Source: Nitrospirales bacterium
GTDB lineage: Bacteria; Nitrospirota; Nitrospiria; Nitrospirales; UBA8639
Assembly (NCBI GenBank): GCA_963555755.3
Contig: OY820905.2
Coordinates: forward strand, 480,001-544,000
Reading direction: 5' to 3'
Length of the DNA: 64,000 bases
Part shown: piece by piece, positions 1-64,000 of the stretch
Numbering within the stretch: position 1 is the first letter of the stretch
Layout of the letters: each line of letters opens with the position of its first letter
Notes under the pieces: model-generated
Told to the model about the DNA's origin: nothing
What the model saw: the letters and a program-made list of their open reading frames with translations, nothing else
Database searches by the model: none
Position numbers and translations under genes: made by a program

Positions 1-1418
1 TGGTTCCGGCCAAATCAGAAGTGGTGCCGAGCGAGGTCAAAACGCATACACAGGTCACGAAAAACATTACCCTCAATATTCCACTACTCAGTGCCGCAAT
101 GGATACCGTCACAGAAGGGCGATTAGCCATTGCGCTGGCACGAGAAGGGGGGATTGGGGTTATTCACCGAGCCATTTCTCCCGAGGCCCAGGCCCTGGAA
201 GTGGATAAGGTGAAAAAATCAGAAAGTGGCATGATCCTGGATCCCATTACGATTTCTCCAAACCAAACCATTCGGGATGCTCACCACATCATGTCTACCT
301 ACCGCATTTCAGGGGTTCCGGTGACCCAGGACAAAAAGTTAGTGGGGATTTTGACGAATCGCGATCTCCGTTTTGAATCGAGAATGGATCTCACTGTTTC
401 TCAGATTATGACGCGCAAGAATCTTGTCACCGTTCCCGTAGGGATCACCTTGACCAAAGCCCGTGAAATTCTTCATGAGCATCGGATTGAAAAACTTCCA
501 GTGGTGAATGACGCGTTTGAACTCAAGGGCCTCATCACCATCAAAGATATTCAAAAACAAATTCAATATCCCACAGCGTGTAAGGATAAGCATGGGCGAT
601 TACGTGTTGCCGCAGCAGTTGGTGTTGGCGAGGATGTTGAGGAGCGGGTCGAGCGGCTGATGAAAGCCGGGATTGATATGATTGTCGTCGATACGGCGCA
701 TGGACATTCGCAGAGCGTGATCGATACGGTGAAATATATTAAAAAACACTATCCCGACATGGATGTGCTCGCCGGAAATATTGCGACGGCTGAAGCAGCC
801 AAAGACTTAGCTGATGTTGGGGCCGATGCCGTCAAGGTGGGGGTGGGCCCAGGGTCGATCTGTACCACACGCATTGTGTCTGGGGCCGGGGTGCCGCAGT
901 TAACGGCTATTGCCGATTGCGCGGAAGCCCTGACTGGAACAGGAATCCCAGTCCTGGCCGATGGTGGAATAAAATATTCAGGAGATATTACCAAGGCGCT
1001 CGCTTCAGGGGGCTCTGCGGTGATGATTGGGTCGTTATTTGCTGGAACGGAAGAATCTCCTGGCGAAACCGTCCTCTATCAAGGTCGAACCTACAAGGAA
1101 TATCGTGGAATGGGATCCCTGGGCGCACTCCAACGAGGGGGGCGGGATCGATACCAACAAGAAGGCCAAGCTCCAGGTAAACTTGTTCCTGAAGGAATTG
1201 AGGGGAGGGTCCCGTTCAAAGGGCCTTTGTCGGATGTGGTCTATCAGTTGGTTGGTGGCTTGAAGTCCGGCATGGGATATTGTGGATGCCGATCTCTTTC
1301 CGAATTGCAACAAAAGGCCCAGTTTATTCGATTAACGCAAGCCGGATTACGGGAAGGCCATGTCCATGATGTCGTCATCACTAAGGAAGCACCCAACTAC
1401 AGGGCCGATGTTGAATGA
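1..1418 (+). CDS. guaB: IMP dehydrogenase (5' end outside the window)
   Basis: [14 protein letters not shown] pair, [11 protein letters not shown] catalytic Cys motif, PEGIEG; reading frame is open from base 3. Confidence 0.97.
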
Positions 1419-1421
1419 AAA

Positions 1422-1512
1422 CCGTGATGCGTGAAGCGTAATGCGTAAAGCGTAAAAAAAAACTTTTTGTTTTTCCCCTTACGCATTACGCATCACGGCT
1501 TACGCATCACGA
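1422..1512. repeat. Inverted arrays of heptamer repeats (GCGTRAW / TTACGCA), hairpin-forming
   Basis: cgtgatg-cgtgaag-cgtaatg-cgtaaag followed by ttacgca-ttacgca-tcacggc-ttacgca-tcacg. Confidence 0.75.
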
Positions 1513-1579
1513 TTTCCCCAATAATTAGATTGTCCTTCATGCGCAGGACTCCACAACATTGTAAATTTGCAGACCATCC

Positions 1580-3133
1580 ATGGCGTCCTGTCACGATACG
1601 ATTGTTATTCTTGACTTTGGGTCTCAGTACACCCAATTAATTGCGCGTCGTATTCGCGAAACCCGCGTTCACTCTGTCATTCTTCCTGCCTCAGCATCCC
1701 TTCATACGATTCGTGAACATCGACCCAAAGGGGTTATTCTTTCCGGTGGACCGGCGAGTGTCACACGTGTCGGACGACCACGTTGGGCCAAGGAGATTTT
1801 GCAAGAAGACGTGCCCATCCTTGGGATTTGCTATGGCATGCAGTTGGTGGCGCATTACATGGGAGGGAAAGTCGGGCAGGCCAAACGGCGAGAGTTCGGG
1901 CGGGCGGAGTTGCAGATTCTTGATGGCTCGGACCTGTTCAAGGGACTCGATAAAAAAGGGCCATTCTCGGTGTGGATGTCGCACGGAGACTGGATAGAAA
2001 AGTTGCCTACAGGGTTTACACCAATTGCCAGGACGGAAAACTCTCCCATCGCGGCCATGAAATCGGCCAATCATCAACATCGCTTCTTCTGTCTGCAATT
2101 TCATCCGGAAGTCGCCCACACGGTTCACGGGAAACACATTCTGAAGAATTTTGTGCAGGGAATCTGTGGCGCCAAGGCCACCTGGACGATGGGGTCTTTT
2201 CTAAAAAATTCAATTGCCGATATTCGCACCCAAGTTGGTCGGGACAAGGTGATCTGTGGGTTGAGTGGGGGAGTGGATAGCATGGTGGCTGCGGCTATGA
2301 CTCATCGAGCCATTGGAAAACAGTTGACCTGTGTCTTCATTGATAATGGCGTGATGCGAAAGGATGAAGTCAAGCAACTCAGAAAGGTATTTGGTACGCA
2401 ACATTTTCAGTATCGGATGGTCGATGCATCGGCACGATTTTTGAAGGCGTTAGGTCGAACCAGCGACCCTGAAAAAAAACGAAAAATTATTGGTCGACAA
2501 TTTATTGAAGTCTTTGATCACGAAGCCAAAAAGATTGGGAAGGTTCGCTATCTTGTTCAAGGCACCTTATATCCCGACGTCATTGAAAGCGTGAGTCAGA
2601 CAGGCCCGTCTGCCACGATTAAAACGCATCATAATGTGGGGGGCTTGCCAGCAAAAATGAAATTGAAGCTGATCGAACCGCTTCGAGAGCTCTTTAAAGA
2701 TGAAGTGCGAGGGCTGGGAAAGGAATTAGGGTTGCCCGATGACCTGGTTCTTCGGCATCCCTTCCCCGGGCCTGGGTTAGCGATTCGGGTGTTGGGCGCT
2801 GTGACTCCTGAGCGATTGGCAATCCTTCGTGACGCGGATGTCATTTTTATTGACGCGTTACACACACATGGTCTGTACCGTAAAACGTGGCAAGCCTTTG
2901 CCGTCTTGTTGCCCATTCGGACCGTTGGCGTGATGGGTGACCGACGAACGTATGAACATGTCATCGGTTTGAGAGCTGTGACAAGTGTTGATGGGATGAC
3001 TGCTGATTGGGCTCAATTGCCACATGAATTTTTAGGTAAAGTTTCCAATCGGATCATCAACGAAGTGAAAGGCGTCAACCGAGTGGTCTACGATATTAGC
3101 TCCAAACCACCAAGTACGATTGAATGGGAATGA
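1580..3133 (+). CDS. guaA: GMP synthase (glutamine-hydrolysing)
   Basis: [34 protein letters not shown]-terminal KPPSTIEWE. Confidence 0.98.
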
Positions 3134-4437
3134 GCAAAACATCAGAAACAAGTGTTCGCCTTCAAAAAGTCATTGCCGCGAGTGGGTTAAGTTCGCGACG
3201 AGCGGCGGAAACGTTGATTCGAGAGGGAAAAGTGACGGTGAATGGCGAGGTCGTGCGCTTGATTGGAACCTGTATTAATCCTGTGATTGATCACGTTAAG
3301 GTCGATGGAACCCATATTGAAACCGCCGAGCCAGAGGTTTTTGTCTTACTCAATAAGCCACCAGGTTGTGTCACAACCATGAACGATCCTTTGGGCCGCG
3401 GCACAGTTGCCGATCTATTGGGTCGCGTAAGAGTACGCGTCTTTCCAGTCGGCCGTCTAGATTTTGATGCTGAAGGTCTTTTACTCCTCACGAATAATGG
3501 CATGATTGCTCAAGCCTGCCTCCATCCTCGCTATCATGTGCCCAAAACCTATGTGATCAAGGTATCGGGTGTGTTTTCGGATGAAGAAATCAAAATGCTG
3601 AAAGAAGGGGTGGCGCTGGAGGATGGAGTGACTTCGCCGGCAGATGTGAAAAAAGCTGGAAAAGCCAAATCTAATTCTTGGCTAGAAATCACCATTCGCG
3701 AGGGAAAGAAACACCAAATTAAACGGATGGTCGAAGCCTGCGGACATCGGGTCCTGCGAATCAAGCGTACACGCTTTGGCCCACTCCAATTACGTGGCTT
3801 AGCACCTGGCACCTTTCGCTATGCAACAGATGCCGAAGCCAATGCCTTGCGGGCCATTCTTCATCGATCCACGACGGAGGAAAAACCTCGCTCTCCACGT
3901 GCCAAGCCATACTTGAAAAATCGTGTAAAACCTAGCGATACTTCCTCCTCTAAAATGCCACGAAAGCCGTTGAAAAAACTCTTCCCACGTGATGCGGCGA
4001 AGCCGCGATTCACTTCAGCAAAAAGACCAACTGGTACAGGAAAATTTGGTCGACAGGGTTTATCAAAAAGACCCTTGAGTCCGCGAGTAGCTTCAAGGAA
4101 GGCTCAACCGGCCAAAGGAAATGATAGACGCTCGGGCTTACCGAAAAGACCATTCAACCAGCGAGGGGATTCCACTAAAGCTCCAAGAACCTCGGGGAAC
4201 GCAAAACGTTCAAGTTTCTCGAGAAGACCGTTGAGTTCGCGAGGGGCTTCTGGGAGAGTTCAAACAACGAAGGGAGGTGGTAGGCCGTTCGCCTTCCCCA
4301 AAAGATCGTCGAAGCCAGGAGTGGCGTCTGCCAAAGGTCATACACGTAAGGGTCCGAGTGGCCGATCCACCTTCTCGAAAAGAGGATCGGCTCCAATAAG
4401 AAAAACGGCAACCAAACGGCGAGCACCAAAAAGATAG
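3130..4437 (+). CDS. rluB: 23S rRNA pseudouridine synthase (RluB/RsuA family) with long basic repetitive C-terminal tail
   Basis: S4 domain [34 protein letters not shown] overlaps the guaA stop (ATGA). Confidence 0.9.
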
Positions 4438-4446
4438 AGGACGAGA

Positions 4447-6207
4447 GTGACACGAACACATACTTGTGGTGAATTGACCGGAACACATGTTGGCCACACT
4501 GTGACGCTCATGGGCTGGGTCCATGGTCGTCGCGACCATGGAGGAGTGTTATTTATAGATGTGCGGGATCGCTATGGCGTAACCCAACTCGTGTTTGATG
4601 TCGAGAAAGAGGCATCCATTCACAGTCAGGCAAATGATTTACGAAACGAGTATGTCATCGCTGCAACCGGGCAGGTCAGAATTCGTCCTGAAGAATCCCT
4701 GAATCCTCAATTGGCAACCGGGGAAATTGAAATTGAAGTCTCCACGCTGACCGTTCTCAATCAGTCCAAAACGCCACCCTTCCTCATTGAAGACGATGTT
4801 GATGCGACAGAATCTATCCGCCTCAAACATCGCTATCTCGACCTGCGACGTCCAAGGATGCAGCAATTGCTTCAGCTTCGTCATGATGTGACCTACCACG
4901 TGCGTCAACATCTTCATCAACGCGGGTTTCTTGAAGTGGAGACTCCCATTCTTACCAAAAGTACGCCGGAAGGCGCACGGGACTACCTGGTTCCGAGTCG
5001 AGTAAATCCCGGAGAGTTTTTCGCACTTCCACAATCGCCGCAATTGTTCAAGCAAATCCTCATGGTTGGTGGGACCGATCGATATTTTCAAATTGCGCGC
5101 TGCTTTCGGGACGAAGACCTCCGCCTCGATCGACAACCAGAGTTTACGCAAATTGATATAGAAATGTCGTTTGTACAGCAGGATGATATTTTGGCGTTGG
5201 GCGAAGAGCTCATTGCTACAGTGTGCAAGGAAGCCGCGGGCATTACTTTGCCGACTCCATTCCCGCGCTTGACCTATCAAGAAGCCTTGGACCGTTATGG
5301 AACGGATAAACCCGATCGGCGATTTGATCTTGAACTTCGAAATTTAAATGAAGTGGCCAAGCACGTGGAGTTCAAAGTTTTTCGCAATACCGTTGAATCC
5401 GGTGGGTTGGTAGGGGGCTTAGTCGTGAAAGGAGGCGGGCAAATTGCTCGAAACCAAATCGATCGCTTGATTGATGTGGCCAAAGGTTTTGGGGCAAAAG
5501 GGTTAGCCTGGGTCAAAATTACCGAGGGGTGGAAGCTCGATTCCGCCATTGCCAAATTCCTCAAGGCCGAACCGTTTCAACACGCGCTTCCCGATGCCGA
5601 ACCGGGTGATCTCATGCTATTTATCGCTGACAAACCCGCCGTGACCTATGACGTGTTAGGTCGACTCAGGTTACATCTTGGCGAAGAATTGAAGTTGGTG
5701 GATCGTGAACGATGGGAACCGTTGTGGATCACGGACTTTCCTTTGCTGGAATATGACGAAGGGGAGCGTCGATACGTGGCACTCCATCATCCGTTCACCG
5801 GACCATTTGCCGAAGACCTTTCCCAATTAGAGACCAACCCCCTCGACGTTCGTGCTCAGGCCTATGACATGGTGCTGAATGGATTCGAAATAGGCGGGGG
5901 AAGTATTCGTATTCATCAACGCGATGTGCAGCAAAAAATGTTTGATCTCTTGGGTATCACAAAAGATGCGGCTCAAGAAAAGTTTGGGTTCCTGCTCGAC
6001 GCGCTGGATTACGGCGCCCCACCCCATGGCGGCATTGCGTTTGGATTGGATCGATTGCTCATGCTTCTTGGCAAAACCGAATCCATTCGAGATGTCATAC
6101 CCTTCCCCAAAACCCAAAAAGCCCAGTGCATGATGACCGAAGCACCATCATCCGTGAGCCAGGCACAACTCAAAGACCTTCGAATAAAGCTTGATTTGGA
6201 TAGTTGA
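4447..6207 (+). CDS. aspS: Aspartate--tRNA ligase (RRDHGG suggests non-discriminating type)
   Basis: RTHTCG, LPQSPQLFKQ, CFRDED, GGGSIRIH, PPHGGIAFGLDR. Confidence 0.97.
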   Translation: MTRTHTCGELTGTHVGHTVTLMGWVHGRRDHGGVLFIDVRDRYGVTQLVFDVEKEASIHSQANDLRNEYVIAATGQVRIRPEESLNPQLATGEIEIEVSTLTVLNQSKTPPFLIEDDVDATESIRLKHRYLDLRRPRMQQLLQLRHDVTYHVRQHLHQRGFLEVETPILTKSTPEGARDYLVPSRVNPGEFFALPQSPQLFKQILMVGGTDRYFQIARCFRDEDLRLDRQPEFTQIDIEMSFVQQDDILALGEELIATVCKEAAGITLPTPFPRLTYQEALDRYGTDKPDRRFDLELRNLNEVAKHVEFKVFRNTVESGGLVGGLVVKGGGQIARNQIDRLIDVAKGFGAKGLAWVKITEGWKLDSAIAKFLKAEPFQHALPDAEPGDLMLFIADKPAVTYDVLGRLRLHLGEELKLVDRERWEPLWITDFPLLEYDEGERRYVALHHPFTGPFAEDLSQLETNPLDVRAQAYDMVLNGFEIGGGSIRIHQRDVQQKMFDLLGITKDAAQEKFGFLLDALDYGAPPHGGIAFGLDRLLMLLGKTESIRDVIPFPKTQKAQCMMTEAPSSVSQAQLKDLRIKLDLDS

Positions 6208-6228
6208 AAGTCTTGCGCGAGACCTAAG

Positions 6229-7254
6229 TCAGGCGGGTGCAGCTTGGGCTTTATAGACATTCACCACGATGCTATGGAGGCCGGTGGCGCCATTGGGTTG
6301 AGGTCGGGTAATTTCTGAGGTTTGGACTTTACCAGTGGTGTCGATGGCACGGACGAAGACCAACGTTTTTTGAGGCGGCACATCCTTCCAGTGATAATTC
6401 CAGATCACCCAAGACCATGGTGAATGGGGTGGTTCAATCTCCGCTTCAACCCAGGTTTTTTCTTGATCAAAACTCAGTTGAACGTTCGAAATCGAATGTG
6501 GCCCTCCGAACGCAATTCCCCGAAAGTGAATGTTGGGGCCGGGTACGTCCTGATAATGTCCAGGACTATCGAAGCGTGAAAAAATGTGGATCGTTCCCTC
6601 ATCGGTCCACCCCTTGCGTTGCCAATAGCCTTGATAGTCGCCGTTGTAGACCTCAATCTCGGTGATCCATTTTACGTTTTTTATTCCATACAATCCTGGC
6701 ACCAGGAGTCGCACGGGAAAACCATGAGCCTTCGGAAGCTTCTCACCGTTCATAAGATAGGCGAGCATGACTTCATCTTGCATCGCACGTTCAAACGGGA
6801 TGCTATCATGATAGGCATCCGCTCCTCGAAAAATCACATCGCGCGCCGTTTCGGCATCCGCCCCGGCTTCAAGTAACAATTCTTTTAAAGAAATGCCTCG
6901 CCAAATGGCGTTGCTGATGCTCGATCCGCCAGGAAGGGTATCAATGCATATCAACGTTGAGACTTGGGTAAACGATCGACGATTCAACAGGTCACGCCAA
7001 CGTAAAACCATCCGATTCGAAACCGCCCCTTTGATCACCATCTGCCATTGTTCTTGATCCAAGTCCCGCGACAAGTTGTACGGAGAGTCCATGTAATTGA
7101 CGGTGTAAAACTGATCATTCGGCGTGAAATACAGCGTGTCGCGAGCCGGCACCGCAAACATGCTGCCGAGATCACACCCACTGGTAATGCTGGTGAGCCC
7201 AGCGAGGGCGCTAAATCCACCGAGTTGAAAAAGCTTGCGACGAGTTAAATCCAT
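6229..7254 (-). CDS. Sulfite oxidase-family molybdopterin oxidoreductase, probable Tat lipoprotein
   Basis: TRRKLF Tat motif, TSGC lipobox, TLIC Mo-ligand Cys, HGFPVRLLVPGLYGIKNVKW, GYWQRKGW, Ig-like C-terminal domain. Confidence 0.85.
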   Translation of the reverse strand: MDLTRRKLFQLGGFSALAGLTSITSGCDLGSMFAVPARDTLYFTPNDQFYTVNYMDSPYNLSRDLDQEQWQMVIKGAVSNRMVLRWRDLLNRRSFTQVSTLICIDTLPGGSSISNAIWRGISLKELLLEAGADAETARDVIFRGADAYHDSIPFERAMQDEVMLAYLMNGEKLPKAHGFPVRLLVPGLYGIKNVKWITEIEVYNGDYQGYWQRKGWTDEGTIHIFSRFDSPGHYQDVPGPNIHFRGIAFGGPHSISNVQLSFDQEKTWVEAEIEPPHSPWSWVIWNYHWKDVPPQKTLVFVRAIDTTGKVQTSEITRPQPNGATGLHSIVVNVYKAQAAPA

Positions 7255-7580
7255 ACCAAAGAACTTGTGGTGAGTAGCTAATTCCTAAATAAGATATCCA
7301 TGTATATTTAAATTATGACCGAGAACATGCAGGGCTGCAAGGCCTCATCACCACCGAGGTGAACACGACTTTTTGTATTTCACCATGCACACCAATATCT
7401 AACACGGCATTTTTTACGCCCAACTGCCGTTTCTAGGTTCAAGCAAGGCAGGCTCGTATAGTCCAGCGGAAAGAGGTGGAGAAACAGTTCCAGGTCTCCT
7501 GTTCAGTCAAGGATTTTTCCATAAATTCACCACTCGTGCTTTCGAAGATGAGGCTCTCTCGCATTTGCCCGATCTGATTC

Positions 7581-7769
7581 TTACGCCTGGTGATGAAGGC
7601 CCTCGGTGACCTCTTCGTACACGCTCCGTCGATGCCCTATTGCCATGACTCGAATCACTTTATGCCTGCGATCAATAGCGTACACAATGCGAAATCGTTT
7701 GACGCGGTATTTCCACAATCCCTCCAATTCTTTGACAAGCGGTTCCCCCTCATTGGGATTTACGCATAA
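7581..7769 (-). pseudogene. RelE/ParE-family toxin, 5'-truncated by a Tn3 end
   Basis: GEPL..EL.GLWKYRV..FRIVYAID..V..IGHRRSVY motif; the frame runs into the Tn3 IR at 7770. Confidence 0.75.
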
Positions 7770-7807
7770 GGGGTCTAGCCCAACAAAGGTACACAAACGG
7801 CCATAGG
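7770..7807. mobile_element. Tn3-family 38-bp terminal inverted repeat
   Basis: GGGGTCTAGCCCAACAAAGGTACACAAACGGCCATAGG, 38 bp, starts GGGG, lies just beyond the tnpA stop. Confidence 0.75.
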
Positions 7808-7849
7808 ATTTCTTCAAGGTGCTTGTAAACTAGGATTGAAGACTGCTTC

Positions 7850-8210
7850 CTATACTTCCAAATTTTGAGCAGGCTGGCATGCTAATTTTGGGGGCTTGAT
7901 ACCGAAGGAATCCCTGAGTTTTTCATCTGAGAAGTCGTATTCGCCAAGAAGATTGATATGTGCCCAGGACATAGGGGAATGGGTCGCAATCGATAGGAGC
8001 AGGTTGTCTCGATTCTGTCCGCTTTCTATCCCCTCTAGTTTTTGTGAGAGATACAAGTAATTCCAACAAATAATGGCGTTTTTGATGAGCCGATTGCAGC
8101 TTTCTGCAATTTCCTGCTCCTCTTTTGCGGCATGAAGGAATTCCGTGGATTGCCAACAGCAATGGCACGCGTGAACCGATTAGCCAGCTCGACTTTGTTG
8201 AGTTGTTTTT
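7850..8210 (-). pseudogene. Tn3-family transposase C-terminal fragment (frameshifted)
   Basis: EKQLNKVE..N, LIKNAIICWNYLYL, SPMSWAHINLLGEYDF. Confidence 0.85.
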
Positions 8211-8357
8211 CGGATCATACAGAATTTATGGTTCTAGCATTTGAAATCTTGGGGGAAGGGGACTAAGCCGCAGAATATCTGCCAGGGTGAGCCGCACAGA
8301 TGCCCATTCGCCAAGTGAAGGGATCCCCCTCTTTGCCAAAGAGGGGTGAGGGGAGAT

Positions 8358-9733
8358 TGTAGTGGTCTAGTTGAATGGGACACCTGGAAAAGGGACAATA
8401 CCCATCAGGAGGGGTTCAATGGAAACAAGACGACGACAGTACACAGCCGCGTTCAAGCGCGACGCCGTGGCCCTGGTTATGGAACAAGGCTATACCCTGA
8501 CCCTAGCCGGCCAGAATTTAGGGATCACGGCCAAATTGCTCTCGCGCTGGAAGCGCGAACAGCAGCACCATCAGGACGCGGCCTTCCCCGGCCAGGGGCA
8601 TCAGACGCCCGAGCAATCCGAATTACGCATGTTACGCGAGGACAATCAGCGCCTACGGATGGAGCGCGACATCTTAAAAACAGCGACGGCCTTCTTCGCC
8701 ACCCACAACATCTGAGATATCCCTTCATTCACCGTGAACGGCAGACGTATCCTGTCCGGCTGCGCTGTGCCGTCTTCGAGGTGAGTGCCAGTGGGTATTA
8801 TCGGTTTGTGCAACGTGGAGGAGGCCGGGCGCAGGCAGATCCAGCGCTGATTCTTCAGGTTCAGCAACTCCATCGGGCCTCTCGTCGCAGCTAGGGCTCG
8901 CGCCGACTGAGTCAGGCCTTGCAACAGGCTGGGCATGCGATCGGTCGCGATCGGACACGGACCCTGATGCGCCAGGCGAATCTGAAGCCCACGGGCACAG
9001 GGCGGTGTCCGCAGACGACGGATAGCCGCCATGCCTTGCCCCTTGCCCCTAATATACTCAACCGGCAATTTACGGTCGCGGCGCCTAATCGAGTGGGGGG
9101 CAGTGATATCACCGCCCTCTGGACCCAGGAAGGGTGGCTGTATCTCGCGATTGTGGTGGAGCTGTTTTCCCGCAAAGTCGTGGGCTGGGCCTGTGCGGCC
9201 TCCATGGCGACGTGCTGAGTCTCGCAGGCCTTGCAGAGGGCCATTGGGCAACGTCACCCCAAGCCAGGGTTGCTCCATCACTCGGATCGCGGCAGTCAGT
9301 ATGCCAGTGCGGAGTATCAACAGCAGCTCCGGGACGCCGAGATGGGGTGCAGTATGAGTCGGAAGGGCAATTGCTATGACAATGCGGTTGTGGAACGGGT
9401 ATTCCGGAGCCTGAAAGAAGAAGGCTTCACGGAGGAACCACCCGACACACGGGCCGAGGCCACGCTAAGCGTGATTGATTACCTGGCGATGTTTTATAAT
9501 AGTGAGCGGCTTCACTCGACCTTGGGCTATCAGAGTCCCAATACGTTTGAGGCACAGGCGGCGAAGACCGATCAAGGGAATACTCCAGTATCAACCAAGC
9601 CGTGATCGGCCAGTGAGGGGCAAATATGGACGACAAATTTTTCCAACACCCAGGCCAAATCCTCAGCGAGGGCCGTCTGGGCTTATTCACACAATCCCCT
9701 TTTCTCCCTGTCCATTTTCACTGGACCACTACA
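8358..9733 (+). mobile_element. IS3-family element, complete ends, inactive orfB
   Basis: IRs TGTAGTGGTC.AGT / ACTGGACCACTACA; 3-bp GAT duplication (8355-8357, 9734-9736); orfA 8419-8715; orfB with HSDRGSQY and GNCYDNA but in-frame stops at 8892 and 9216. Confidence 0.92.
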
Positions 9734-9788
9734 GATTTCTCCCGTGCACCTCGGGCTAGGCAGGCGGGGTGACGTCACCCCGCCCGCC

Positions 9789-9823
9789 TCAAATCCTCCC
9801 TACCCCCCTTTGCAAAAGGGGGC
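9789..9823. repeat. REP-like palindrome; inverted partner of the copy at ~8323-8357 that the IS3 interrupts
   Basis: aaatcctccctacccccctttgcaaaaggggg vs cccctctttgccaaagaggggtgaggggagat|tt. Confidence 0.6.
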
Positions 9824-10026
9824 AGAAAAGGACCAACGGTTGCACCAACATGGGATTGATACCATTGTAGTCAGGATTGCGAATCGGTATGGGTAGAACC
9901 ATGTATTCGGTATGTTCCAGAACAACTTTCTGCCAAGGGAATGGATCGACAGTATTCAGCGCCCAAGGAGGAATGAGCGTGAGCGGCCAAAAGATCCAGA
10001 AGTCTAGGCCACTCTAACGCGGAAAA

Positions 10027-11075
10027 GGGGTCAAGTCACTTGCTTCATGATAAAAAAGTAGTTAGACGCTGGTCATGCCTCGACCTCCTCGGATGGAATA
10101 CGAGCATGCGGTGTATCATGTCATGAATCGTGGCCGGGCTCGGCACCCGGTGTTTCATGATGCCCGGTACTATCGAGCCTTTCTCGACACGTTGGCCGAG
10201 CTGCATACCCGCTTCCAGGGTGTGATTCATGCCTATTGCTTGATGGGCAATCACTATCATGTCTTGCTGGAAACTCCCAGGGCCAATCTCAGTCGCATGA
10301 TGCGCCATCTTAACGGGGTGTATACGCAACGGCATAATCGTCTCAAACGTACTGATGGCTCTTTGTTTCGAGGCCGCTATAAAGCCATTTTGGTGGAGCA
10401 CGATGCCTATTTGCTCCACGTGTCCCGGTATATCCATCGAAACCCTCTTGACGGCATACGGCCGCTGGTCACGAATTTGTCTGATTATCCCTGGTCGAGC
10501 TATCCGACATATATCGGTCAAGCGAAGCCGGCACCGTGGTTGTGCCGGGAACCGACGTATCGCCTGCTTGGGCATGTGCACCGGTATCGCGGGTATGCTC
10601 GCTACGTGCTAGAGGGCAACGATAAAGAAATCGAGTATTTTTACCAACGGGGTAATAGGGCGGCCATTATGGGAGGGCAGGAGTTCAAATCTTGGGTCTA
10701 TGACGAATTACTGCCGGATCTTGAAGCGGAGGAGAAAGGGCAGGTGATCCAGCCGAGTCTTGCAATCGACACTATGATCACTGGGGTGGCCAAGGCCTAT
10801 CGCACGACACCAGACCGGCTGACCATGGTAGTGAAAGGGCCGCAAAAAGGGAATGAGGCTCGGAAACTGGCGATGTATCTGTGTCAGGAATTAGCGGAGG
10901 TGAAACTTCAGGACATTGCGCCCTGCTTCAATCTGCGTCATAGCGGTTCGGTGAGTTTTATCACCCACCAGGTCAGAAAGAAGAAACGAGACGAGAAGGG
11001 ATTTGCCGCTAGAATGAACGAGGTGATTGAAAGTATTCTGAAGCAATCGACTTGACCCCTATTTTGACCCCTATT
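10027..11075 (+). mobile_element. Y1/HUH transposase element with GGGGTCA subterminal inverted repeats (STIR-type)
   Basis: GGGGTCAAGTCACTTGCTTCA (10027-10047) / TGAAGCAATCGACTTGACCCC (11039-11059), 19/21; 12-nt tandem TTGACCCCTATT at the right end. Confidence 0.7.
10075..11055 (+). CDS. REP-associated-type Y1 tyrosine transposase with C-terminal DnaA_C-like HTH
   Basis: YHVMNRG, YCLMGNHYH (HUH), LFRGRYK, YIHRNP, YPWSSY; C-terminal ARKLAMYLC..LQDIA..F..HSGSV. Confidence 0.88.
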   Translation: MPRPPRMEYEHAVYHVMNRGRARHPVFHDARYYRAFLDTLAELHTRFQGVIHAYCLMGNHYHVLLETPRANLSRMMRHLNGVYTQRHNRLKRTDGSLFRGRYKAILVEHDAYLLHVSRYIHRNPLDGIRPLVTNLSDYPWSSYPTYIGQAKPAPWLCREPTYRLLGHVHRYRGYARYVLEGNDKEIEYFYQRGNRAAIMGGQEFKSWVYDELLPDLEAEEKGQVIQPSLAIDTMITGVAKAYRTTPDRLTMVVKGPQKGNEARKLAMYLCQELAEVKLQDIAPCFNLRHSGSVSFITHQVRKKKRDEKGFAARMNEVIESILKQST

Positions 11076-11076
11076 T

Positions 11077-12493
11077 AAGGCCCAGGTTGGCTATCGACGA
11101 CCACGACATCGCAGCGGGCCACCCAATGTCGCTGTTCCAAACCGGCTGCAGCGTCAGTTCAATACCGCCACACCGAATGAGGCGTGGGTGACAGATATCA
11201 CGCATAGTGCGCCCAGCCTTCGGAGGTGTCATGGAAGACGCTACCGAAGCGCGAGCATGTTTGGAATGTGGAAGGACTAAACAAGGAGGAATAAGTCTGA
11301 TACCCGCTTTTCGCTACGGAAAAGCGAGAGCCGAAACGGCGGTGACCTGCTATGCACTGGCAGGGTGACGAAGCCCGTGGGAAACGGGGCGTGAGGCGAA
11401 GCCGTTACGCCAAGATGCGTCTCTAGGCTGAGTGCGGGAAGGTTGAGGAACACGAACCGGTTGATGCGCGTCTGTGGGTTGAAATGTCACCACCTCCTAC
11501 ACGGCTTACCAGGAGGTTCACGGACAGATATCGGGTACAGGTATGAGCTGATATCGGGTGGCGGTGCGAGATGTATGCGTACCACCACTGAGCGGCGTGG
11601 AGTGCGTAGCTAGCACGCGGCGTCCGTGACGACTTGCGGCAAGCAAGGGCAAAGATTGCGACCGGCAACCTCCCCCGCATGGTGGAGTCCAACATGTGAA
11701 CTGGGGAAGGCGATGGTGAGGATGCCAAGGGAGTGTGATCCCGATGCCCCCATCGCTGGCGGAGCTCCCGTAGTAGTCGGAGACAGGGAGAGCCTGTTAC
11801 AGGGCGAAGGGGAGCAGCTTCGTCGAGGTGTGAAGCAGACTAGCTGACTGGAGAGAGGTGAAGACCTTTGAGAATCAGTGAAAGGCAACACACATGTATG
11901 GCCATGAGCCACGACGAGGTGGAGAGCCGTATGCGCTGAGAGGCGCATGTACGGTTCGGGGAGGAGAAGCAGGGAAATAGTTCGACTACGCCCTGCTTCT
12001 TACTCCACTCCTCACCCATGAGGGTTGGCTGTATCTAGCGGTGGTCGTGGACTTATTCTCCCGGCGCGTGATTGGCTGGTCAATGAAGTCCAGAATTACC
12101 AAGGAACTGGTACTGGATGCGCTATTGATGGCGGTATGGCGGCGCAACCCCAAAACACAAGTGATGGTGCATGCAGACCAGGGTAGCCAGTACACCAGTT
12201 ATGACTGGCAAGACTTTCTGCGCGAACATGGCCTGGAGGGAAGTACGAGTCGGCGCGGGAACTGTCATGACAATGCAGTTGCCGAGAGCTTTTTCCAACT
12301 ACTCAAGCGCGAGCGAGTTCGACGTCACGTCTACACAACTCTCGATGAAGCCCGCAGTGATGTATTTGATTATATAGAGATGTTTTACAACGCTTGGCGC
12401 CACCACGGTTTTAATAACCAGCTGTCGCCGGTAGAGTATGAAGAGCAGTACGAAAAACGGCTGGCGAGCGTCTAGAGAACTGGGGGCGATTCA
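11077..12493 (+). mobile_element. 5'-truncated IS3-family element (orfB) interrupted by a group II intron
   Basis: PNRLQRQF..PNEAWVTDITH|ILTHEGWLYLAVVVDLFSR, HADQGSQY, GNCHDNAVAESFF; right IR ends ..GGCGATTCA at 12493. Confidence 0.85.
11207..12008 (+). mobile_element. ORF-less group II intron (802 nt)
   Basis: 5' GTGCG; domain V GAGCCGTATGCGCTGAGAGGCGCATGTACGGTTC (11924-11957); domain VI with bulged A12002; 3' AC; removal restores the IS3 reading frame; EBS1/EBS2 complementary to the 5' exon. Confidence 0.93.
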
Positions 12494-12611
12494 ATCGACA
12501 CCTACCACGGAGCGGGCTAAGGACAAATTGTTGCAATTACGAGTAGAGAGCAATAAAATCAACTCAGCTGGTAAACTGAAAGCGTAGCGTGTGTCAGCTG
12601 AGACCGTAAAA

Positions 12612-12985
12612 CCGGATCATACAGAATTTAGTGTTCTGGTAAATTTGTAGCTGCTGCATCTCTCCTGAGCCAGGTCGGAGGATGCTTCTTCCTGGCGTTC
12701 TGGACCATTGCGGCGTGAGAAGAGGGCACGACCTGCCTGCGCGTTTGCGCGTTGTATCGGCTACAGCGCGTAAACGCGCAGGCGCTCCAGGCCTGCGTAG
12801 CCTTCGGCGGAGTAGGCTCGGCGGAGGCTGGTGAGATCGTGCAGCGACACAAGAAAGGGAGGGTGGCCATTAGCCACCAAATAGAACGCGGAGGGCTACA
12901 GACTGCTCCTTGATCTTTGGAACAGGGTTATTGGTGGGCGATTACTAATTCATATTTCTGGAACCCTAAATTCCGTATGACCGGG
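12612..12985. mobile_element. 374-bp element bounded by 25-bp inverted termini
   Basis: CCGGATCATACAGAATTTAGTGTTC / inverted CCCGGTCATACGGAATTTAGGGTTC, 21/25. Confidence 0.6.
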
Positions 12986-13041
12986 AGTTCGCCCAAATCA
13001 TGGGTGATTCTCGGAAGGGTTCACACCTAGGAGGAATCAAA

Positions 13042-13524
13042 ATGCAATTCTCGGCGAGAGGGCTTACGGTAGCATGTAGTATCGCTGTGCTAGCAACCCT
13101 GGCTAACCCGGCAGCCGCGGCAGCCGGGGCAGCCTTTGCTGATCAGTACTTTCTCAAAGTTGATAACATCAAAAACAAAAGCTGTGAGAAAAGCAGCCCA
13201 GACATCCTTGTTAAGATCTTTCACTGGAACAACTCGACCAATTCGAGAGGGGAAATCCAGAAACAACAAGATGTCGCAGCAGGAAAAAAGGGTACTTTCG
13301 TCTTCGAAATAATTGACCAGAAACCCAAGTATAGGTACATGGAAGTAAGAGCGTACGGTACAGCTGGAAAGATCGCAAAAAGCGTTCTCAAGATGAAACC
13401 ATCTCAGGGTGGGGTGTATTGGAATCAATTCGATGGTTATGAAGGCGACAACTTCAATATCAACAAGAAAAAGAGCGGTGGTTACAGCTTCAACCTGGAT
13501 GTCAAGATGAAAGTTTGCCCGTAG
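13042..13524 (+). CDS. Hypothetical secreted protein
   Basis: AGGAGG RBS at 13029; Sec-type signal peptide (MQFSARG-hydrophobic-AAA); Lys-rich mature part with 2 Cys. Confidence 0.7.
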   Translation: MQFSARGLTVACSIAVLATLANPAAAAAGAAFADQYFLKVDNIKNKSCEKSSPDILVKIFHWNNSTNSRGEIQKQQDVAAGKKGTFVFEIIDQKPKYRYMEVRAYGTAGKIAKSVLKMKPSQGGVYWNQFDGYEGDNFNINKKKSGGYSFNLDVKMKVCP

Positions 13525-13689
13525 TAGAGGATGAGGATAGGACAGATAAGCTGCGTTTTCGCTCAACGTCCGAGTATGGATGCTATGTCAAGGTCCTGCG
13601 GGGAGCCCGAGACGGGGTGCGGTTCGACGAGTCAGTCAGAACGTCAGAGATGGTGTACCTCCGGCCACTGGACAGACCAGACCCGGGAC

Positions 13690-13760
13690 TGGAGCGGGTG
13701 GCAGAGGCCAGTGGGTTCTCTCTCCATGCCGGTGTGAGCCGTGAGGGACAAGAACAAGAG
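13690..13760 (+). pseudogene. IS91-family transposase scrap
   Basis: AEASGFSLHAGV matches the GFSLHA motif also seen in the 17-18 kb IS91 transposase. Confidence 0.5.
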
Positions 13761-13847
13761 CGATGGTACGGACTTCGACGGGGTTATCAGGAAACTCTGC
13801 GATGACGACAGCTGATCGCCGATACGAAGCGGAGGTGGGCAGCAGCG

Positions 13848-13900
13848 AGATTCGTGACGGCTCATGCCGCTGTATCTAATCTGTTCAACCTCGGGAGACC
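13848..13900 (+). pseudogene. IS6-family transposase scrap
   Basis: RFVTAHAAVSNLFNLGR, similar to the IS6 fragment at 15.7 kb. Confidence 0.45.
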
Positions 13901-13912
13901 CCATGGGGTACT

Positions 13913-14447
13913 GGGGGTTTTCCCTCGAAATAGGACATAACAGCCGTAAGTCATTGATTTTCGAGCTTCAAAGCAATGAAATTCAAAATCCTCAAAAAAA
14001 GTAATACACCTCTAGAAGCCGCGGCTGGCGCGGTCTATAGCGGTTTTTGGGATCATACGCAATATATGGTTCTACCCCTAACGCCATCCGGTTCTGAATA
14101 CCTGGAACTTCTTGTCCCTGCCTTTCCTTCCTGTGAGCTTTCTTTCTTGCGTAGCTGTACGATCTGATCGTGCCCTTCCCATGCACCAAGTGCCCCTGAC
14201 GCCTGGCAGAGGCAGCGCCTGCCTGCGCGCCGGAGCGCTTCGGCGGAGGCGGGTGAGATGCTGCAGCGACACACCAGACTTGACGACGTGCTTCGCTCCA
14301 AAGGAGAGGCGATATAACCCACGAGGAGTGCCCTTAAAATATTTGCACCTGATCGTATGGTGCGGCCAGAACCCTCAATTCTGCATGATCCGGAAAACCA
14401 TATATTGCGTATGATCCGTTTTTTGTCCGTTTTGGACGAAAAACCCC
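13913..14447. mobile_element. Tn3-like miniature element (imperfect IR pair)
   Basis: 38-bp GGGGG..CCGTAAG at 13913-13950; inverted partial partner ending at 14447, about 22/30 match. Confidence 0.5.
14048..14419. mobile_element. Element bounded by 25-bp inverted termini, right end doubled
   Basis: GGATCATACGCAATATATGGTT at 14050 has a perfect inverted copy at 14396-14417; an extra inner copy lies at 14369-14393. Confidence 0.6.
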
Positions 14448-14600
14448 TAGGACCCCTCAAAGGCTCGCGAGAAAGTGCTAGAAGAGGGTTGCATCCAGAT
14501 CGCACAAAACGGTGGAATGGATTTCCAGCATGGTGGTAAACTGGATCAGGATAGAAACATCGATCTTGCGGATACCAATAAACAACGGAGCGGGTGAATC

Positions 14601-14816
14601 ATGCATGATGTTTCCCCGGTAAAATATTACCGCGATGAAGGCTTCGTCGAGGACAAGATCGAAATCAACGACGAAGACCTTGACGCTATCATCGAAGAGT
14701 ACTTGATGCGTCATACCAAGTTCGATTTCGATGAACTTGAAGTCGTGAATAACCGGCCCCTGAATATCTGGTCTAGCGTGTATACTCTACAGCAACCCTT
14801 TCCATCTGCTTTATGA
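14601..14816 (+). CDS. Small acidic hypothetical protein (possibly a fragment)
   Basis: ORF only; stop overlaps the next ATG. Confidence 0.35.
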   Translation: MHDVSPVKYYRDEGFVEDKIEINDEDLDAIIEEYLMRHTKFDFDELEVVNNRPLNIWSSVYTLQQPFPSAL

Positions 14817-15211
14817 ATAATACATTTTCGTACATTCGTGCAATTCCGTATGGTTTGTATATGAATGTCATTCAACACGCTTTTTTCTTCTACCGTTTCG
14901 GTCGGCTGAATACAAGGATAGAGGTCCCGCCACACGTTACTGTAGCATCATCGGAGCATTTGTTTTTTATCGTCGGCATCCTCTCGGTTATGCTCCTGTT
15001 TTATTTCATGAAAAAGCTACCTTCCGGCGCACCGCGAAGAACACTGTTTGCCTTCTTTATTGTCGCTGTGTGTTTAGGAACAATTGGGTCTGTTGGTGGA
15101 GGGTTATTTGGACCAATAGGCGTGCTTATATACGGACTCGTTCCGTTCCTCGTGATACTGCCCATAGGGTATGGGCTGGCTCGGGGTGTACAGCGGTTCC
15201 TCAAAAAGTAA
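14813..15211 (+). CDS. Hypothetical membrane protein (about 3 TM)
   Basis: Hydrophobic segments, GGGLFGPIG glycine-rich helix pair. Confidence 0.5.
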   Translation: MNNTFSYIRAIPYGLYMNVIQHAFFFYRFGRLNTRIEVPPHVTVASSEHLFFIVGILSVMLLFYFMKKLPSGAPRRTLFAFFIVAVCLGTIGSVGGGLFGPIGVLIYGLVPFLVILPIGYGLARGVQRFLKK

Positions 15212-15372
15212 TTTGTAACTGGGGTACTGATAGGTTGTGACAGCCCTATGTACCGTCAGATTGGTTTGGCACTTTTCTCCATGTTTCTACGATCAGTTCC
15301 GGCAAATTTGTCGGATACGCGTCAGAAGCGGCTGTGTCAGACTGTCTTGCAGCAAACAAGCGTCTAGCAATG

Positions 15373-15660
15373 TCAATTGGCATCCCCAAATACTTGCACC
15401 CATTCTCCAAAGTTGAGGTTGGTGGTGACGATAAGGCTGGTCTTCTCATACAACTGGCTGATTAGATGGAACAACAAGGCGCCGCCGGACTTGGGGAACG
15501 GCATATAACCCAGCTCATCCAAGATAACGGCATTCACCTGGCTCAGCCGCCGAGCCATCTGACCCGGGTTGCCAGCGGTCTGCTCCTTGATAAGCGCATT
15601 CACCAGATCCACCGCATTAAAGAAGCGAACCCGTTTACTCTGGTGAACCAGGGTAAGCGC
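15373..15660 (-). pseudogene. istB: IS21-family helper ATPase IstB fragment
   Basis: VRFFNAVDLVN, VILDELGYMPF, LYEKTSLIVTTNL.FGEW..VFGDA. Confidence 0.85.
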
Positions 15661-15679
15661 GCTGTTAAGTGCATCTACC

Positions 15680-15930
15680 GGCGGATACCAGATGCCGTCC
15701 CAGATTGATCAGGTTATAGACAGCTGCATGGGCGGGCGCGAATCTCTGGGCCTACACCTTCGATTTGAACTCCGAGATGTGGGACCACCGCATACTCCGC
15801 TCCCTGACCTTGGTCGCTTCATGTGACTGCTCTGCCCGATTGTTTGCATACCGATCAGTCTCATGAATGGCCTCCGGAATCAGCTCCCTGTGGGCAACGT
15901 CATAACTGCGCAGCTTGTCTGTCACGATGT
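15680..15930 (-). pseudogene. IS6-family transposase fragment
   Basis: Manual translation: IVTDKLRSY..AHREL, NNRAEQSHE..KVRER, HAAVYNLINLGRH; internal stop. Confidence 0.75.
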
Positions 15931-16146
15931 GGAGGTGCCCCTTTGTTCATCATATAGTACTGCCTAGGGGATCTAATCGGGTTCAATTGATTCTGTGATC
16001 GTGGTCACATTTTCAAAGGGTTACTGACGAATTCGTGACGCCTAATGCCATTCGAAAAGGGGTCAAATCTTTGGTTGACTAAATAAGACTTTCTCTTCCC
16101 TACTCTTGTCATTCAAGATATTCCGAGTGGAAAAAAAAGGGGTCAA

Positions 16147-17250
16147 CGCGGATTCATACAATAAGTGCAATTTCTCTCGCCACCCGAATTGGGTAGGATG
16201 AGGGGCTGAACCAATCCATGTCACCGGAGGAACTGCACGTATGACACACTACCAACACCTAGGCACCGAAGAACGGTTTTACATCTGGCAAGCGCTACGG
16301 GAAGGGAAAACACAACAGCAGATTGCTGAGGCCCTTGGCCGTCACCCCTCAAACAGTCAGTCGAGAACTCAAACGGAATACCTATCCGCAGTGTCATGTG
16401 TATACCTATCACTGGGCCAGGCAGATCGTGAAGCATCGAAAACACGACGCGAATCGACAGAAGTCTCGCACGCTCACGGATGAACACGCGCACTTGATCA
16501 CGCAGCTCGTGCGGCAATACTTAAGCCCGGAGCAAGGCAGCGGGTACCTGAAACAACACCATGCTCTCAGCCTCAGTCATGAAACGATTTATCGGTTCAT
16601 CTACAGTGATGCCACCCGAAAAGCGGAATTACAACCATTTCTTCATCAAGGGCGTCGCCATCGCCGCAAGCGATATGGCTCGGGAGCCCGCGCCTCCTGT
16701 ATTCCCAATCGCATTTCGATCACGGAGCGTCCCCAAGAAGTGGACAAGAAAGAACGCCTCGGGGACTGGGAGTGTGATACGGTAATTGGGAAAGATCGAA
16801 AAAGCGTGCTGGTGACGGTGGTGGACCGAGCCTCATTGTATACGGTCTGCTCTCGAGTCTTGAACCGGTCCGCCCACGTGGTGAGCCGGGCCATCATCCG
16901 ACTCCTTCGCACCTTCAAAGAGCGCGTGAAGACCCTCACCTTTGATAATGGCTCAGAATTTGTGAAGCATGAACGGATTGCCCGCGCCCTTGAGGCCACC
17001 ACCTTTTTTGCCCATCCCTATTCCTCCTGGGAGCGAGGCATCAATGAAAACACCAACGGACTCCTTCGACAGTTCTTCCCGAAACACACGGATTTTCGGA
17101 CGATCTCCTGGCAACAGGTGACTGAGGCCGTCGACCTCCTCAATAATCGTCCAAGAAAAACACGAGGGTATCGAACCCCCAACCAACTATTCAACAATCA
17201 CTTCGTCCCACTTATTTGAGAAAGAATTGCACTTGCTACTTGAATTCAAG
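16147..17250 (+). mobile_element. IS30-family element; transposase 16241-17219 with a +1 frameshift near 16351
   Basis: IRs share ATTCA..AAGTGCAATT; TVSRELKRN, GDWECDTV, TFDNGSEF, SWERGINENTNGLLRQ, LNNRPRK. Confidence 0.9.
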
Positions 17251-18360
17251 GACGCGTTTGAGTAATTGGGCCCAGCTCATACGAGCCCGTGTGGAGGCAG
17301 AGAGGGAATCGTCGTTCCCCTCGGTGGTGTTCAGCACCTGGTCGGGCTCACCGGGGACGATTTGGGACCGCAGCGCCGCGTTGGGGGCCAGCACCCCATG
17401 GAAGCGAATGAGATGCAGCCGGGGACGCGGGACGAGCGCGGCCAAGCGTTGGAGGAATTCCAGCGGGGTCATCACGAGATGGGTGGTGCCATCGCGGTAG
17501 GGCGTTTTGAGTTGCAACACGACCTCGCCGGCCGGGGTGCGGCGCAGGCGTTTATGGCCCAGGGCCGGACGGGTGATGTCGCGACAGAGCTGTTCGAGTT
17601 TCTGCCGTTGATGAGGTCCACACCAGGTATCCGCATGCAGGCTAAATCCCTGGGCACTCACACAGCCCTTTGGCTGTGGTGCCTCTTGACTGGCCAGGCG
17701 CACGGCCGGATCTTTCCATGTCAGCACTTTTTGTCCCGCTCGGGGGCCAAGGGCAATGCGGTAGGTGCAGGCGGCTGCCTGCAGCGGGGCCAAGGCGGGA
17801 TCGGCATCGGGGTCGGTCAGGTACGGAATCTCGGTGTCTTCTTCCATCAGCGCGCCGTGGCGTGTTAAGGCCTTTAGGAGGCGCGTGATGATCCGCGTGA
17901 GTAACGCCTGCAGCTGGTCAGTGGTGGGGGCCGGGATGGCCTGGAAGATCGGGACCCCGTCCGTGAGATGATAGACGCCATCGAGCATCAAGCAATGGAG
18001 ATGAATGTTGAGATTGGCGGCGGAGCCAAAGCGTTGGATGAGGGTCACCGCGCCGGTCTGGGCCTGGGCATGGGTCAAGCCGGCTTGGTGGATCACGAAG
18101 GTCGAGAGGGCGCGGTGAATGACTTGCAACACCGGGGAAAGCCGCTGCGGCTGGGTCGCGAACAGATGCCGCAAGGGGATAGGACACGAGACCACCCATT
18201 GGCGCACGGGCACGTGAGGAATAACCTGCTCAACCAGGTGGGCCGCGGTTTCCGCCATGCGACGGGCACCACAGGCGGGGCAAAACCCTCGGCGTTTACA
18301 AGAGAACGCCACCAGCTTCTCATGGGCGCAGTCCCCACATCGCAGGCGCAGAAACCCGTG
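17251..18360 (-). pseudogene. IS91-family (Y2) transposase, truncated at both ends
   Basis: FSCKRRGFCPACG, VPVRQWV, QRFGSAANLNIHLH, GFSLHA, PRLHLIRFHGVLAPNA; 3' end cut by IS30. Confidence 0.88.
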
Positions 18361-18366
18361 CGCTCA

Positions 18367-18546
18367 GGGCTCGCGAAACAATACCTTCCCATTTTCGCAT
18401 CCCAGCTTCAGGCCATCTTGAGCCGATCTTCACTCGCACAATCCTCCACGTGGGCGTTGCTACGCCTGCGGTTTTGCTCCCTCAGATCGACTCAATCTGA
18501 CCCAAATCTGGACGGGATGTTATCCAAGGTATTTTTTCACGGGCCC
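18367..18546. repeat. MITE family B (180 bp)
   Basis: TIRs GGGCTCGCGAAACAATACCTT / inverted GGGCCCGTGAAAAAATACCTT; homologous to 36964-37145. Confidence 0.75.
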
Positions 18547-20051
18547 TAATTCGGTTGGACTTGGGTCTCTGGTTCGGCTAAATGCTCGCGGACTTCTTTG
18601 ACGTAGGTTTTGAAGGGGTTGGGCATGGGGAAGGGGGGCTGGCCGCGGAGTTGAAAGATGGACCAGTTGATGACGTAGTGGGGAAAGCGGCGTTCTAGTG
18701 ATGGCTCGAGACTGGGTTCTTCATTCCATTCTTTGCCGACTAATTGACGGATGAGTTCACTTCGACCAAAGGCGCGGGTATTGCGAGGAGGATTTTGCAT
18801 GGCGAGATCGATGGCCGTGTTGGTGGTGACACGTGGAACGCGACCTTCTTCTTCAAGGCCAAAGTACAAACTTTTTTCTGGATTGAGGTTATGATATTCC
18901 AAGTCCAGGCTCTTGAGCCACGGATCATCCCATTCGAGTTTTTCTTCTTCTTTAAACGATTCTAGGAGCCACAGTTTCGAGGCCCAATCAACTCGTCCCA
19001 CCAGTTTCGTGTAATCACCGCGAAGATCACGTAAGACAGACTCCCATTGATCCAGAACCCAATCGGTATCGTCATCCTGTCCGGCATACTGATCTTGAGC
19101 GGCCTTGAGAAAGTCTTCTTGAATATCGATCGCGGATCTTGTCTGCCCATTGGCTAAACGCACGTTCCATTTTCTGGTACTGTCGCGAGAGATATCTTTC
19201 AGCGTTTGAATGGGTTCTTCCAGATCCAGCCCCACCGGAGCATGGCCATCTTCAATAAGCTGGAGCACAATGCCGGTCGTCCCCATTTTCAAGGCCGTGG
19301 CCACTTCAGCCATGTTCGAATCGCCAAGGAGTAAGTGAATGCGTCGAAATTGATTGGGGTCGGCTAATGGTTCGTCACGCGTATTAATGAGGGCGCGATT
19401 GTTTTGTACCCATTCAAAAAAATCATTCACGATATGGTCGGCGCGCTGTGAAATTTGAAATGGCACGGTCGGACTCCCGTGTTGATCTCGAAGGCCAGAC
19501 CCTTTCTGGGACAGTTGTTCAATCGGTACCCATCCATCATAAATCTCTGTGACACCAATGCGTCCAGCGCCGGTAAAAATTTGGCGCGTCACCAGAAACG
19601 GAATGAGTTTATTCAAACCTTTGAGGTTAAACGGAAAATCGCGTGAGACCAGGTAGTTTTCATGACATCCGAATGTCGCATCGGTTTCATGATCGATATT
19701 ATTTTTGATGAGTGAAATATTCTGGTCCAGGTTGAGTTCGACCAACGTACGTTGGAGCAACCGATCGCCGGCACGGTCCGATGCTACAATATCGGCGAGG
19801 GTGTGACATTCCGGGGAGGCAAACTCCAAATGACCCATATCCACATACAGTCGCCCGGCATTGAGCAAAAACCCGCCATTGCCAGGAGGTTCATCGTAGC
19901 CGCGATAATGCAGGTCCAAGACGCCTTGCTTGCGAACGCGAAATACTTGATCGATTACACGATGGGCGAGCCAGGAGGGCGAGTGATCAGGATCATCGCT
20001 GTTGATAAGGAGTCCGTACTCTGTCTCAATACCGAAAATGCGTTTGAACAT
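18546..20051 (-). CDS. pafA: Pup/UBact--protein ligase
   Basis: GIETEYG, NAGRLYVDMGHLEFASPEC, GCHENY, NTRDEP, LDLEYH; last gene of the proteasome operon. Confidence 0.88.
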   Translation of the reverse strand: MFKRIFGIETEYGLLINSDDPDHSPSWLAHRVIDQVFRVRKQGVLDLHYRGYDEPPGNGGFLLNAGRLYVDMGHLEFASPECHTLADIVASDRAGDRLLQRTLVELNLDQNISLIKNNIDHETDATFGCHENYLVSRDFPFNLKGLNKLIPFLVTRQIFTGAGRIGVTEIYDGWVPIEQLSQKGSGLRDQHGSPTVPFQISQRADHIVNDFFEWVQNNRALINTRDEPLADPNQFRRIHLLLGDSNMAEVATALKMGTTGIVLQLIEDGHAPVGLDLEEPIQTLKDISRDSTRKWNVRLANGQTRSAIDIQEDFLKAAQDQYAGQDDDTDWVLDQWESVLRDLRGDYTKLVGRVDWASKLWLLESFKEEEKLEWDDPWLKSLDLEYHNLNPEKSLYFGLEEEGRVPRVTTNTAIDLAMQNPPRNTRAFGRSELIRQLVGKEWNEEPSLEPSLERRFPHYVINWSIFQLRGQPPFPMPNPFKTYVKEVREHLAEPETQVQPN

Positions 20052-20081
20052 GGTAATGCGAGATATCCAAGTTATGTTCTC

Positions 20082-20894
20082 TCAGGTCCATGGCAGAGGA
20101 AGCAGTGAGTGTAATTCTTGTTGGCCGACTGGACGATATTTAGAGCTTCCGGGGCTGCGCCGTTCCAGAACGGCACATTCCAGAGTTTTTTCGGTTAAGA
20201 CGGTTTTGAGATGTTCAAGGATTTGTTCCTCAGAGAAAGAATCACTGCCCTGGTCATGGTCTGGTGTTTCCGAAGATGACGATTCAGCGTGTTCATTCTC
20301 CTGACTTTGGGATAGCGCGCCAAGCCCCCAGGCTCGAACCGCGACTTCAAGAACGGCGTGAAAGGTGGAGACTGCGGATGTGATCTGCTTTTTGAGATAC
20401 GAACGCATGGTGTCTTGAATGGTTGCGGATGCTCCAAGAACGGCCATTTCATTGTGCTCTTCGAATGTGCCGTCATAGTCGACTGTAAAATATCGATCTT
20501 GGTTGGGAAGGGTTCCCAATTCTGCCAATAGTAGCTTCGTGATATACGGGGCTTTGAAAATCTCTTCAAAAGCCTGTTTGATCGAGGGAGCCAGGCCATA
20601 CTTGATGAGTCGGGCACCGTTCACATCAGCCGGCGATCGCTGAAAACCTTCCACATGGGCCATGTCCAAAATGGAAAACCGAAGTTTTTCGAGATCCGCC
20701 GGATGTCCCATCCCACCGAGGCCAATGCGATCGTATATTTCATAGAGCTTCGGTGTTCCGTGACTGGTGGTCAACAGAACAATCCCGTCTACATAGGACA
20801 CGGCGACAATCGGACTGCCTTGACGAAATTGGTCATCAAGGTATTGGCGTCGATTCCCAACCGCTTCGATCCATCGATATGGTTCTTCATACAT
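20082..20894 (-). CDS. prcA: 20S proteasome alpha subunit
   Basis: GSPIVA, KLYEIYDRIG, KLLLAELG, VDYDG, LECAVLERR. Confidence 0.88.
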   Translation of the reverse strand: MYEEPYRWIEAVGNRRQYLDDQFRQGSPIVAVSYVDGIVLLTTSHGTPKLYEIYDRIGLGGMGHPADLEKLRFSILDMAHVEGFQRSPADVNGARLIKYGLAPSIKQAFEEIFKAPYITKLLLAELGTLPNQDRYFTVDYDGTFEEHNEMAVLGASATIQDTMRSYLKKQITSAVSTFHAVLEVAVRAWGLGALSQSQENEHAESSSSETPDHDQGSDSFSEEQILEHLKTVLTEKTLECAVLERRSPGSSKYRPVGQQELHSLLPLPWT

Positions 20895-21678
20895 ATTGGG
20901 CAACCTTTGAAGTGAACAGAATTTTCAGATGTTCGGATGGAATGGTTTCGACACCTTTTTCCGTGATGCGTTTGATGATGGGATACAGGTTGGCTTCGTA
21001 ATTGACGCCGCCAGTGGCCGAGTCGAATTCAGCAGCGCTGGTGAGTAATCGCAGAATAATGATTGTGGCCTCTTCTTCATCAAGCGTGGCCAACGGATGC
21101 CCACTCCATCGGTTGAGGTAATGAAGGATGCCACGAATGGTGGGGGACCCGGATCCGGACATCGCATGATCCACGCCTTCAAACTCTGCGCCAAGGATAT
21201 CGTGGAAATAAATTTTTCCACATCCTAGTTGGAGGTCATATCCGGCAAAAACCGGGACCACGGCGCCGGTTCCAGCCAAAGCCGCCGGAGCATTTTCTTT
21301 GAGCAGTTTGGACAAGGCCCGCAATTTTCCTTCAAAGCTGAGATCTTGTAGTTGGCTTCGTCGAAAATATTTGAATGAATGTTCAAGCACTCTCGCCATT
21401 TCAAATGCGGTGGCGGGAACGCCGGCAATGGCCATGACGCAATACCGATCGATCTCTAACACTTTATCCGTCCGGTCGTACATGACCATATTCCCTGCAG
21501 TCGCTCGACGGTCACCCGCGACGAGGACGCCATCGCGATACTTCAATGCCAGGACGGTGGTTCCCTGGGTGATGGTAGAATGAGCCGTATGACCAGGTTC
21601 CCCAATATTCGGCGCGGGGATGTTAAATTGATAGCCGCGTTCTTTGAGGAGTTGAAAGAAATCGCCTTGAAAACCCAT
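20887..21678 (-). CDS. prcB: 20S proteasome beta subunit
   Basis: Propeptide then QG|TTVLA, AGDRRATAG, SGSGS, DSATGG. Confidence 0.93.
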   Translation of the reverse strand: MGFQGDFFQLLKERGYQFNIPAPNIGEPGHTAHSTITQGTTVLALKYRDGVLVAGDRRATAGNMVMYDRTDKVLEIDRYCVMAIAGVPATAFEMARVLEHSFKYFRRSQLQDLSFEGKLRALSKLLKENAPAALAGTGAVVPVFAGYDLQLGCGKIYFHDILGAEFEGVDHAMSGSGSPTIRGILHYLNRWSGHPLATLDEEEATIIILRLLTSAAEFDSATGGVNYEANLYPIIKRITEKGVETIPSEHLKILFTSKVAQYV

Positions 21679-21683
21679 GGTGA

Positions 21684-21920
21684 TTATTCCCCTGTGCGTT
21701 GACGGTAGCGTTCGGCTTGTTTGGGATCCACTTTTCGCATGCGCTTGAGTAGGTTGTCTCGGCTCGGAGATCCTGATTCCGGTTGTCGAGGTCCGGCTTC
21801 ATCTTCTTTGGGGCCGGGAGGTCTTGGCCCTGGATCAAGTGGGCGTTCTCGTCGTTCCAAGCTGGTTGGATGCTGGTTCCCTAACGGCTCCATTATATGA
21901 TGAGTATGTTCTGGATACAT
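21684..21920 (-). CDS. ubact: UBact ubiquitin-like modifier (78 aa)
   Basis: Disordered N-terminus, C-terminal LLKRMRKVDPKQAERYRQRTGE; AAGGAAGG RBS; position between dop and prcB. Confidence 0.9.
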   Translation of the reverse strand: MYPEHTHHIMEPLGNQHPTSLERRERPLDPGPRPPGPKEDEAGPRQPESGSPSRDNLLKRMRKVDPKQAERYRQRTGE

Positions 21921-21954
21921 GGTGCACCTTCCTTTAGGGCCTGTGTCGTACATA

Positions 21955-23457
21955 TTATGACATTGAAACCACATCTGCGAGATGTTTGGCATTGTCGATT
22001 TTCTGCCAAAGTCGCGTGATGTGGGCAGGATCAAAGAGGTCAGACATATCTAATTGTTGCGGTTGAGTCAAACTTTTGAGGTGAATGCGCTCCCATTGGA
22101 CCGATTGAATTTCATGCCGGAATTTCTTGACGCATAACCCGCGAATGCTGGCTCGGGTCGTCGTGGGGCCCTGCTGAATGGCTGTTCGAATTTCGTCCTC
22201 GGCGCAAAGCCGGTAAGCTTTTCCTTCTTGTTCAAGCCCTAAATACAGCCCCCGCTCAGTGTTGACATTATGATACTCAAGGTCAAGGCTAGCCAACCAC
22301 GGATCAGTCCACTCCAACCGTTCCTCCTGGGCAAACGATTCCAGCAACCATTGCTTGGTGACCCAGTCTATGCGTCCGATTAATTCGGCACGATTGTGTT
22401 CCAGTTGGGCGAGGGTCGTTTCCCAATTCGTGAGAATCCAATCACTGTCCTCATTGACTCCTGCGAATGCGCGGTTGGCTGCGGAAAGATACGCCTTCTG
22501 GATTTCCAATCCTGCGATCGCTTTGCCTGACTTCAAGGGAATGGTAGCTTTCAAGTCTGGATCGCGTGAAATCGTTTTAATGGCCAAAACGGAATCCGCT
22601 AATTTAAATTGAGGCGCAGCGTTTTTAGCAATAAGGTCGAGCACGAGTTGTGTTGTCCCAACTTTGAGTGCCGTGGCAAATTCACACATATTGGCATCAC
22701 CGACGATCAGATGAAGCCGGCGATATTTTTGTCGATTCGCATGCGGTTCATCGCGCGTATTAAGGATGGGCCGGTTGTGCATGGTATCTACGCTCAACTC
22801 GGTTTCCATGAAGTCTGCACGTTGAGAGAGTTGAAACACGCCAGGCTGATACGAACTGTCCTGTGCTTCGATTCCGAGTTTTCCCGCGCCAGAAAATAAT
22901 TGGCGAGTGATGAGGAAGGGGATGAGGCCGTCGGTTAATTGATCAAAAGGAAGCGTTCTCGAAATCAAATAATTGTCATGACATCCGTAACTGTGTCCAT
23001 GAAAATCCGTATTGTTTTTATAGAGTTGAACCGCTGGTGATCCAAGTGTGGCGTTTCGGGTATTCGCGGCATGTTGAATGATTCGTTCACCGGCACGATC
23101 ATGAGCAATAAGTTCATGCAATGTGGAACATTCTGGCGTGGAATATTCCGGGTGCGTGTGATCGTTATAAAACCGCGCACCGTTTGATAGCACAAGGTCG
23201 CTTTTCATTTCATAAAACGAAAAGGGCCGATTTGCATCCAGGGTAGCAAATTGTTCTTCTTCCACATCCTGTTGGAGGCCTTTGACTCGGAAGCCGCGTT
23301 GATCTTTGTGCGGGTCCTCACCTTGATAATCCCAGGTCTGTTCAAATTTGTCGGATAAATAGGCGCGAACCAGCTCCATGGATTCGACAACGGGATCGGA
23401 CTGCTCTTGATCTTCCCGGATAATGCCGTACTCAGTTTCAATGCCAAACAGTCTCAT
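21955..23457 (-). CDS. dop: Dop/PafA2 depupylase-deamidase
   Basis: MRLFGIETEYG, NGARFYNDHTHPEYSTPEC, YGCHDNY, GDAN. Confidence 0.88.
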   Translation of the reverse strand: MRLFGIETEYGIIREDQEQSDPVVESMELVRAYLSDKFEQTWDYQGEDPHKDQRGFRVKGLQQDVEEEQFATLDANRPFSFYEMKSDLVLSNGARFYNDHTHPEYSTPECSTLHELIAHDRAGERIIQHAANTRNATLGSPAVQLYKNNTDFHGHSYGCHDNYLISRTLPFDQLTDGLIPFLITRQLFSGAGKLGIEAQDSSYQPGVFQLSQRADFMETELSVDTMHNRPILNTRDEPHANRQKYRRLHLIVGDANMCEFATALKVGTTQLVLDLIAKNAAPQFKLADSVLAIKTISRDPDLKATIPLKSGKAIAGLEIQKAYLSAANRAFAGVNEDSDWILTNWETTLAQLEHNRAELIGRIDWVTKQWLLESFAQEERLEWTDPWLASLDLEYHNVNTERGLYLGLEQEGKAYRLCAEDEIRTAIQQGPTTTRASIRGLCVKKFRHEIQSVQWERIHLKSLTQPQQLDMSDLFDPAHITRLWQKIDNAKHLADVVSMS

Positions 23458-23482
23458 GATAGTTGGAGGAAATGTTTTGAAA

Positions 23483-25219
23483 CTAAATAATAGTGCGCGT
23501 GAGCCATTCTTCGGTTCTTCGGCCTTTTCGGAATGACGAGACACCCACGACTTGATCCGGATGATGATCAAGCAGTTTCAGCCATTCTTCCGCTGAATCA
23601 TCAGGGGGAAGAATTTCGCCGTCGCGAAATTCGTCGCTAATGGACTGGATGACATCCTCTAAGGTCAGGCCATGAGCATCATCGTTGATGGTGCGTTCAA
23701 TGGCTCGTTCTTTGGCCCTTTGAGCGAGGGATGCCAAAATGGCTCCACTGAGCAGATCGCTTCGGTAGAGGGTTTCGTTCTTACCATTTCGTAATCGAAT
23801 GCTGAGAACACGATTGTCATCAGATTTTTTAAACAAGGAGTCGATGGTTTCCTGGATGAGCGCGTTGCACGCGGTTTCCGCATCGTTGGCATGTGCGGCC
23901 AAAAGATCCTCAGAAAAAGGCAGCGCAGGTGTCAGGTAAATCCGAAGAATGTCCTGAGCTTCCTGTCGGGCTGGCCGTTCGACTTTAATTTTTCGATCAA
24001 TACGTCCTGGTCGAAGGACGGCGGGGTCGATTAAATCCGGGCGATTGGATGCCACGATGACTACCACATCTTGAAGAGAATCCACGCCATCCAGTTCAGC
24101 ACAAAACATGGGGACGAGCGTATTGGCAATGTTGTACGACCGCACAGCTCGCCGAGTGCCTAAAATGGATTCCGCTTCATCAATGAACAAGAAGGGGAGT
24201 AGGCCTTCTTTTCGTCGTTCGCGGGCCTGAGTAAAGAGGTCACGAATAATGCGTTCGGATTCACCCACCCACATATTCAAGACTTCCGGGCCTTTGACAT
24301 GAAGAAAGGCCCCGCCGGTGATAGGGGGAAGTTGACTCGTGGCGGAATCCTCTGAAGTAACAGCCGCTTGGTGTTGAGACACAAGATTAGCCAGGCTTGC
24401 GGCCGTGGCTTTCCCAATCAGCGTTTTGCCACAACCCGGTGGCCCGTATAAAAGAAACCCCTTGGGTTGCGTAAATTGATACGCCTCAAACGTCTTGGCA
24501 TGCAGCAGAGGATATTCAATGGCTCGGCGAATAGCCTCAATGGCCTTCTGTTGCCCACCGATTTGTTCCCAGGTGACGTTGGGTGTTTCATCGAGCATAT
24601 GCTTGGTGTTTTGGGTGCTCTCGATTCGTTCGATCCCTAATCGCTGCGTGGGATCGAGTCTAAGCTCATCGCCAGGCTTTAACGAAATATCTTTGAGAAC
24701 ATGGCTTAGGTCAATAAGTTGCCCAGGTCGCCCGGCTTCAGAATCGAGGCGAACCCGACCATCTGTGAGCAGTTCTTTGATTTTGACAATCGGACCGCTC
24801 CGATCAAATCCCAACGTGCCAATGAGGGCGTAGGCTTCATTCACTAAAATTTGCGCGCCAATCTCGAGTTCATCTGGATTTAGTTGAGGGTCAATATTGG
24901 CATAGAACTCACTGCCCCCCACGGAAATACGAGCGACCCCCTCAGTAGGTTTATCAAGTAGGGTGCCAATGCGGTTTGCAGGTGCCGTGAGTTTCTCCAC
25001 GACGCTTTGCAGTTTTTTTATTTCGGCTTCCCGTTGTTGTTGCGACACGCCTTCCTGCAACAGTTGATGCTGAATTTTATAGAGCAACTTTTGCTGGGGT
25101 GCGTCATCTGGAAGCGTGGCTAAGCATTCATCAATGAGAACGAGAGGGTCTGTCTTGGTCGGCTGTTCCCCCCCTGACCCCGTATCCTCTGGTATGTGAG
25201 ATGGCATTCGATCACTCAT
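23483..25219 (-). CDS. arc: Proteasome AAA ATPase (ARC/Mpa)
   Basis: Coiled coil + OB region, GPPGCGKT, KGPEVLNMWVGESER, FIDEAE, RPGRID. Confidence 0.92.
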   Translation of the reverse strand: MSDRMPSHIPEDTGSGGEQPTKTDPLVLIDECLATLPDDAPQQKLLYKIQHQLLQEGVSQQQREAEIKKLQSVVEKLTAPANRIGTLLDKPTEGVARISVGGSEFYANIDPQLNPDELEIGAQILVNEAYALIGTLGFDRSGPIVKIKELLTDGRVRLDSEAGRPGQLIDLSHVLKDISLKPGDELRLDPTQRLGIERIESTQNTKHMLDETPNVTWEQIGGQQKAIEAIRRAIEYPLLHAKTFEAYQFTQPKGFLLYGPPGCGKTLIGKATAASLANLVSQHQAAVTSEDSATSQLPPITGGAFLHVKGPEVLNMWVGESERIIRDLFTQARERRKEGLLPFLFIDEAESILGTRRAVRSYNIANTLVPMFCAELDGVDSLQDVVVIVASNRPDLIDPAVLRPGRIDRKIKVERPARQEAQDILRIYLTPALPFSEDLLAAHANDAETACNALIQETIDSLFKKSDDNRVLSIRLRNGKNETLYRSDLLSGAILASLAQRAKERAIERTINDDAHGLTLEDVIQSISDEFRDGEILPPDDSAEEWLKLLDHHPDQVVGVSSFRKGRRTEEWLTRTII

Positions 25220-25589
25220 CGCGTCTTACTTCCGGTTTATATTTAAGAGTTCCCCTACCTCATGGTCCTTACTATTCTTTATTGTACCTATCCATTCCCT
25301 TAACGCTACAAGAAATTTCTTGAAAAATGAAGTAGGATTGCTAAAAGGGTACCACCTTATGAAACGATAACACAAAAACTTTGGCCGAATGGAACTTGGC
25401 TTCACCCATAGCTCGTTGCCTGTTAATTCATCCAATAGTGAATAATGGTACGGTTTTAAGGTGAGGAGCCCGATAAATCGGGCAAATACAGTACACTTCA
25501 CACATGGTATCTTATGATCACAGGCAGGTGGGGATGCGAGGCTGTGCGTGTAGGCTAACGAAAGAAATCGTGCCCAATGCTCGGTTAAA

Positions 25590-26879
25590 TTAGGCCGACT
25601 TCCGGATTAATTGAGGGGTGGTTTCTCCTCGAATCACTCTATCGGTGATGACGACCTCTTGAATCCCTTCCAACGCTGGTGTGTCATACATCAAATCAAG
25701 CATCTTCTCTTCCAGAATACTTCGTAACGCGCGGGCACCGGTTTTCAATGTAGCGGCTTTATGAGCAATGGTCTGAATCGCTTCGTCCGTAAAAACCAGG
25801 TCGATCCCATCGAGTTCAAACAATGCCCGATACTGTTTGGCTAGTGCATTTTTTGGTTCGGTCAGCACTCGTACCAAATCCGACTCACTCAAGTCCCTGA
25901 GTGTTGTCATAATGGGAAACCGTCCGACGAATTCAGGGATCAATCCGTACTTCAGCAAATCTTCCGGTTGAACAAGAGGGAGCAATTCACTGGCATGTGA
26001 TTGGGTTTGCGCTTCAGGGTTGGCGCCAAACCCAAGCCGTTTATGACTGGTGCGTTGGGCAATGATTTGATCCAAGCCCACAAACGCTCCACCACAAATG
26101 AACAAGATGTTCTTAGTATTGATCTTAATGTATTCTTGATCGGGATGCTTTCGCCCGCCTTTGGGAGGAATATTGCACGTGGTCCCCTCCACGAGTTTGA
26201 GCAAAGCTTGTTGCACACCTTCACCCGAAACATCACGAGTAATCGAGGCGCTTTCGGACTTGCGACTGATCTTATCGATCTCGTCAATGTAGATGATTCC
26301 GGTTTCGGCTCGTTTGGCATCAAAGTCACAGGATTGCAGGAGCTTGAGCACGACGTTTTCGACGTCTTCACCCACGTACCCGGCTTCAGTGACCGTCGTC
26401 GCATCGGCAATGGCAAACGGCACTTGGAGCATACGGGCAAGGGTTTGCGCCAATAAGGTTTTCCCGGTTCCCGTCGGACCAATGAGTAGGACATTACCTT
26501 TTTCTAACTCGACGTCTTTGATTTCCTTCCCACTGAACACGCGTTTGTAGTGATTATGCACGGCAACAGCCAGGACTTTTTTCGCTTGCTCTTGTCCAAT
26601 AACATATTGATCGAGAACGGCTTTAATATCGGGTGGCCGGAGCAGTTTAAAATCTTGAGGAGGCGATAGGACTTCCAAAGGTTTGGGAGCATGTTCCGCC
26701 AGAAAACGCCCACAGAGTTGAACGCATTCGTTACAGATTAACAGGGTGGTATCATTGCGACACGTTCCACAGGTGTATTTCGAGGGGCTTTGAATAAATC
26801 CGGAAACGGCATTTTGCGCCTTCCCGCAAAAAGAACACATTGGTTCAGAGGTCCCGTGTTTCGAATCCCAAAACGGCAT
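25590..26879 (-). CDS. clpX: ClpX ATPase (zinc-binding domain with insertion; no adjacent clpP)
   Basis: [38 protein letters not shown] loop, GARALR. Confidence 0.93.
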
Positions 26880-27097
26880 GGATTACTTCCTTGGTTGAAG
26901 CCAATAAACGTTCAGTTAATGTGAATGTGGGCAATACGAATTCACTACGTAATCAACCTGAATTCATCATAGCCTGAAGATGGGCGTATTTCAAATAGAA
27001 AGGTAACAGACTATCACTCGTCCCTGATTGGCCGATTCTTTTGACCAATTTACGGAGAAGATGGTAGATAGGTTTCAGGTAAATCATAATTGATCTT

Positions 27098-28897
27098 TTG
27101 AGTATTGGGTATTTCGTGCAAGATATCTCTCCCACTCTTTCCTCGATTCTTCAACAACCAGGCAATTTGGCTTTATCAGGCAATCTTACCTTTGCATCAG
27201 AGACAGGCATTGCCCATGTTTCACTGCGCCGACAACAGAGTGGACATTGTGTTGTCTATGGCCCACACGGACGACGAATTCTTTTGACAGACCCAGATGG
27301 CAACCCACTTCATGAATGCGAATGGGCACAGTCTTCGGATGGTAGTATTCGTTTTGTGTCGGCTCGACTGTTCCTTGATTGGAATCAGTGGGTAGGGATC
27401 AAACCTTCCGGGCTGATCAACACCATGACCATGGACCTCTCCACCCGACCTGGTTGGCAATCGCTGACCCGCCAGGATTTACGCCACATGGCCTCAAAGG
27501 CGATGGGTGTGACACTAGGGGAAGTAGAGTTTTTCTATACCGACGCTGATTTGCTCATCGAGCCATCTGGACAGGCCACGATCCAACAGCGAAAGGATGC
27601 ATTGTATATTTTGGATGATGGCACGTTTTATCATGCACGTTTTATGTCCTGCATGAGTGCCATGCACTGGGAGGCAATAGATTATCTTCCGGTCGTTGAG
27701 CTTTTTAAATCGTTGTTGCCGGGAACGGGGAGTGCGACCTTCGAATTAATTCGTGGGCTCTATGATGACCAAAATCCTCACAGCCCGAGACCACTTCAGT
27801 ATCGCGGCATCCCAACCTATCCCTCTCAAGCAGCTTTTGGTCTGTTCAGTAATTTTTTCACTGCTTCATACTCGGGACACGAAAGTCCTTTTTCAATATT
27901 TATGGATACACCGCGTTCTCATGAAGTATCGTGGTTGCCGAATGCGGACCCGCCGGTTCGCTATATTGATTCCCCGCACAATGTGTGTTTGACGATTAAG
28001 CAAGGAAAAATTCAGAAAGCCACACTGACGACAGATTCGACAGGTCTGCCATTCTCCACTCCTAATTCACAAGGGTTTGCCCCTTGTGCCCGAACATTGG
28101 CCATACAAAACAATCAACTGATACTTCAGGATTACACATCGACGGAAACTTTTCCGGTGAGTTCGAATTGGGGTGTAATCTCTGATCAAGGTGAGGCCTT
28201 AGCTCCTCAATTATCAACGGCTTCGGATTGGAGAAATCTTTTCCCTGAGGGGGTACCTGCCATAACACCCCAAGAAGCATTTTCCGCAGTGCTTCTGTAT
28301 CAAAAAGATGAGTCGGTGATTGAGGAATATGCAAGCCAACCCTTTGTGGCGGATTTCCTTGATGACCTGTTCGAACAAGATGCTCGCCTTGCCCACCAAA
28401 AAGCCGAGGCCAAGCACCTCATGATCCACGGTTTTGATGCGAGTATTGGGACCTGTTTAGTACTCGACCATCCACGATCCCACACCATATTTTTCACCCA
28501 TGCGGCGTTGGCACAAAAACAGGCACAGTTGTTGTGGAATCAACTGGCTCGAAGCAATCGGTTGGATTGGCTCCCATCGTTTCGCTTTTGTCCTGCCGCG
28601 TCTGCTGGAAATGAAGGAACCTATGATTGGCTCTATCGATGGATCTCCTTTGCCGAATATGGCCAAGATCAAACCCTAGAACACAAAATCCGGGAAATCT
28701 TAGTAACCTTGGCCCCACGGGGTGTGGCCTTTGTTGCCGGTCCCGAATCCATTCCTGCCCTCGTAGCGAATCATCCTGTCCAAATTCTCTTTGGTGAGAA
28801 ATGCTCTGACCTTCAACCCTTTCACATGCATCGATCCATTTTACCGAAATCCCACCTCAATCCGCGTCTCCATATTTGGTGTCTGCAGAAAATCTAA
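27098..28897 (+). CDS. Hypothetical protein, ~600 aa (start uncertain)
   Basis: Long uninterrupted ORF; no recognised family; C-terminus faintly methyltransferase-like. Confidence 0.75.
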   Translation: MSIGYFVQDISPTLSSILQQPGNLALSGNLTFASETGIAHVSLRRQQSGHCVVYGPHGRRILLTDPDGNPLHECEWAQSSDGSIRFVSARLFLDWNQWVGIKPSGLINTMTMDLSTRPGWQSLTRQDLRHMASKAMGVTLGEVEFFYTDADLLIEPSGQATIQQRKDALYILDDGTFYHARFMSCMSAMHWEAIDYLPVVELFKSLLPGTGSATFELIRGLYDDQNPHSPRPLQYRGIPTYPSQAAFGLFSNFFTASYSGHESPFSIFMDTPRSHEVSWLPNADPPVRYIDSPHNVCLTIKQGKIQKATLTTDSTGLPFSTPNSQGFAPCARTLAIQNNQLILQDYTSTETFPVSSNWGVISDQGEALAPQLSTASDWRNLFPEGVPAITPQEAFSAVLLYQKDESVIEEYASQPFVADFLDDLFEQDARLAHQKAEAKHLMIHGFDASIGTCLVLDHPRSHTIFFTHAALAQKQAQLLWNQLARSNRLDWLPSFRFCPAASAGNEGTYDWLYRWISFAEYGQDQTLEHKIREILVTLAPRGVAFVAGPESIPALVANHPVQILFGEKCSDLQPFHMHRSILPKSHLNPRLHIWCLQKI

Positions 28898-29000
28898 ATG
28901 GTTGGCTGTCCACAATTTTTTTACGGGTGTGGTTGAGTAATAATAACATTTAAAAATGGAGTACAATTGTGACTTATTTCATGAAACGCAAAGAGCCATA

Positions 29001-29258
29001 GGGAATATTCAAAAAGGTGCGCTCAGCAAGGCCGCAGGCGCTTTGGCGCGCGGAGCGTACGGGTGAGTACGTGAGCACGACAAAGGGCCGAGAACGCCGC
29101 TGACGCCCTTTTTCAACAGCCCAAAAAGAGCATTGGGGAATGTTCAAAAAGGTGCGCTCAGCAAGGCCGCAGGCGCTTTGGCGCGCGGAGCGTACTCATA
29201 GTACGTGAGCACGACAAAGGGCCGAGAACGCCGCTGACGCCCTTTTTCAACATTCCCC
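29001..29258. repeat. Two tandem copies of MITE family A (~122 bp each)
   Basis: GGGAAT.TTCAAAAA..TTTTTCAACA..CCC termini; core gcgcggagcgtac..gtacgtgagcacg. Confidence 0.9.
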
Positions 29259-29267
29259 TAAGGAATC

Positions 29268-29296
29268 TTGACTTGGTCCGTTGGACCACGTAGGAT
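29268..29296 (+). promoter_or_regulatory. sigma70 promoter of the pyr operon
   Basis: TTGACT-17 bp-TAGGAT directly upstream of the PyrR leader. Confidence 0.7.
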
Positions 29297-29303
29297 GAGG
29301 CTG

Positions 29304-29417
29304 CCTTTAATGTCCCATCCTGTGAGGTGGGAAAGGAGACAAACATGAATAACTCGGGGTTATTTCACCCCTTACATTTCTAGCCTTTCTCTCGATTCGA
29401 GGGGAAGGTTTTTTTTT
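29304..29417 (+). promoter_or_regulatory. PyrR-binding leader and attenuator terminator
   Basis: CCTTTAA..CCCATCCTGTGAGGTGGGAAAGG binding loop (UCCNGNGAGG consensus); hairpin GCCTTTCTCTCG/CGAGGGGAAGGT followed by a T-run. Confidence 0.82.
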
Positions 29418-29422
29418 GCCTA

Positions 29423-30047
<625 letters not shown>

Positions 30048-30051
30048 CATC

Positions 30052-30972
30052 ATGAGCCTTAAACGTAAAGACCTCTTGAGTATCGCTTCATTGTCGCCAG
30101 AAGAAATTGGGTTCCTCTTGGAAGCCTCTGAGCCATTCAAGGAGGTAAGTGGGCGGGAAATCAAAAAGGTTCCAGCACTCCGCGGAAAAACCGTGGTGAA
30201 CTTGTTTTTTGAACCGAGCACTCGCACACGAACATCCTTCGAGCTGGCGGCCAAACGTCTCAGCGCAGACGTGATTAACTTTTCGCCTGAGTCAAGTAGT
30301 GTGGTGAAAGGGGAGACGCTTCTCGATACAGCTCGGAATATCGAGGCGATGCAGGCAGACATTATTGTTCTGCGACATTCGTCGGCGGGGTCCGCAGAAG
30401 TCCTCGCTAAAAATGTACGGTCGTCGGTGATTAATGCTGGTGATGGCTGGCACGAACATCCGACGCAAGCACTGCTGGACCTTTTTACGATCAAAGAAAA
30501 GAAGGGACAGTTGAACAATTTAAACGTAGCCATCGTCGGTGATGTAGCTCATAGCCGTGTGGCTCGCTCCAATATTCATGCGTTGACCAAAATGGGAGCT
30601 GAAGTTCGAATCGTCGGTCCCCTCACGATGATTCCTCCGTTTATTCAACGGATGGGGGTCAAGGTCTTTTCGAATTTTGATGAAGCCTTGCCTGGGGTGG
30701 ATGTCATTATCATGCTGCGGCTGCAACTCGAACGCCAGGGGCGTTCCTTGTTCCCGTCGATCCGCGAATATGCCAAGCTGTATGGTCTCACCACGGAACG
30801 TGTTCACCGTACAGGCACCGATGTCCTCGTCATGCACCCAGGTCCCATCAATCGAGGCGTGGAAATTTCGCATGAAGTTGCGGATAGCTGCCAAGCGGCG
30901 ATTTTGGACCAAGTATCAAACGGAGTCGCGGTACGGATGGGCCTGATGTATCTGTTGTCGCAATTGCAATAA
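30052..30972 (+). CDS. pyrB: Aspartate carbamoyltransferase
   Basis: FFEPSTRTR, HPTQALLD, HPGPINRG. Confidence 0.97.
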   Translation: MSLKRKDLLSIASLSPEEIGFLLEASEPFKEVSGREIKKVPALRGKTVVNLFFEPSTRTRTSFELAAKRLSADVINFSPESSSVVKGETLLDTARNIEAMQADIIVLRHSSAGSAEVLAKNVRSSVINAGDGWHEHPTQALLDLFTIKEKKGQLNNLNVAIVGDVAHSRVARSNIHALTKMGAEVRIVGPLTMIPPFIQRMGVKVFSNFDEALPGVDVIIMLRLQLERQGRSLFPSIREYAKLYGLTTERVHRTGTDVLVMHPGPINRGVEISHEVADSCQAAILDQVSNGVAVRMGLMYLLSQLQ

Positions 30973-30984
30973 AAATTAGTAACT

Positions 30985-31100
30985 ACTCAGGTGGATAGAC
31001 TGAAGGCCGAAGGCTTTTAGGGGGAAAGCATACATGATCATACAAAAAGTCAGTCAATATGAGTGATAGCCTTCAACCTTCAACCTAAATACCTGAGCAG
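30985..31100. repeat. Inverted heptamer-repeat element (CTGAAGG / CCTTCAA) with CTCAGGT/ACCTGAG arms
   Basis: gactgaaggccgaagg .. gccttcaaccttcaacc. Confidence 0.55.
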
Positions 31101-31145
31101 TTATGAAAAATATTCTGGTCATCGAGAAGGACAGGCACTAATAAC

Positions 31146-32432
31146 ATGAGGACTCTCATCAAGGGTGGGCAGGTCATCGATCCTGGCCGCATGAACACAA
31201 TCGCCGATGTGTTGATTGAAGATGGTAAAATCCAAGCGATCGATGTCAATCTTCAAGGAACACTAAAAAATCCTGAATCGGTCACGATCATCGATGCCCA
31301 AGGCTTCATCGTGTGTCCGGGTTTCATTGACCTCCATGTTCACTTTCGTGAGCCCGGCTTCGAATATAAGGAAACCATTGCCACCGGCGTAGCTTCTGCC
31401 GTAGCTGGTGGATTTACAACGGTGTGTTGTATGCCAAACACTAGTCCGGTCAATGACTCGCAATCAATCACGGAATTCATTTTTCGACAGGCCAAAATCG
31501 CGGACAAAGCGCGGGTCTTTCCCATTGGCGCGATTACGAAAGGGTCAAAAGGCGAAGAACTGGCTGAGATTGGTGAATTGCACGATGCCGGGTGCGTTGC
31601 AATTTCTGACGATGGCATTCCGGTCATGAATACGTTAGTGATGCGACGTGCCATGGAATACGCGCGAACATTTGATCTTCCCGTGATCGATCATTGCGAA
31701 GATATGTTTCTCTCAACCGGTGGCAGCATGAATGAGGGATTTGTCTCGACGGAACTTGGTATTCCCGGAATCCCGAATGCCGCTGAAGAAGTCATGGTCG
31801 CGCGAAATATCTTTTTAGCGGAGTTGACGCAATCGCGTTTACATCTTCCACACGTGAGCACGATCGGATCGGTCCGGTTGTTACGAGATGCCAAGGAACG
31901 TGGCCTCTTGGTCACGGCAGAAGCCTGTCCACACCATTTCACCTTAACGGATGAGGCGGTGCGCTCATTTGATACGCATGCCAAAATGAATCCGCCTTTG
32001 CGAACGGATGTCGATGTTCAGGCCATCAAGGAGGCTCTCAAGGATGGAAGTATTGATATCATTGCCACAGACCATGCGCCCCATGCCGTGCATGAAAAAC
32101 AGCGGCAGTTCGACAATGCCCCCTTTGGCATTATCGGACTGGAAACGGCGCTTCCCTTAACGCTTAATCTGGTTGAAGAGGGAGTGCTGACCATGGAACA
32201 AGCCGTGGCCAAGCTCACATGCGAACCGGCGCGCGTATTCAAATTACCATATGGCACACTGGCTGTTGGTGCAGATGCCGATGTGACGCTGTTCGATCCA
32301 AAGAAATCCTGGACCCTGGATCCCAACCGGCTTCATTCCAAAAGCCGTAACACCCCATTTACTGGATGGACGATGAAAGGGAAAGTCGTCAAAACTCTGG
32401 TGAGTGGACGGATGGTGTATGAAGCAGAATAA
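31146..32432 (+). CDS. pyrC: Dihydroorotase
   Basis: DLHVHFREPG, MPNT, KMNPPLR, TDHAPH. Confidence 0.96.
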   Translation: MRTLIKGGQVIDPGRMNTIADVLIEDGKIQAIDVNLQGTLKNPESVTIIDAQGFIVCPGFIDLHVHFREPGFEYKETIATGVASAVAGGFTTVCCMPNTSPVNDSQSITEFIFRQAKIADKARVFPIGAITKGSKGEELAEIGELHDAGCVAISDDGIPVMNTLVMRRAMEYARTFDLPVIDHCEDMFLSTGGSMNEGFVSTELGIPGIPNAAEEVMVARNIFLAELTQSRLHLPHVSTIGSVRLLRDAKERGLLVTAEACPHHFTLTDEAVRSFDTHAKMNPPLRTDVDVQAIKEALKDGSIDIIATDHAPHAVHEKQRQFDNAPFGIIGLETALPLTLNLVEEGVLTMEQAVAKLTCEPARVFKLPYGTLAVGADADVTLFDPKKSWTLDPNRLHSKSRNTPFTGWTMKGKVVKTLVSGRMVYEAE

Positions 32433-32649
32433 GGGGCTGTTGAAAAAGCATGCCCTGAGTCTTTCCGAAGGGTCCCAGCGTCGTTCTCGGCCCTTTGTCG
32501 TGCTCACGTACTATGAGTACGCTCCGCGCGTCAAAGCGCCTGCGGCCTTGCTGGACAGGCCTTTTTGAACAGCCCCTGGCTATATAGAGTTGATTCAAAT
32601 AATCCAATGTTATTGGTCTTATGAAAATTTTGGATTTTTCAACAGTCCC
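32433..32649. repeat. MITE family A copy with extension ending in a second right TIR
   Basis: Starts right after the pyrC stop; TTTTTGAACAGCCC at ~32576 and TTTTTCAACAGTCCC at 32649. Confidence 0.8.
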
Positions 32650-32697
32650 AATAATCCCTTTGCAACAGATGGATTTTGAATGTGAAAAGAACAATCC

Positions 32698-33234
32698 ATG
32701 GGGCGAGTGACCTCTGGTTGGCAGCTTTCGATATCGCTGGCCGAGCTGCTTGGACTCACCATATGGATCGGAGGATTGGCCGTTATTCTGACGACGGTGA
32801 TTCCAGCCGTGTTCAATACTCTCGGCATGGAACAAGGTGGACGATTTTTACGAAAAGTATTTGACGGCTATAATAATTTGACCAGCGGTATTGTCATCTT
32901 ATTACTTGGAACAGCGGCTATCCGGACATGGAAAATTCGGCAGATTCCTGACCGCATTCTTTCCGTCAGCCGTGCAGAATGGGGTGTATTGATGGCGTTA
33001 GTCCTTGTGACGGGATCGATTGTTTTTATCCTGGGACCCAAGGCCATCGAGCTTCAAGAAATCGCCTTTGCCGCGGAAACGCAAGAAGCGAAGAAAATAG
33101 CGTACGATGCCTTTTTTCGTACCCACATGATTGTTCGAGCCCTGCATCTGATTAATGCCGGGTTCGCCATAAGTTTACTCGTGGTCAAATTCCGACAATG
33201 GATCCAACGCCGAGCTGCGTTTGGTTTTGAGTGA
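32698..33234 (+). CDS. DUF4149-like membrane protein
   Basis: IWIGG..PAVF..GG..LRKVF, four hydrophobic segments, FFRTH. Confidence 0.7.
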   Translation: MGRVTSGWQLSISLAELLGLTIWIGGLAVILTTVIPAVFNTLGMEQGGRFLRKVFDGYNNLTSGIVILLLGTAAIRTWKIRQIPDRILSVSRAEWGVLMALVLVTGSIVFILGPKAIELQEIAFAAETQEAKKIAYDAFFRTHMIVRALHLINAGFAISLLVVKFRQWIQRRAAFGFE

Positions 33235-33355
33235 GGGAATGCTGAAAAAAGGCGCCAGCCTTCGCCAAGGCTACGGCAGACAAGCCAGCGGCGTTCTCGG
33301 ACCTTTCCTTCGATAGACTCAGGACAGGACTGGACACACCTTTTTGACCATTCCC
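33235..33355. repeat. Variant MITE family A copy with nested mini-hairpins
   Basis: GGGAATGCTGAAAAAA..TTTTTGACCATTCCC; contains gccttcgccaaggctacggc and cttcgatagactcaggacagg. Confidence 0.75.
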
Positions 33356-33445
33356 TCTGGCCTCTGGATGTCCCATTGAGGAATCCAGAGATGGTCAGGA
33401 TGATGAGAAATTTTTTAAAATTCCAACAATTTTCCTGAAGGTGTT

Positions 33446-34630
33446 ATGACTACAGCGATTTTAGCCTTAGCCGACGGAACGATATTTGAAGGACGTGCTT
33501 TGGGATGTACTGGCGAGGCTTCCGGAGAAGTGGTCTTTAATACCGCGATGACTGGATACCAGGAAATCCTCACGGACCCGTCGTATAAAGGCCAATTCGT
33601 GGTCATGACCTGCTCGCACATTGGTAATTACGGAGTGGCTCAGCAGGATGAGGAGTCCAGACGGACATGGGCCGAAGGATTCATCGTCAACGAAGCCAGC
33701 CGGCGGCCAAGTAATTGGCGCTCGTATCAATCGTTACATGAATATTTACAGAAGCAGGGGGTCGTGGGAATCGAAGGGATTGATACACGATATCTGACGA
33801 GGCACCTTCGCGATCATGGATCGCAATCCGGCGTGATTTCTCATGTCGATTTGGACCGGGACTCGTTGGTCAAAAAAGCCCAAGCTGCCCCTGGCACGGT
33901 GGGTCGAGATCTGGTTTCCGAGGTCACCTGTTCGGCTTCCTATACGTGGCAAGAAGGTTCAGAGGAGTGGACCCTTCCTCACGGATCAGTGCAAACCAAT
34001 GGAAAGAATTCGCATTCAAAAAAATACCATGTGGTCGTCTATGACTTTGGAGTGAAGCTCACTATTTTGCGACGTCTTGTGGATTATGGGTGCGAGGTGA
34101 CCGTGGTTCCGGCTTCAACGTCGGCACAAACCGTTCGTGAGATGAATCCTGATGGCCTGGTGCTGTCGAATGGACCGGGTGATCCGCAAGGCGCCGCATA
34201 CGCAGTTCCGCATGTTCAAAATTTGTTGGGCTGGAAACCGACCTTGGGTATTTGTCTTGGTCATCAAATCTTGGGGCTATCTCTTGGGCTTTCCACATAC
34301 AAATTGAAGTTTGGCCATCATGGTGCGAATCATCCGGTGATGGATTTACGATCGAGGAAGGTTGAGATCACTTCACAAAATCATAATTTTGCCGTGACCA
34401 TGCCGGAAACCGCTGATCGCTCGAATGAAGGAAAACCGATATTTGAAACGGAATGGGGACCATTTACCCCCACGCATGTCAGCTTAAATGATGATTGTTT
34501 GGAAGGCCTCGTCGGATGTCACGCTCCAGTGCTCTCGGTGCAATATCATCCTGAAGCCTCTCCGGGGCCTCATGATTCGTCGTATTTGTTCAACCAATTC
34601 ACCGCCATGATGGAGCAACACCGTGGGTAG
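33446..34630 (+). CDS. carA: Carbamoyl-phosphate synthase small subunit
   Basis: [33 protein letters not shown]. Confidence 0.97.
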
Positions 34631-35843
34631 ACCAATGACCCTTTTGGGAATGTTGAAAAAAGCCGCCAGCGGCGTTCTCGCCATTTTGCCGTGCTCACGT
34701 ACTATGAGTACGCTCCGCGCGTCAAAATGGCTGCGGCCTTGCCTGTGGAAGGGCGCGTCTTGGCGCACTTGGGTTGGGCGGGTCAGACAGGGGACTTTTT
34801 TTGAACATTCCCTCCCATTGACGATGCGTGGCTCACCTGGAGCTTGTATTGGCTGTTGGAGTGAAATATTCAACAGACCCCTTTTTCTTCTCATCTGCAT
34901 GACCGTCATGGCTAGTGGGTGTGTGTCTCAGGGGTTGTTTCCCAAAACCGGGCCGCTGGAAGAAACCGAGGTGTCCGGAAAGGGGAAAGACAAAATTCTC
35001 ATCATCGATGTCTCGGGTCTGCTGACATCTGCTCGGCCCAATGACGTGCTTGACCGATTGTTCAACCGTCCAAGCCTTCCCACTCGTTTTAAAGAAGAAC
35101 TCACCAAAGCCGCCGAAGATGACAAAGTTAAAGGAATCGTCCTTCGGATTAACAGCCCTGGCGGAACGGTAACGGCATCCGACATCCTGTATCATGAGGT
35201 TCAAGAGTTTAAAAAAAAACGCAACATTCCGGTGGTAGCATGCATCATGGATCTTGGCACATCTGGAGGGTATTACCTAGCGGTAGCCAGTGATCGGATT
35301 GTCGCTCATCCCTCAGCCGTGACAGGCAGTCTCGGTGTTATTATGCTGACCATCAATGGTTCGGGGCTCATGGAAAAAATTGGCGTCACAGCGACCGCCA
35401 TTACGTCAGGCAAACACAAAGATATGGGGTCACCATTTCGCAAAATGACAGCCAAAGACCGGGCAATTTTTCAAAGTGTGATTGATTCGTTGTACCAACG
35501 ATTCCTTGAGGTCATTGAAAAGGGGCGGCCCAACCTGACAAAAGAGAAAATTCGGCAACTCGCGGATGGTCGAATTTACTCGGCTCCGCAAGCCAAGAAA
35601 GCCGGTCTTATCGATGAAATAGGGTATCTCGATGATGCCATTGATTTGGCAAAACGACAGGCGGGTCTTTCAGAAGCGAAAGTGATCATGTATCAACGAG
35701 CGGGTGGCTACCATCCGAATATCTATTCGCAATGGTCCGGGACTGGCGGCAATTCTGGCTGGATGATCCCTAAATTGGATCCTGTTTCCTTGGCCACTAT
35801 TTTGGGCGGGACTCCTGCATTTATGTATATGTGGTTGCCATGA
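34623..35843 (+). CDS. sppA: Signal peptide peptidase SppA (36K type), lipoprotein; N-terminus interrupted in frame by a MITE
   Basis: RINSPGG, SGGYYLA, TGSLGV, GKHKD, ADGRIY; lipobox ASG-C. Confidence 0.9.
34646..34880. repeat. Composite MITE family A copy inside the sppA 5' coding region
   Basis: GGGAATGTTGAAAAA..TTCAACAGACCC flanked by a CTTTT direct repeat. Confidence 0.85.
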
Positions 35844-36973
35844 TCCAAAAGGGAATGTTGAAAAAAGCCGCCAGCGGCGTTCTCGCCCTTTTGCCGTGCT
35901 CACGTACTATGAGTACGCTCCGCGCGTCAAAAGGGCTGCGGCCTTGCTGGATAGACCCTTCGGAAAGACTCAGGGCATGCTTTTTTGAACATTCCCTCCT
36001 ATTGACGATACAGGGCTCATCTGGAGCTTGTATTGGCTGTTGGAGTGAAATATTCAACAGGCTCAAAAAACAAATTTTTCGATCGACAGAATTTCATGGC
36101 GATGTTCACTGTCCACGTACGGGTTCTGGCTTTCGTGTGGTTGGTTTAGTTTTAGCGACTCTTGTATACCTGGCCATGCTCGGATGCATCAAAGCTCCGG
36201 GAACCGCACGAGATCAAATCATTTTCATCTCGGAGGAAAAAGAAATCGCTTTAGGGATCAGCGCGTTTCGCGATGTACTTCGGAATGCGCGCTTGAATGG
36301 GAATCCCGAAATCAATGCCATGGTGAATCGGGTGGGGCAGCGTATTGCCGCTGTAGCGAATAGACCGGCGTATCATTGGGAGTTTGCCGTGATTCAGGAT
36401 GATGAGCAAATCAACGCCTTTGCCCTTCCCGGTGGAAAAGTGGCGATTTTTACCGGAATTTTGAAACACACGAAAACTGAGGCTGGCTTGGCGACGGTGA
36501 TGGCCCATGAAGTTGCACATGCCCTGCAACGTCACGGGGCTGAACGCATGAGCCGAGGGATCTTGGAACAGATTGCGCAACTTGGAGCTCTTGCTGGTGC
36601 CGCCTCGGGGGCAGTTGATCCACAGTTAGCTATGGGCGCAATGAGTGTATATGGAGTTGGTGTCACACTTCCTCACAATCGACGTCAAGAATCTGAGGCC
36701 GACTTTATCGGCCTTCAACTGATGGCCAAGGCTGGCTATGACCCACGAGAAGCCATTGGGTTCTGGGAACGGATGAGCGGCTGTCCGCGGAAAATGATTG
36801 GGCGGTTTTGTTTTCGATCCAATGCCGCGATTCCAGAATTTCTTTCCACCCATCCCTCGGATGTGACACGCATCAAGCAAATCGAAGCATGGATTGAAGA
36901 TGCCTTGCAGTTTTATCATCCAGAAGAACATGAAGCGTCTCCCGCAACAAAGGAAGTCGCGAAGGGCCTGTGA
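35840..36973 (+). CDS. M48 family Zn metallopeptidase lipoprotein; N-terminus contains an in-frame MITE
   Basis: NAFALPGG, HEVAH, QESEAD, AGYDP, FLSTHP; lipobox MLG-C; ATG overlaps the sppA stop. Confidence 0.88.
   Translation: MIQKGMLKKAASGVLALLPCSRTMSTLRASKGLRPCWIDPSERLRACFFEHSLLLTIQGSSGACIGCWSEIFNRLKKQIFRSTEFHGDVHCPRTGSGFRVVGLVLATLVYLAMLGCIKAPGTARDQIIFISEEKEIALGISAFRDVLRNARLNGNPEINAMVNRVGQRIAAVANRPAYHWEFAVIQDDEQINAFALPGGKVAIFTGILKHTKTEAGLATVMAHEVAHALQRHGAERMSRGILEQIAQLGALAGAASGAVDPQLAMGAMSVYGVGVTLPHNRRQESEADFIGLQLMAKAGYDPREAIGFWERMSGCPRKMIGRFCFRSNAAIPEFLSTHPSDVTRIKQIEAWIEDALQFYHPEEHEASPATKEVAKGL
35851..36064. repeat. Composite MITE family A copy inside the M48 5' coding region
   Basis: Closely similar to 34646-34880, including the ctggagcttgtattggctgttggagtgaaatattcaacag extension. 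Confidence 0.85.
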
Positions 36974-37145
36974 AAGAATAATTTGGACAAAAAATAGCGC
37001 CCAAATTTGGGTCGGATTTGGATGTAACGATTGAGAACCCCCCGAGGCATCGCACCGCTATGTTGAGGTTTTTTCGATTGAGACGCGTTCAAAGATGGCC
37101 CGAAGAGGGGATGCAATTTTTTCCAAGTTATTCTTCCACAGACCC
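36964..37145. repeat. MITE family B (182 bp); supplies the M48 stop codon
   Basis: GGGCCTGTGAAAGAATAA..TTATTCTTCCACAGACCC|TAA; homologous to 18367-18546. Confidence 0.75.
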
Positions 37146-37184
37146 TAAACCACAATCTCTCTCGATAGCACACTGAGTCGCGTA

Positions 37185-40100
37185 ATGCCCAAACGTCAAG
37201 ATATACATCGAATTCTTTTGATTGGATCAGGCCCGATTGTAATCGGCCAAGCCTGCGAATTCGACTATTCCGGAACACAAGCCTGCAAGGCCTTGAAGCA
37301 CGAAGGCTATGAAGTGGTGTTGGTGAACAGTAACCCGGCGACTATCATGACTGACCCGGAACTTGCAGATCGTACCTATATTGAGCCCATCACGGTTGAA
37401 GTCGTTGAGCGCATTATTGAACGTGAACGACCGGATGCTTTATTGCCGACAATGGGTGGGCAAACGGCGTTGAACATCACAGTGGCCTTACATCAGCAGG
37501 GCATTCTGGAGAAGTACAATGTTCAGCTCATCGGTGCGTCCTATGAGGCGATTCAAAAAGCGGAAGACCGCGATGCCTTCAAGCGGGCGATGGAGCGAAT
37601 TGGCCTTTCAACTCCCACCAGCCAACTGATCAAAAACCGCGAGGATGCCATCAATTTTCTCGAGGTCATCGGGTTTCCGGCCATTGTTCGACCTTCATTC
37701 ACCCTCGGCGGTGCGGGAGGAAACATTGCCTACAATCGTGAGGAGTTTGAGCAGTCCGTGGATTGGGCGCTTATGACCAGTCCGGTAGGGGAGGTCCTCA
37801 TTGAGCGGTCGCTCATAGGATGGAAAGAGTTTGAACTCGAAGTCATGCGTGATCTGAAGGACAATGTCGTCATTGTCTGTCCCATTGAAAACTTTGACGC
37901 CATGGGCATTCACACTGGAGATAGCATTACCGTTGCTCCAGCCATGACGCTGACGGATAAGGAATACCAATTGATGCGGGATGCGGCAATCAAGATTATT
38001 CGGGAGATCGGGGTCGATACAGGCGGGTCGAATATTCAGTTCGCATTAAATCCCCAAAATGGCCAGATGATCGTCATCGAAATGAATCCACGTGTGTCCC
38101 GCAGTTCAGCGCTTGCCTCCAAAGCCACCGGGTTTCCCATTGCAAAAATCGCCGCCATGCTTGCCATTGGTTATACCCTCGATGAGATCACCAATGATAT
38201 TACGCAAGTCACCAAAGCGTCCTTTGAACCGACGATCGATTACGTGGTCGTCAAAATTCCCCGATTTGCCTTTGAAAAATTCCCTGGATCCGATCCGACG
38301 CTGACTACGCAAATGAAATCGGTCGGAGAGGCCATGGCTTTGGGCAGGAATTTTAAAGAAGCGTTTCACAAGGCCCTTCGATCATTGGAAACCGATCGAT
38401 GTGGGTTAATTTCATTGTCGGGCTTGGATCATCACCTTCCAGGAGATCAGGTGGCAGATGAAGTTGTTCAGCAAATCAAGCAAGACGTTCGCGCGCCGCA
38501 TCCTGATCGTCCATGGCATATAGCCGACGGACTCCGCCTAGGCTTTTCAAAAGACGAACTCTATTCAACCACCCATATTGATCCATGGTTCTTGGACCAA
38601 CTCGAGGAAATTGTAGACTGTGAGCGATTGATCCTCCGAAAAGTTCGAGAAACAGGAAACGAACACACGACGGACCCTGCGAATATCTTTTCCGATACAG
38701 AGGGGCAGGCGCTTTTCCTGGATGTAAAACGATTCGGATTTTCCGATGAACGAATTGGGCAATTGCTCAACACCACCGGAAAAATCGTGAGGGATTGGCG
38801 CAAGGCCAACACGTCTCATCATCCTGTGACCTATGCCAGAGCCGATACCTGTGCTGCAGAATTTGAAGCACAGACACCCTATCTGTATTCCACCTATGGT
38901 ATGGAATGCGAAGCTCGTCCGACTACGAACCAAAAAGTCGCCATTCTTGGTGGCGGACCGAATCGTATCGGGCAAGGCATTGAATTCGACTATTGCTGCG
39001 TACATGCCGCGTTGGCCTTACGTGAGCTCGGTGTGGAAACCATTATGGTCAATTGCAATCCCGAAACCGTCAGTACAGATTACGACATATCGGATCGGCT
39101 CTATTTCGAACCACTCACTGAAGAAGATGTGTTGAACATCATGGACAAGGAATGCCCGATGGGTGTCGTGGTCCAGTTTGGCGGTCAAACGCCTCTAAAG
39201 TTAGCCCTGCCTCTTGAACGCGCCGGGGTTCCGATCCTGGGTACAACACCCGATTCAATCGATCGTGCCGAGAACCGTGAGCGATTCAGCAATCTCATCA
39301 AGAAGTTACAACTCCAGCAGCCAGTAAATGGCGCTGCTCTTTCCGGTGATGAGGCCTATGCCATTGCCCAACAGATTGGCTATCCGGTCATTGTCCGCCC
39401 CTCTTATGTCTTGGGCGGACGGGCTATGCAAATCGTCTATGACGAAAGCTCTTTGCGTAAATATATTCAAATGAACGTCATGACGTCATCTCAATATCCC
39501 TTATTGATTGATCAGTATCTTCGGGATGCGATTGAAATTGACGTTGATGCGATATCAGATGGAAACCACGTCGTCGTGGCCGGAGTCATGGAACATGTCG
39601 AAGAAGCTGGCATTCATTCCGGCGATTCTGCCTGTTCGTTGCCTCCGTTTTCCTTAGGTCCAGAAATCATTGTCCGGATTCACCAGCAGACAATTTCCTT
39701 GGCGAAAGAATTACAGGTTATTGGATTGATGAATATTCAGTTTGCCATTCAAGGGCGGGAGATATTTATTTTGGAGGTCAATCCTCGCGCTTCACGAACC
39801 GTCCCCTTTGTCAGCAAGACCATTGGCGTTCCGTTGGCGAAATTGGCGATGAAGACCATGTTGGGTCATTCACTGGCCTCACTGGGATTTACCAAATCCC
39901 GAATCGTGAGTCATATCTCGGTGAAAGAATCAGTCTTTCCCTTTACAAAGTTCGGGAATGTGGATGTGTTACTTGGCCCGGAGATGCGATCAACGGGTGA
40001 GGTCATGGGCATTGACAAAGACTTTGGATGGGCCTTTGCCAAATCTCAAGCCGCCGCCGGTTTGGCGCTTCCTCGCCAGGGTACGGTTATCATGAGTGTC

Positions 40101-40475
40101 AAGGATGGTGATAAGCCAGGGACGGTGGAGGTGGCCCGGCGTTTACAAGATGCCGGTTTTCACATTCAAGCCACGCGAGGCACGGCCACCCACCTGCAGG
40201 AACATGGCGTGACCGTGGAAATGGTCAATAAGGTGAAAGAGGGGCGGCCCCATTTGGTCGATCATATTAAAAATCGACAAGCCCACATCGTGGTCAATAC
40301 GGTGGGAACGACGTCTTCACAGGATGACTCCATGTCCATTCGGCGTGAAGCCGTGCAACAAGGCATTCCCTACTTTACCACAATCCAAGGTATTCGAGCG
40401 GCTGTCACCGCCATCGAAGCCATGGCGAAAAACCCTCTGACCGTACAATCGCTTCAAGAATATCATCCCAGCTAG
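37185..40475 (+). CDS. carB: Carbamoyl-phosphate synthase large subunit
   Basis: [40 protein letters not shown] domain. Confidence 0.98.
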
Positions 40476-40490
40476 CCAGTCTCTTCATCT

Positions 40491-40588
40491 TGTCATTTCG
40501 AGTGAAAGGAGAAATCTCTTTCTTCCGGTGGGAACGCCTGCCAAGCGTGGTAGGAACGGGGAGATTTCTCCCAAGGGTCGAAATGACA
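40491..40588. repeat. Inverted REP pair (TGTCATTTCGA..GAGAAATCT / AGATTTCTC..TCGAAATGACA)
   Basis: Same module as in the 179-bp tandem units at 52.7 kb. Confidence 0.75.
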
Positions 40589-40772
40589 AAAGGTCTAGGA
40601 TTGTGGCCTTTTGTGAAGCCTTTTCCAATGGCATCTTTACTTATTGCACAGATAAGAAAGAGGAAAACCCCTGTCTGCTTCAAGGAATGTACCCTAGTTG
40701 AAATTTCCCACCGAAAACTGAAATAGTGAAGGAATTGGTGATGACAGGGGTTCCGATATCTGAGGAGAAGCT

Positions 40773-41249
40773 ATGGCAGTTCCAATTACAAAAAAGGGGT
40801 ATGAAAATCTCAAAGCCGAGCTTGCTCGATTTCGAAAAGTCGAACGGCCAAAAAACATTCGAGATATTGCCGAGGCACGGGAACACGGCGATCTTCGAGA
40901 AAACGCCGAATTCAAAGCCGCCAAAGAACGGCAGCAATTTATTGACATCCGGATGGCTGAACTTGAGTATAAACTTGGTGATGCCCAGGTTATTGAAGTG
41001 ACAGCGGGAATGAGTGAAACCGTCGTGTTTGGCGCCACAGTCCGTTTACTGAATTTAGAAACCGAGGAGGAAAAATTGTATACGCTAATCGGACAAGAAG
41101 AGGCAGACTTGAAGAATGGCTCGATCTCGGTCCAATCCCCAATTGGCCGCGCCCTCATCAGTCATCGTGTCGGGGATATTGTCAAAGTCAATCGACCTGC
41201 GGGTATGATTGAATACGAAATTCAAGAAATATTTTTTCAGGAGTCGTGA
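40773..41249 (+). CDS. greA: Transcription elongation factor GreA
   Basis: HGDLRENAEF, VVFGATV, ISVQSPIGRAL. Confidence 0.96.
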   Translation: MAVPITKKGYENLKAELARFRKVERPKNIRDIAEAREHGDLRENAEFKAAKERQQFIDIRMAELEYKLGDAQVIEVTAGMSETVVFGATVRLLNLETEEEKLYTLIGQEEADLKNGSISVQSPIGRALISHRVGDIVKVNRPAGMIEYEIQEIFFQES

Positions 41250-41250
41250 T

Positions 41251-42051
41251 ATGCCATCTGCCATCTCTGTCGTGTCGTTGATCACCGATTTTGGCGACCG
41301 GGATTATTTTGTCGCCAGTATGAAAGGGGTCATGCTGGGCATCAATAGTCAAATCCGCATTATTGATGTGTCCCACCATGTCACGCCGCATTCAATTAAA
41401 GAGGCGGCTTTTCTGTTGAATTCGTGTTATCACTATTTCCCAGACGGGACCATCCACGTCGTAGTGGTAGATCCAGGAGTGGGGTCCTCACGACGGGGAA
41501 TATTAGTGAGTACCTCTCGATATCACTTTCTTGCTCCTGACAATGGCGTACTGAGCTATGTCTTCGAAAACGAGCTGGACGTGGAAGTTCGTCAAATTGA
41601 AAACCGTCAATTTCGTCTGGATTCCGAAGGCGCCACCTTCGACGGACGGGATTTGTTCGCCCCATCGGCGGCCTGGCTCACCAGGGGGCAAACGCCTGGG
41701 GCGTATGGTCGGTTAGTCACGGATTACGAAAAACTGCCGATCCAAAAACCAGAAGTACGGAAAGGCATCTTGCACGGACGTGTAGCGTATATCGATCGCT
41801 TCGGGAACATCATGACGGATATCACCTCTGACGACATTAAAACTTTACAAGACATCACCAAGAAAAAAGACTTTTGCATTCAGCTCGGTGACACCACAAT
41901 TCAAGAATTGAAAACTCATTATGAGCAAGGATCACCAGAGACTGCGAGTGCTCTCATTAATAGTAACGGCTATATTGAAATATTTCTTCAACAGGGAAAG
42001 GCGAGTGATAGCCTCGGAGTCAATCTTGGCGATTCCATTCAAGTGAACTGA
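41251..42051 (+). CDS. DUF62 SAM hydrolase/halogenase-family protein
   Basis: LITDFG, VVDPGVG..RR, APDNG, TFDGRD, IDRFGN. Confidence 0.88.
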   Translation: MPSAISVVSLITDFGDRDYFVASMKGVMLGINSQIRIIDVSHHVTPHSIKEAAFLLNSCYHYFPDGTIHVVVVDPGVGSSRRGILVSTSRYHFLAPDNGVLSYVFENELDVEVRQIENRQFRLDSEGATFDGRDLFAPSAAWLTRGQTPGAYGRLVTDYEKLPIQKPEVRKGILHGRVAYIDRFGNIMTDITSDDIKTLQDITKKKDFCIQLGDTTIQELKTHYEQGSPETASALINSNGYIEIFLQQGKASDSLGVNLGDSIQVN

Positions 42052-42069
42052 ACCACAAAATTTTATCGA

Positions 42070-43368
42070 TTAACCTATTGCACCCCTTGCGGCACTTCTC
42101 CCGGCGATAAAGCCAGTGGACCAGGCCCACTGAAAATTAAACCCACCTATTCGTCCATCACAATCCAGCATTTCTCCAATCAGGTAGAGTCCGGATACGT
42201 TTCGTGACATCATGGTCTGGGGATTAATCTCATCCAGTGGAATGCCACCGGCCGTGACCTCGGCAAAATTCCATCCCCGATGGGCTATCACGGGGACAGG
42301 GAGATCGGTGAGAACGTTGACGAGGGTTTTTCGTTTTACCTGCGGTAATTGGTTGAGTGGCAGGTTAGCCAAATTTTGCGAACCTGTCTTTTCAATATTT
42401 TTCCTGAATGGATCTTTCTCTCCTTGATCAATCAAATGACAAAGGACCTCTGCCAATCGAGCCGGTAATCGTTGAGCGAGTAACGTTCCAACGGATTTTC
42501 TCCCAGGTTGACGAGAAGCTTGGTCCAACCAGCGATCAACCTCATCAATCGTTTGATCGGGAAAACACGAAATGAACACCGTGACTTCCTGCCCTTGGCC
42601 TTTGGCCATTACCCAGAAACGACTGGCATCTAAAACCACAGGACCACTTATACCGAAGTGCGTCCACAACAAGCTGCCAACGCGACGATCAACAACCTTT
42701 CGATTCACTCGCGTCGTCACTCTGACTTCATGCGAGATGCCTGAAAGCCCAGCATGGAAAAATGTGTCTGCAAGCACCAGAGGAACGAGGGCGGGATAGG
42801 TGGGCGTGATAGAATGTCCCATTCGTTTAGCCATAGCCCAACCCTTTCCATCCGATCCGGATTTGGGCAGGGACTGTCCGCCCGTGGCCATGATCACTCG
42901 TTGTGCGGTGATCTGTCCCTGTTCGAACTCAATACGAAACCCAACGTCCGTGTGGGCGATAGATTGAACTCGGTGTTTTGTTAATATTCTTATATCCAAC
43001 TCGTTGCAACGCCGAAGGAGTGCATCCAGAACGGTACGAGCTTTGTTGCTTATGGGAAACAGTTTTCCGGTGGTTTCCTGTTTTAAGTCCACCCCAAACG
43101 ATTCAAACCACCGAACGGTGGCTTGTGCATCCAATCGCCGAAGAATACGAGCGACGAGACGCTTTGGTGCATGAAAATCAGAGGGATGCACAATGGCATT
43201 GGTAACATTGCAACGCCCACCACCGGACACCAATATTTTTGATCCAATGGTTCGTGCCCCATCCAAGAGGACGATCCTGAGGTTGGGACGATTTTCTGCA
43301 GCAAAGATAGCTGCGGCCAGACCCGCGGCGCCTGCGCCAATGATCGCAATATCAATTTCGGTTTGCAT
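42070..43368 (-). CDS. HI0933/BaiN-family flavoprotein
   Basis: GAGAAG, SGGGRCNVTN, ATGG.S.P..GSDG, VTAGG, GGFNFQWAWSTG. Confidence 0.9.
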   Translation of the reverse strand: MQTEIDIAIIGAGAAGLAAAIFAAENRPNLRIVLLDGARTIGSKILVSGGGRCNVTNAIVHPSDFHAPKRLVARILRRLDAQATVRWFESFGVDLKQETTGKLFPISNKARTVLDALLRRCNELDIRILTKHRVQSIAHTDVGFRIEFEQGQITAQRVIMATGGQSLPKSGSDGKGWAMAKRMGHSITPTYPALVPLVLADTFFHAGLSGISHEVRVTTRVNRKVVDRRVGSLLWTHFGISGPVVLDASRFWVMAKGQGQEVTVFISCFPDQTIDEVDRWLDQASRQPGRKSVGTLLAQRLPARLAEVLCHLIDQGEKDPFRKNIEKTGSQNLANLPLNQLPQVKRKTLVNVLTDLPVPVIAHRGWNFAEVTAGGIPLDEINPQTMMSRNVSGLYLIGEMLDCDGRIGGFNFQWAWSTGFIAGRSAARGAIG

Positions 43369-43390
43369 GAAATTATAGAGGGGTAACTAA

Positions 43391-43547
43391 GGGTTCGCGC
43401 AAGAATAACTTCACATGTTTGGGTGCTGAGACACCTGTCTGGCAAGGCGCGAGGACTGCGCATACTCCTCGTATGGAAAGGACGAGCAACGCCGCCAGAC
43501 GGGATGGATCGACGCCCAAACAGGGGAAGTTAGTCTTGCGCGAGCCC
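43391..43547. repeat. MITE family C with long TIRs and TAA target duplication
   Basis: TAA|GGGTTCGCGCAAGAATAACTTC..GAAGTTAGTCTTGCGCGAGCCC|TAA. Confidence 0.8.
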
Positions 43548-43576
43548 TAAGGCCTAGCGAGGGAAAGAGGGTAACG

Positions 43577-43930
43577 TTATCGTTCCTGGTTTTTTGCACA
43601 TTCAATACACACCAGGGTGGTCGGATCGACCTCTAATCGTTTGAGGTGAATATCTTCTTCACATCGCACACACACACCATAGTTGCCGTTCTCAATACGT
43701 TGAAGGGCAGAACCAATGCGTTGTTGTTGAATCATTCTTCGTTGCTGCGATGCCTTGGCCATGGCTTGGCCTTGGAGCGCATCCATTCGGGATAGGCGCC
43801 CTACGGCGGATTGATCCAATTCAACAGTCCGAGCGGCTTCTTTCCCTGATTGTTCAACTTGTGCTAATGAATCGCGAAGGTTGAGTAATTTTTCCTTGAA
43901 ACGGTTTACGTCCAAGGGAGCATCTCTCAT
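43577..43930 (-). CDS. TraR/DksA C4 zinc-finger protein
   Basis: VGRLSRMDA, YGVCVRC..I...RL..P....CIEC. Confidence 0.88.
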   Translation of the reverse strand: MRDAPLDVNRFKEKLLNLRDSLAQVEQSGKEAARTVELDQSAVGRLSRMDALQGQAMAKASQQRRMIQQQRIGSALQRIENGNYGVCVRCEEDIHLKRLEVDPTTLVCIECAKNQER

Positions 43931-43964
43931 GCGTTCAACAATGACACGTAAAGAATAATCCTGC

Positions 43965-44558
43965 TCATGACTGACGCGTCAACGCATTTTGATCAGTGTG
44001 GTGAAACACACCTTGACGACCCTGGATCTGCAACTGGGTATCTTGGATGTAACTGAACTGGCCATCGTTCTGGAACATGACTTTGAGGGTATACCGGATC
44101 GTCTTAAAGGCTTGGTCGAGAAAGGGGCTGGACATGATACCGAATGTTTCTGATCCAACCTCTGCTGCTAATTCGAATTTTTTCCCCTGAGGGTCTGCTT
44201 GGCCTCCCGCATTGACGACCACTCCACGCGGCACGATGAAACAACGCATCACCAACTGTTCATTGGGATCCCACAACCAATAGCCGACTTCTTCGTGAAA
44301 TGGATTTTCCTGATGTAATGGCCAAGCCTCCGTGGAATATCGCAATCCATACAACACTTGCGGCCCATTCACCACTGGACCCATTGGTTCAAAGGTTAGG
44401 CGTTCACGGAATTTCGTTTCAGTTTGCCCATTTCGAATGGGAGCGATATCAAGTCCTTGATCGCCTTCCCAGCTACCCGCCAACGCAGCCAGTGGCCCTA
44501 AGTTTGTGACAATATCTTCATCGATTTCCTTTGGTTTTTGAAAAACGTCCACCTTCAT
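43965..44558 (-). CDS. Nitrobindin/DUF1794-like beta-barrel protein
   Basis: LGPLAALAGSWEG, FHEEVGYWLW, FHHTD. Confidence 0.75.
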   Translation of the reverse strand: MKVDVFQKPKEIDEDIVTNLGPLAALAGSWEGDQGLDIAPIRNGQTETKFRERLTFEPMGPVVNGPQVLYGLRYSTEAWPLHQENPFHEEVGYWLWDPNEQLVMRCFIVPRGVVVNAGGQADPQGKKFELAAEVGSETFGIMSSPFLDQAFKTIRYTLKVMFQNDGQFSYIQDTQLQIQGRQGVFHHTDQNALTRQS

Positions 44559-44712
44559 GGCCTCCAGGGTTATAAAAATATTTTTCGAGCTGGATCAATT
44601 TGTTTTGAATCACAGGCCCAGAATATCGTTGATAGCGCATAATCGCAAATATACTTAGAAACGGCCGTTGCCATTGCCCTGCATGGGATTCGATAGCAAA
44701 ACAATAACTTGA

Positions 44713-44852
44713 GGGCACCTCTACAAACCGTCCTTTTCTGTGATGGCGGCGTCAGCCGCGTGCTCACATCCTCATGTATTCGCCCATACACTCCGGTTTT
44801 CCGCGCGCGGCTTCCTTGCCCTCACAAAAAATGCCTGGTTTTTTAGGTGCCC
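44713..44852. repeat. MITE family D with TTGA direct repeats
   Basis: TTGA|GGGCACCT..AGGTGCCC|TTGA. Confidence 0.75.
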
Positions 44853-44862
44853 TTGATTGTAT

Positions 44863-46293
44863 CTAATCAGATACAAAAGTGTGTCTTTTTGTTCCTTCCA
44901 CAGGAGACTCTATGGCCCCAAGGGATTTTTGAATAATGCTGATTATTGAGCGAAGTTCGCTCTCGACAATACTTAGCGGCGGGATGAGAGCCAAGACATT
45001 ACCAATGGGGCGAATGAGGAGTCCCTGCTTGCGGGCCTCCATTGCAACTTTGTGGCCCATCCTGGCTGTGAGGGGAAAGGGGGCTCGGGTTTCTTTGTTT
45101 TTGACTAATTCGATTCCGACCATGTAGCCGCATTGGCGTATATCGCCAACCATGGGTAAGGCAGCAATGGGTCTCAAAAGCTGTTTTATTAATCGAGATC
45201 CTGTTTTGACTTTTGCCAGCGTTTTTTCTGTTGGGAAAAGTTTCAGGTTAGCTAATGCTGCGGCACAGGCGAGGGCATTTCCAGTGTAGCTATGTCCGTG
45301 GAAGAAGGTTTTGAATTCGGCGTAATCGCCAAGGAATGCTTGGTAAATTTTTTCCGTGGTCAGAGTCGCAGCAAGTGGGAGATATCCGCCGGTAAGTCCT
45401 TTGGCTACGGCCATGAGGTCAGGCGTGACCGTGTCATGCTCGCAAGCGAACATTTTTCCTGTGCGGCCAAATCCAGTCGCGACTTCATCGGCAATCAGTA
45501 AGACATTGTATTTCGTGCACAACTCACGTACCCGTGACACATAGCCTGGGGGCTGAGTGATCATTCCGGCCACGGCTTGGATCATGGGCTCGATGACCAC
45601 ACCGGCGATTTCTTCGTTCTTCTTGGCTAAAACTTTTTCCAGAGGATCGATGCAGGCCATCTGGCACGATGGATAGTCCAACTTGAGTGGGCAACGATAG
45701 CAATAGGGCGCATCGATCGAAATGGTTTTGACCAGTAGGGGACGAAACCGTTCCTGAAAGAGTGTGATCCCTCCCACGCTCATGCTCCCAGCGGTATCGC
45801 CATGGTAGGCTAGATCCAATCGTACAAATTTTTTCTTCTTTTTGGCTGGAGGGTTTTGCTGCTGCCAATATTGGATGGCCATTTTGAGCGCGACTTCTAC
45901 GGCGGTTGAACCGTCGTCGGAGTAAAATACTCTCGTCAACCCTTTTGGAGAAATCTTGACTAATTCTTTGGCGAGTACAATTGAGGGAGGACTGGCTTGC
46001 CCCAACAAGGTGGTATGCGCGACTTTGTTGAGTTGCTCACGGATGGCTTTATCCATTGCGGGATGTCGATGGCCATGAAGATTGACCCAAATTGAGGAGG
46101 TGCCATCAAGATATTTATTGCCGCAACTATCATAAAGATACGCCCCTTTGGCCTTTTCAATGATGAGCGGGTCTTCTTGTTCCCATTCCTGCATTTGCGT
46201 GAAGGGATGCCAGACATATTGACGATCCCATTTGGACAATTGGAGGGGAGTAGGGGAGGAGGGAGATTTTTCTTTGGATTTCTTGTGCGCCAT
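44863..46293 (-). CDS. bioA: Adenosylmethionine-8-amino-7-oxononanoate transaminase
   Basis: VWHPFTQM, GSTAVEVALKMA, YHGDT, DEVATGFGRTG, AKGLTGGY, HGHSYTGN. Confidence 0.95.
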   Translation of the reverse strand: MAHKKSKEKSPSSPTPLQLSKWDRQYVWHPFTQMQEWEQEDPLIIEKAKGAYLYDSCGNKYLDGTSSIWVNLHGHRHPAMDKAIREQLNKVAHTTLLGQASPPSIVLAKELVKISPKGLTRVFYSDDGSTAVEVALKMAIQYWQQQNPPAKKKKKFVRLDLAYHGDTAGSMSVGGITLFQERFRPLLVKTISIDAPYCYRCPLKLDYPSCQMACIDPLEKVLAKKNEEIAGVVIEPMIQAVAGMITQPPGYVSRVRELCTKYNVLLIADEVATGFGRTGKMFACEHDTVTPDLMAVAKGLTGGYLPLAATLTTEKIYQAFLGDYAEFKTFFHGHSYTGNALACAAALANLKLFPTEKTLAKVKTGSRLIKQLLRPIAALPMVGDIRQCGYMVGIELVKNKETRAPFPLTARMGHKVAMEARKQGLLIRPIGNVLALIPPLSIVESELRSIISIIQKSLGAIESPVEGTKRHTFVSD

Positions 46294-46325
46294 CCTGTAG
46301 AGTTAAATCCTTATTGAGACTTCGA

Positions 46326-46373
46326 AAAAACCCCTCACCCTAACCCTCTCCCCTCAGGGGCGAGGGTTTTTTT
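46326..46373. repeat. REP-like palindrome CCCTCACCCTAACCCTCTCCC..GGG.GAGGG
   Basis: Hairpin flanked by A and T runs between divergent bioA and lepA. Confidence 0.6.
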
Positions 46374-46432
46374 AAAAAATGTCAGACTTACACCTCCGCG
46401 AAACGCGGGATTGTAGTGTCTGGAATCATTCT

Positions 46433-46461
46433 TTGACAAGACGGTAAAACCCTAATAAAAT
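46433..46461 (+). promoter_or_regulatory. sigma70 promoter of lepA
   Basis: TTGACA-17 bp-TAAAAT. Confidence 0.7.
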
Positions 46462-46480
46462 CAATGGATTTGATTTTACA

Positions 46481-48286
46481 ATGAACAATCTTTCCCGTAT
46501 TCGCAACTTTTCTATCATCGCCCATATCGATCACGGTAAATCCACCCTTGCCGATCGTTTCCTGGAGCTGACTGGTGCGGTGACGGCAAGAGAAGCTCGT
46601 GATCAGATCCTGGACGATATGGATCTTGAACGTGAGCGGGGGATTACCATAAAAGCTCATGCGGTGACTACCACCTATAAAGCCCATGATGGGCATACTT
46701 ACCAATTGAACCTCATTGATACGCCTGGCCATGTGGACTTCACCTATGAGGTATCCCGAAGCCTTGCTGCTTGCGAAGGCGCGCTGCTTCTTGTTGATGC
46801 CACTCAAGGCGTTGAAGCGCAAACTATTGCCAATGCCTATTTGGCCATCGCTAATGACCTCGTGATCCTTCCCGTGATTAACAAGATCGATCTAGCCAGT
46901 GCCGATATTGAAGGCGTGAAACAACAAATCGAAGATGTATTGGGTCTCGATGTGGAAGCATCCTTGATGGTCAGTGCCAAACGAGGAATTGGCATTGATG
47001 AACTCTTGAATGCGGTGGTTGAGCGGGTTCCGCCCCCTAAAGGAACGCTTGCCGATCCACTGAAAGCGCTCATTGTTGATTCATGGTTCGATAACTACCA
47101 AGGTGCCATTGTGCTGGTTCGGATTTTTGATGGGGTGGTGAAGCCCGGCATGAAGATTCAGCTCTTATCGAATAAACGAATCTTTGAGGTATCCGAAGTT
47201 GGCATTTTTTCTCCGAAACGCACCAAAACGAAAAAGCTCCAAGCCGGTCAGGTCGGGTATGTGGTTGCCGGCATGAAAGAGGTTTCGGATACAAAAATCG
47301 GGGATACGCTGACGGATGCGAGTCGTCCCACAGACATTCCCTTGCCAGGTTATCGCGATGTCAAACCCCTAGTCTTTTGTGGATTGTACACCACCGATAA
47401 TGACGACTACGTGGATCTTCGTGATTCTCTCGAAAAACTTCGTCTCAATGATACGTCTTTTATTTATGAACCTGAAACCTCATTAGCCTTGGGGTTTGGT
47501 TTTCGATGTGGGTTTCTCGGGCTGCTTCACATGGAAATTATCCGTGAACGGTTGTATCGGGAATATGGACTAGAATTAATCAGCACGGCGCCGACGGTCA
47601 TTTATCGGGTCAAGACGGTAAAAGGGGAGCTTCTCACTATTGATAATCCCTCAAAATTGCCCGAACCAGAGCAAATCGAAACCATGGAAGAACCCTTTAT
47701 CCAAGCCACGATCATTGCGCCGGAACGGTATGCCGGAAATATCATGTCCTTGTGCCAGGAACGTCGGGGTACGCAAGTCAGCATGCAATATTTGGATACC
47801 ACTCGCATCATACTGGTCTATGAACTTCCACTCAATGAAATGGTTCTTGATTTTTATGACAAATTGAAATCGCGCACCCAAGGCTATGCCTCTCTCGATT
47901 ATGAATTGTCCGACTATCGGGCCGCCGATTTGGTCAAGCTCGATCTGCTCCTGAATGGAGAAAATATTGATGCACTTTCGTTTATCACCCATAAAGATAA
48001 AGCCCTGCATCGAGGACGTCAATTGGCCGAAAAAATGAAGGAATACATCCCGAAACAGATGTTCGAGATTGCTATTCAAGCCGCAATTGGCAAACGGGTG
48101 ATCGCTCGTGAAACGATATCCGCCATTAAAAAAGATGTGACCGCCAAGTGTTATGGTGGCGACATCACGCGAAAAAGAAAATTGTGGGCAAAACAAAAGG
48201 AAGGCAAAAAACGTATGAAACAAATAGGGCGAGTGGAAGTTCCACAGGAAGCCTTCTTAGCACTCCTCAAAGTGAAGGATGAATAA
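46481..48286 (+). CDS. lepA: Elongation factor 4
   Basis: [35 protein letters not shown]. Confidence 0.98.
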
Positions 48287-48288
48287 AC

Positions 48289-49056
48289 ATGGCGCATAAT
48301 TCGAATCCGCTTGATGGAACGGAGCCTTCATCCACCGATCAGACTGCGTCGGTTGAGGCTTCACCACAAGAAGAAAAACGAAAAATGGACTCTGTAACCA
48401 AGAAGTCCGTTTGGCGAGAATATACCGAGGCCATTATCATCGCGATGATTTTGGCCTTTACCATTCGAGTGCTTTTCGTTCAAGCGTTTAAGATTCCATC
48501 CGGGTCCATGATTCCCAGTTTGCAAATCGGGGACCATATTTTAGTCAATAAAATGGCCTATGGCATTCAGTTGCCACAAGACTGTGAATTCGACATTTCG
48601 TTTCCCCCCATGACCTGTTATTCCACGAATTTACTCATTGAGTTTGATAACCCGGATCGCGGTGATGTGATTGTGTTTCGGTATCCAGAAGACGAAGAAA
48701 AAGATTTCATTAAACGAATCGTGGGTTTGCCTGGCGATATCATCAAAATACGGAACAAGGTCATCTATGTGAATGGGAAACAACTTGACGATCAAGCCTG
48801 GACCCAGCGGATTGATCCGGGGATTCTCGATGGCCGGATTACGCCACGCGACAATCTTAATCCTATTACCATTCCGCCCGACTCGTATTTCGTGATGGGC
48901 GATAATCGGGATCAAAGCCTGGACAGCCGATTTTGGGGCTTTGTGCAAAAACACAAAATAAAAGGTCGCGCCTTTTTGGTCTATTGGTCTTGGAAAGGCC
49001 ATGGTTCCATGTCCGAATGGGTTCGGTGGGATCGTATCGGAAAAATTATCGATTGA
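48289..49056 (+). CDS. lepB: Signal peptidase I
   Basis: IPSGSM, IKRIVGLPGD, GDNR..SLDSRFWG. Confidence 0.96.
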   Translation: MAHNSNPLDGTEPSSTDQTASVEASPQEEKRKMDSVTKKSVWREYTEAIIIAMILAFTIRVLFVQAFKIPSGSMIPSLQIGDHILVNKMAYGIQLPQDCEFDISFPPMTCYSTNLLIEFDNPDRGDVIVFRYPEDEEKDFIKRIVGLPGDIIKIRNKVIYVNGKQLDDQAWTQRIDPGILDGRITPRDNLNPITIPPDSYFVMGDNRDQSLDSRFWGFVQKHKIKGRAFLVYWSWKGHGSMSEWVRWDRIGKIID

Positions 49057-49233
49057 GGGATTGTTGAAAAATGTCGCCAGCGGCGTTCTCAGGCAGTTGT
49101 CGTGATCACGTAGGAGAATACGCTCCGCGCGCCAACGGCCCTGCGGCCTTGCTGGACCTGGTTACGCCGAAGCGGCTCCGCGCAGGCGAGCGACCTTCCT
49201 TCGATAAGACTCAGGACAGGTTTTGAACAGCCC
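49057..49233. repeat. MITE family A variant after the lepB stop
   Basis: GGGATTGTTGAAAAA..TTTTGAACAGCCC with nested mini-hairpins. Confidence 0.8.
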
Positions 49234-49275
49234 TCCTTTCACTTTTAATAAACCTTTTGCTCCAGGAACCTTTTC

Positions 49276-50328
49276 GTGCCCCCTTCAACTATTAAACGCA
49301 CAGGGCTCAAGCACAAAAAATTAGGGCCATCCTCACTCTCTGTTTCTCCACAATTGCTTGAACGATTTCTTCGCCGATTTCATCGTGGGCAAGTGCTGGT
49401 CATTGGGGATTTGATGCTTGATCATTTTATTTGGGGGGCCGTGAGTCGCATTTCCCCAGAAGCGCCAGTTCCCGTAGTCCAAGTTGAGCGAGAATCGTTG
49501 CGCCTAGGCGGAGCCGCCAACGTGTATAACAATATTGTGTCGCTGGGGGGGACGGCCGAAGTGTGTGGTGTGATTGGCCAAGATGAAAGTGGTCAGGCAC
49601 TGTTAAAGGAGTTAGGGCTTCGACGACATCGACATCCTGGAATCATTGTCGATGCCTCCCGTCCTACTACGCGAAAGGCTCGAATCGTCGCACACAGTCA
49701 GCAAGTTGTTCGATACGATATCGAGCGGCGGGAGGACATCTCGCCTCAGGCGACTCGGCGGATTGTGAAACATGTCGAGTCCCGTTTGGACTCGATTTCT
49801 TGCCTCGTGATTTCCGATTACGCCAAGGGTGTGATTACGCCTTCGTTGATGGCTCAAGTGGGTCGACTAGCACGAAACCGAAACATTCCCCTCATTATTG
49901 ACCCGAAAGTAGAGCATTTCCCCTACTATGGTGATGCGACCGTTCTCACTCCGAATCATATGGAAGCCCAGCAGGCTGCCGGCTTGTCAGGTCATGATCA
50001 TCAATCCATTCATGATATCGGTCATTCCTTACGCCAGAAGTTGGGATGTGAGGCGGTCTTAGTGACGCGCGGGGAACAAGGTATGAGCCTCTGTGAAAGC
50101 AGCGGAGCGAGTTGGCATATTCCTACGATGGCACGACAAGTTTATGATGTCACTGGCGCCGGGGATACCGTAGTCAGTACGTTGGCATTGGCCATGAGTG
50201 TGGGAGCGTCAATCCAGGAAGCCTCCATTCTGGCTAATCATGCCGCTGGGGTGGTAGTCGGTCTTGTAGGAACGGCTTCCATTACGAAAGCCCAACTCAA
50301 AGAGGCGATTCACCACACTTATGAATAA
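49276..50328 (+). CDS. rfaE1: D-glycero-beta-D-manno-heptose-7-phosphate kinase
   Basis: GDLMLD, RISPEAPVPV, GGAANV, SDYAKG, DVTGAGDT. Confidence 0.93.
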   Translation: MPPSTIKRTGLKHKKLGPSSLSVSPQLLERFLRRFHRGQVLVIGDLMLDHFIWGAVSRISPEAPVPVVQVERESLRLGGAANVYNNIVSLGGTAEVCGVIGQDESGQALLKELGLRRHRHPGIIVDASRPTTRKARIVAHSQQVVRYDIERREDISPQATRRIVKHVESRLDSISCLVISDYAKGVITPSLMAQVGRLARNRNIPLIIDPKVEHFPYYGDATVLTPNHMEAQQAAGLSGHDHQSIHDIGHSLRQKLGCEAVLVTRGEQGMSLCESSGASWHIPTMARQVYDVTGAGDTVVSTLALAMSVGASIQEASILANHAAGVVVGLVGTASITKAQLKEAIHHTYE

Positions 50329-51082
50329 AGCACCCGTGACGATTGTCATCCCAGCTCGATATGAGTCTTCTCGCTTCCCTGGAAAACCCCTTGCCCAGCT
50401 TGCGGGTAAGCCTCTCATTCAACATGTGTATGAACTGGCCATCCGTGTGCCAACAGTGGACCAGGTAATCGTGGCAACTGATGACTCCCGTATTCAACAG
50501 GCCGTTGAACAATTTGGGGGAGTTGTACAGATGGTCACTGCGCCATGCCGAACCGGAACAGATCGGGTTGCTAAGGTTGGCCGTTCATTGTCCAGTGAGG
50601 TAATCGTTAATTTGCAAGCTGATGAAATTTTACTGAGTCCAGACATTTTGAATGACCTCATTGATCCGTTCCTGGCGGATCCAGTCCCAATGGGTACGTT
50701 GAAACGACAAATTAAACATCAAGATGAATTTCTCCACCCGTCTGTAGTCAAAGTGGTGACGGATCAGGAGGGGAGAGCGCTATATTTTTCCCGCGCATTG
50801 ATTCCGCATACCCGAGATCAGGTGCTCCAGGGTCAGTCCGCCCCCTTTGCCTCGATTCACTTGGGAGTGTATATTTTTAAGCAAACGACGTTATTACAGT
50901 TTGCCGAGCTGCCGACGGGAACACTCGAGGAAACCGAGAAGTTAGAGCAATTGCGGGCATTGGAACATGGCATCCCCATCAAAGTATGGGAAACCAAGCA
51001 GCCGTCTCTGAGAATTGATACACCAGAAGATTTAGCCGAAGCGAATCGATCTTGGGAACGACTCATGGTCAGGTCAGGGTAG
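50321..51082 (+). CDS. kdsB: CMP-KDO synthetase
   Basis: IPARYESSRFPGKPL, GTDRV, ALYFSR, EKLEQLRALE. Confidence 0.95.
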   Translation: MNKAPVTIVIPARYESSRFPGKPLAQLAGKPLIQHVYELAIRVPTVDQVIVATDDSRIQQAVEQFGGVVQMVTAPCRTGTDRVAKVGRSLSSEVIVNLQADEILLSPDILNDLIDPFLADPVPMGTLKRQIKHQDEFLHPSVVKVVTDQEGRALYFSRALIPHTRDQVLQGQSAPFASIHLGVYIFKQTTLLQFAELPTGTLEETEKLEQLRALEHGIPIKVWETKQPSLRIDTPEDLAEANRSWERLMVRSG

Positions 51083-52710
<1,628 letters not shown>

Positions 52711-52711
<1 letters not shown>

Positions 52712-53245
52712 GAGGCTGTTCGAGATTAGCGATCGTCAGCTCCCTTCTGTCATTTCGAGTGGAAGGAGAAATCTCTCCATTGGGGTTGGAAAGGCTGCCA
52801 CGTGTGGTGAAAAAAACGAGATTTCTCCCAAGGGTCGAAATGACCATGGGAGCGGTTGCCATGACAAAGGGCTGGGCCCTCAGGTGGCTGGAGCCTGTTC
52901 GAGATTAGCGATCGTCAGCTCCCTTCTGTCATTTCGAGTGGAAGGAGAAATCTCTCCCTTGGTGCTGGAAAGGCTCCTACGTGTGGTGAAAAAAACGAAA
53001 TTTCTCCCAAGGGTCGAAATGACCATGGGAGCGGTTGCCATGACAAAGGGCTGGGACCTCAGGTGGCTGGAGCCTGTTCGAGATTAGCGATCGTCAGCTC
53101 CCTTCTGTCATTTCGAGTGGAAGGAGAAATCTCTTCCTTGGTGCTGGAAAGGCTCCTACGTGTGGTGAAAAAAACGAGATTTCTCCCAAGGGTCGAAATG
53201 ACCATGGGAGCGGTTGCCATGACAAAGGGCTGGGACCTCAGGTGG
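52711..53245 (+). repeat. Three tandem 179-bp units, each containing an inverted REP pair
   Basis: Units start at 52711, 52890 and 53069 and are nearly identical. Confidence 0.92.
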
Positions 53246-53281
53246 TAACCTCCCAGATTCTTTTCAGAAACGAGATACAGC

Positions 53282-54121
53282 ATGGTTCAAGAAATTGACC
53301 TCGGTGGATTCCAGGGTGGAGGAGCCCATCCACATTTTCTTATTGCTGGTCCGTGCGTCATCGAAAGCGAGCAAATCGTTCTCGATACGGCTTTTCAGAT
53401 TGCCGAAATTGCCAAGCAAGTTGGCTTCCCTTTTATTTTTAAAAGTTCATATGACAAGGCGAATCGTAGCTCAATCCATTCTTTTCGTGGCTTAGGTATG
53501 GAAAATGGATTGGCCATCCTTCAGAAAGTTAAAGAAAAGGTTCAAGTCCCAGTTCTAACCGATGTGCATAGCGTGGAAGAAGCAACACAGGCTGGGCAGG
53601 TCGTGGATGTTCTTCAAATTCCGGCATTTTTATGCCGCCAGACCGATTTGCTTGTGGCAGCTGCTAAAACAGGACGGGTAGTCAACGTGAAGAAAGGCCA
53701 ATTTTTATCGCCTTGGGACATGAAGAATGTGGTGCATAAATTAGAGGAAAGCGGGACCAAGAAGATTGTTTTAACAGAACGGGGAGCCTCATTTGGATAT
53801 AACAATCTCGTCGTGGATATGCGTTCGCTCCCAGTCATGAGAGGACTTGGGTACCCCGTGGTATTTGACGCGACTCATAGTGTGCAATTGCCAGGTGGTG
53901 GGGGAACCAAATCCTCAGGTCAACGTGAATTTATTGCGCCACTAGCACGGGCAGCAGCAGCGGCTGGATGTGATGGATTTTTCATGGAAGTTCATCCGGA
54001 CCCTGATTCAGCATTATCCGATGGACCCAACATGGTGCCTCTCGACAAACTCAAAGAGCTACTTCAACAACTACTTCATATTTGCCAAGCATCCGGAAAA
54101 GGTGAAATCAATCTTTTTTAA
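53282..54121 (+). CDS. kdsA: KDO 8-phosphate synthase
   Basis: [36 protein letters not shown]. Confidence 0.97.
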
Positions 54122-54143
54122 CTGCCAAGGCTGAGAATCGGGT

Positions 54144-54776
54144 ATGCAAGTACGTAAAATCGTCAAACTACCAGTGAAACCTACGCATCCAGTAAGCGAG
54201 GCAACGGTTGAGGATACCTTCAACCTACCAAACTCTTTGACCATTTTACGGATATTGATGGTTCCAATTTACGTCATTTTGTTTTTAGAGCCCACGGCTT
54301 CGCGATCGATTGCAGCAGCCGTGGTATTTGGGTTGGCAGCATTGACTGACTTATTGGATGGATATTTGGCGCGTCGTCGTGGCCAAGTCACTCAAGTTGG
54401 TCGGTTATTGGACCCCATTGCCGACAAATTTTTGGTCATTTCAGGATTGATTTTACTTGTACAATTTCAGAGGATCGAGGCCTGGATTGCCATTACCTTT
54501 ATTGTTCGGGACTTGGGCATTACCGGAATCCGTGCTGTAGCCGCATCCAAAGGCCTCATTATTGCCGCGGGGCAATTCGGAAAATATAAAGTTGTGCTTC
54601 AAGTAATTGGAATTATTTTATTGACCCTAAAAGGTGCTCTGGTGCTTCCGTTCCTTGATTTTCACCTACTAGGAACAGGGCTGCTGTATTTCGCGCTCAT
54701 GTTCTCCATAGTTTCTGCAGGACAATATGTATGGGAATTTTGGCAAGCCTTTATGAACAAAGATCTTCCTCGATAA
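54144..54776 (+). CDS. pgsA: Phosphatidylglycerophosphate synthase
   Basis: NLPNSLT..R, DLLDGYLARR, G..LDPIADK. Confidence 0.93.
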   Translation: MQVRKIVKLPVKPTHPVSEATVEDTFNLPNSLTILRILMVPIYVILFLEPTASRSIAAAVVFGLAALTDLLDGYLARRRGQVTQVGRLLDPIADKFLVISGLILLVQFQRIEAWIAITFIVRDLGITGIRAVAASKGLIIAAGQFGKYKVVLQVIGIILLTLKGALVLPFLDFHLLGTGLLYFALMFSIVSAGQYVWEFWQAFMNKDLPR

Positions 54777-54793
54777 CGCTCACAAACCCTGTG

Positions 54794-55393
54794 ATGAGCT
54801 TCGACCTCACCGGCCTTATTTTTTCCCTTTCAGCCTATCTCCTTGGTTCCATTCCATTTGGTCTGGTGGTTTCACGTCTTTGTGGTTCTCAAGATCCCCG
54901 ACAGGCTGGAAGTGGAAATATAGGATCCACGAATGTATTACGTCTCTCAGGAAAAAAAGTTGGAATACTCACGCTTCTTGGAGATTTAGGAAAAGGTTGG
55001 ATCGTAGGTTGGGTGAGTCTAACTTTTTACTCCCAAACAATATGGGGCCTGGTCGGCATGTTCGCAGTTGTGGTGGGACACATTTTTCCAGTGTTCCTTA
55101 AATTCCGTGGTGGAAAAGGCGTGGCGACTGGGCTTGGAGCCATACTCGGATTTCATTTCGGAACAGGTTTGATTCTTGTCCTGGTTTGGATGGGAACAGT
55201 TGGCCTGTTTAAATATTCTTCAGCTGGAGCTGTGCTGGCCTTCGGCCTATTTCCCTTAGTCAGTTGGATGATGACCGAAAATGATAAATTTTTAGTTTTC
55301 TCCATTCTTTTAAGCTGTATGATCATTCTCAAACATAAAGGGAATATTGAAAGATTGGTAAAAGGTACTGAATCCCGCATTGGATTCAAGTGA
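54794..55393 (+). CDS. plsY: Glycerol-3-phosphate acyltransferase
   Basis: YLLGSIP, GSGNIGSTNVLR, GHIFP, GGKGVATG, HKGNI.RL..GTE. Confidence 0.95.
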   Translation: MSFDLTGLIFSLSAYLLGSIPFGLVVSRLCGSQDPRQAGSGNIGSTNVLRLSGKKVGILTLLGDLGKGWIVGWVSLTFYSQTIWGLVGMFAVVVGHIFPVFLKFRGGKGVATGLGAILGFHFGTGLILVLVWMGTVGLFKYSSAGAVLAFGLFPLVSWMMTENDKFLVFSILLSCMIILKHKGNIERLVKGTESRIGFK

Positions 55394-55405
55394 AAGTAAT
55401 TTTTA

Positions 55406-55433
55406 ATTTGACATAATACTTCTTATCCGACAT
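55406..55433 (-). other. Probable XerCD dif site
   Basis: ATGTCGGATAA-GAAGTA-TTATGTCAAAT: 11-6-11 layout; one arm is 1 mismatch from the E. coli XerD arm TTATGTTAAAT. Confidence 0.7.
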
Positions 55434-55572
55434 TTTTATTATTTCCCTAAAATGCCGAATTTGGCATTTCCCCTTTCGAATTTTCATTTTCCCCTTCTTA
55501 AAATCGTTGAATACTTGAAAGTTTTTAATAATGCCGTTCATATGTTTTTATCTTATGAAACGCCAGAACACA

Positions 55573-55695
55573 GGGGATGTTCAAAAAGGTGCGCTCAGCA
55601 AGGCCGCAGGCCCTTTGATGCGCGGAGCGTACTCATAGTACGTGAGCACAACAAAGGGCCGAGAACGCCGCTGACGCCCTTTTTCAACATTCCCC
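55573..55695. repeat. MITE family A copy
   Basis: Nearly identical to 29136-29257. Confidence 0.88.
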
Positions 55696-55734
55696 CTTCT
55701 TGTTTACCCACCAATTCCCTTGTAAGGTACCTCT

Positions 55735-57165
55735 ATGAAGTTACCGAATCCTTCAAATAACACCCGGGCAGATCAAATACCTCAAATTTTTGTTGTTTGT
55801 TGCGCATGTTTTTTCTTGTCTCTTTCCGGACAGATTTTTGAAATTCCCAACTCCTATGCCTCCGCATCATCTCTCCTTTCCCAATCTCGAGGCATGCAGG
55901 TTCTTGAGGATATCCAAAATGCTCTCTCAGGGCTGGCCGAAGATGTGATTCCGACAGTGGTGAACGTGTCACCAATTCGGATCTTGGGACAATCCAAAAA
56001 TGTTCCTCGGCAACGGAGACCCAAAACTCCCGGATCAGGGTCTGGTGTCATTATTCATGAAGACGGGTATATCGTCACCAATAACCATGTGATTGGAGGA
56101 GGCATTGAAGCGGAAATCCGTCTGTCTGATCGAACGATATTAATCGCCGAAGTCGTGGGCCGCGATCCTGACACAGACCTTGCTTTGCTGAGAGTGCAAG
56201 TGGATCGGAAACTCCCTGCGGCAAAATTTGGGGATTCCAGTGCTGTGAAAGTCGGTCAATGGGTGTTGGCTGTAGGAAATCCTTTTGGCCTGGATCAGAC
56301 GGTCACCCTGGGGGTTGTCAGCGGAATCGGACGGGAAAACATGAACCTTTCCAAATATGAAAATTTCATTCAAACCGATGCCTCGATTAATCCCGGCAAT
56401 TCAGGCGGGCCTTTGTTTAATTTACGTGGGGAAGTGATCGGTATCAATACTGCGATCATTAACTTTGCTCAAGGGATCGGGTTTGCGATTCCCTCAAATA
56501 TGGCCAACCGAATTATCATGCAGTTGAAAACCGGAGGAAAAGTTGTCCGAGGGTGGCTGGGTGTTGGCATCCAACCATTGACGCCGAAGCTTGGGGAAAA
56601 ATTTGGCGTGGAAGATGGCAAGGGCATCCTGGTCAATGAAGTGTTTGAGGGAGATCCCGCCGACGTGGCCGGCATCAAACCTGGAGATATTATTACCAGC
56701 ATTGGTGGGGAACGATTGGAGTCGCCAAATCAATTGTCCCGTGTGGTCGCCGGTTTTGGCCCAGGAGAGGAAGTCCAAGTGAAGGTCATTCGTGATGGGC
56801 AACCGTTAACATTTCCTGTTTTCTTAGGCATCAGGAAAGAAAAGCCAATGGTGACATCATTGCCACCCATGCAAAACGGGATCGATTTAGGCATTGACGT
56901 CTCCCCCATTACCGATGAATTGGCTGATCGTTATAAAATCGATGATCGAGAAGGCATCCTGGTTACCAAGGTAGGACGACAGAGCATTGCCTATTCGGAA
57001 GGTTTGCGGGAAGGCGATGTAATTAAAGAAGTCAATCGTGTGGAAGTTCCCACTCTTTCCAATTTTCGTGACGCCCTCGAAGACATTCGCCCAGGTGAGA
57101 CCATACTCCTTCGCATCCTCAGAGAGTCACGGGCGTTCTTTGTCGTCTTAAAGCCGGAAACCTAG
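55735..57165 (+). CDS. Do/DegP-family serine protease with two PDZ domains
   Basis: GSGVII, TNNHV, DLALL, INPGNSGGPL, RGWLGV. Confidence 0.93.
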   Translation: MKLPNPSNNTRADQIPQIFVVCCACFFLSLSGQIFEIPNSYASASSLLSQSRGMQVLEDIQNALSGLAEDVIPTVVNVSPIRILGQSKNVPRQRRPKTPGSGSGVIIHEDGYIVTNNHVIGGGIEAEIRLSDRTILIAEVVGRDPDTDLALLRVQVDRKLPAAKFGDSSAVKVGQWVLAVGNPFGLDQTVTLGVVSGIGRENMNLSKYENFIQTDASINPGNSGGPLFNLRGEVIGINTAIINFAQGIGFAIPSNMANRIIMQLKTGGKVVRGWLGVGIQPLTPKLGEKFGVEDGKGILVNEVFEGDPADVAGIKPGDIITSIGGERLESPNQLSRVVAGFGPGEEVQVKVIRDGQPLTFPVFLGIRKEKPMVTSLPPMQNGIDLGIDVSPITDELADRYKIDDREGILVTKVGRQSIAYSEGLREGDVIKEVNRVEVPTLSNFRDALEDIRPGETILLRILRESRAFFVVLKPET

Positions 57166-57169
57166 TTTT

Positions 57170-57256
57170 GACGTCATGCGTGAACCGTGATCCGTGAAGC
57201 GGAAAAGTGGTAATACTTTTTACTCTGTTCACTCATCACGCATCACTCATTACGAT
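57170..57256. repeat. Inverted heptamer-repeat array between convergent genes
   Basis: cgtcatg-cgtgaac-cgtgatc-cgtgaag .. catcacg-catcact-cattacg; same type as 1422-1512. Confidence 0.6.
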
Positions 57257-59352
57257 TACCCGTTCACCGCCTGTTTCGCGGCTTTGTGCTCCTCTACAAC
57301 TTTGGTGATCACTTCCCGTGGGGCTTGTTCATAGCCGGAAAATTCCATCACATACGAGCCTTTCCCAGCCGTTATCGATGTGAGAGCTGGGGCATATTTT
57401 AAGATTTCTGCCAGCGGAACACTCGCCTTCACCAACTGGTTATGGCCTTTGACGTCCATCCCTAATATCCGTCCCCGCCGACTGTTTAAGTCTCCAATCA
57501 CCGCGCCAACCATATCTTCCGGAGCGGTCACTTCGACCAACATAATTGGCTCAAGCAACACGGGCTGCGCCGTTTCCATGGCTTTCTTCAATCCCATCGA
57601 CCCTGCCATTTTAAACGCCATTTCCGAAGAATCCACAGGATGATGTGAGCCGTCATACACCGTGACTTGTAAGTCCACGACCGGGAATCCCGCTAAGATG
57701 CCATTATGCATGGCTTCAACCACGCCTTTTTCAACTGCCGGAATGAAATTCCGTGGAATAGCCCCACCTACGATTTTATTGACGAATTCAAATCCCCCAC
57801 CCCTCGGCAACGGGTCAAGTTGCAACCAGCAATCACCATATTGGCCATGGCCCCCGGTTTGTTTTTTGTATTTACCTTGAGCTTGTGCCATTTTTTGAAT
57901 GGTTTCTCGAAAGGCCACTTTGGGTGTGTGTAAATTCACATCCACGCCGTATTTGCGGTGCAATTTTTCCAACGTGATTTCAATATGAGTCTGGCCGACC
58001 CCACTCAACAACATTTCCTTGGTTTCTTCGTTTCGACTGAATTCCAGCGAGGGATCTTCTTCAACGAGTTTATGAAGGCCGAGGCTGACTTTATCAATAT
58101 CGGTCTTAGTTTTAGGTTCCAGGGCAAAAGACATAACCGGACGATTGCGTGTAACCGCAGGCAGGATCACAGGATGTTTATCCGTACAAATCGTATCGCC
58201 GGTCAGTGTATCTTTGAGTTTGCCAATCACAACAATATCACCTGCTGACACCTTCCCGACTTGTGTCGTCTTTTTACCCAACACGCGATAGAGGTGCCCA
58301 CCCTTTTCCTTCACATTGCGAACGGAGTTGTAAAAATGAGAGTCCGCATCGAGGGAGCCAGATTGGACCTTAATATACGTCAGCCGCCCCAGGAAGGGGT
58401 CAATGGTGGTTTTAAACACATAGGCCGAGAACGGATCGCCATCGGTCATTGTGACCGCCACGTCTTCGTCTGTTTGAGGGTGGCGTCCTGTCAGTGGAGC
58501 AGCCTTGGCGCGCTCCTGTGGACACGGTAGTAATTGGGTGATGGCTTCCAGTAATATCGTGGTCCCAATATTTTTTGGGGCACTGCCACACAGCACCGGA
58601 ACACAGAAACGGTTACGGGTCGCCATTGCCAATCCCTGAAGAATTTCCTCCTTCGATAACTCCCCGTCTCCAAGGTACTTTTCCAGTAACTCGTCACTGC
58701 CTTCCGCCGCACTCTCAATTAACTTTTTCCTCGCGTCGTCAACCTTCCCCTGTAACTCCGCTGGGACATCTGTTTCCTGAATTTTATGGCTATTGGGAAC
58801 AGGAATGCCCACCTTTTGATTGAGTAAATCGATGACCCCTTCAAAGCCGGCTTCCTGGCCAAGAGGGATCGCGATGGGGATGCAGGTGATTTCCAAGACT
58901 TGGGAAATTTCTTCCAGCGTTGATTCAAAATTCGTGTGCTCTTTATCAAGTTCATTCACAAAGATCACACTTGGAATCTCCCGCTCCTGAATCACATCCC
59001 ATACCCGTTCGATTTCTGAGCGTAAACCCGAAGCGCCTATGACCAACACCGCAGCATCTGCCACATGAATGGTGGATTTCGTGTCTGCTAAAAAGTCCAG
59101 GCCCCCCGGAGTATCCAAAATATTGAATGAAGTCTCTTTGAAATCAAAATGAAGAAGGGCCGTACTCATGGAATGATGGTGGTGAACCTCTTCCGGTTCA
59201 AAGTCGCCGACAGTGTTGCCGGTTAGGGTTGACCCCATGGCAGGAATCACCCCCGCTGAATACACCAGCGCTTCAGCCAAAGAGGTCTTTCCTGCTCCCG
59301 CATACGATGCCAAAACCACGTTACGAATCGAGTTGGTCGTGTGTTGCGTCAT
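57256..59352 (-). CDS. Elongation factor G paralog (EF-G2) with degenerate GTPase motifs
   Basis: YKKQTGGHGQYG, VDSSEMAF, LLEPIM, GDLNSRRG; G1 SYAGAGKT, G3 DTPGG, G4 NELD. Confidence 0.9.
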   Translation of the reverse strand: MTQHTTNSIRNVVLASYAGAGKTSLAEALVYSAGVIPAMGSTLTGNTVGDFEPEEVHHHHSMSTALLHFDFKETSFNILDTPGGLDFLADTKSTIHVADAAVLVIGASGLRSEIERVWDVIQEREIPSVIFVNELDKEHTNFESTLEEISQVLEITCIPIAIPLGQEAGFEGVIDLLNQKVGIPVPNSHKIQETDVPAELQGKVDDARKKLIESAAEGSDELLEKYLGDGELSKEEILQGLAMATRNRFCVPVLCGSAPKNIGTTILLEAITQLLPCPQERAKAAPLTGRHPQTDEDVAVTMTDGDPFSAYVFKTTIDPFLGRLTYIKVQSGSLDADSHFYNSVRNVKEKGGHLYRVLGKKTTQVGKVSAGDIVVIGKLKDTLTGDTICTDKHPVILPAVTRNRPVMSFALEPKTKTDIDKVSLGLHKLVEEDPSLEFSRNEETKEMLLSGVGQTHIEITLEKLHRKYGVDVNLHTPKVAFRETIQKMAQAQGKYKKQTGGHGQYGDCWLQLDPLPRGGGFEFVNKIVGGAIPRNFIPAVEKGVVEAMHNGILAGFPVVDLQVTVYDGSHHPVDSSEMAFKMAGSMGLKKAMETAQPVLLEPIMLVEVTAPEDMVGAVIGDLNSRRGRILGMDVKGHNQLVKASVPLAEILKYAPALTSITAGKGSYVMEFSGYEQAPREVITKVVEEHKAAKQAVNG

Positions 59353-59419
59353 GGCTCCTCCTTTTTGAGTGTCCTCATTCTAGGCTTGCTTGAATTCGAG
59401 TGTCAATAAACCGCCTGTC

Positions 59420-59591
59420 TGTCAGGGATTTTGACGAAAGAGCGTCCAAATTCCAACCAGGTCCTGTCGAAAATAAATTTTTTGTCCAAAGCGAATTAGC
59501 GTCAAACCCTCGTTTCTTCCCGGTTTCTTAATCAAAACATCAGATTCAATTGTGCATCGAATGGGCAAACCATCATGGCATGCGAGATGCA
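59420..59591 (+). promoter_or_regulatory. sigma54 promoter with candidate upstream activator site
   Basis: TGGCATGCGAGATGCA (GG-N10-GC) at 59576-59591; GTCA-N7-TGAC palindrome at 59421-59435. Confidence 0.55.
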
Positions 59592-59848
59592 CAATAGAGA
59601 TTAACGTTAGGCAATTTCTACCGATTTAAATCAAGCAACAAAGGAGAAAGGGGGCATGGGAATACGGTATCCATAAAAAAAATTCCAATAAATCATGATT
59701 AAGCGGGTTTTGTAAACGCGCCCACAATAAGGGGCTCATGGACAGGCCTGGACCAAAGTATAAGTATAATTAATTAGGTATTAATAAAGCTAATCCTTCC
59801 ACACTCAAAATTATTCGGGAAGGAACCCATTAAAAAAAGGATTTACCA

Positions 59849-62092
59849 ATGTCACCCCTTCCGGTTCAACAAAATATTAATCTGCCACAGAGCCTTTGGC
59901 ATACCAGTGGAAAAACTGTGGTTCAATTGGAATTCCATGGAGCCACATGGCAGGGAACAATCTCGTCCCTCACAGAAAAAAACTTGTCAGTATCGGTGGA
60001 GGGATTTATTCCAATTACGATTTCCCAAAGTGTAAATTTTACAGTATCGACGGGTCAGACATTTTTGGAAATACGAGGAAAGGTTTCATCAGTCACTGTA
60101 GAGAAAAATGCGGAGGAACGTGGTGCCTCTCATTTTGGTCATATGATGGTTCAGATATCGTGGCCCCACCTTGATGAATGTACGTCCTTCCAACTTCAAG
60201 CATTTTTGGGAAGGAAAGAATGGAAGAGCGGAGTTGAACACATTGCACTGACATTTATAGCGGATCAAGCGGGAGACAGGTTATGTGATCTTTCACCATC
60301 AACCCCAACCCTATTCAAAGACCACGCGGGTTTGCCGGAACTGGCAAAGGCTTCACACCCGAAATTGATCAGCACGCCATTTCACTGTCTGAACGATTCA
60401 GGAAAGAACATTGTCGGATACGTTGATCATCAGGAACATGCGCAGGCACAAGCCCCTGTCGTGGTGTTGGCGCCAGGTTATGGTGAGACCAAACGCGAAT
60501 ACATCACCTTGGCCTATTACCTGGCGAGCAATGGGTTCAACGTATTGCGGTATGACCATACTGACCATGTGGGGGAAAGCGATGGGGATCACGAACAGAC
60601 CAGTCTTAGCAAAATGAAACAGGATATGGACACCATGCTCGACTTCGCAAAACAGAATTGGAGTCACAGCCAAGTGGCGTTAGTCGCGACAAGTTTAGCA
60701 GGACGTGTAGCGCTTAAAGTTCTGAGTAAGGATCGCCAGGTTGACCAACTCATTTTAATTAGCGGGATCGTCGATGTACGCACCACCCTGACCGCCGTGC
60801 ATCAAGAAGATTTAATTGGGGATTACCTGGATGGCACTGGCCGTGGTGTCACCAATGTGCTTGGATTTAATGTCGATGGAAACACCTTCCTCAAAGATAC
60901 GGTTGAAGGCCAGTACAGTGAATTAGCAATGACTATTGAAGATGTTCGAAACCTGACGTCTCCCGTGGTTTGGTTTTCGGCTGAACAGGATGCCTGGGTC
61001 AATCAGGAATCACACCACCAAGTGATGAATGCCTTTTCATCACAACAATGCCGGTCTTTCATCATTCCCGAAGGACTCCATCGCCTTCAAGAAAATCCAA
61101 GAAAAGCCCGTGCCGTGTACCGCCACATTGTCTTTGCCTGTCAGGAGCAACTTGGGGGGCATCCAGAAACCGGCGAACTGGTTGAACCGTCACGCAAAGA
61201 GATCGGCCAGCAAAATCGAATTGAGCGAGAGAACAATCAAACACGGCGATTTCAACACGAAGCGGATCTGGTGGATTTCTGGTCCCATTACCTATCGAAT
61301 TTTCATTATATTGCCAATAGCCATGATTACATGGCGGCCTTAGATCATATTTATCACCTCTTAGGCACTGTGTCCCCAGGAGATCGCTTGCTGGATGCTG
61401 GCTGTGGCAATGGCCATTTTGGATCATTCCTGTTTACGAAGGAATGGATGAAACGTCAACAGACCAAGAATCAACATGATGAACCCATTCACTACGTTGG
61501 TGTGGATTTTGTCGAGACGGCTTTGAAAGAGGCCAATACACACCTCAACCACGTTCTCAAGCAGGCAAACCAAGGGCCATCAACCGGCACGAATCTATCC
61601 AACATTCTTGTGCCAAAATTTTATCGTCTTGACTTGAACAAACCATTGCCATTTAGAGATGGAAGCTTTGATCGTATTATGAGCAATTTAGTCATTGGGT
61701 ATTTACGGGATCCGGCAGCCAGTATCCGTGAATTGCTCAGAGTATTGGCCCCAGGCGGCAAGTTGGTATTGACGAACCTCAAACCCTGTTCCGATTTGAC
61801 ACAAATTTATCGAAACTTTGTGGACGGGACGATCGCCGATACGGCGATTCAGGAAGCTCGGGAGGTCTTGAACAACTCAAGCCATATTCGACAAGGTGAG
61901 AGCGAAGGCGCCTTCCAATTTTACAGCCAAGAAGAATTTCACCAAGTCTTGCAATCCTGTGGCGCAGACAATCCTCGCGTGTTTCCGACATTTGGCAATC
62001 AAGCCTTTATTGGTGTCGTTGAGAAACCTGCGTTGTCAGAAAAAGAGGCACATACTGTCCCGTGCATATTAGAATCCTTGGTTGCAGCCTGA
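59849..62092 (+). CDS. Fusion: degenerate PilZ-like barrel + LuxD-type acyl-ACP thioesterase + class I SAM methyltransferase
   Basis: LAYYLASNGFNVLRYD..HVGES.G, ATSLAGR (Ser), EQDAWV (Asp), GLHRLQEN (His); LDAGCGNG, LPFRDGSFD, RVLAPGG. Confidence 0.8.
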   Translation: MSPLPVQQNINLPQSLWHTSGKTVVQLEFHGATWQGTISSLTEKNLSVSVEGFIPITISQSVNFTVSTGQTFLEIRGKVSSVTVEKNAEERGASHFGHMMVQISWPHLDECTSFQLQAFLGRKEWKSGVEHIALTFIADQAGDRLCDLSPSTPTLFKDHAGLPELAKASHPKLISTPFHCLNDSGKNIVGYVDHQEHAQAQAPVVVLAPGYGETKREYITLAYYLASNGFNVLRYDHTDHVGESDGDHEQTSLSKMKQDMDTMLDFAKQNWSHSQVALVATSLAGRVALKVLSKDRQVDQLILISGIVDVRTTLTAVHQEDLIGDYLDGTGRGVTNVLGFNVDGNTFLKDTVEGQYSELAMTIEDVRNLTSPVVWFSAEQDAWVNQESHHQVMNAFSSQQCRSFIIPEGLHRLQENPRKARAVYRHIVFACQEQLGGHPETGELVEPSRKEIGQQNRIERENNQTRRFQHEADLVDFWSHYLSNFHYIANSHDYMAALDHIYHLLGTVSPGDRLLDAGCGNGHFGSFLFTKEWMKRQQTKNQHDEPIHYVGVDFVETALKEANTHLNHVLKQANQGPSTGTNLSNILVPKFYRLDLNKPLPFRDGSFDRIMSNLVIGYLRDPAASIRELLRVLAPGGKLVLTNLKPCSDLTQIYRNFVDGTIADTAIQEAREVLNNSSHIRQGESEGAFQFYSQEEFHQVLQSCGADNPRVFPTFGNQAFIGVVEKPALSEKEAHTVPCILESLVAA

Positions 62093-62152
62093 GCAACTGA
62101 AGATACTCGGGTTTTCCCTTTGCATGTCTTCTCGTTTTCGATTACCCTCCTA

Positions 62153-62314
62153 GGAGCCTGTCCAAGATTAGACAGATCTATTGCGGATGTGGTGGATTTG
62201 GCAAGATCTTCCGATCCTTTTCGTTGAATAGTCCAACTATTCGCCTCAAACGGTCGAAATATCTGACTCAAACCCGCACATTTTCATGACGATCGTTCAT
62301 CTCGGACAGGCTCC
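62153..62314. repeat. MITE family E (IS5-like ends)
   Basis: GGAGCCTGTCC.AGAT..ATCTCGGACAGGCTCC, preceded by CTA. Confidence 0.7.
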
Positions 62315-62375
62315 GAGTCATATCCTTTCTCATATTTTTTACAGCCTAGATGATGACCTCCCACAATCAATTCTT

Positions 62376-64000
62376 ATGACGTTTTGGGCTCTAAGCGGAT
62401 TACTCAACGGTCTTGCGGCCACTGGCCTCACGATCTTGGTCTATTCTCGAGATCCGCACGAGATTCGGCATCGAACGTTTGGTTACTTTGGGGTATCAGT
62501 GGCCGTCTGGAGTTTTGGCTATTTTGCCTGGCAAATAGCTGATACCCAGGAAACCGCTTTATTCCTCACCAGGGTGTTTATGATGGGCGCCATTTGTATT
62601 CCCATCACGTATTTGCACCATATCCTCGTACTCCTCAATCGTGTCGAACGGTATCAAGCCACACTGCGGGCATCCTATGCGATCGCAGTCGTGTTTCTCA
62701 TTGGAAACACGACGCCGGCGTTTATCGCCAACGTTCTGCCTGCCCTTTCTTTTCCCTTCTGGCCACGAGCAGGATGGCTGTTTCATTCATTTATGGTGTG
62801 GTGGGGGCTCCTGGCCGTATTTTCTATCTACCTGTTATCTGTCGCAGCTAGGCGCGCGGCTGGAATAAAACACACGCAGTACCTCTATTTACTCTTCGGT
62901 ACCCTTATTGGGTACGGAGGCGGCGCAACAAATTTTCCTCTTTGGTATGACATCCCTCTGCTCCCATATGGCACCATCTTTACCACCATCTATGTTGCCC
63001 TGGTAGCCTACACCTTATTGCAACATCGGTTAATGGACTTTTCCCTCGCGTTCGAAAAAGGGGTCACGTATCTCGTATTGTTGGTTCTTGTGGCCTTACC
63101 CGTCTATCCCCTCTTGCTGCTCATGCAAAAAATATTCTGGGATCACATTAATCTCCAATTTTCATTTCTGTTGCTGACCCTCTTCCTTCTCACAGTCATT
63201 GGGGCTTACCAAATGAAAGTGGGTACGGAAGGGGCGGTTTTTCGGACATTGTTTCGAGAACGTCATGAAACCTATACCACGCTCTCTAACTTTTCCAAAG
63301 CCCTTGTCACCATTCTCGATGTGAATAGGTTAACGGATGAAATCGTTCGAACCCTAGGCCAGAACATGGGAGCCAAAACCGTCTCCTTGTATCTTCTTGA
63401 GAAGCAACAGGCGACCTATCGGCTCGCCGCCGAATTTGGAGCGCCGAAAGGAAAGACGCTACACCTCTCTACCGTTGGTCTTCACAGTCCCCTCCCGCAA
63501 TATCTTCAGGAAACACAAGCGGGTCTGCTACGCCAAAACCTAGAGCATGAGTCGCGCACCGAAGCGGCTCAACTATTGACCATTCTTCGCGACTCATTCC
63601 ACAGTGAAGTCGTGTTGCCCTTAGCCAATAAACATCGACTTGTGGGGTTTTGCTGTCTTGGAGTTCGGAGTGGTCGTGTGCTCTATTCCGAACAAGATCT
63701 CACGATTTTAATGACACTCGCACAGGAAGCGGCCATTGCACTTGACAACAGCTTGCTCTATGAAGAACTCAAAGAATCACAAGCGCAGACCCACCGGACA
63801 GATCGACTGCGATCGTTGGAATCCATGGCCGGGGGGCTTGCCCATGAAATACGCCTTCCGCTCGGTTCAATTAAAACGTTCGTCACCCAAGTTCCCACTC
63901 ACATTCAAGATCCGGAGTATGTCGCAAAATTGTCGGAAGGTGTGGCCCAGGATGTCGCGAAGATTGAACGGTTGATCAAAGAAGTCTTGGACTATGCACG
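62376..64000 (+). CDS. Sensor histidine kinase: multi-TM (HisKA_7TM-like) input, GAF domain, HisKA; runs off the window
   Basis: Not in the ORF track (no stop in window); manual translation MTFWALSGLLNG..VWSFGY..GGATNFPLWYDI; H-box MAGGLAHEIR at 63825 is in frame. Confidence 0.85.
   Translation, partial: MTFWALSGLLNGLAATGLTILVYSRDPHEIRHRTFGYFGVSVAVWSFGYFAWQIADTQETALFLTRVFMMGAICIPITYLHHILVLLNRVERYQATLRASYAIAVVFLIGNTTPAFIANVLPALSFPFWPRAGWLFHSFMVWWGLLAVFSIYLLSVAARRAAGIKHTQYLYLLFGTLIGYGGGATNFPLWYDIPLLPYGTIFTTIYVALVAYTLLQHRLMDFSLAFEKGVTYLVLLVLVALPVYPLLLLMQKIFWDHINLQFSFLLLTLFLLTVIGAYQMKVGTEGAVFRTLFRERHETYTTLSNFSKALVTILDVNRLTDEIVRTLGQNMGAKTVSLYLLEKQQATYRLAAEFGAPKGKTLHLSTVGLHSPLPQYLQETQAGLLRQNLEHESRTEAAQLLTILRDSFHSEVVLPLANKHRLVGFCCLGVRSGRVLYSEQDLTILMTLAQEAAIALDNSLLYEELKESQAQTHRTDRLRSLESMAGGLAHEIRLPLGSIKTFVTQVPTHIQDPEYVAKLSEGVAQDVAKIERLIKEVLDYA

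Follow-up and report, generated by a model that had tools for sequence, protein, structure and literature searches.

How does a group II intron that carries no reverse transcriptase (RT) gene come to lie in the catalytic motif of an IS3 transposase, and can it still move? The question is raised by positions 11207..12008 of the window, that is, of the whole 64,000-nt stretch of Nitrospirales DNA analysed here, where a preliminary description had claimed an ORF-less group II intron. Our results show that the intron is real: six domains are present, and its exons rejoin in frame. The intron, its exons and the transposase gene upstream are placed as follows (window coordinates).

10075 to 11055, + strand: Y1 (REP-associated-type) tyrosine transposase (PF01797; NF047646 below cut-off)
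11077 to 11206, + strand: 5' exon, IS3 orfB remnant ending WVTDITH (left boundary approximate)
11207 to 12008, + strand: ORF-less bacterial class A group II intron, 802 nt, 58% G+C
12009 to 12493, + strand: 3' exon, IS3 integrase core, stop codon at 12473-12475, putative right end closing CA at 12493

As had been claimed, the intron begins with GTGCG at 11207; it ends with CAC at 12008, and both ends fit the GUGYG 5' and AY 3' criteria. Excision of 11207-12008 in silico gives WVTDITH-I-LTHEGWLYLAVV in a frame that stays open to the stop codon at 12473-12475, which bears out the claim that excision restores the IS3 frame. Two alternative junction pairs also keep the frame; the combination of GTGCG with the end of domain VI is unique to 11207/12008. 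The 3' exon matches PF00665 (Pfam, E 6e-26) and scores 201 bits against the IS3 model NF033516 (cut-off 160). The IS3 host has neither orfA nor the left end nor the remaining orfB, and is cut ~130 bases upstream of the intron by the end of the Y1 transposase element. Since the host is 5'-truncated, splicing would yield no transposase.

The right end of the Y1 element abuts the truncated IS3, and the element is not part of the intron. It spans 10024-11076, has a C-terminal DnaA-like helix-turn-helix and short inverted ends, of which the right one is doubled, and the genome holds 47 occurrences of its 10-base end motif. Further downstream lie a 174-aa ORF (13000-13524) with a signal-peptide-like start, for which a Pfam search gave no match, and a 501-aa ORF (18546-20051), which we take to resemble a Pup deamidase/ligase family protein.

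The loss of the ORF is not a product of assembly collapse, an explanation that the preliminary description had left room for. Contigs of two public runs, X1 (11564-11974) and X11 (11854-12600), span the ORF-less junction with 0 differences. Runs with small word shares represent relatives and are uninformative on the window's organism.

The domains of the ribozyme were assigned as follows.

11212 to 11705, + strand: domain I, basal helix 11212-11216 with 11701-11705
11399 to 11404, + strand: alpha strand, partner alpha' at 11502-11507 (named by analogy)
11710 to 11756, + strand: domain II (covariation count)
11764 to 11815, + strand: domain III, two helices, 100% and 98.7% paired
11818 to 11919, + strand: domain IV without ORF; basal helix, DIVa stem-loop (hairpin 11854-11869), RT gene remnants
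11924 to 11957, + strand: domain V, AGC triad 11925-11927, GAGA loop, AY bulge
11960 to 12008, + strand: domain VI, bulged A12002, 3' end CAC

The Rfam search that had been proposed as a check returned RF00029 over domains V and VI (11922-12008) at 66.3 bits, compared with a gathering threshold of 40; this is the sole gathering-level Rfam match in the window. A lysine riboswitch match at 11815-11919 (20.6 bits, gathering 30) was rejected as a chance likeness of DIVa. The AGC triad of domain V and the bulged A of domain VI are as had been described, A12002 being the seventh base from the 3' end, and domain IV, given earlier as ~100 nt without an RT ORF, measures ~102 nt. It retains DIVa and, from the RT gene, a few codons of the start as well as the final ones; the former start codon ATG has become AGG at 11883-11885, and the deletion junction lies near 11893-11897.

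Domains I-III, whose folding had been named as a test of the claim, fold as expected. The whole intron has a fold z of -4.7 compared with 20 shuffles. Furthermore, 152 hand-named pairs in 22 helices are paired in 91.4% of cells over 30 ORF-less introns (30 of the 37 complete ones, with seven close repeats excluded), and slid controls are paired in 38–45%. These pairs were named from the window's own sequence; for two hairpins the alignment between lineages is poor (52.5% and 74.7%). Two-sided changes occur at 88 of the 152 pairs. For instance, the basal helix of domain I is paired in 98% of cells with two-sided change in 4/5 pairs, and the alpha/alpha' helix in 98.9% with two-sided change in 5/6 pairs.

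The intron belongs to bacterial class A. Compared to E.c.I4-14 it is 68.7% identical over 578 nt (domain I to DIVa) and 89.9% over domains V and VI, the reference being a copy that the supplement of PMC3522654 labels as E.c.I4, class A. The two share the EBS1 hexamer and the IS3 insertion site, which lies behind the D-x-T-Y codons of the transposase. Copies that bear an RT and are 86–90% identical over domain I to DIVa occur in genomes of the same family (G225, G186, G465), and the RT of the RT-bearing relative L072 is 67% identical to that of E.c.I4. A distant BLAST search found relatives in 1,943 plasmid records and in 2,324 of 5,426 E. coli genomes, where the top matches mostly stand beside ltrA. 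E.c.I4 and S.f.I1 are described as class A introns without endonuclease (PMC3552965), and their DIVa hairpin is like that of the window intron, in whose remnant both the start and the end of a class A RT gene have left traces. E.c.I4 differs in its length, 2270 nt compared with 802, the window intron having no RT ORF and a destroyed start codon. Moreover, relatives of the window intron also occupy IS6 transposases, and its genome holds no cognate RT. The window intron is an ORF-deleted bacterial class A intron of the E.c.I4 type, a non-autonomous derivative. Its proposed target, the DNA for the first catalytic Asp motif of IS3 transposases, is likewise supported, and is already the published target of E.c.I4, which inserts at specific positions of IS629, IS911, ISEc16 and ISEc31 (PMC3522654).

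How the intron recognises this site had been described less well. The preliminary description placed EBS1 at TATGCG (11574-11579) and EBS2 at TGATATC (11549-11555), and we compared these with other registers in 43 introns with exons (36 ORF-less and 7 with all or part of an RT). Two elements matter here.

11527 to 11555, + strand: hairpin 5' of d3, loop 11535-11547, likely place of the true EBS2
11558 to 11588, + strand: d3 stem-loop with a 9-nt loop, delta A11571, EBS1 11572-11577

Over the 43 introns, TATGCG is paired in 52% of cells, and with shuffled exons also in 52%. It is complementary to the exon in the window's copy, and its last two bases close the d3 stem; hence the register could serve the window's copy only if that stem opens. 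Two positions upstream, 11572-11577 pairs with exon positions -1 to -6 in 82% of cells. Its Watson-Crick pairing is 0.69 compared with 0.62 in shuffled exons, and 0 of 2000 exon shuffles reached as high a value, a covariation statistic that is overstated in that the 43 rows are mutually related. The corresponding IBS1 is 11201-11206, with a His codon where Tyr is usual. Because the host IS3 codes His in place of Tyr, EBS1 of the window has an A-C mismatch at -4, where 40/43 introns have A-T. A second EBS1-like hexamer lies at 11540-11545, in the loop of the hairpin 5' of d3. Its pairing with exon positions -1 to -6 amounts to 79% of cells in the 43 introns, and it is perhaps an alternative EBS1 or a by-product of EBS2.

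The proposed EBS2 did not hold up either. TGATATC is the 3' arm of the hairpin 11527-11555, whose arms covary in relatives, and its exon pairing (49% of cells) equals that of shuffled exons (48%). The true EBS2 likely lies in the loop 11535-11547 of this hairpin, where two registers are paired in 62% and 67% of cells, neither of them clearly with Watson-Crick covariation.

The claim that the intron is not of the IIC type stands, given its 802 nt, its six-base covarying EBS1 and the lack of a terminator-like site in window positions 9700-12700. Subgroup IIA is recognised by delta-delta' pairing with the 3' exon and by a branch A seventh from the end. The branch A of the window intron fits, and A11571 (delta) can be matched with T at +1 of the 3' exon, a pairing found in 40/43 introns without covariation. 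An EBS2 in the terminal loop is a further IIA criterion (PMC8643678), and class A has been listed with IIB-type variants (PMC4028801).

Is this copy a single accident, or one of a family? Compact relatives were sought with a pattern of a DIVa hairpin 41–101 nt before domain V, which matched 22 genome loci, 37 metagenome loci and no viral contigs. L093 and L098 (false matches in a coding gene) and L106 (a duplicate of L074) were excluded, and L144 and L149 were rejected as chance 13-mer matches. The resulting set of 60 ORF-less loci, which includes the two own copies as well as L074 and L081, falls into 30 clusters at 90% identity. Because the pattern required DIVa, its presence in every collected copy is no evidence that it is conserved. 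Both ends are present in 37 loci of 781–832 nt, and 35 of these 37 complete copies lie in the first-Asp motif of IS3- or IS6-type transposases (the IS6 assignment was checked for two). Outside transposase genes, L104 and L122 are divergent ORF-less class A introns whose 3' exons begin with CAT; these are retargeted lineages. L085 contains a head-to-tail tandem at the DNA level, in which the 5' end of a second class A intron adjoins the 3' end of the ORF-less one.

In a tree built without domain IV, ORF-less and RT-bearing tips are interspersed, and therefore the ORF was lost repeatedly. One such loss can be followed through unlike hosts. The 54-nt domain IV remnant of the window intron (A-type), together with a distinctive basal helix, recurs in L111, L114, L133, L134, L139, L143 and the 5'-truncated L155, which makes eight copies with the window's. 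The window intron is 90–93% identical to the first six of these, while its exons are 40–57% identical to theirs, and the hosts of all eight are mostly only 38–70% alike. Similarly, L134 and L143 share 98.9% over 463 nt with 3' exons 64% alike, L091 and L129 are 96.5% identical with exons at 61%, and L081 and L100 are 98% identical with 5' exons at 42%. In some metagenome pairs that are nearly identical, only one of the two exons is shared, perhaps through chimeric assembly. Copies of the Paraburkholderia type sit in IS6 hosts, are mostly 94–99.6% alike and form a clade with support 96/94.

The fold was also followed within these lineages. In the A lineage, 35/47 variant pair alleles keep pairing, where 0.34 was expected. 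The Paraburkholderia-type clade gave only 13/25 (p = 0.057), and the other sets 7/7 and 5/7.

The same deletion cassette in unlike hosts indicates that the A lineage likely moved after it had lost its ORF. Hence the best explanation, to which we give rather more credit than to all doubt against it, is that an intron of the E.c.I4 type lost nearly all of its RT gene, kept six domains and DIVa, and belongs to a non-autonomous lineage that likely spread by retrohoming among different IS3 elements with the help of a class A RT acting in trans.

An alternative explanation is that the deletion allele spreads by recombination, where RT-bearing class A introns home into new IS copies and are then converted by exchange with an ORF-less copy. 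Recombination has left traces in the family and could account for part of the pattern: the A-type domain IV occurs on two domain I haplotypes, one of which is common to the RT-bearing L072 and L073, the A-type copies are not one clade on the tree without domain IV, and in the local clade the informative sites form a mosaic with blocks shared with RT-bearing copies. However, the Paraburkholderia-type and L091-type sets are clades without an RT-bearing member among those sampled, and the RT-bearing plasmid copies nearest to the Paraburkholderia type are only 88–91% identical. In addition, conversion requires a near-identical RT-bearing copy at each site. We therefore regard recombination as the principal route as possible but doubtful.

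If a class A RT moved the lineage, is one still at hand? The preliminary description asked for sister copies and an RT-encoding parent. One sister was found. This ORF-less copy (G000:C1:317626-318455, equal to L060:1501-2330) is 88.6% identical to the window intron, is 830 nt long and has a different deletion junction. Its host is a different IS3, interrupted at the same motif and carrying a one-base frameshift in orfA. The DIVb stub of this copy is able to form a GAGA-capped hairpin, and L107 is 97.6% identical to the copy with a junction 9 nt shorter. A parent was found neither by DNA nor by protein search: the own genome (G000, 99.4% complete, 2 contigs) holds no class A RT protein or ORF DNA. 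It has 34 RT matches above the Pfam cut-off, which align to the L072 RT at about 30–39%, and none of them is class A.

The genome does offer a target. An intron-free IS3 pseudogene at G000:C1:271558 is 90–94% identical to the host of the sister copy, and its identical target is unused. The census of IS3 target sites in the genome was made with a profile. Within the window, a frameshifted IS3 at 8371-9605 has three genome copies, and Ala-Leu replaces Tyr-Ile at its intron target; in the two other copies 2/6 EBS1 positions pair, and no copy carries an intron.

Other introns were noticed as well. Four further matches to domains V and VI, at G000:C1:4002659, 823938, 3131341 and 1016644, have a CGC triad but lack an upstream RT and are a second ORF-less family. 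Moreover, several introns (regions of G000:C1:1027320 and 1253389, and L128) carry an interruption by one other element at an identical position in domain V, and one RT intron type lies inside the RT genes of others (C1:5910-8292, 799543-801925 and 3055714-3058209).

A similar scarcity of helpers is found across the 20 genomes with the compact form (19 from the genome pattern search and G000), many of which are drafts or MAGs, with G000, G095 and G413 in one or two large pieces. Only one of the 20, G418, holds a full-length class A RT, and G408 and G409 hold clear fragments. In the 10 genomes whose ORF-less copy is complete, a full-length class A RT was found in none, and each of them has one or more other RT matches. 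Bursts of near-identical copies were seen in none of the genomes checked: two copies occur in G000 (88.6%) and in G406 (95.5%), and one each in four others. Helpers may come from outside. Plasmid copies 96% identical to the Bradyrhizobium ORF-less form include one annotated with ltrA, which makes a visiting helper plausible.

Could these introns do without a class A RT altogether? In its widest form this would make them pan-bacterial second-order parasites of many origins that exploit the catalytic motif of IS3 and IS6 and are mobile through non-class-A RTs or protein-free splicing, a view that we consider improbable; if true, such mobility would overturn the rule that makes a group II ribozyme dependent on the protein with which it co-evolved. 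The narrower proposal, that RTs of other intron classes, or protein-free splicing with generic RT activity, serve the ORF-less introns, has the absence of full-length class A RTs from the 10 complete-copy genomes, their other RT matches and the 34 matches of G000 on its side. Yet the empty matching site has stayed uninvaded in RT-rich G000, copy bursts are lacking, and published trans-acting IEPs serve closely related introns in the cases described (PMC2882425, PMC4424553). Loss of the helper is a simpler account of the absent class A RT, and we judge service by non-cognate RTs to be distinctly improbable. Least credible of all is a one-off relic, an RT-bearing intron that reached this site by homing, had its ORF deleted there and has been inactive ever after. 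The truncated host IS3, the IBS1 mismatch at -4 and the random partial ORF deletions known in the family (L080, L084) would suit it. Yet seven further copies, whose hosts are unlike, have the 54-nt remnant and the basal helix, with a two-sided change within that helix. Derived bases of this kind would not be common to identical deletions that arose independently, so that the shared cassette largely refutes a relic.

Spread by a class A RT in trans thus being our preferred reading, family knowledge suggests how it would proceed. Transcription of the IS would supply intron RNA, whose DIVa would be bound by a class A RT/maturase, and the RNA would splice through A12002. EBS1 (11572-11577) would pair with the T-Y-I codons next to that of the first catalytic Asp, on their 3' side, and delta would pair with T at +1. 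By reverse splicing the lariat would then enter this motif in a further IS3 or IS6, to be reverse-transcribed there. The helper may have been a class A intron with an RT that visited on a plasmid or IS, or else a resident lost since.

The preliminary description inferred an intron mobilised in trans. For some time in the past this is likely, in view of the shared cassette in unlike hosts. Its present mobility is doubtful, because the genome has no cognate RT, the IS3 is a 5'-truncated remnant and the matching empty site is unused. The exon-exon joint is absent from contigs of the RNA runs X1, X2, X3, X16 and X17 at low depth. The intron contigs of RNA run X1 are identical to both genomic copies at depth 3–4 and may be DNA. 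With a truncated host, an unused empty target and no spliced RNA seen, the window's copy is probably dormant now. A 272-nt contig from the X3 RNA library joins the 3' end of a relative (window 11920-12008) back to its 5' part (11324 onward). The record length leaves ~117 further nt, the distance from the intron start, and the contig fits either an excised circle or a head-to-tail tandem.

Several known systems resemble this intron in part. TeI3 of Thermosynechococcus elongatus likewise has one DIVb deletion that leaves N- and C-terminal remnants and DIVa (PMC2882425). There, a breakpoint shared by copies at different sites was taken to indicate spread after ORF loss, and the same holds for the deletion described here. 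In contrast, TeI3 is of the CL/IIB1 type, with 17 copies in one genome beside driver IEPs and mobility shown by experiment (PMC2882425). The class A ORF-less copies occur singly or in pairs per genome, have many origins, extend over phyla and mostly lack a resident helper, and their mobility is inferred from sequence. C.te.I1 of Clostridium tetani is also ORF-less in a genome with no related IEP gene (PMC4424553). However, it is domesticated and alternatively splicing in a host gene, whereas the window intron lies in a decayed IS and shows signs of spread. HYERs, which are ORF-less IIC introns (PMC11754743), are natural ORF-less bacterial group II ribozymes as well; compared by their description, they differ from the window intron, which is about 800 nt long, is not IIC and recognises a coding motif through EBS1 instead of a stem-loop. 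A further paper (PMC12584367) concerns another intron.

Class A homing into IS3 and ORF-less introns that ride on a helper RT (TeI3) are known already. We found no description in the open-access literature of an ORF-less class A family that extends across phyla, occupies IS3 and IS6 and mostly has no helper resident in the genome, but such copies may be among those in the supplementary lists of PMC8919778. ORF-less bacterial introns were said in the preliminary description to be uncommon. They are indeed a minority, but not exceptional, with 888 among 13,041 introns in the count given by PMC8919778.

For the host, the window's copy is of little consequence. For the family, its wide recurrence without a resident helper runs against the statement in PMC4424553 that bacterial ORF-less introns are rare and nearly always share the genome with a related IEP. 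These copies offer a natural set of ribozymes of about 800 nt for probing the specificity of helpers and the persistence of non-autonomous introns beyond them.
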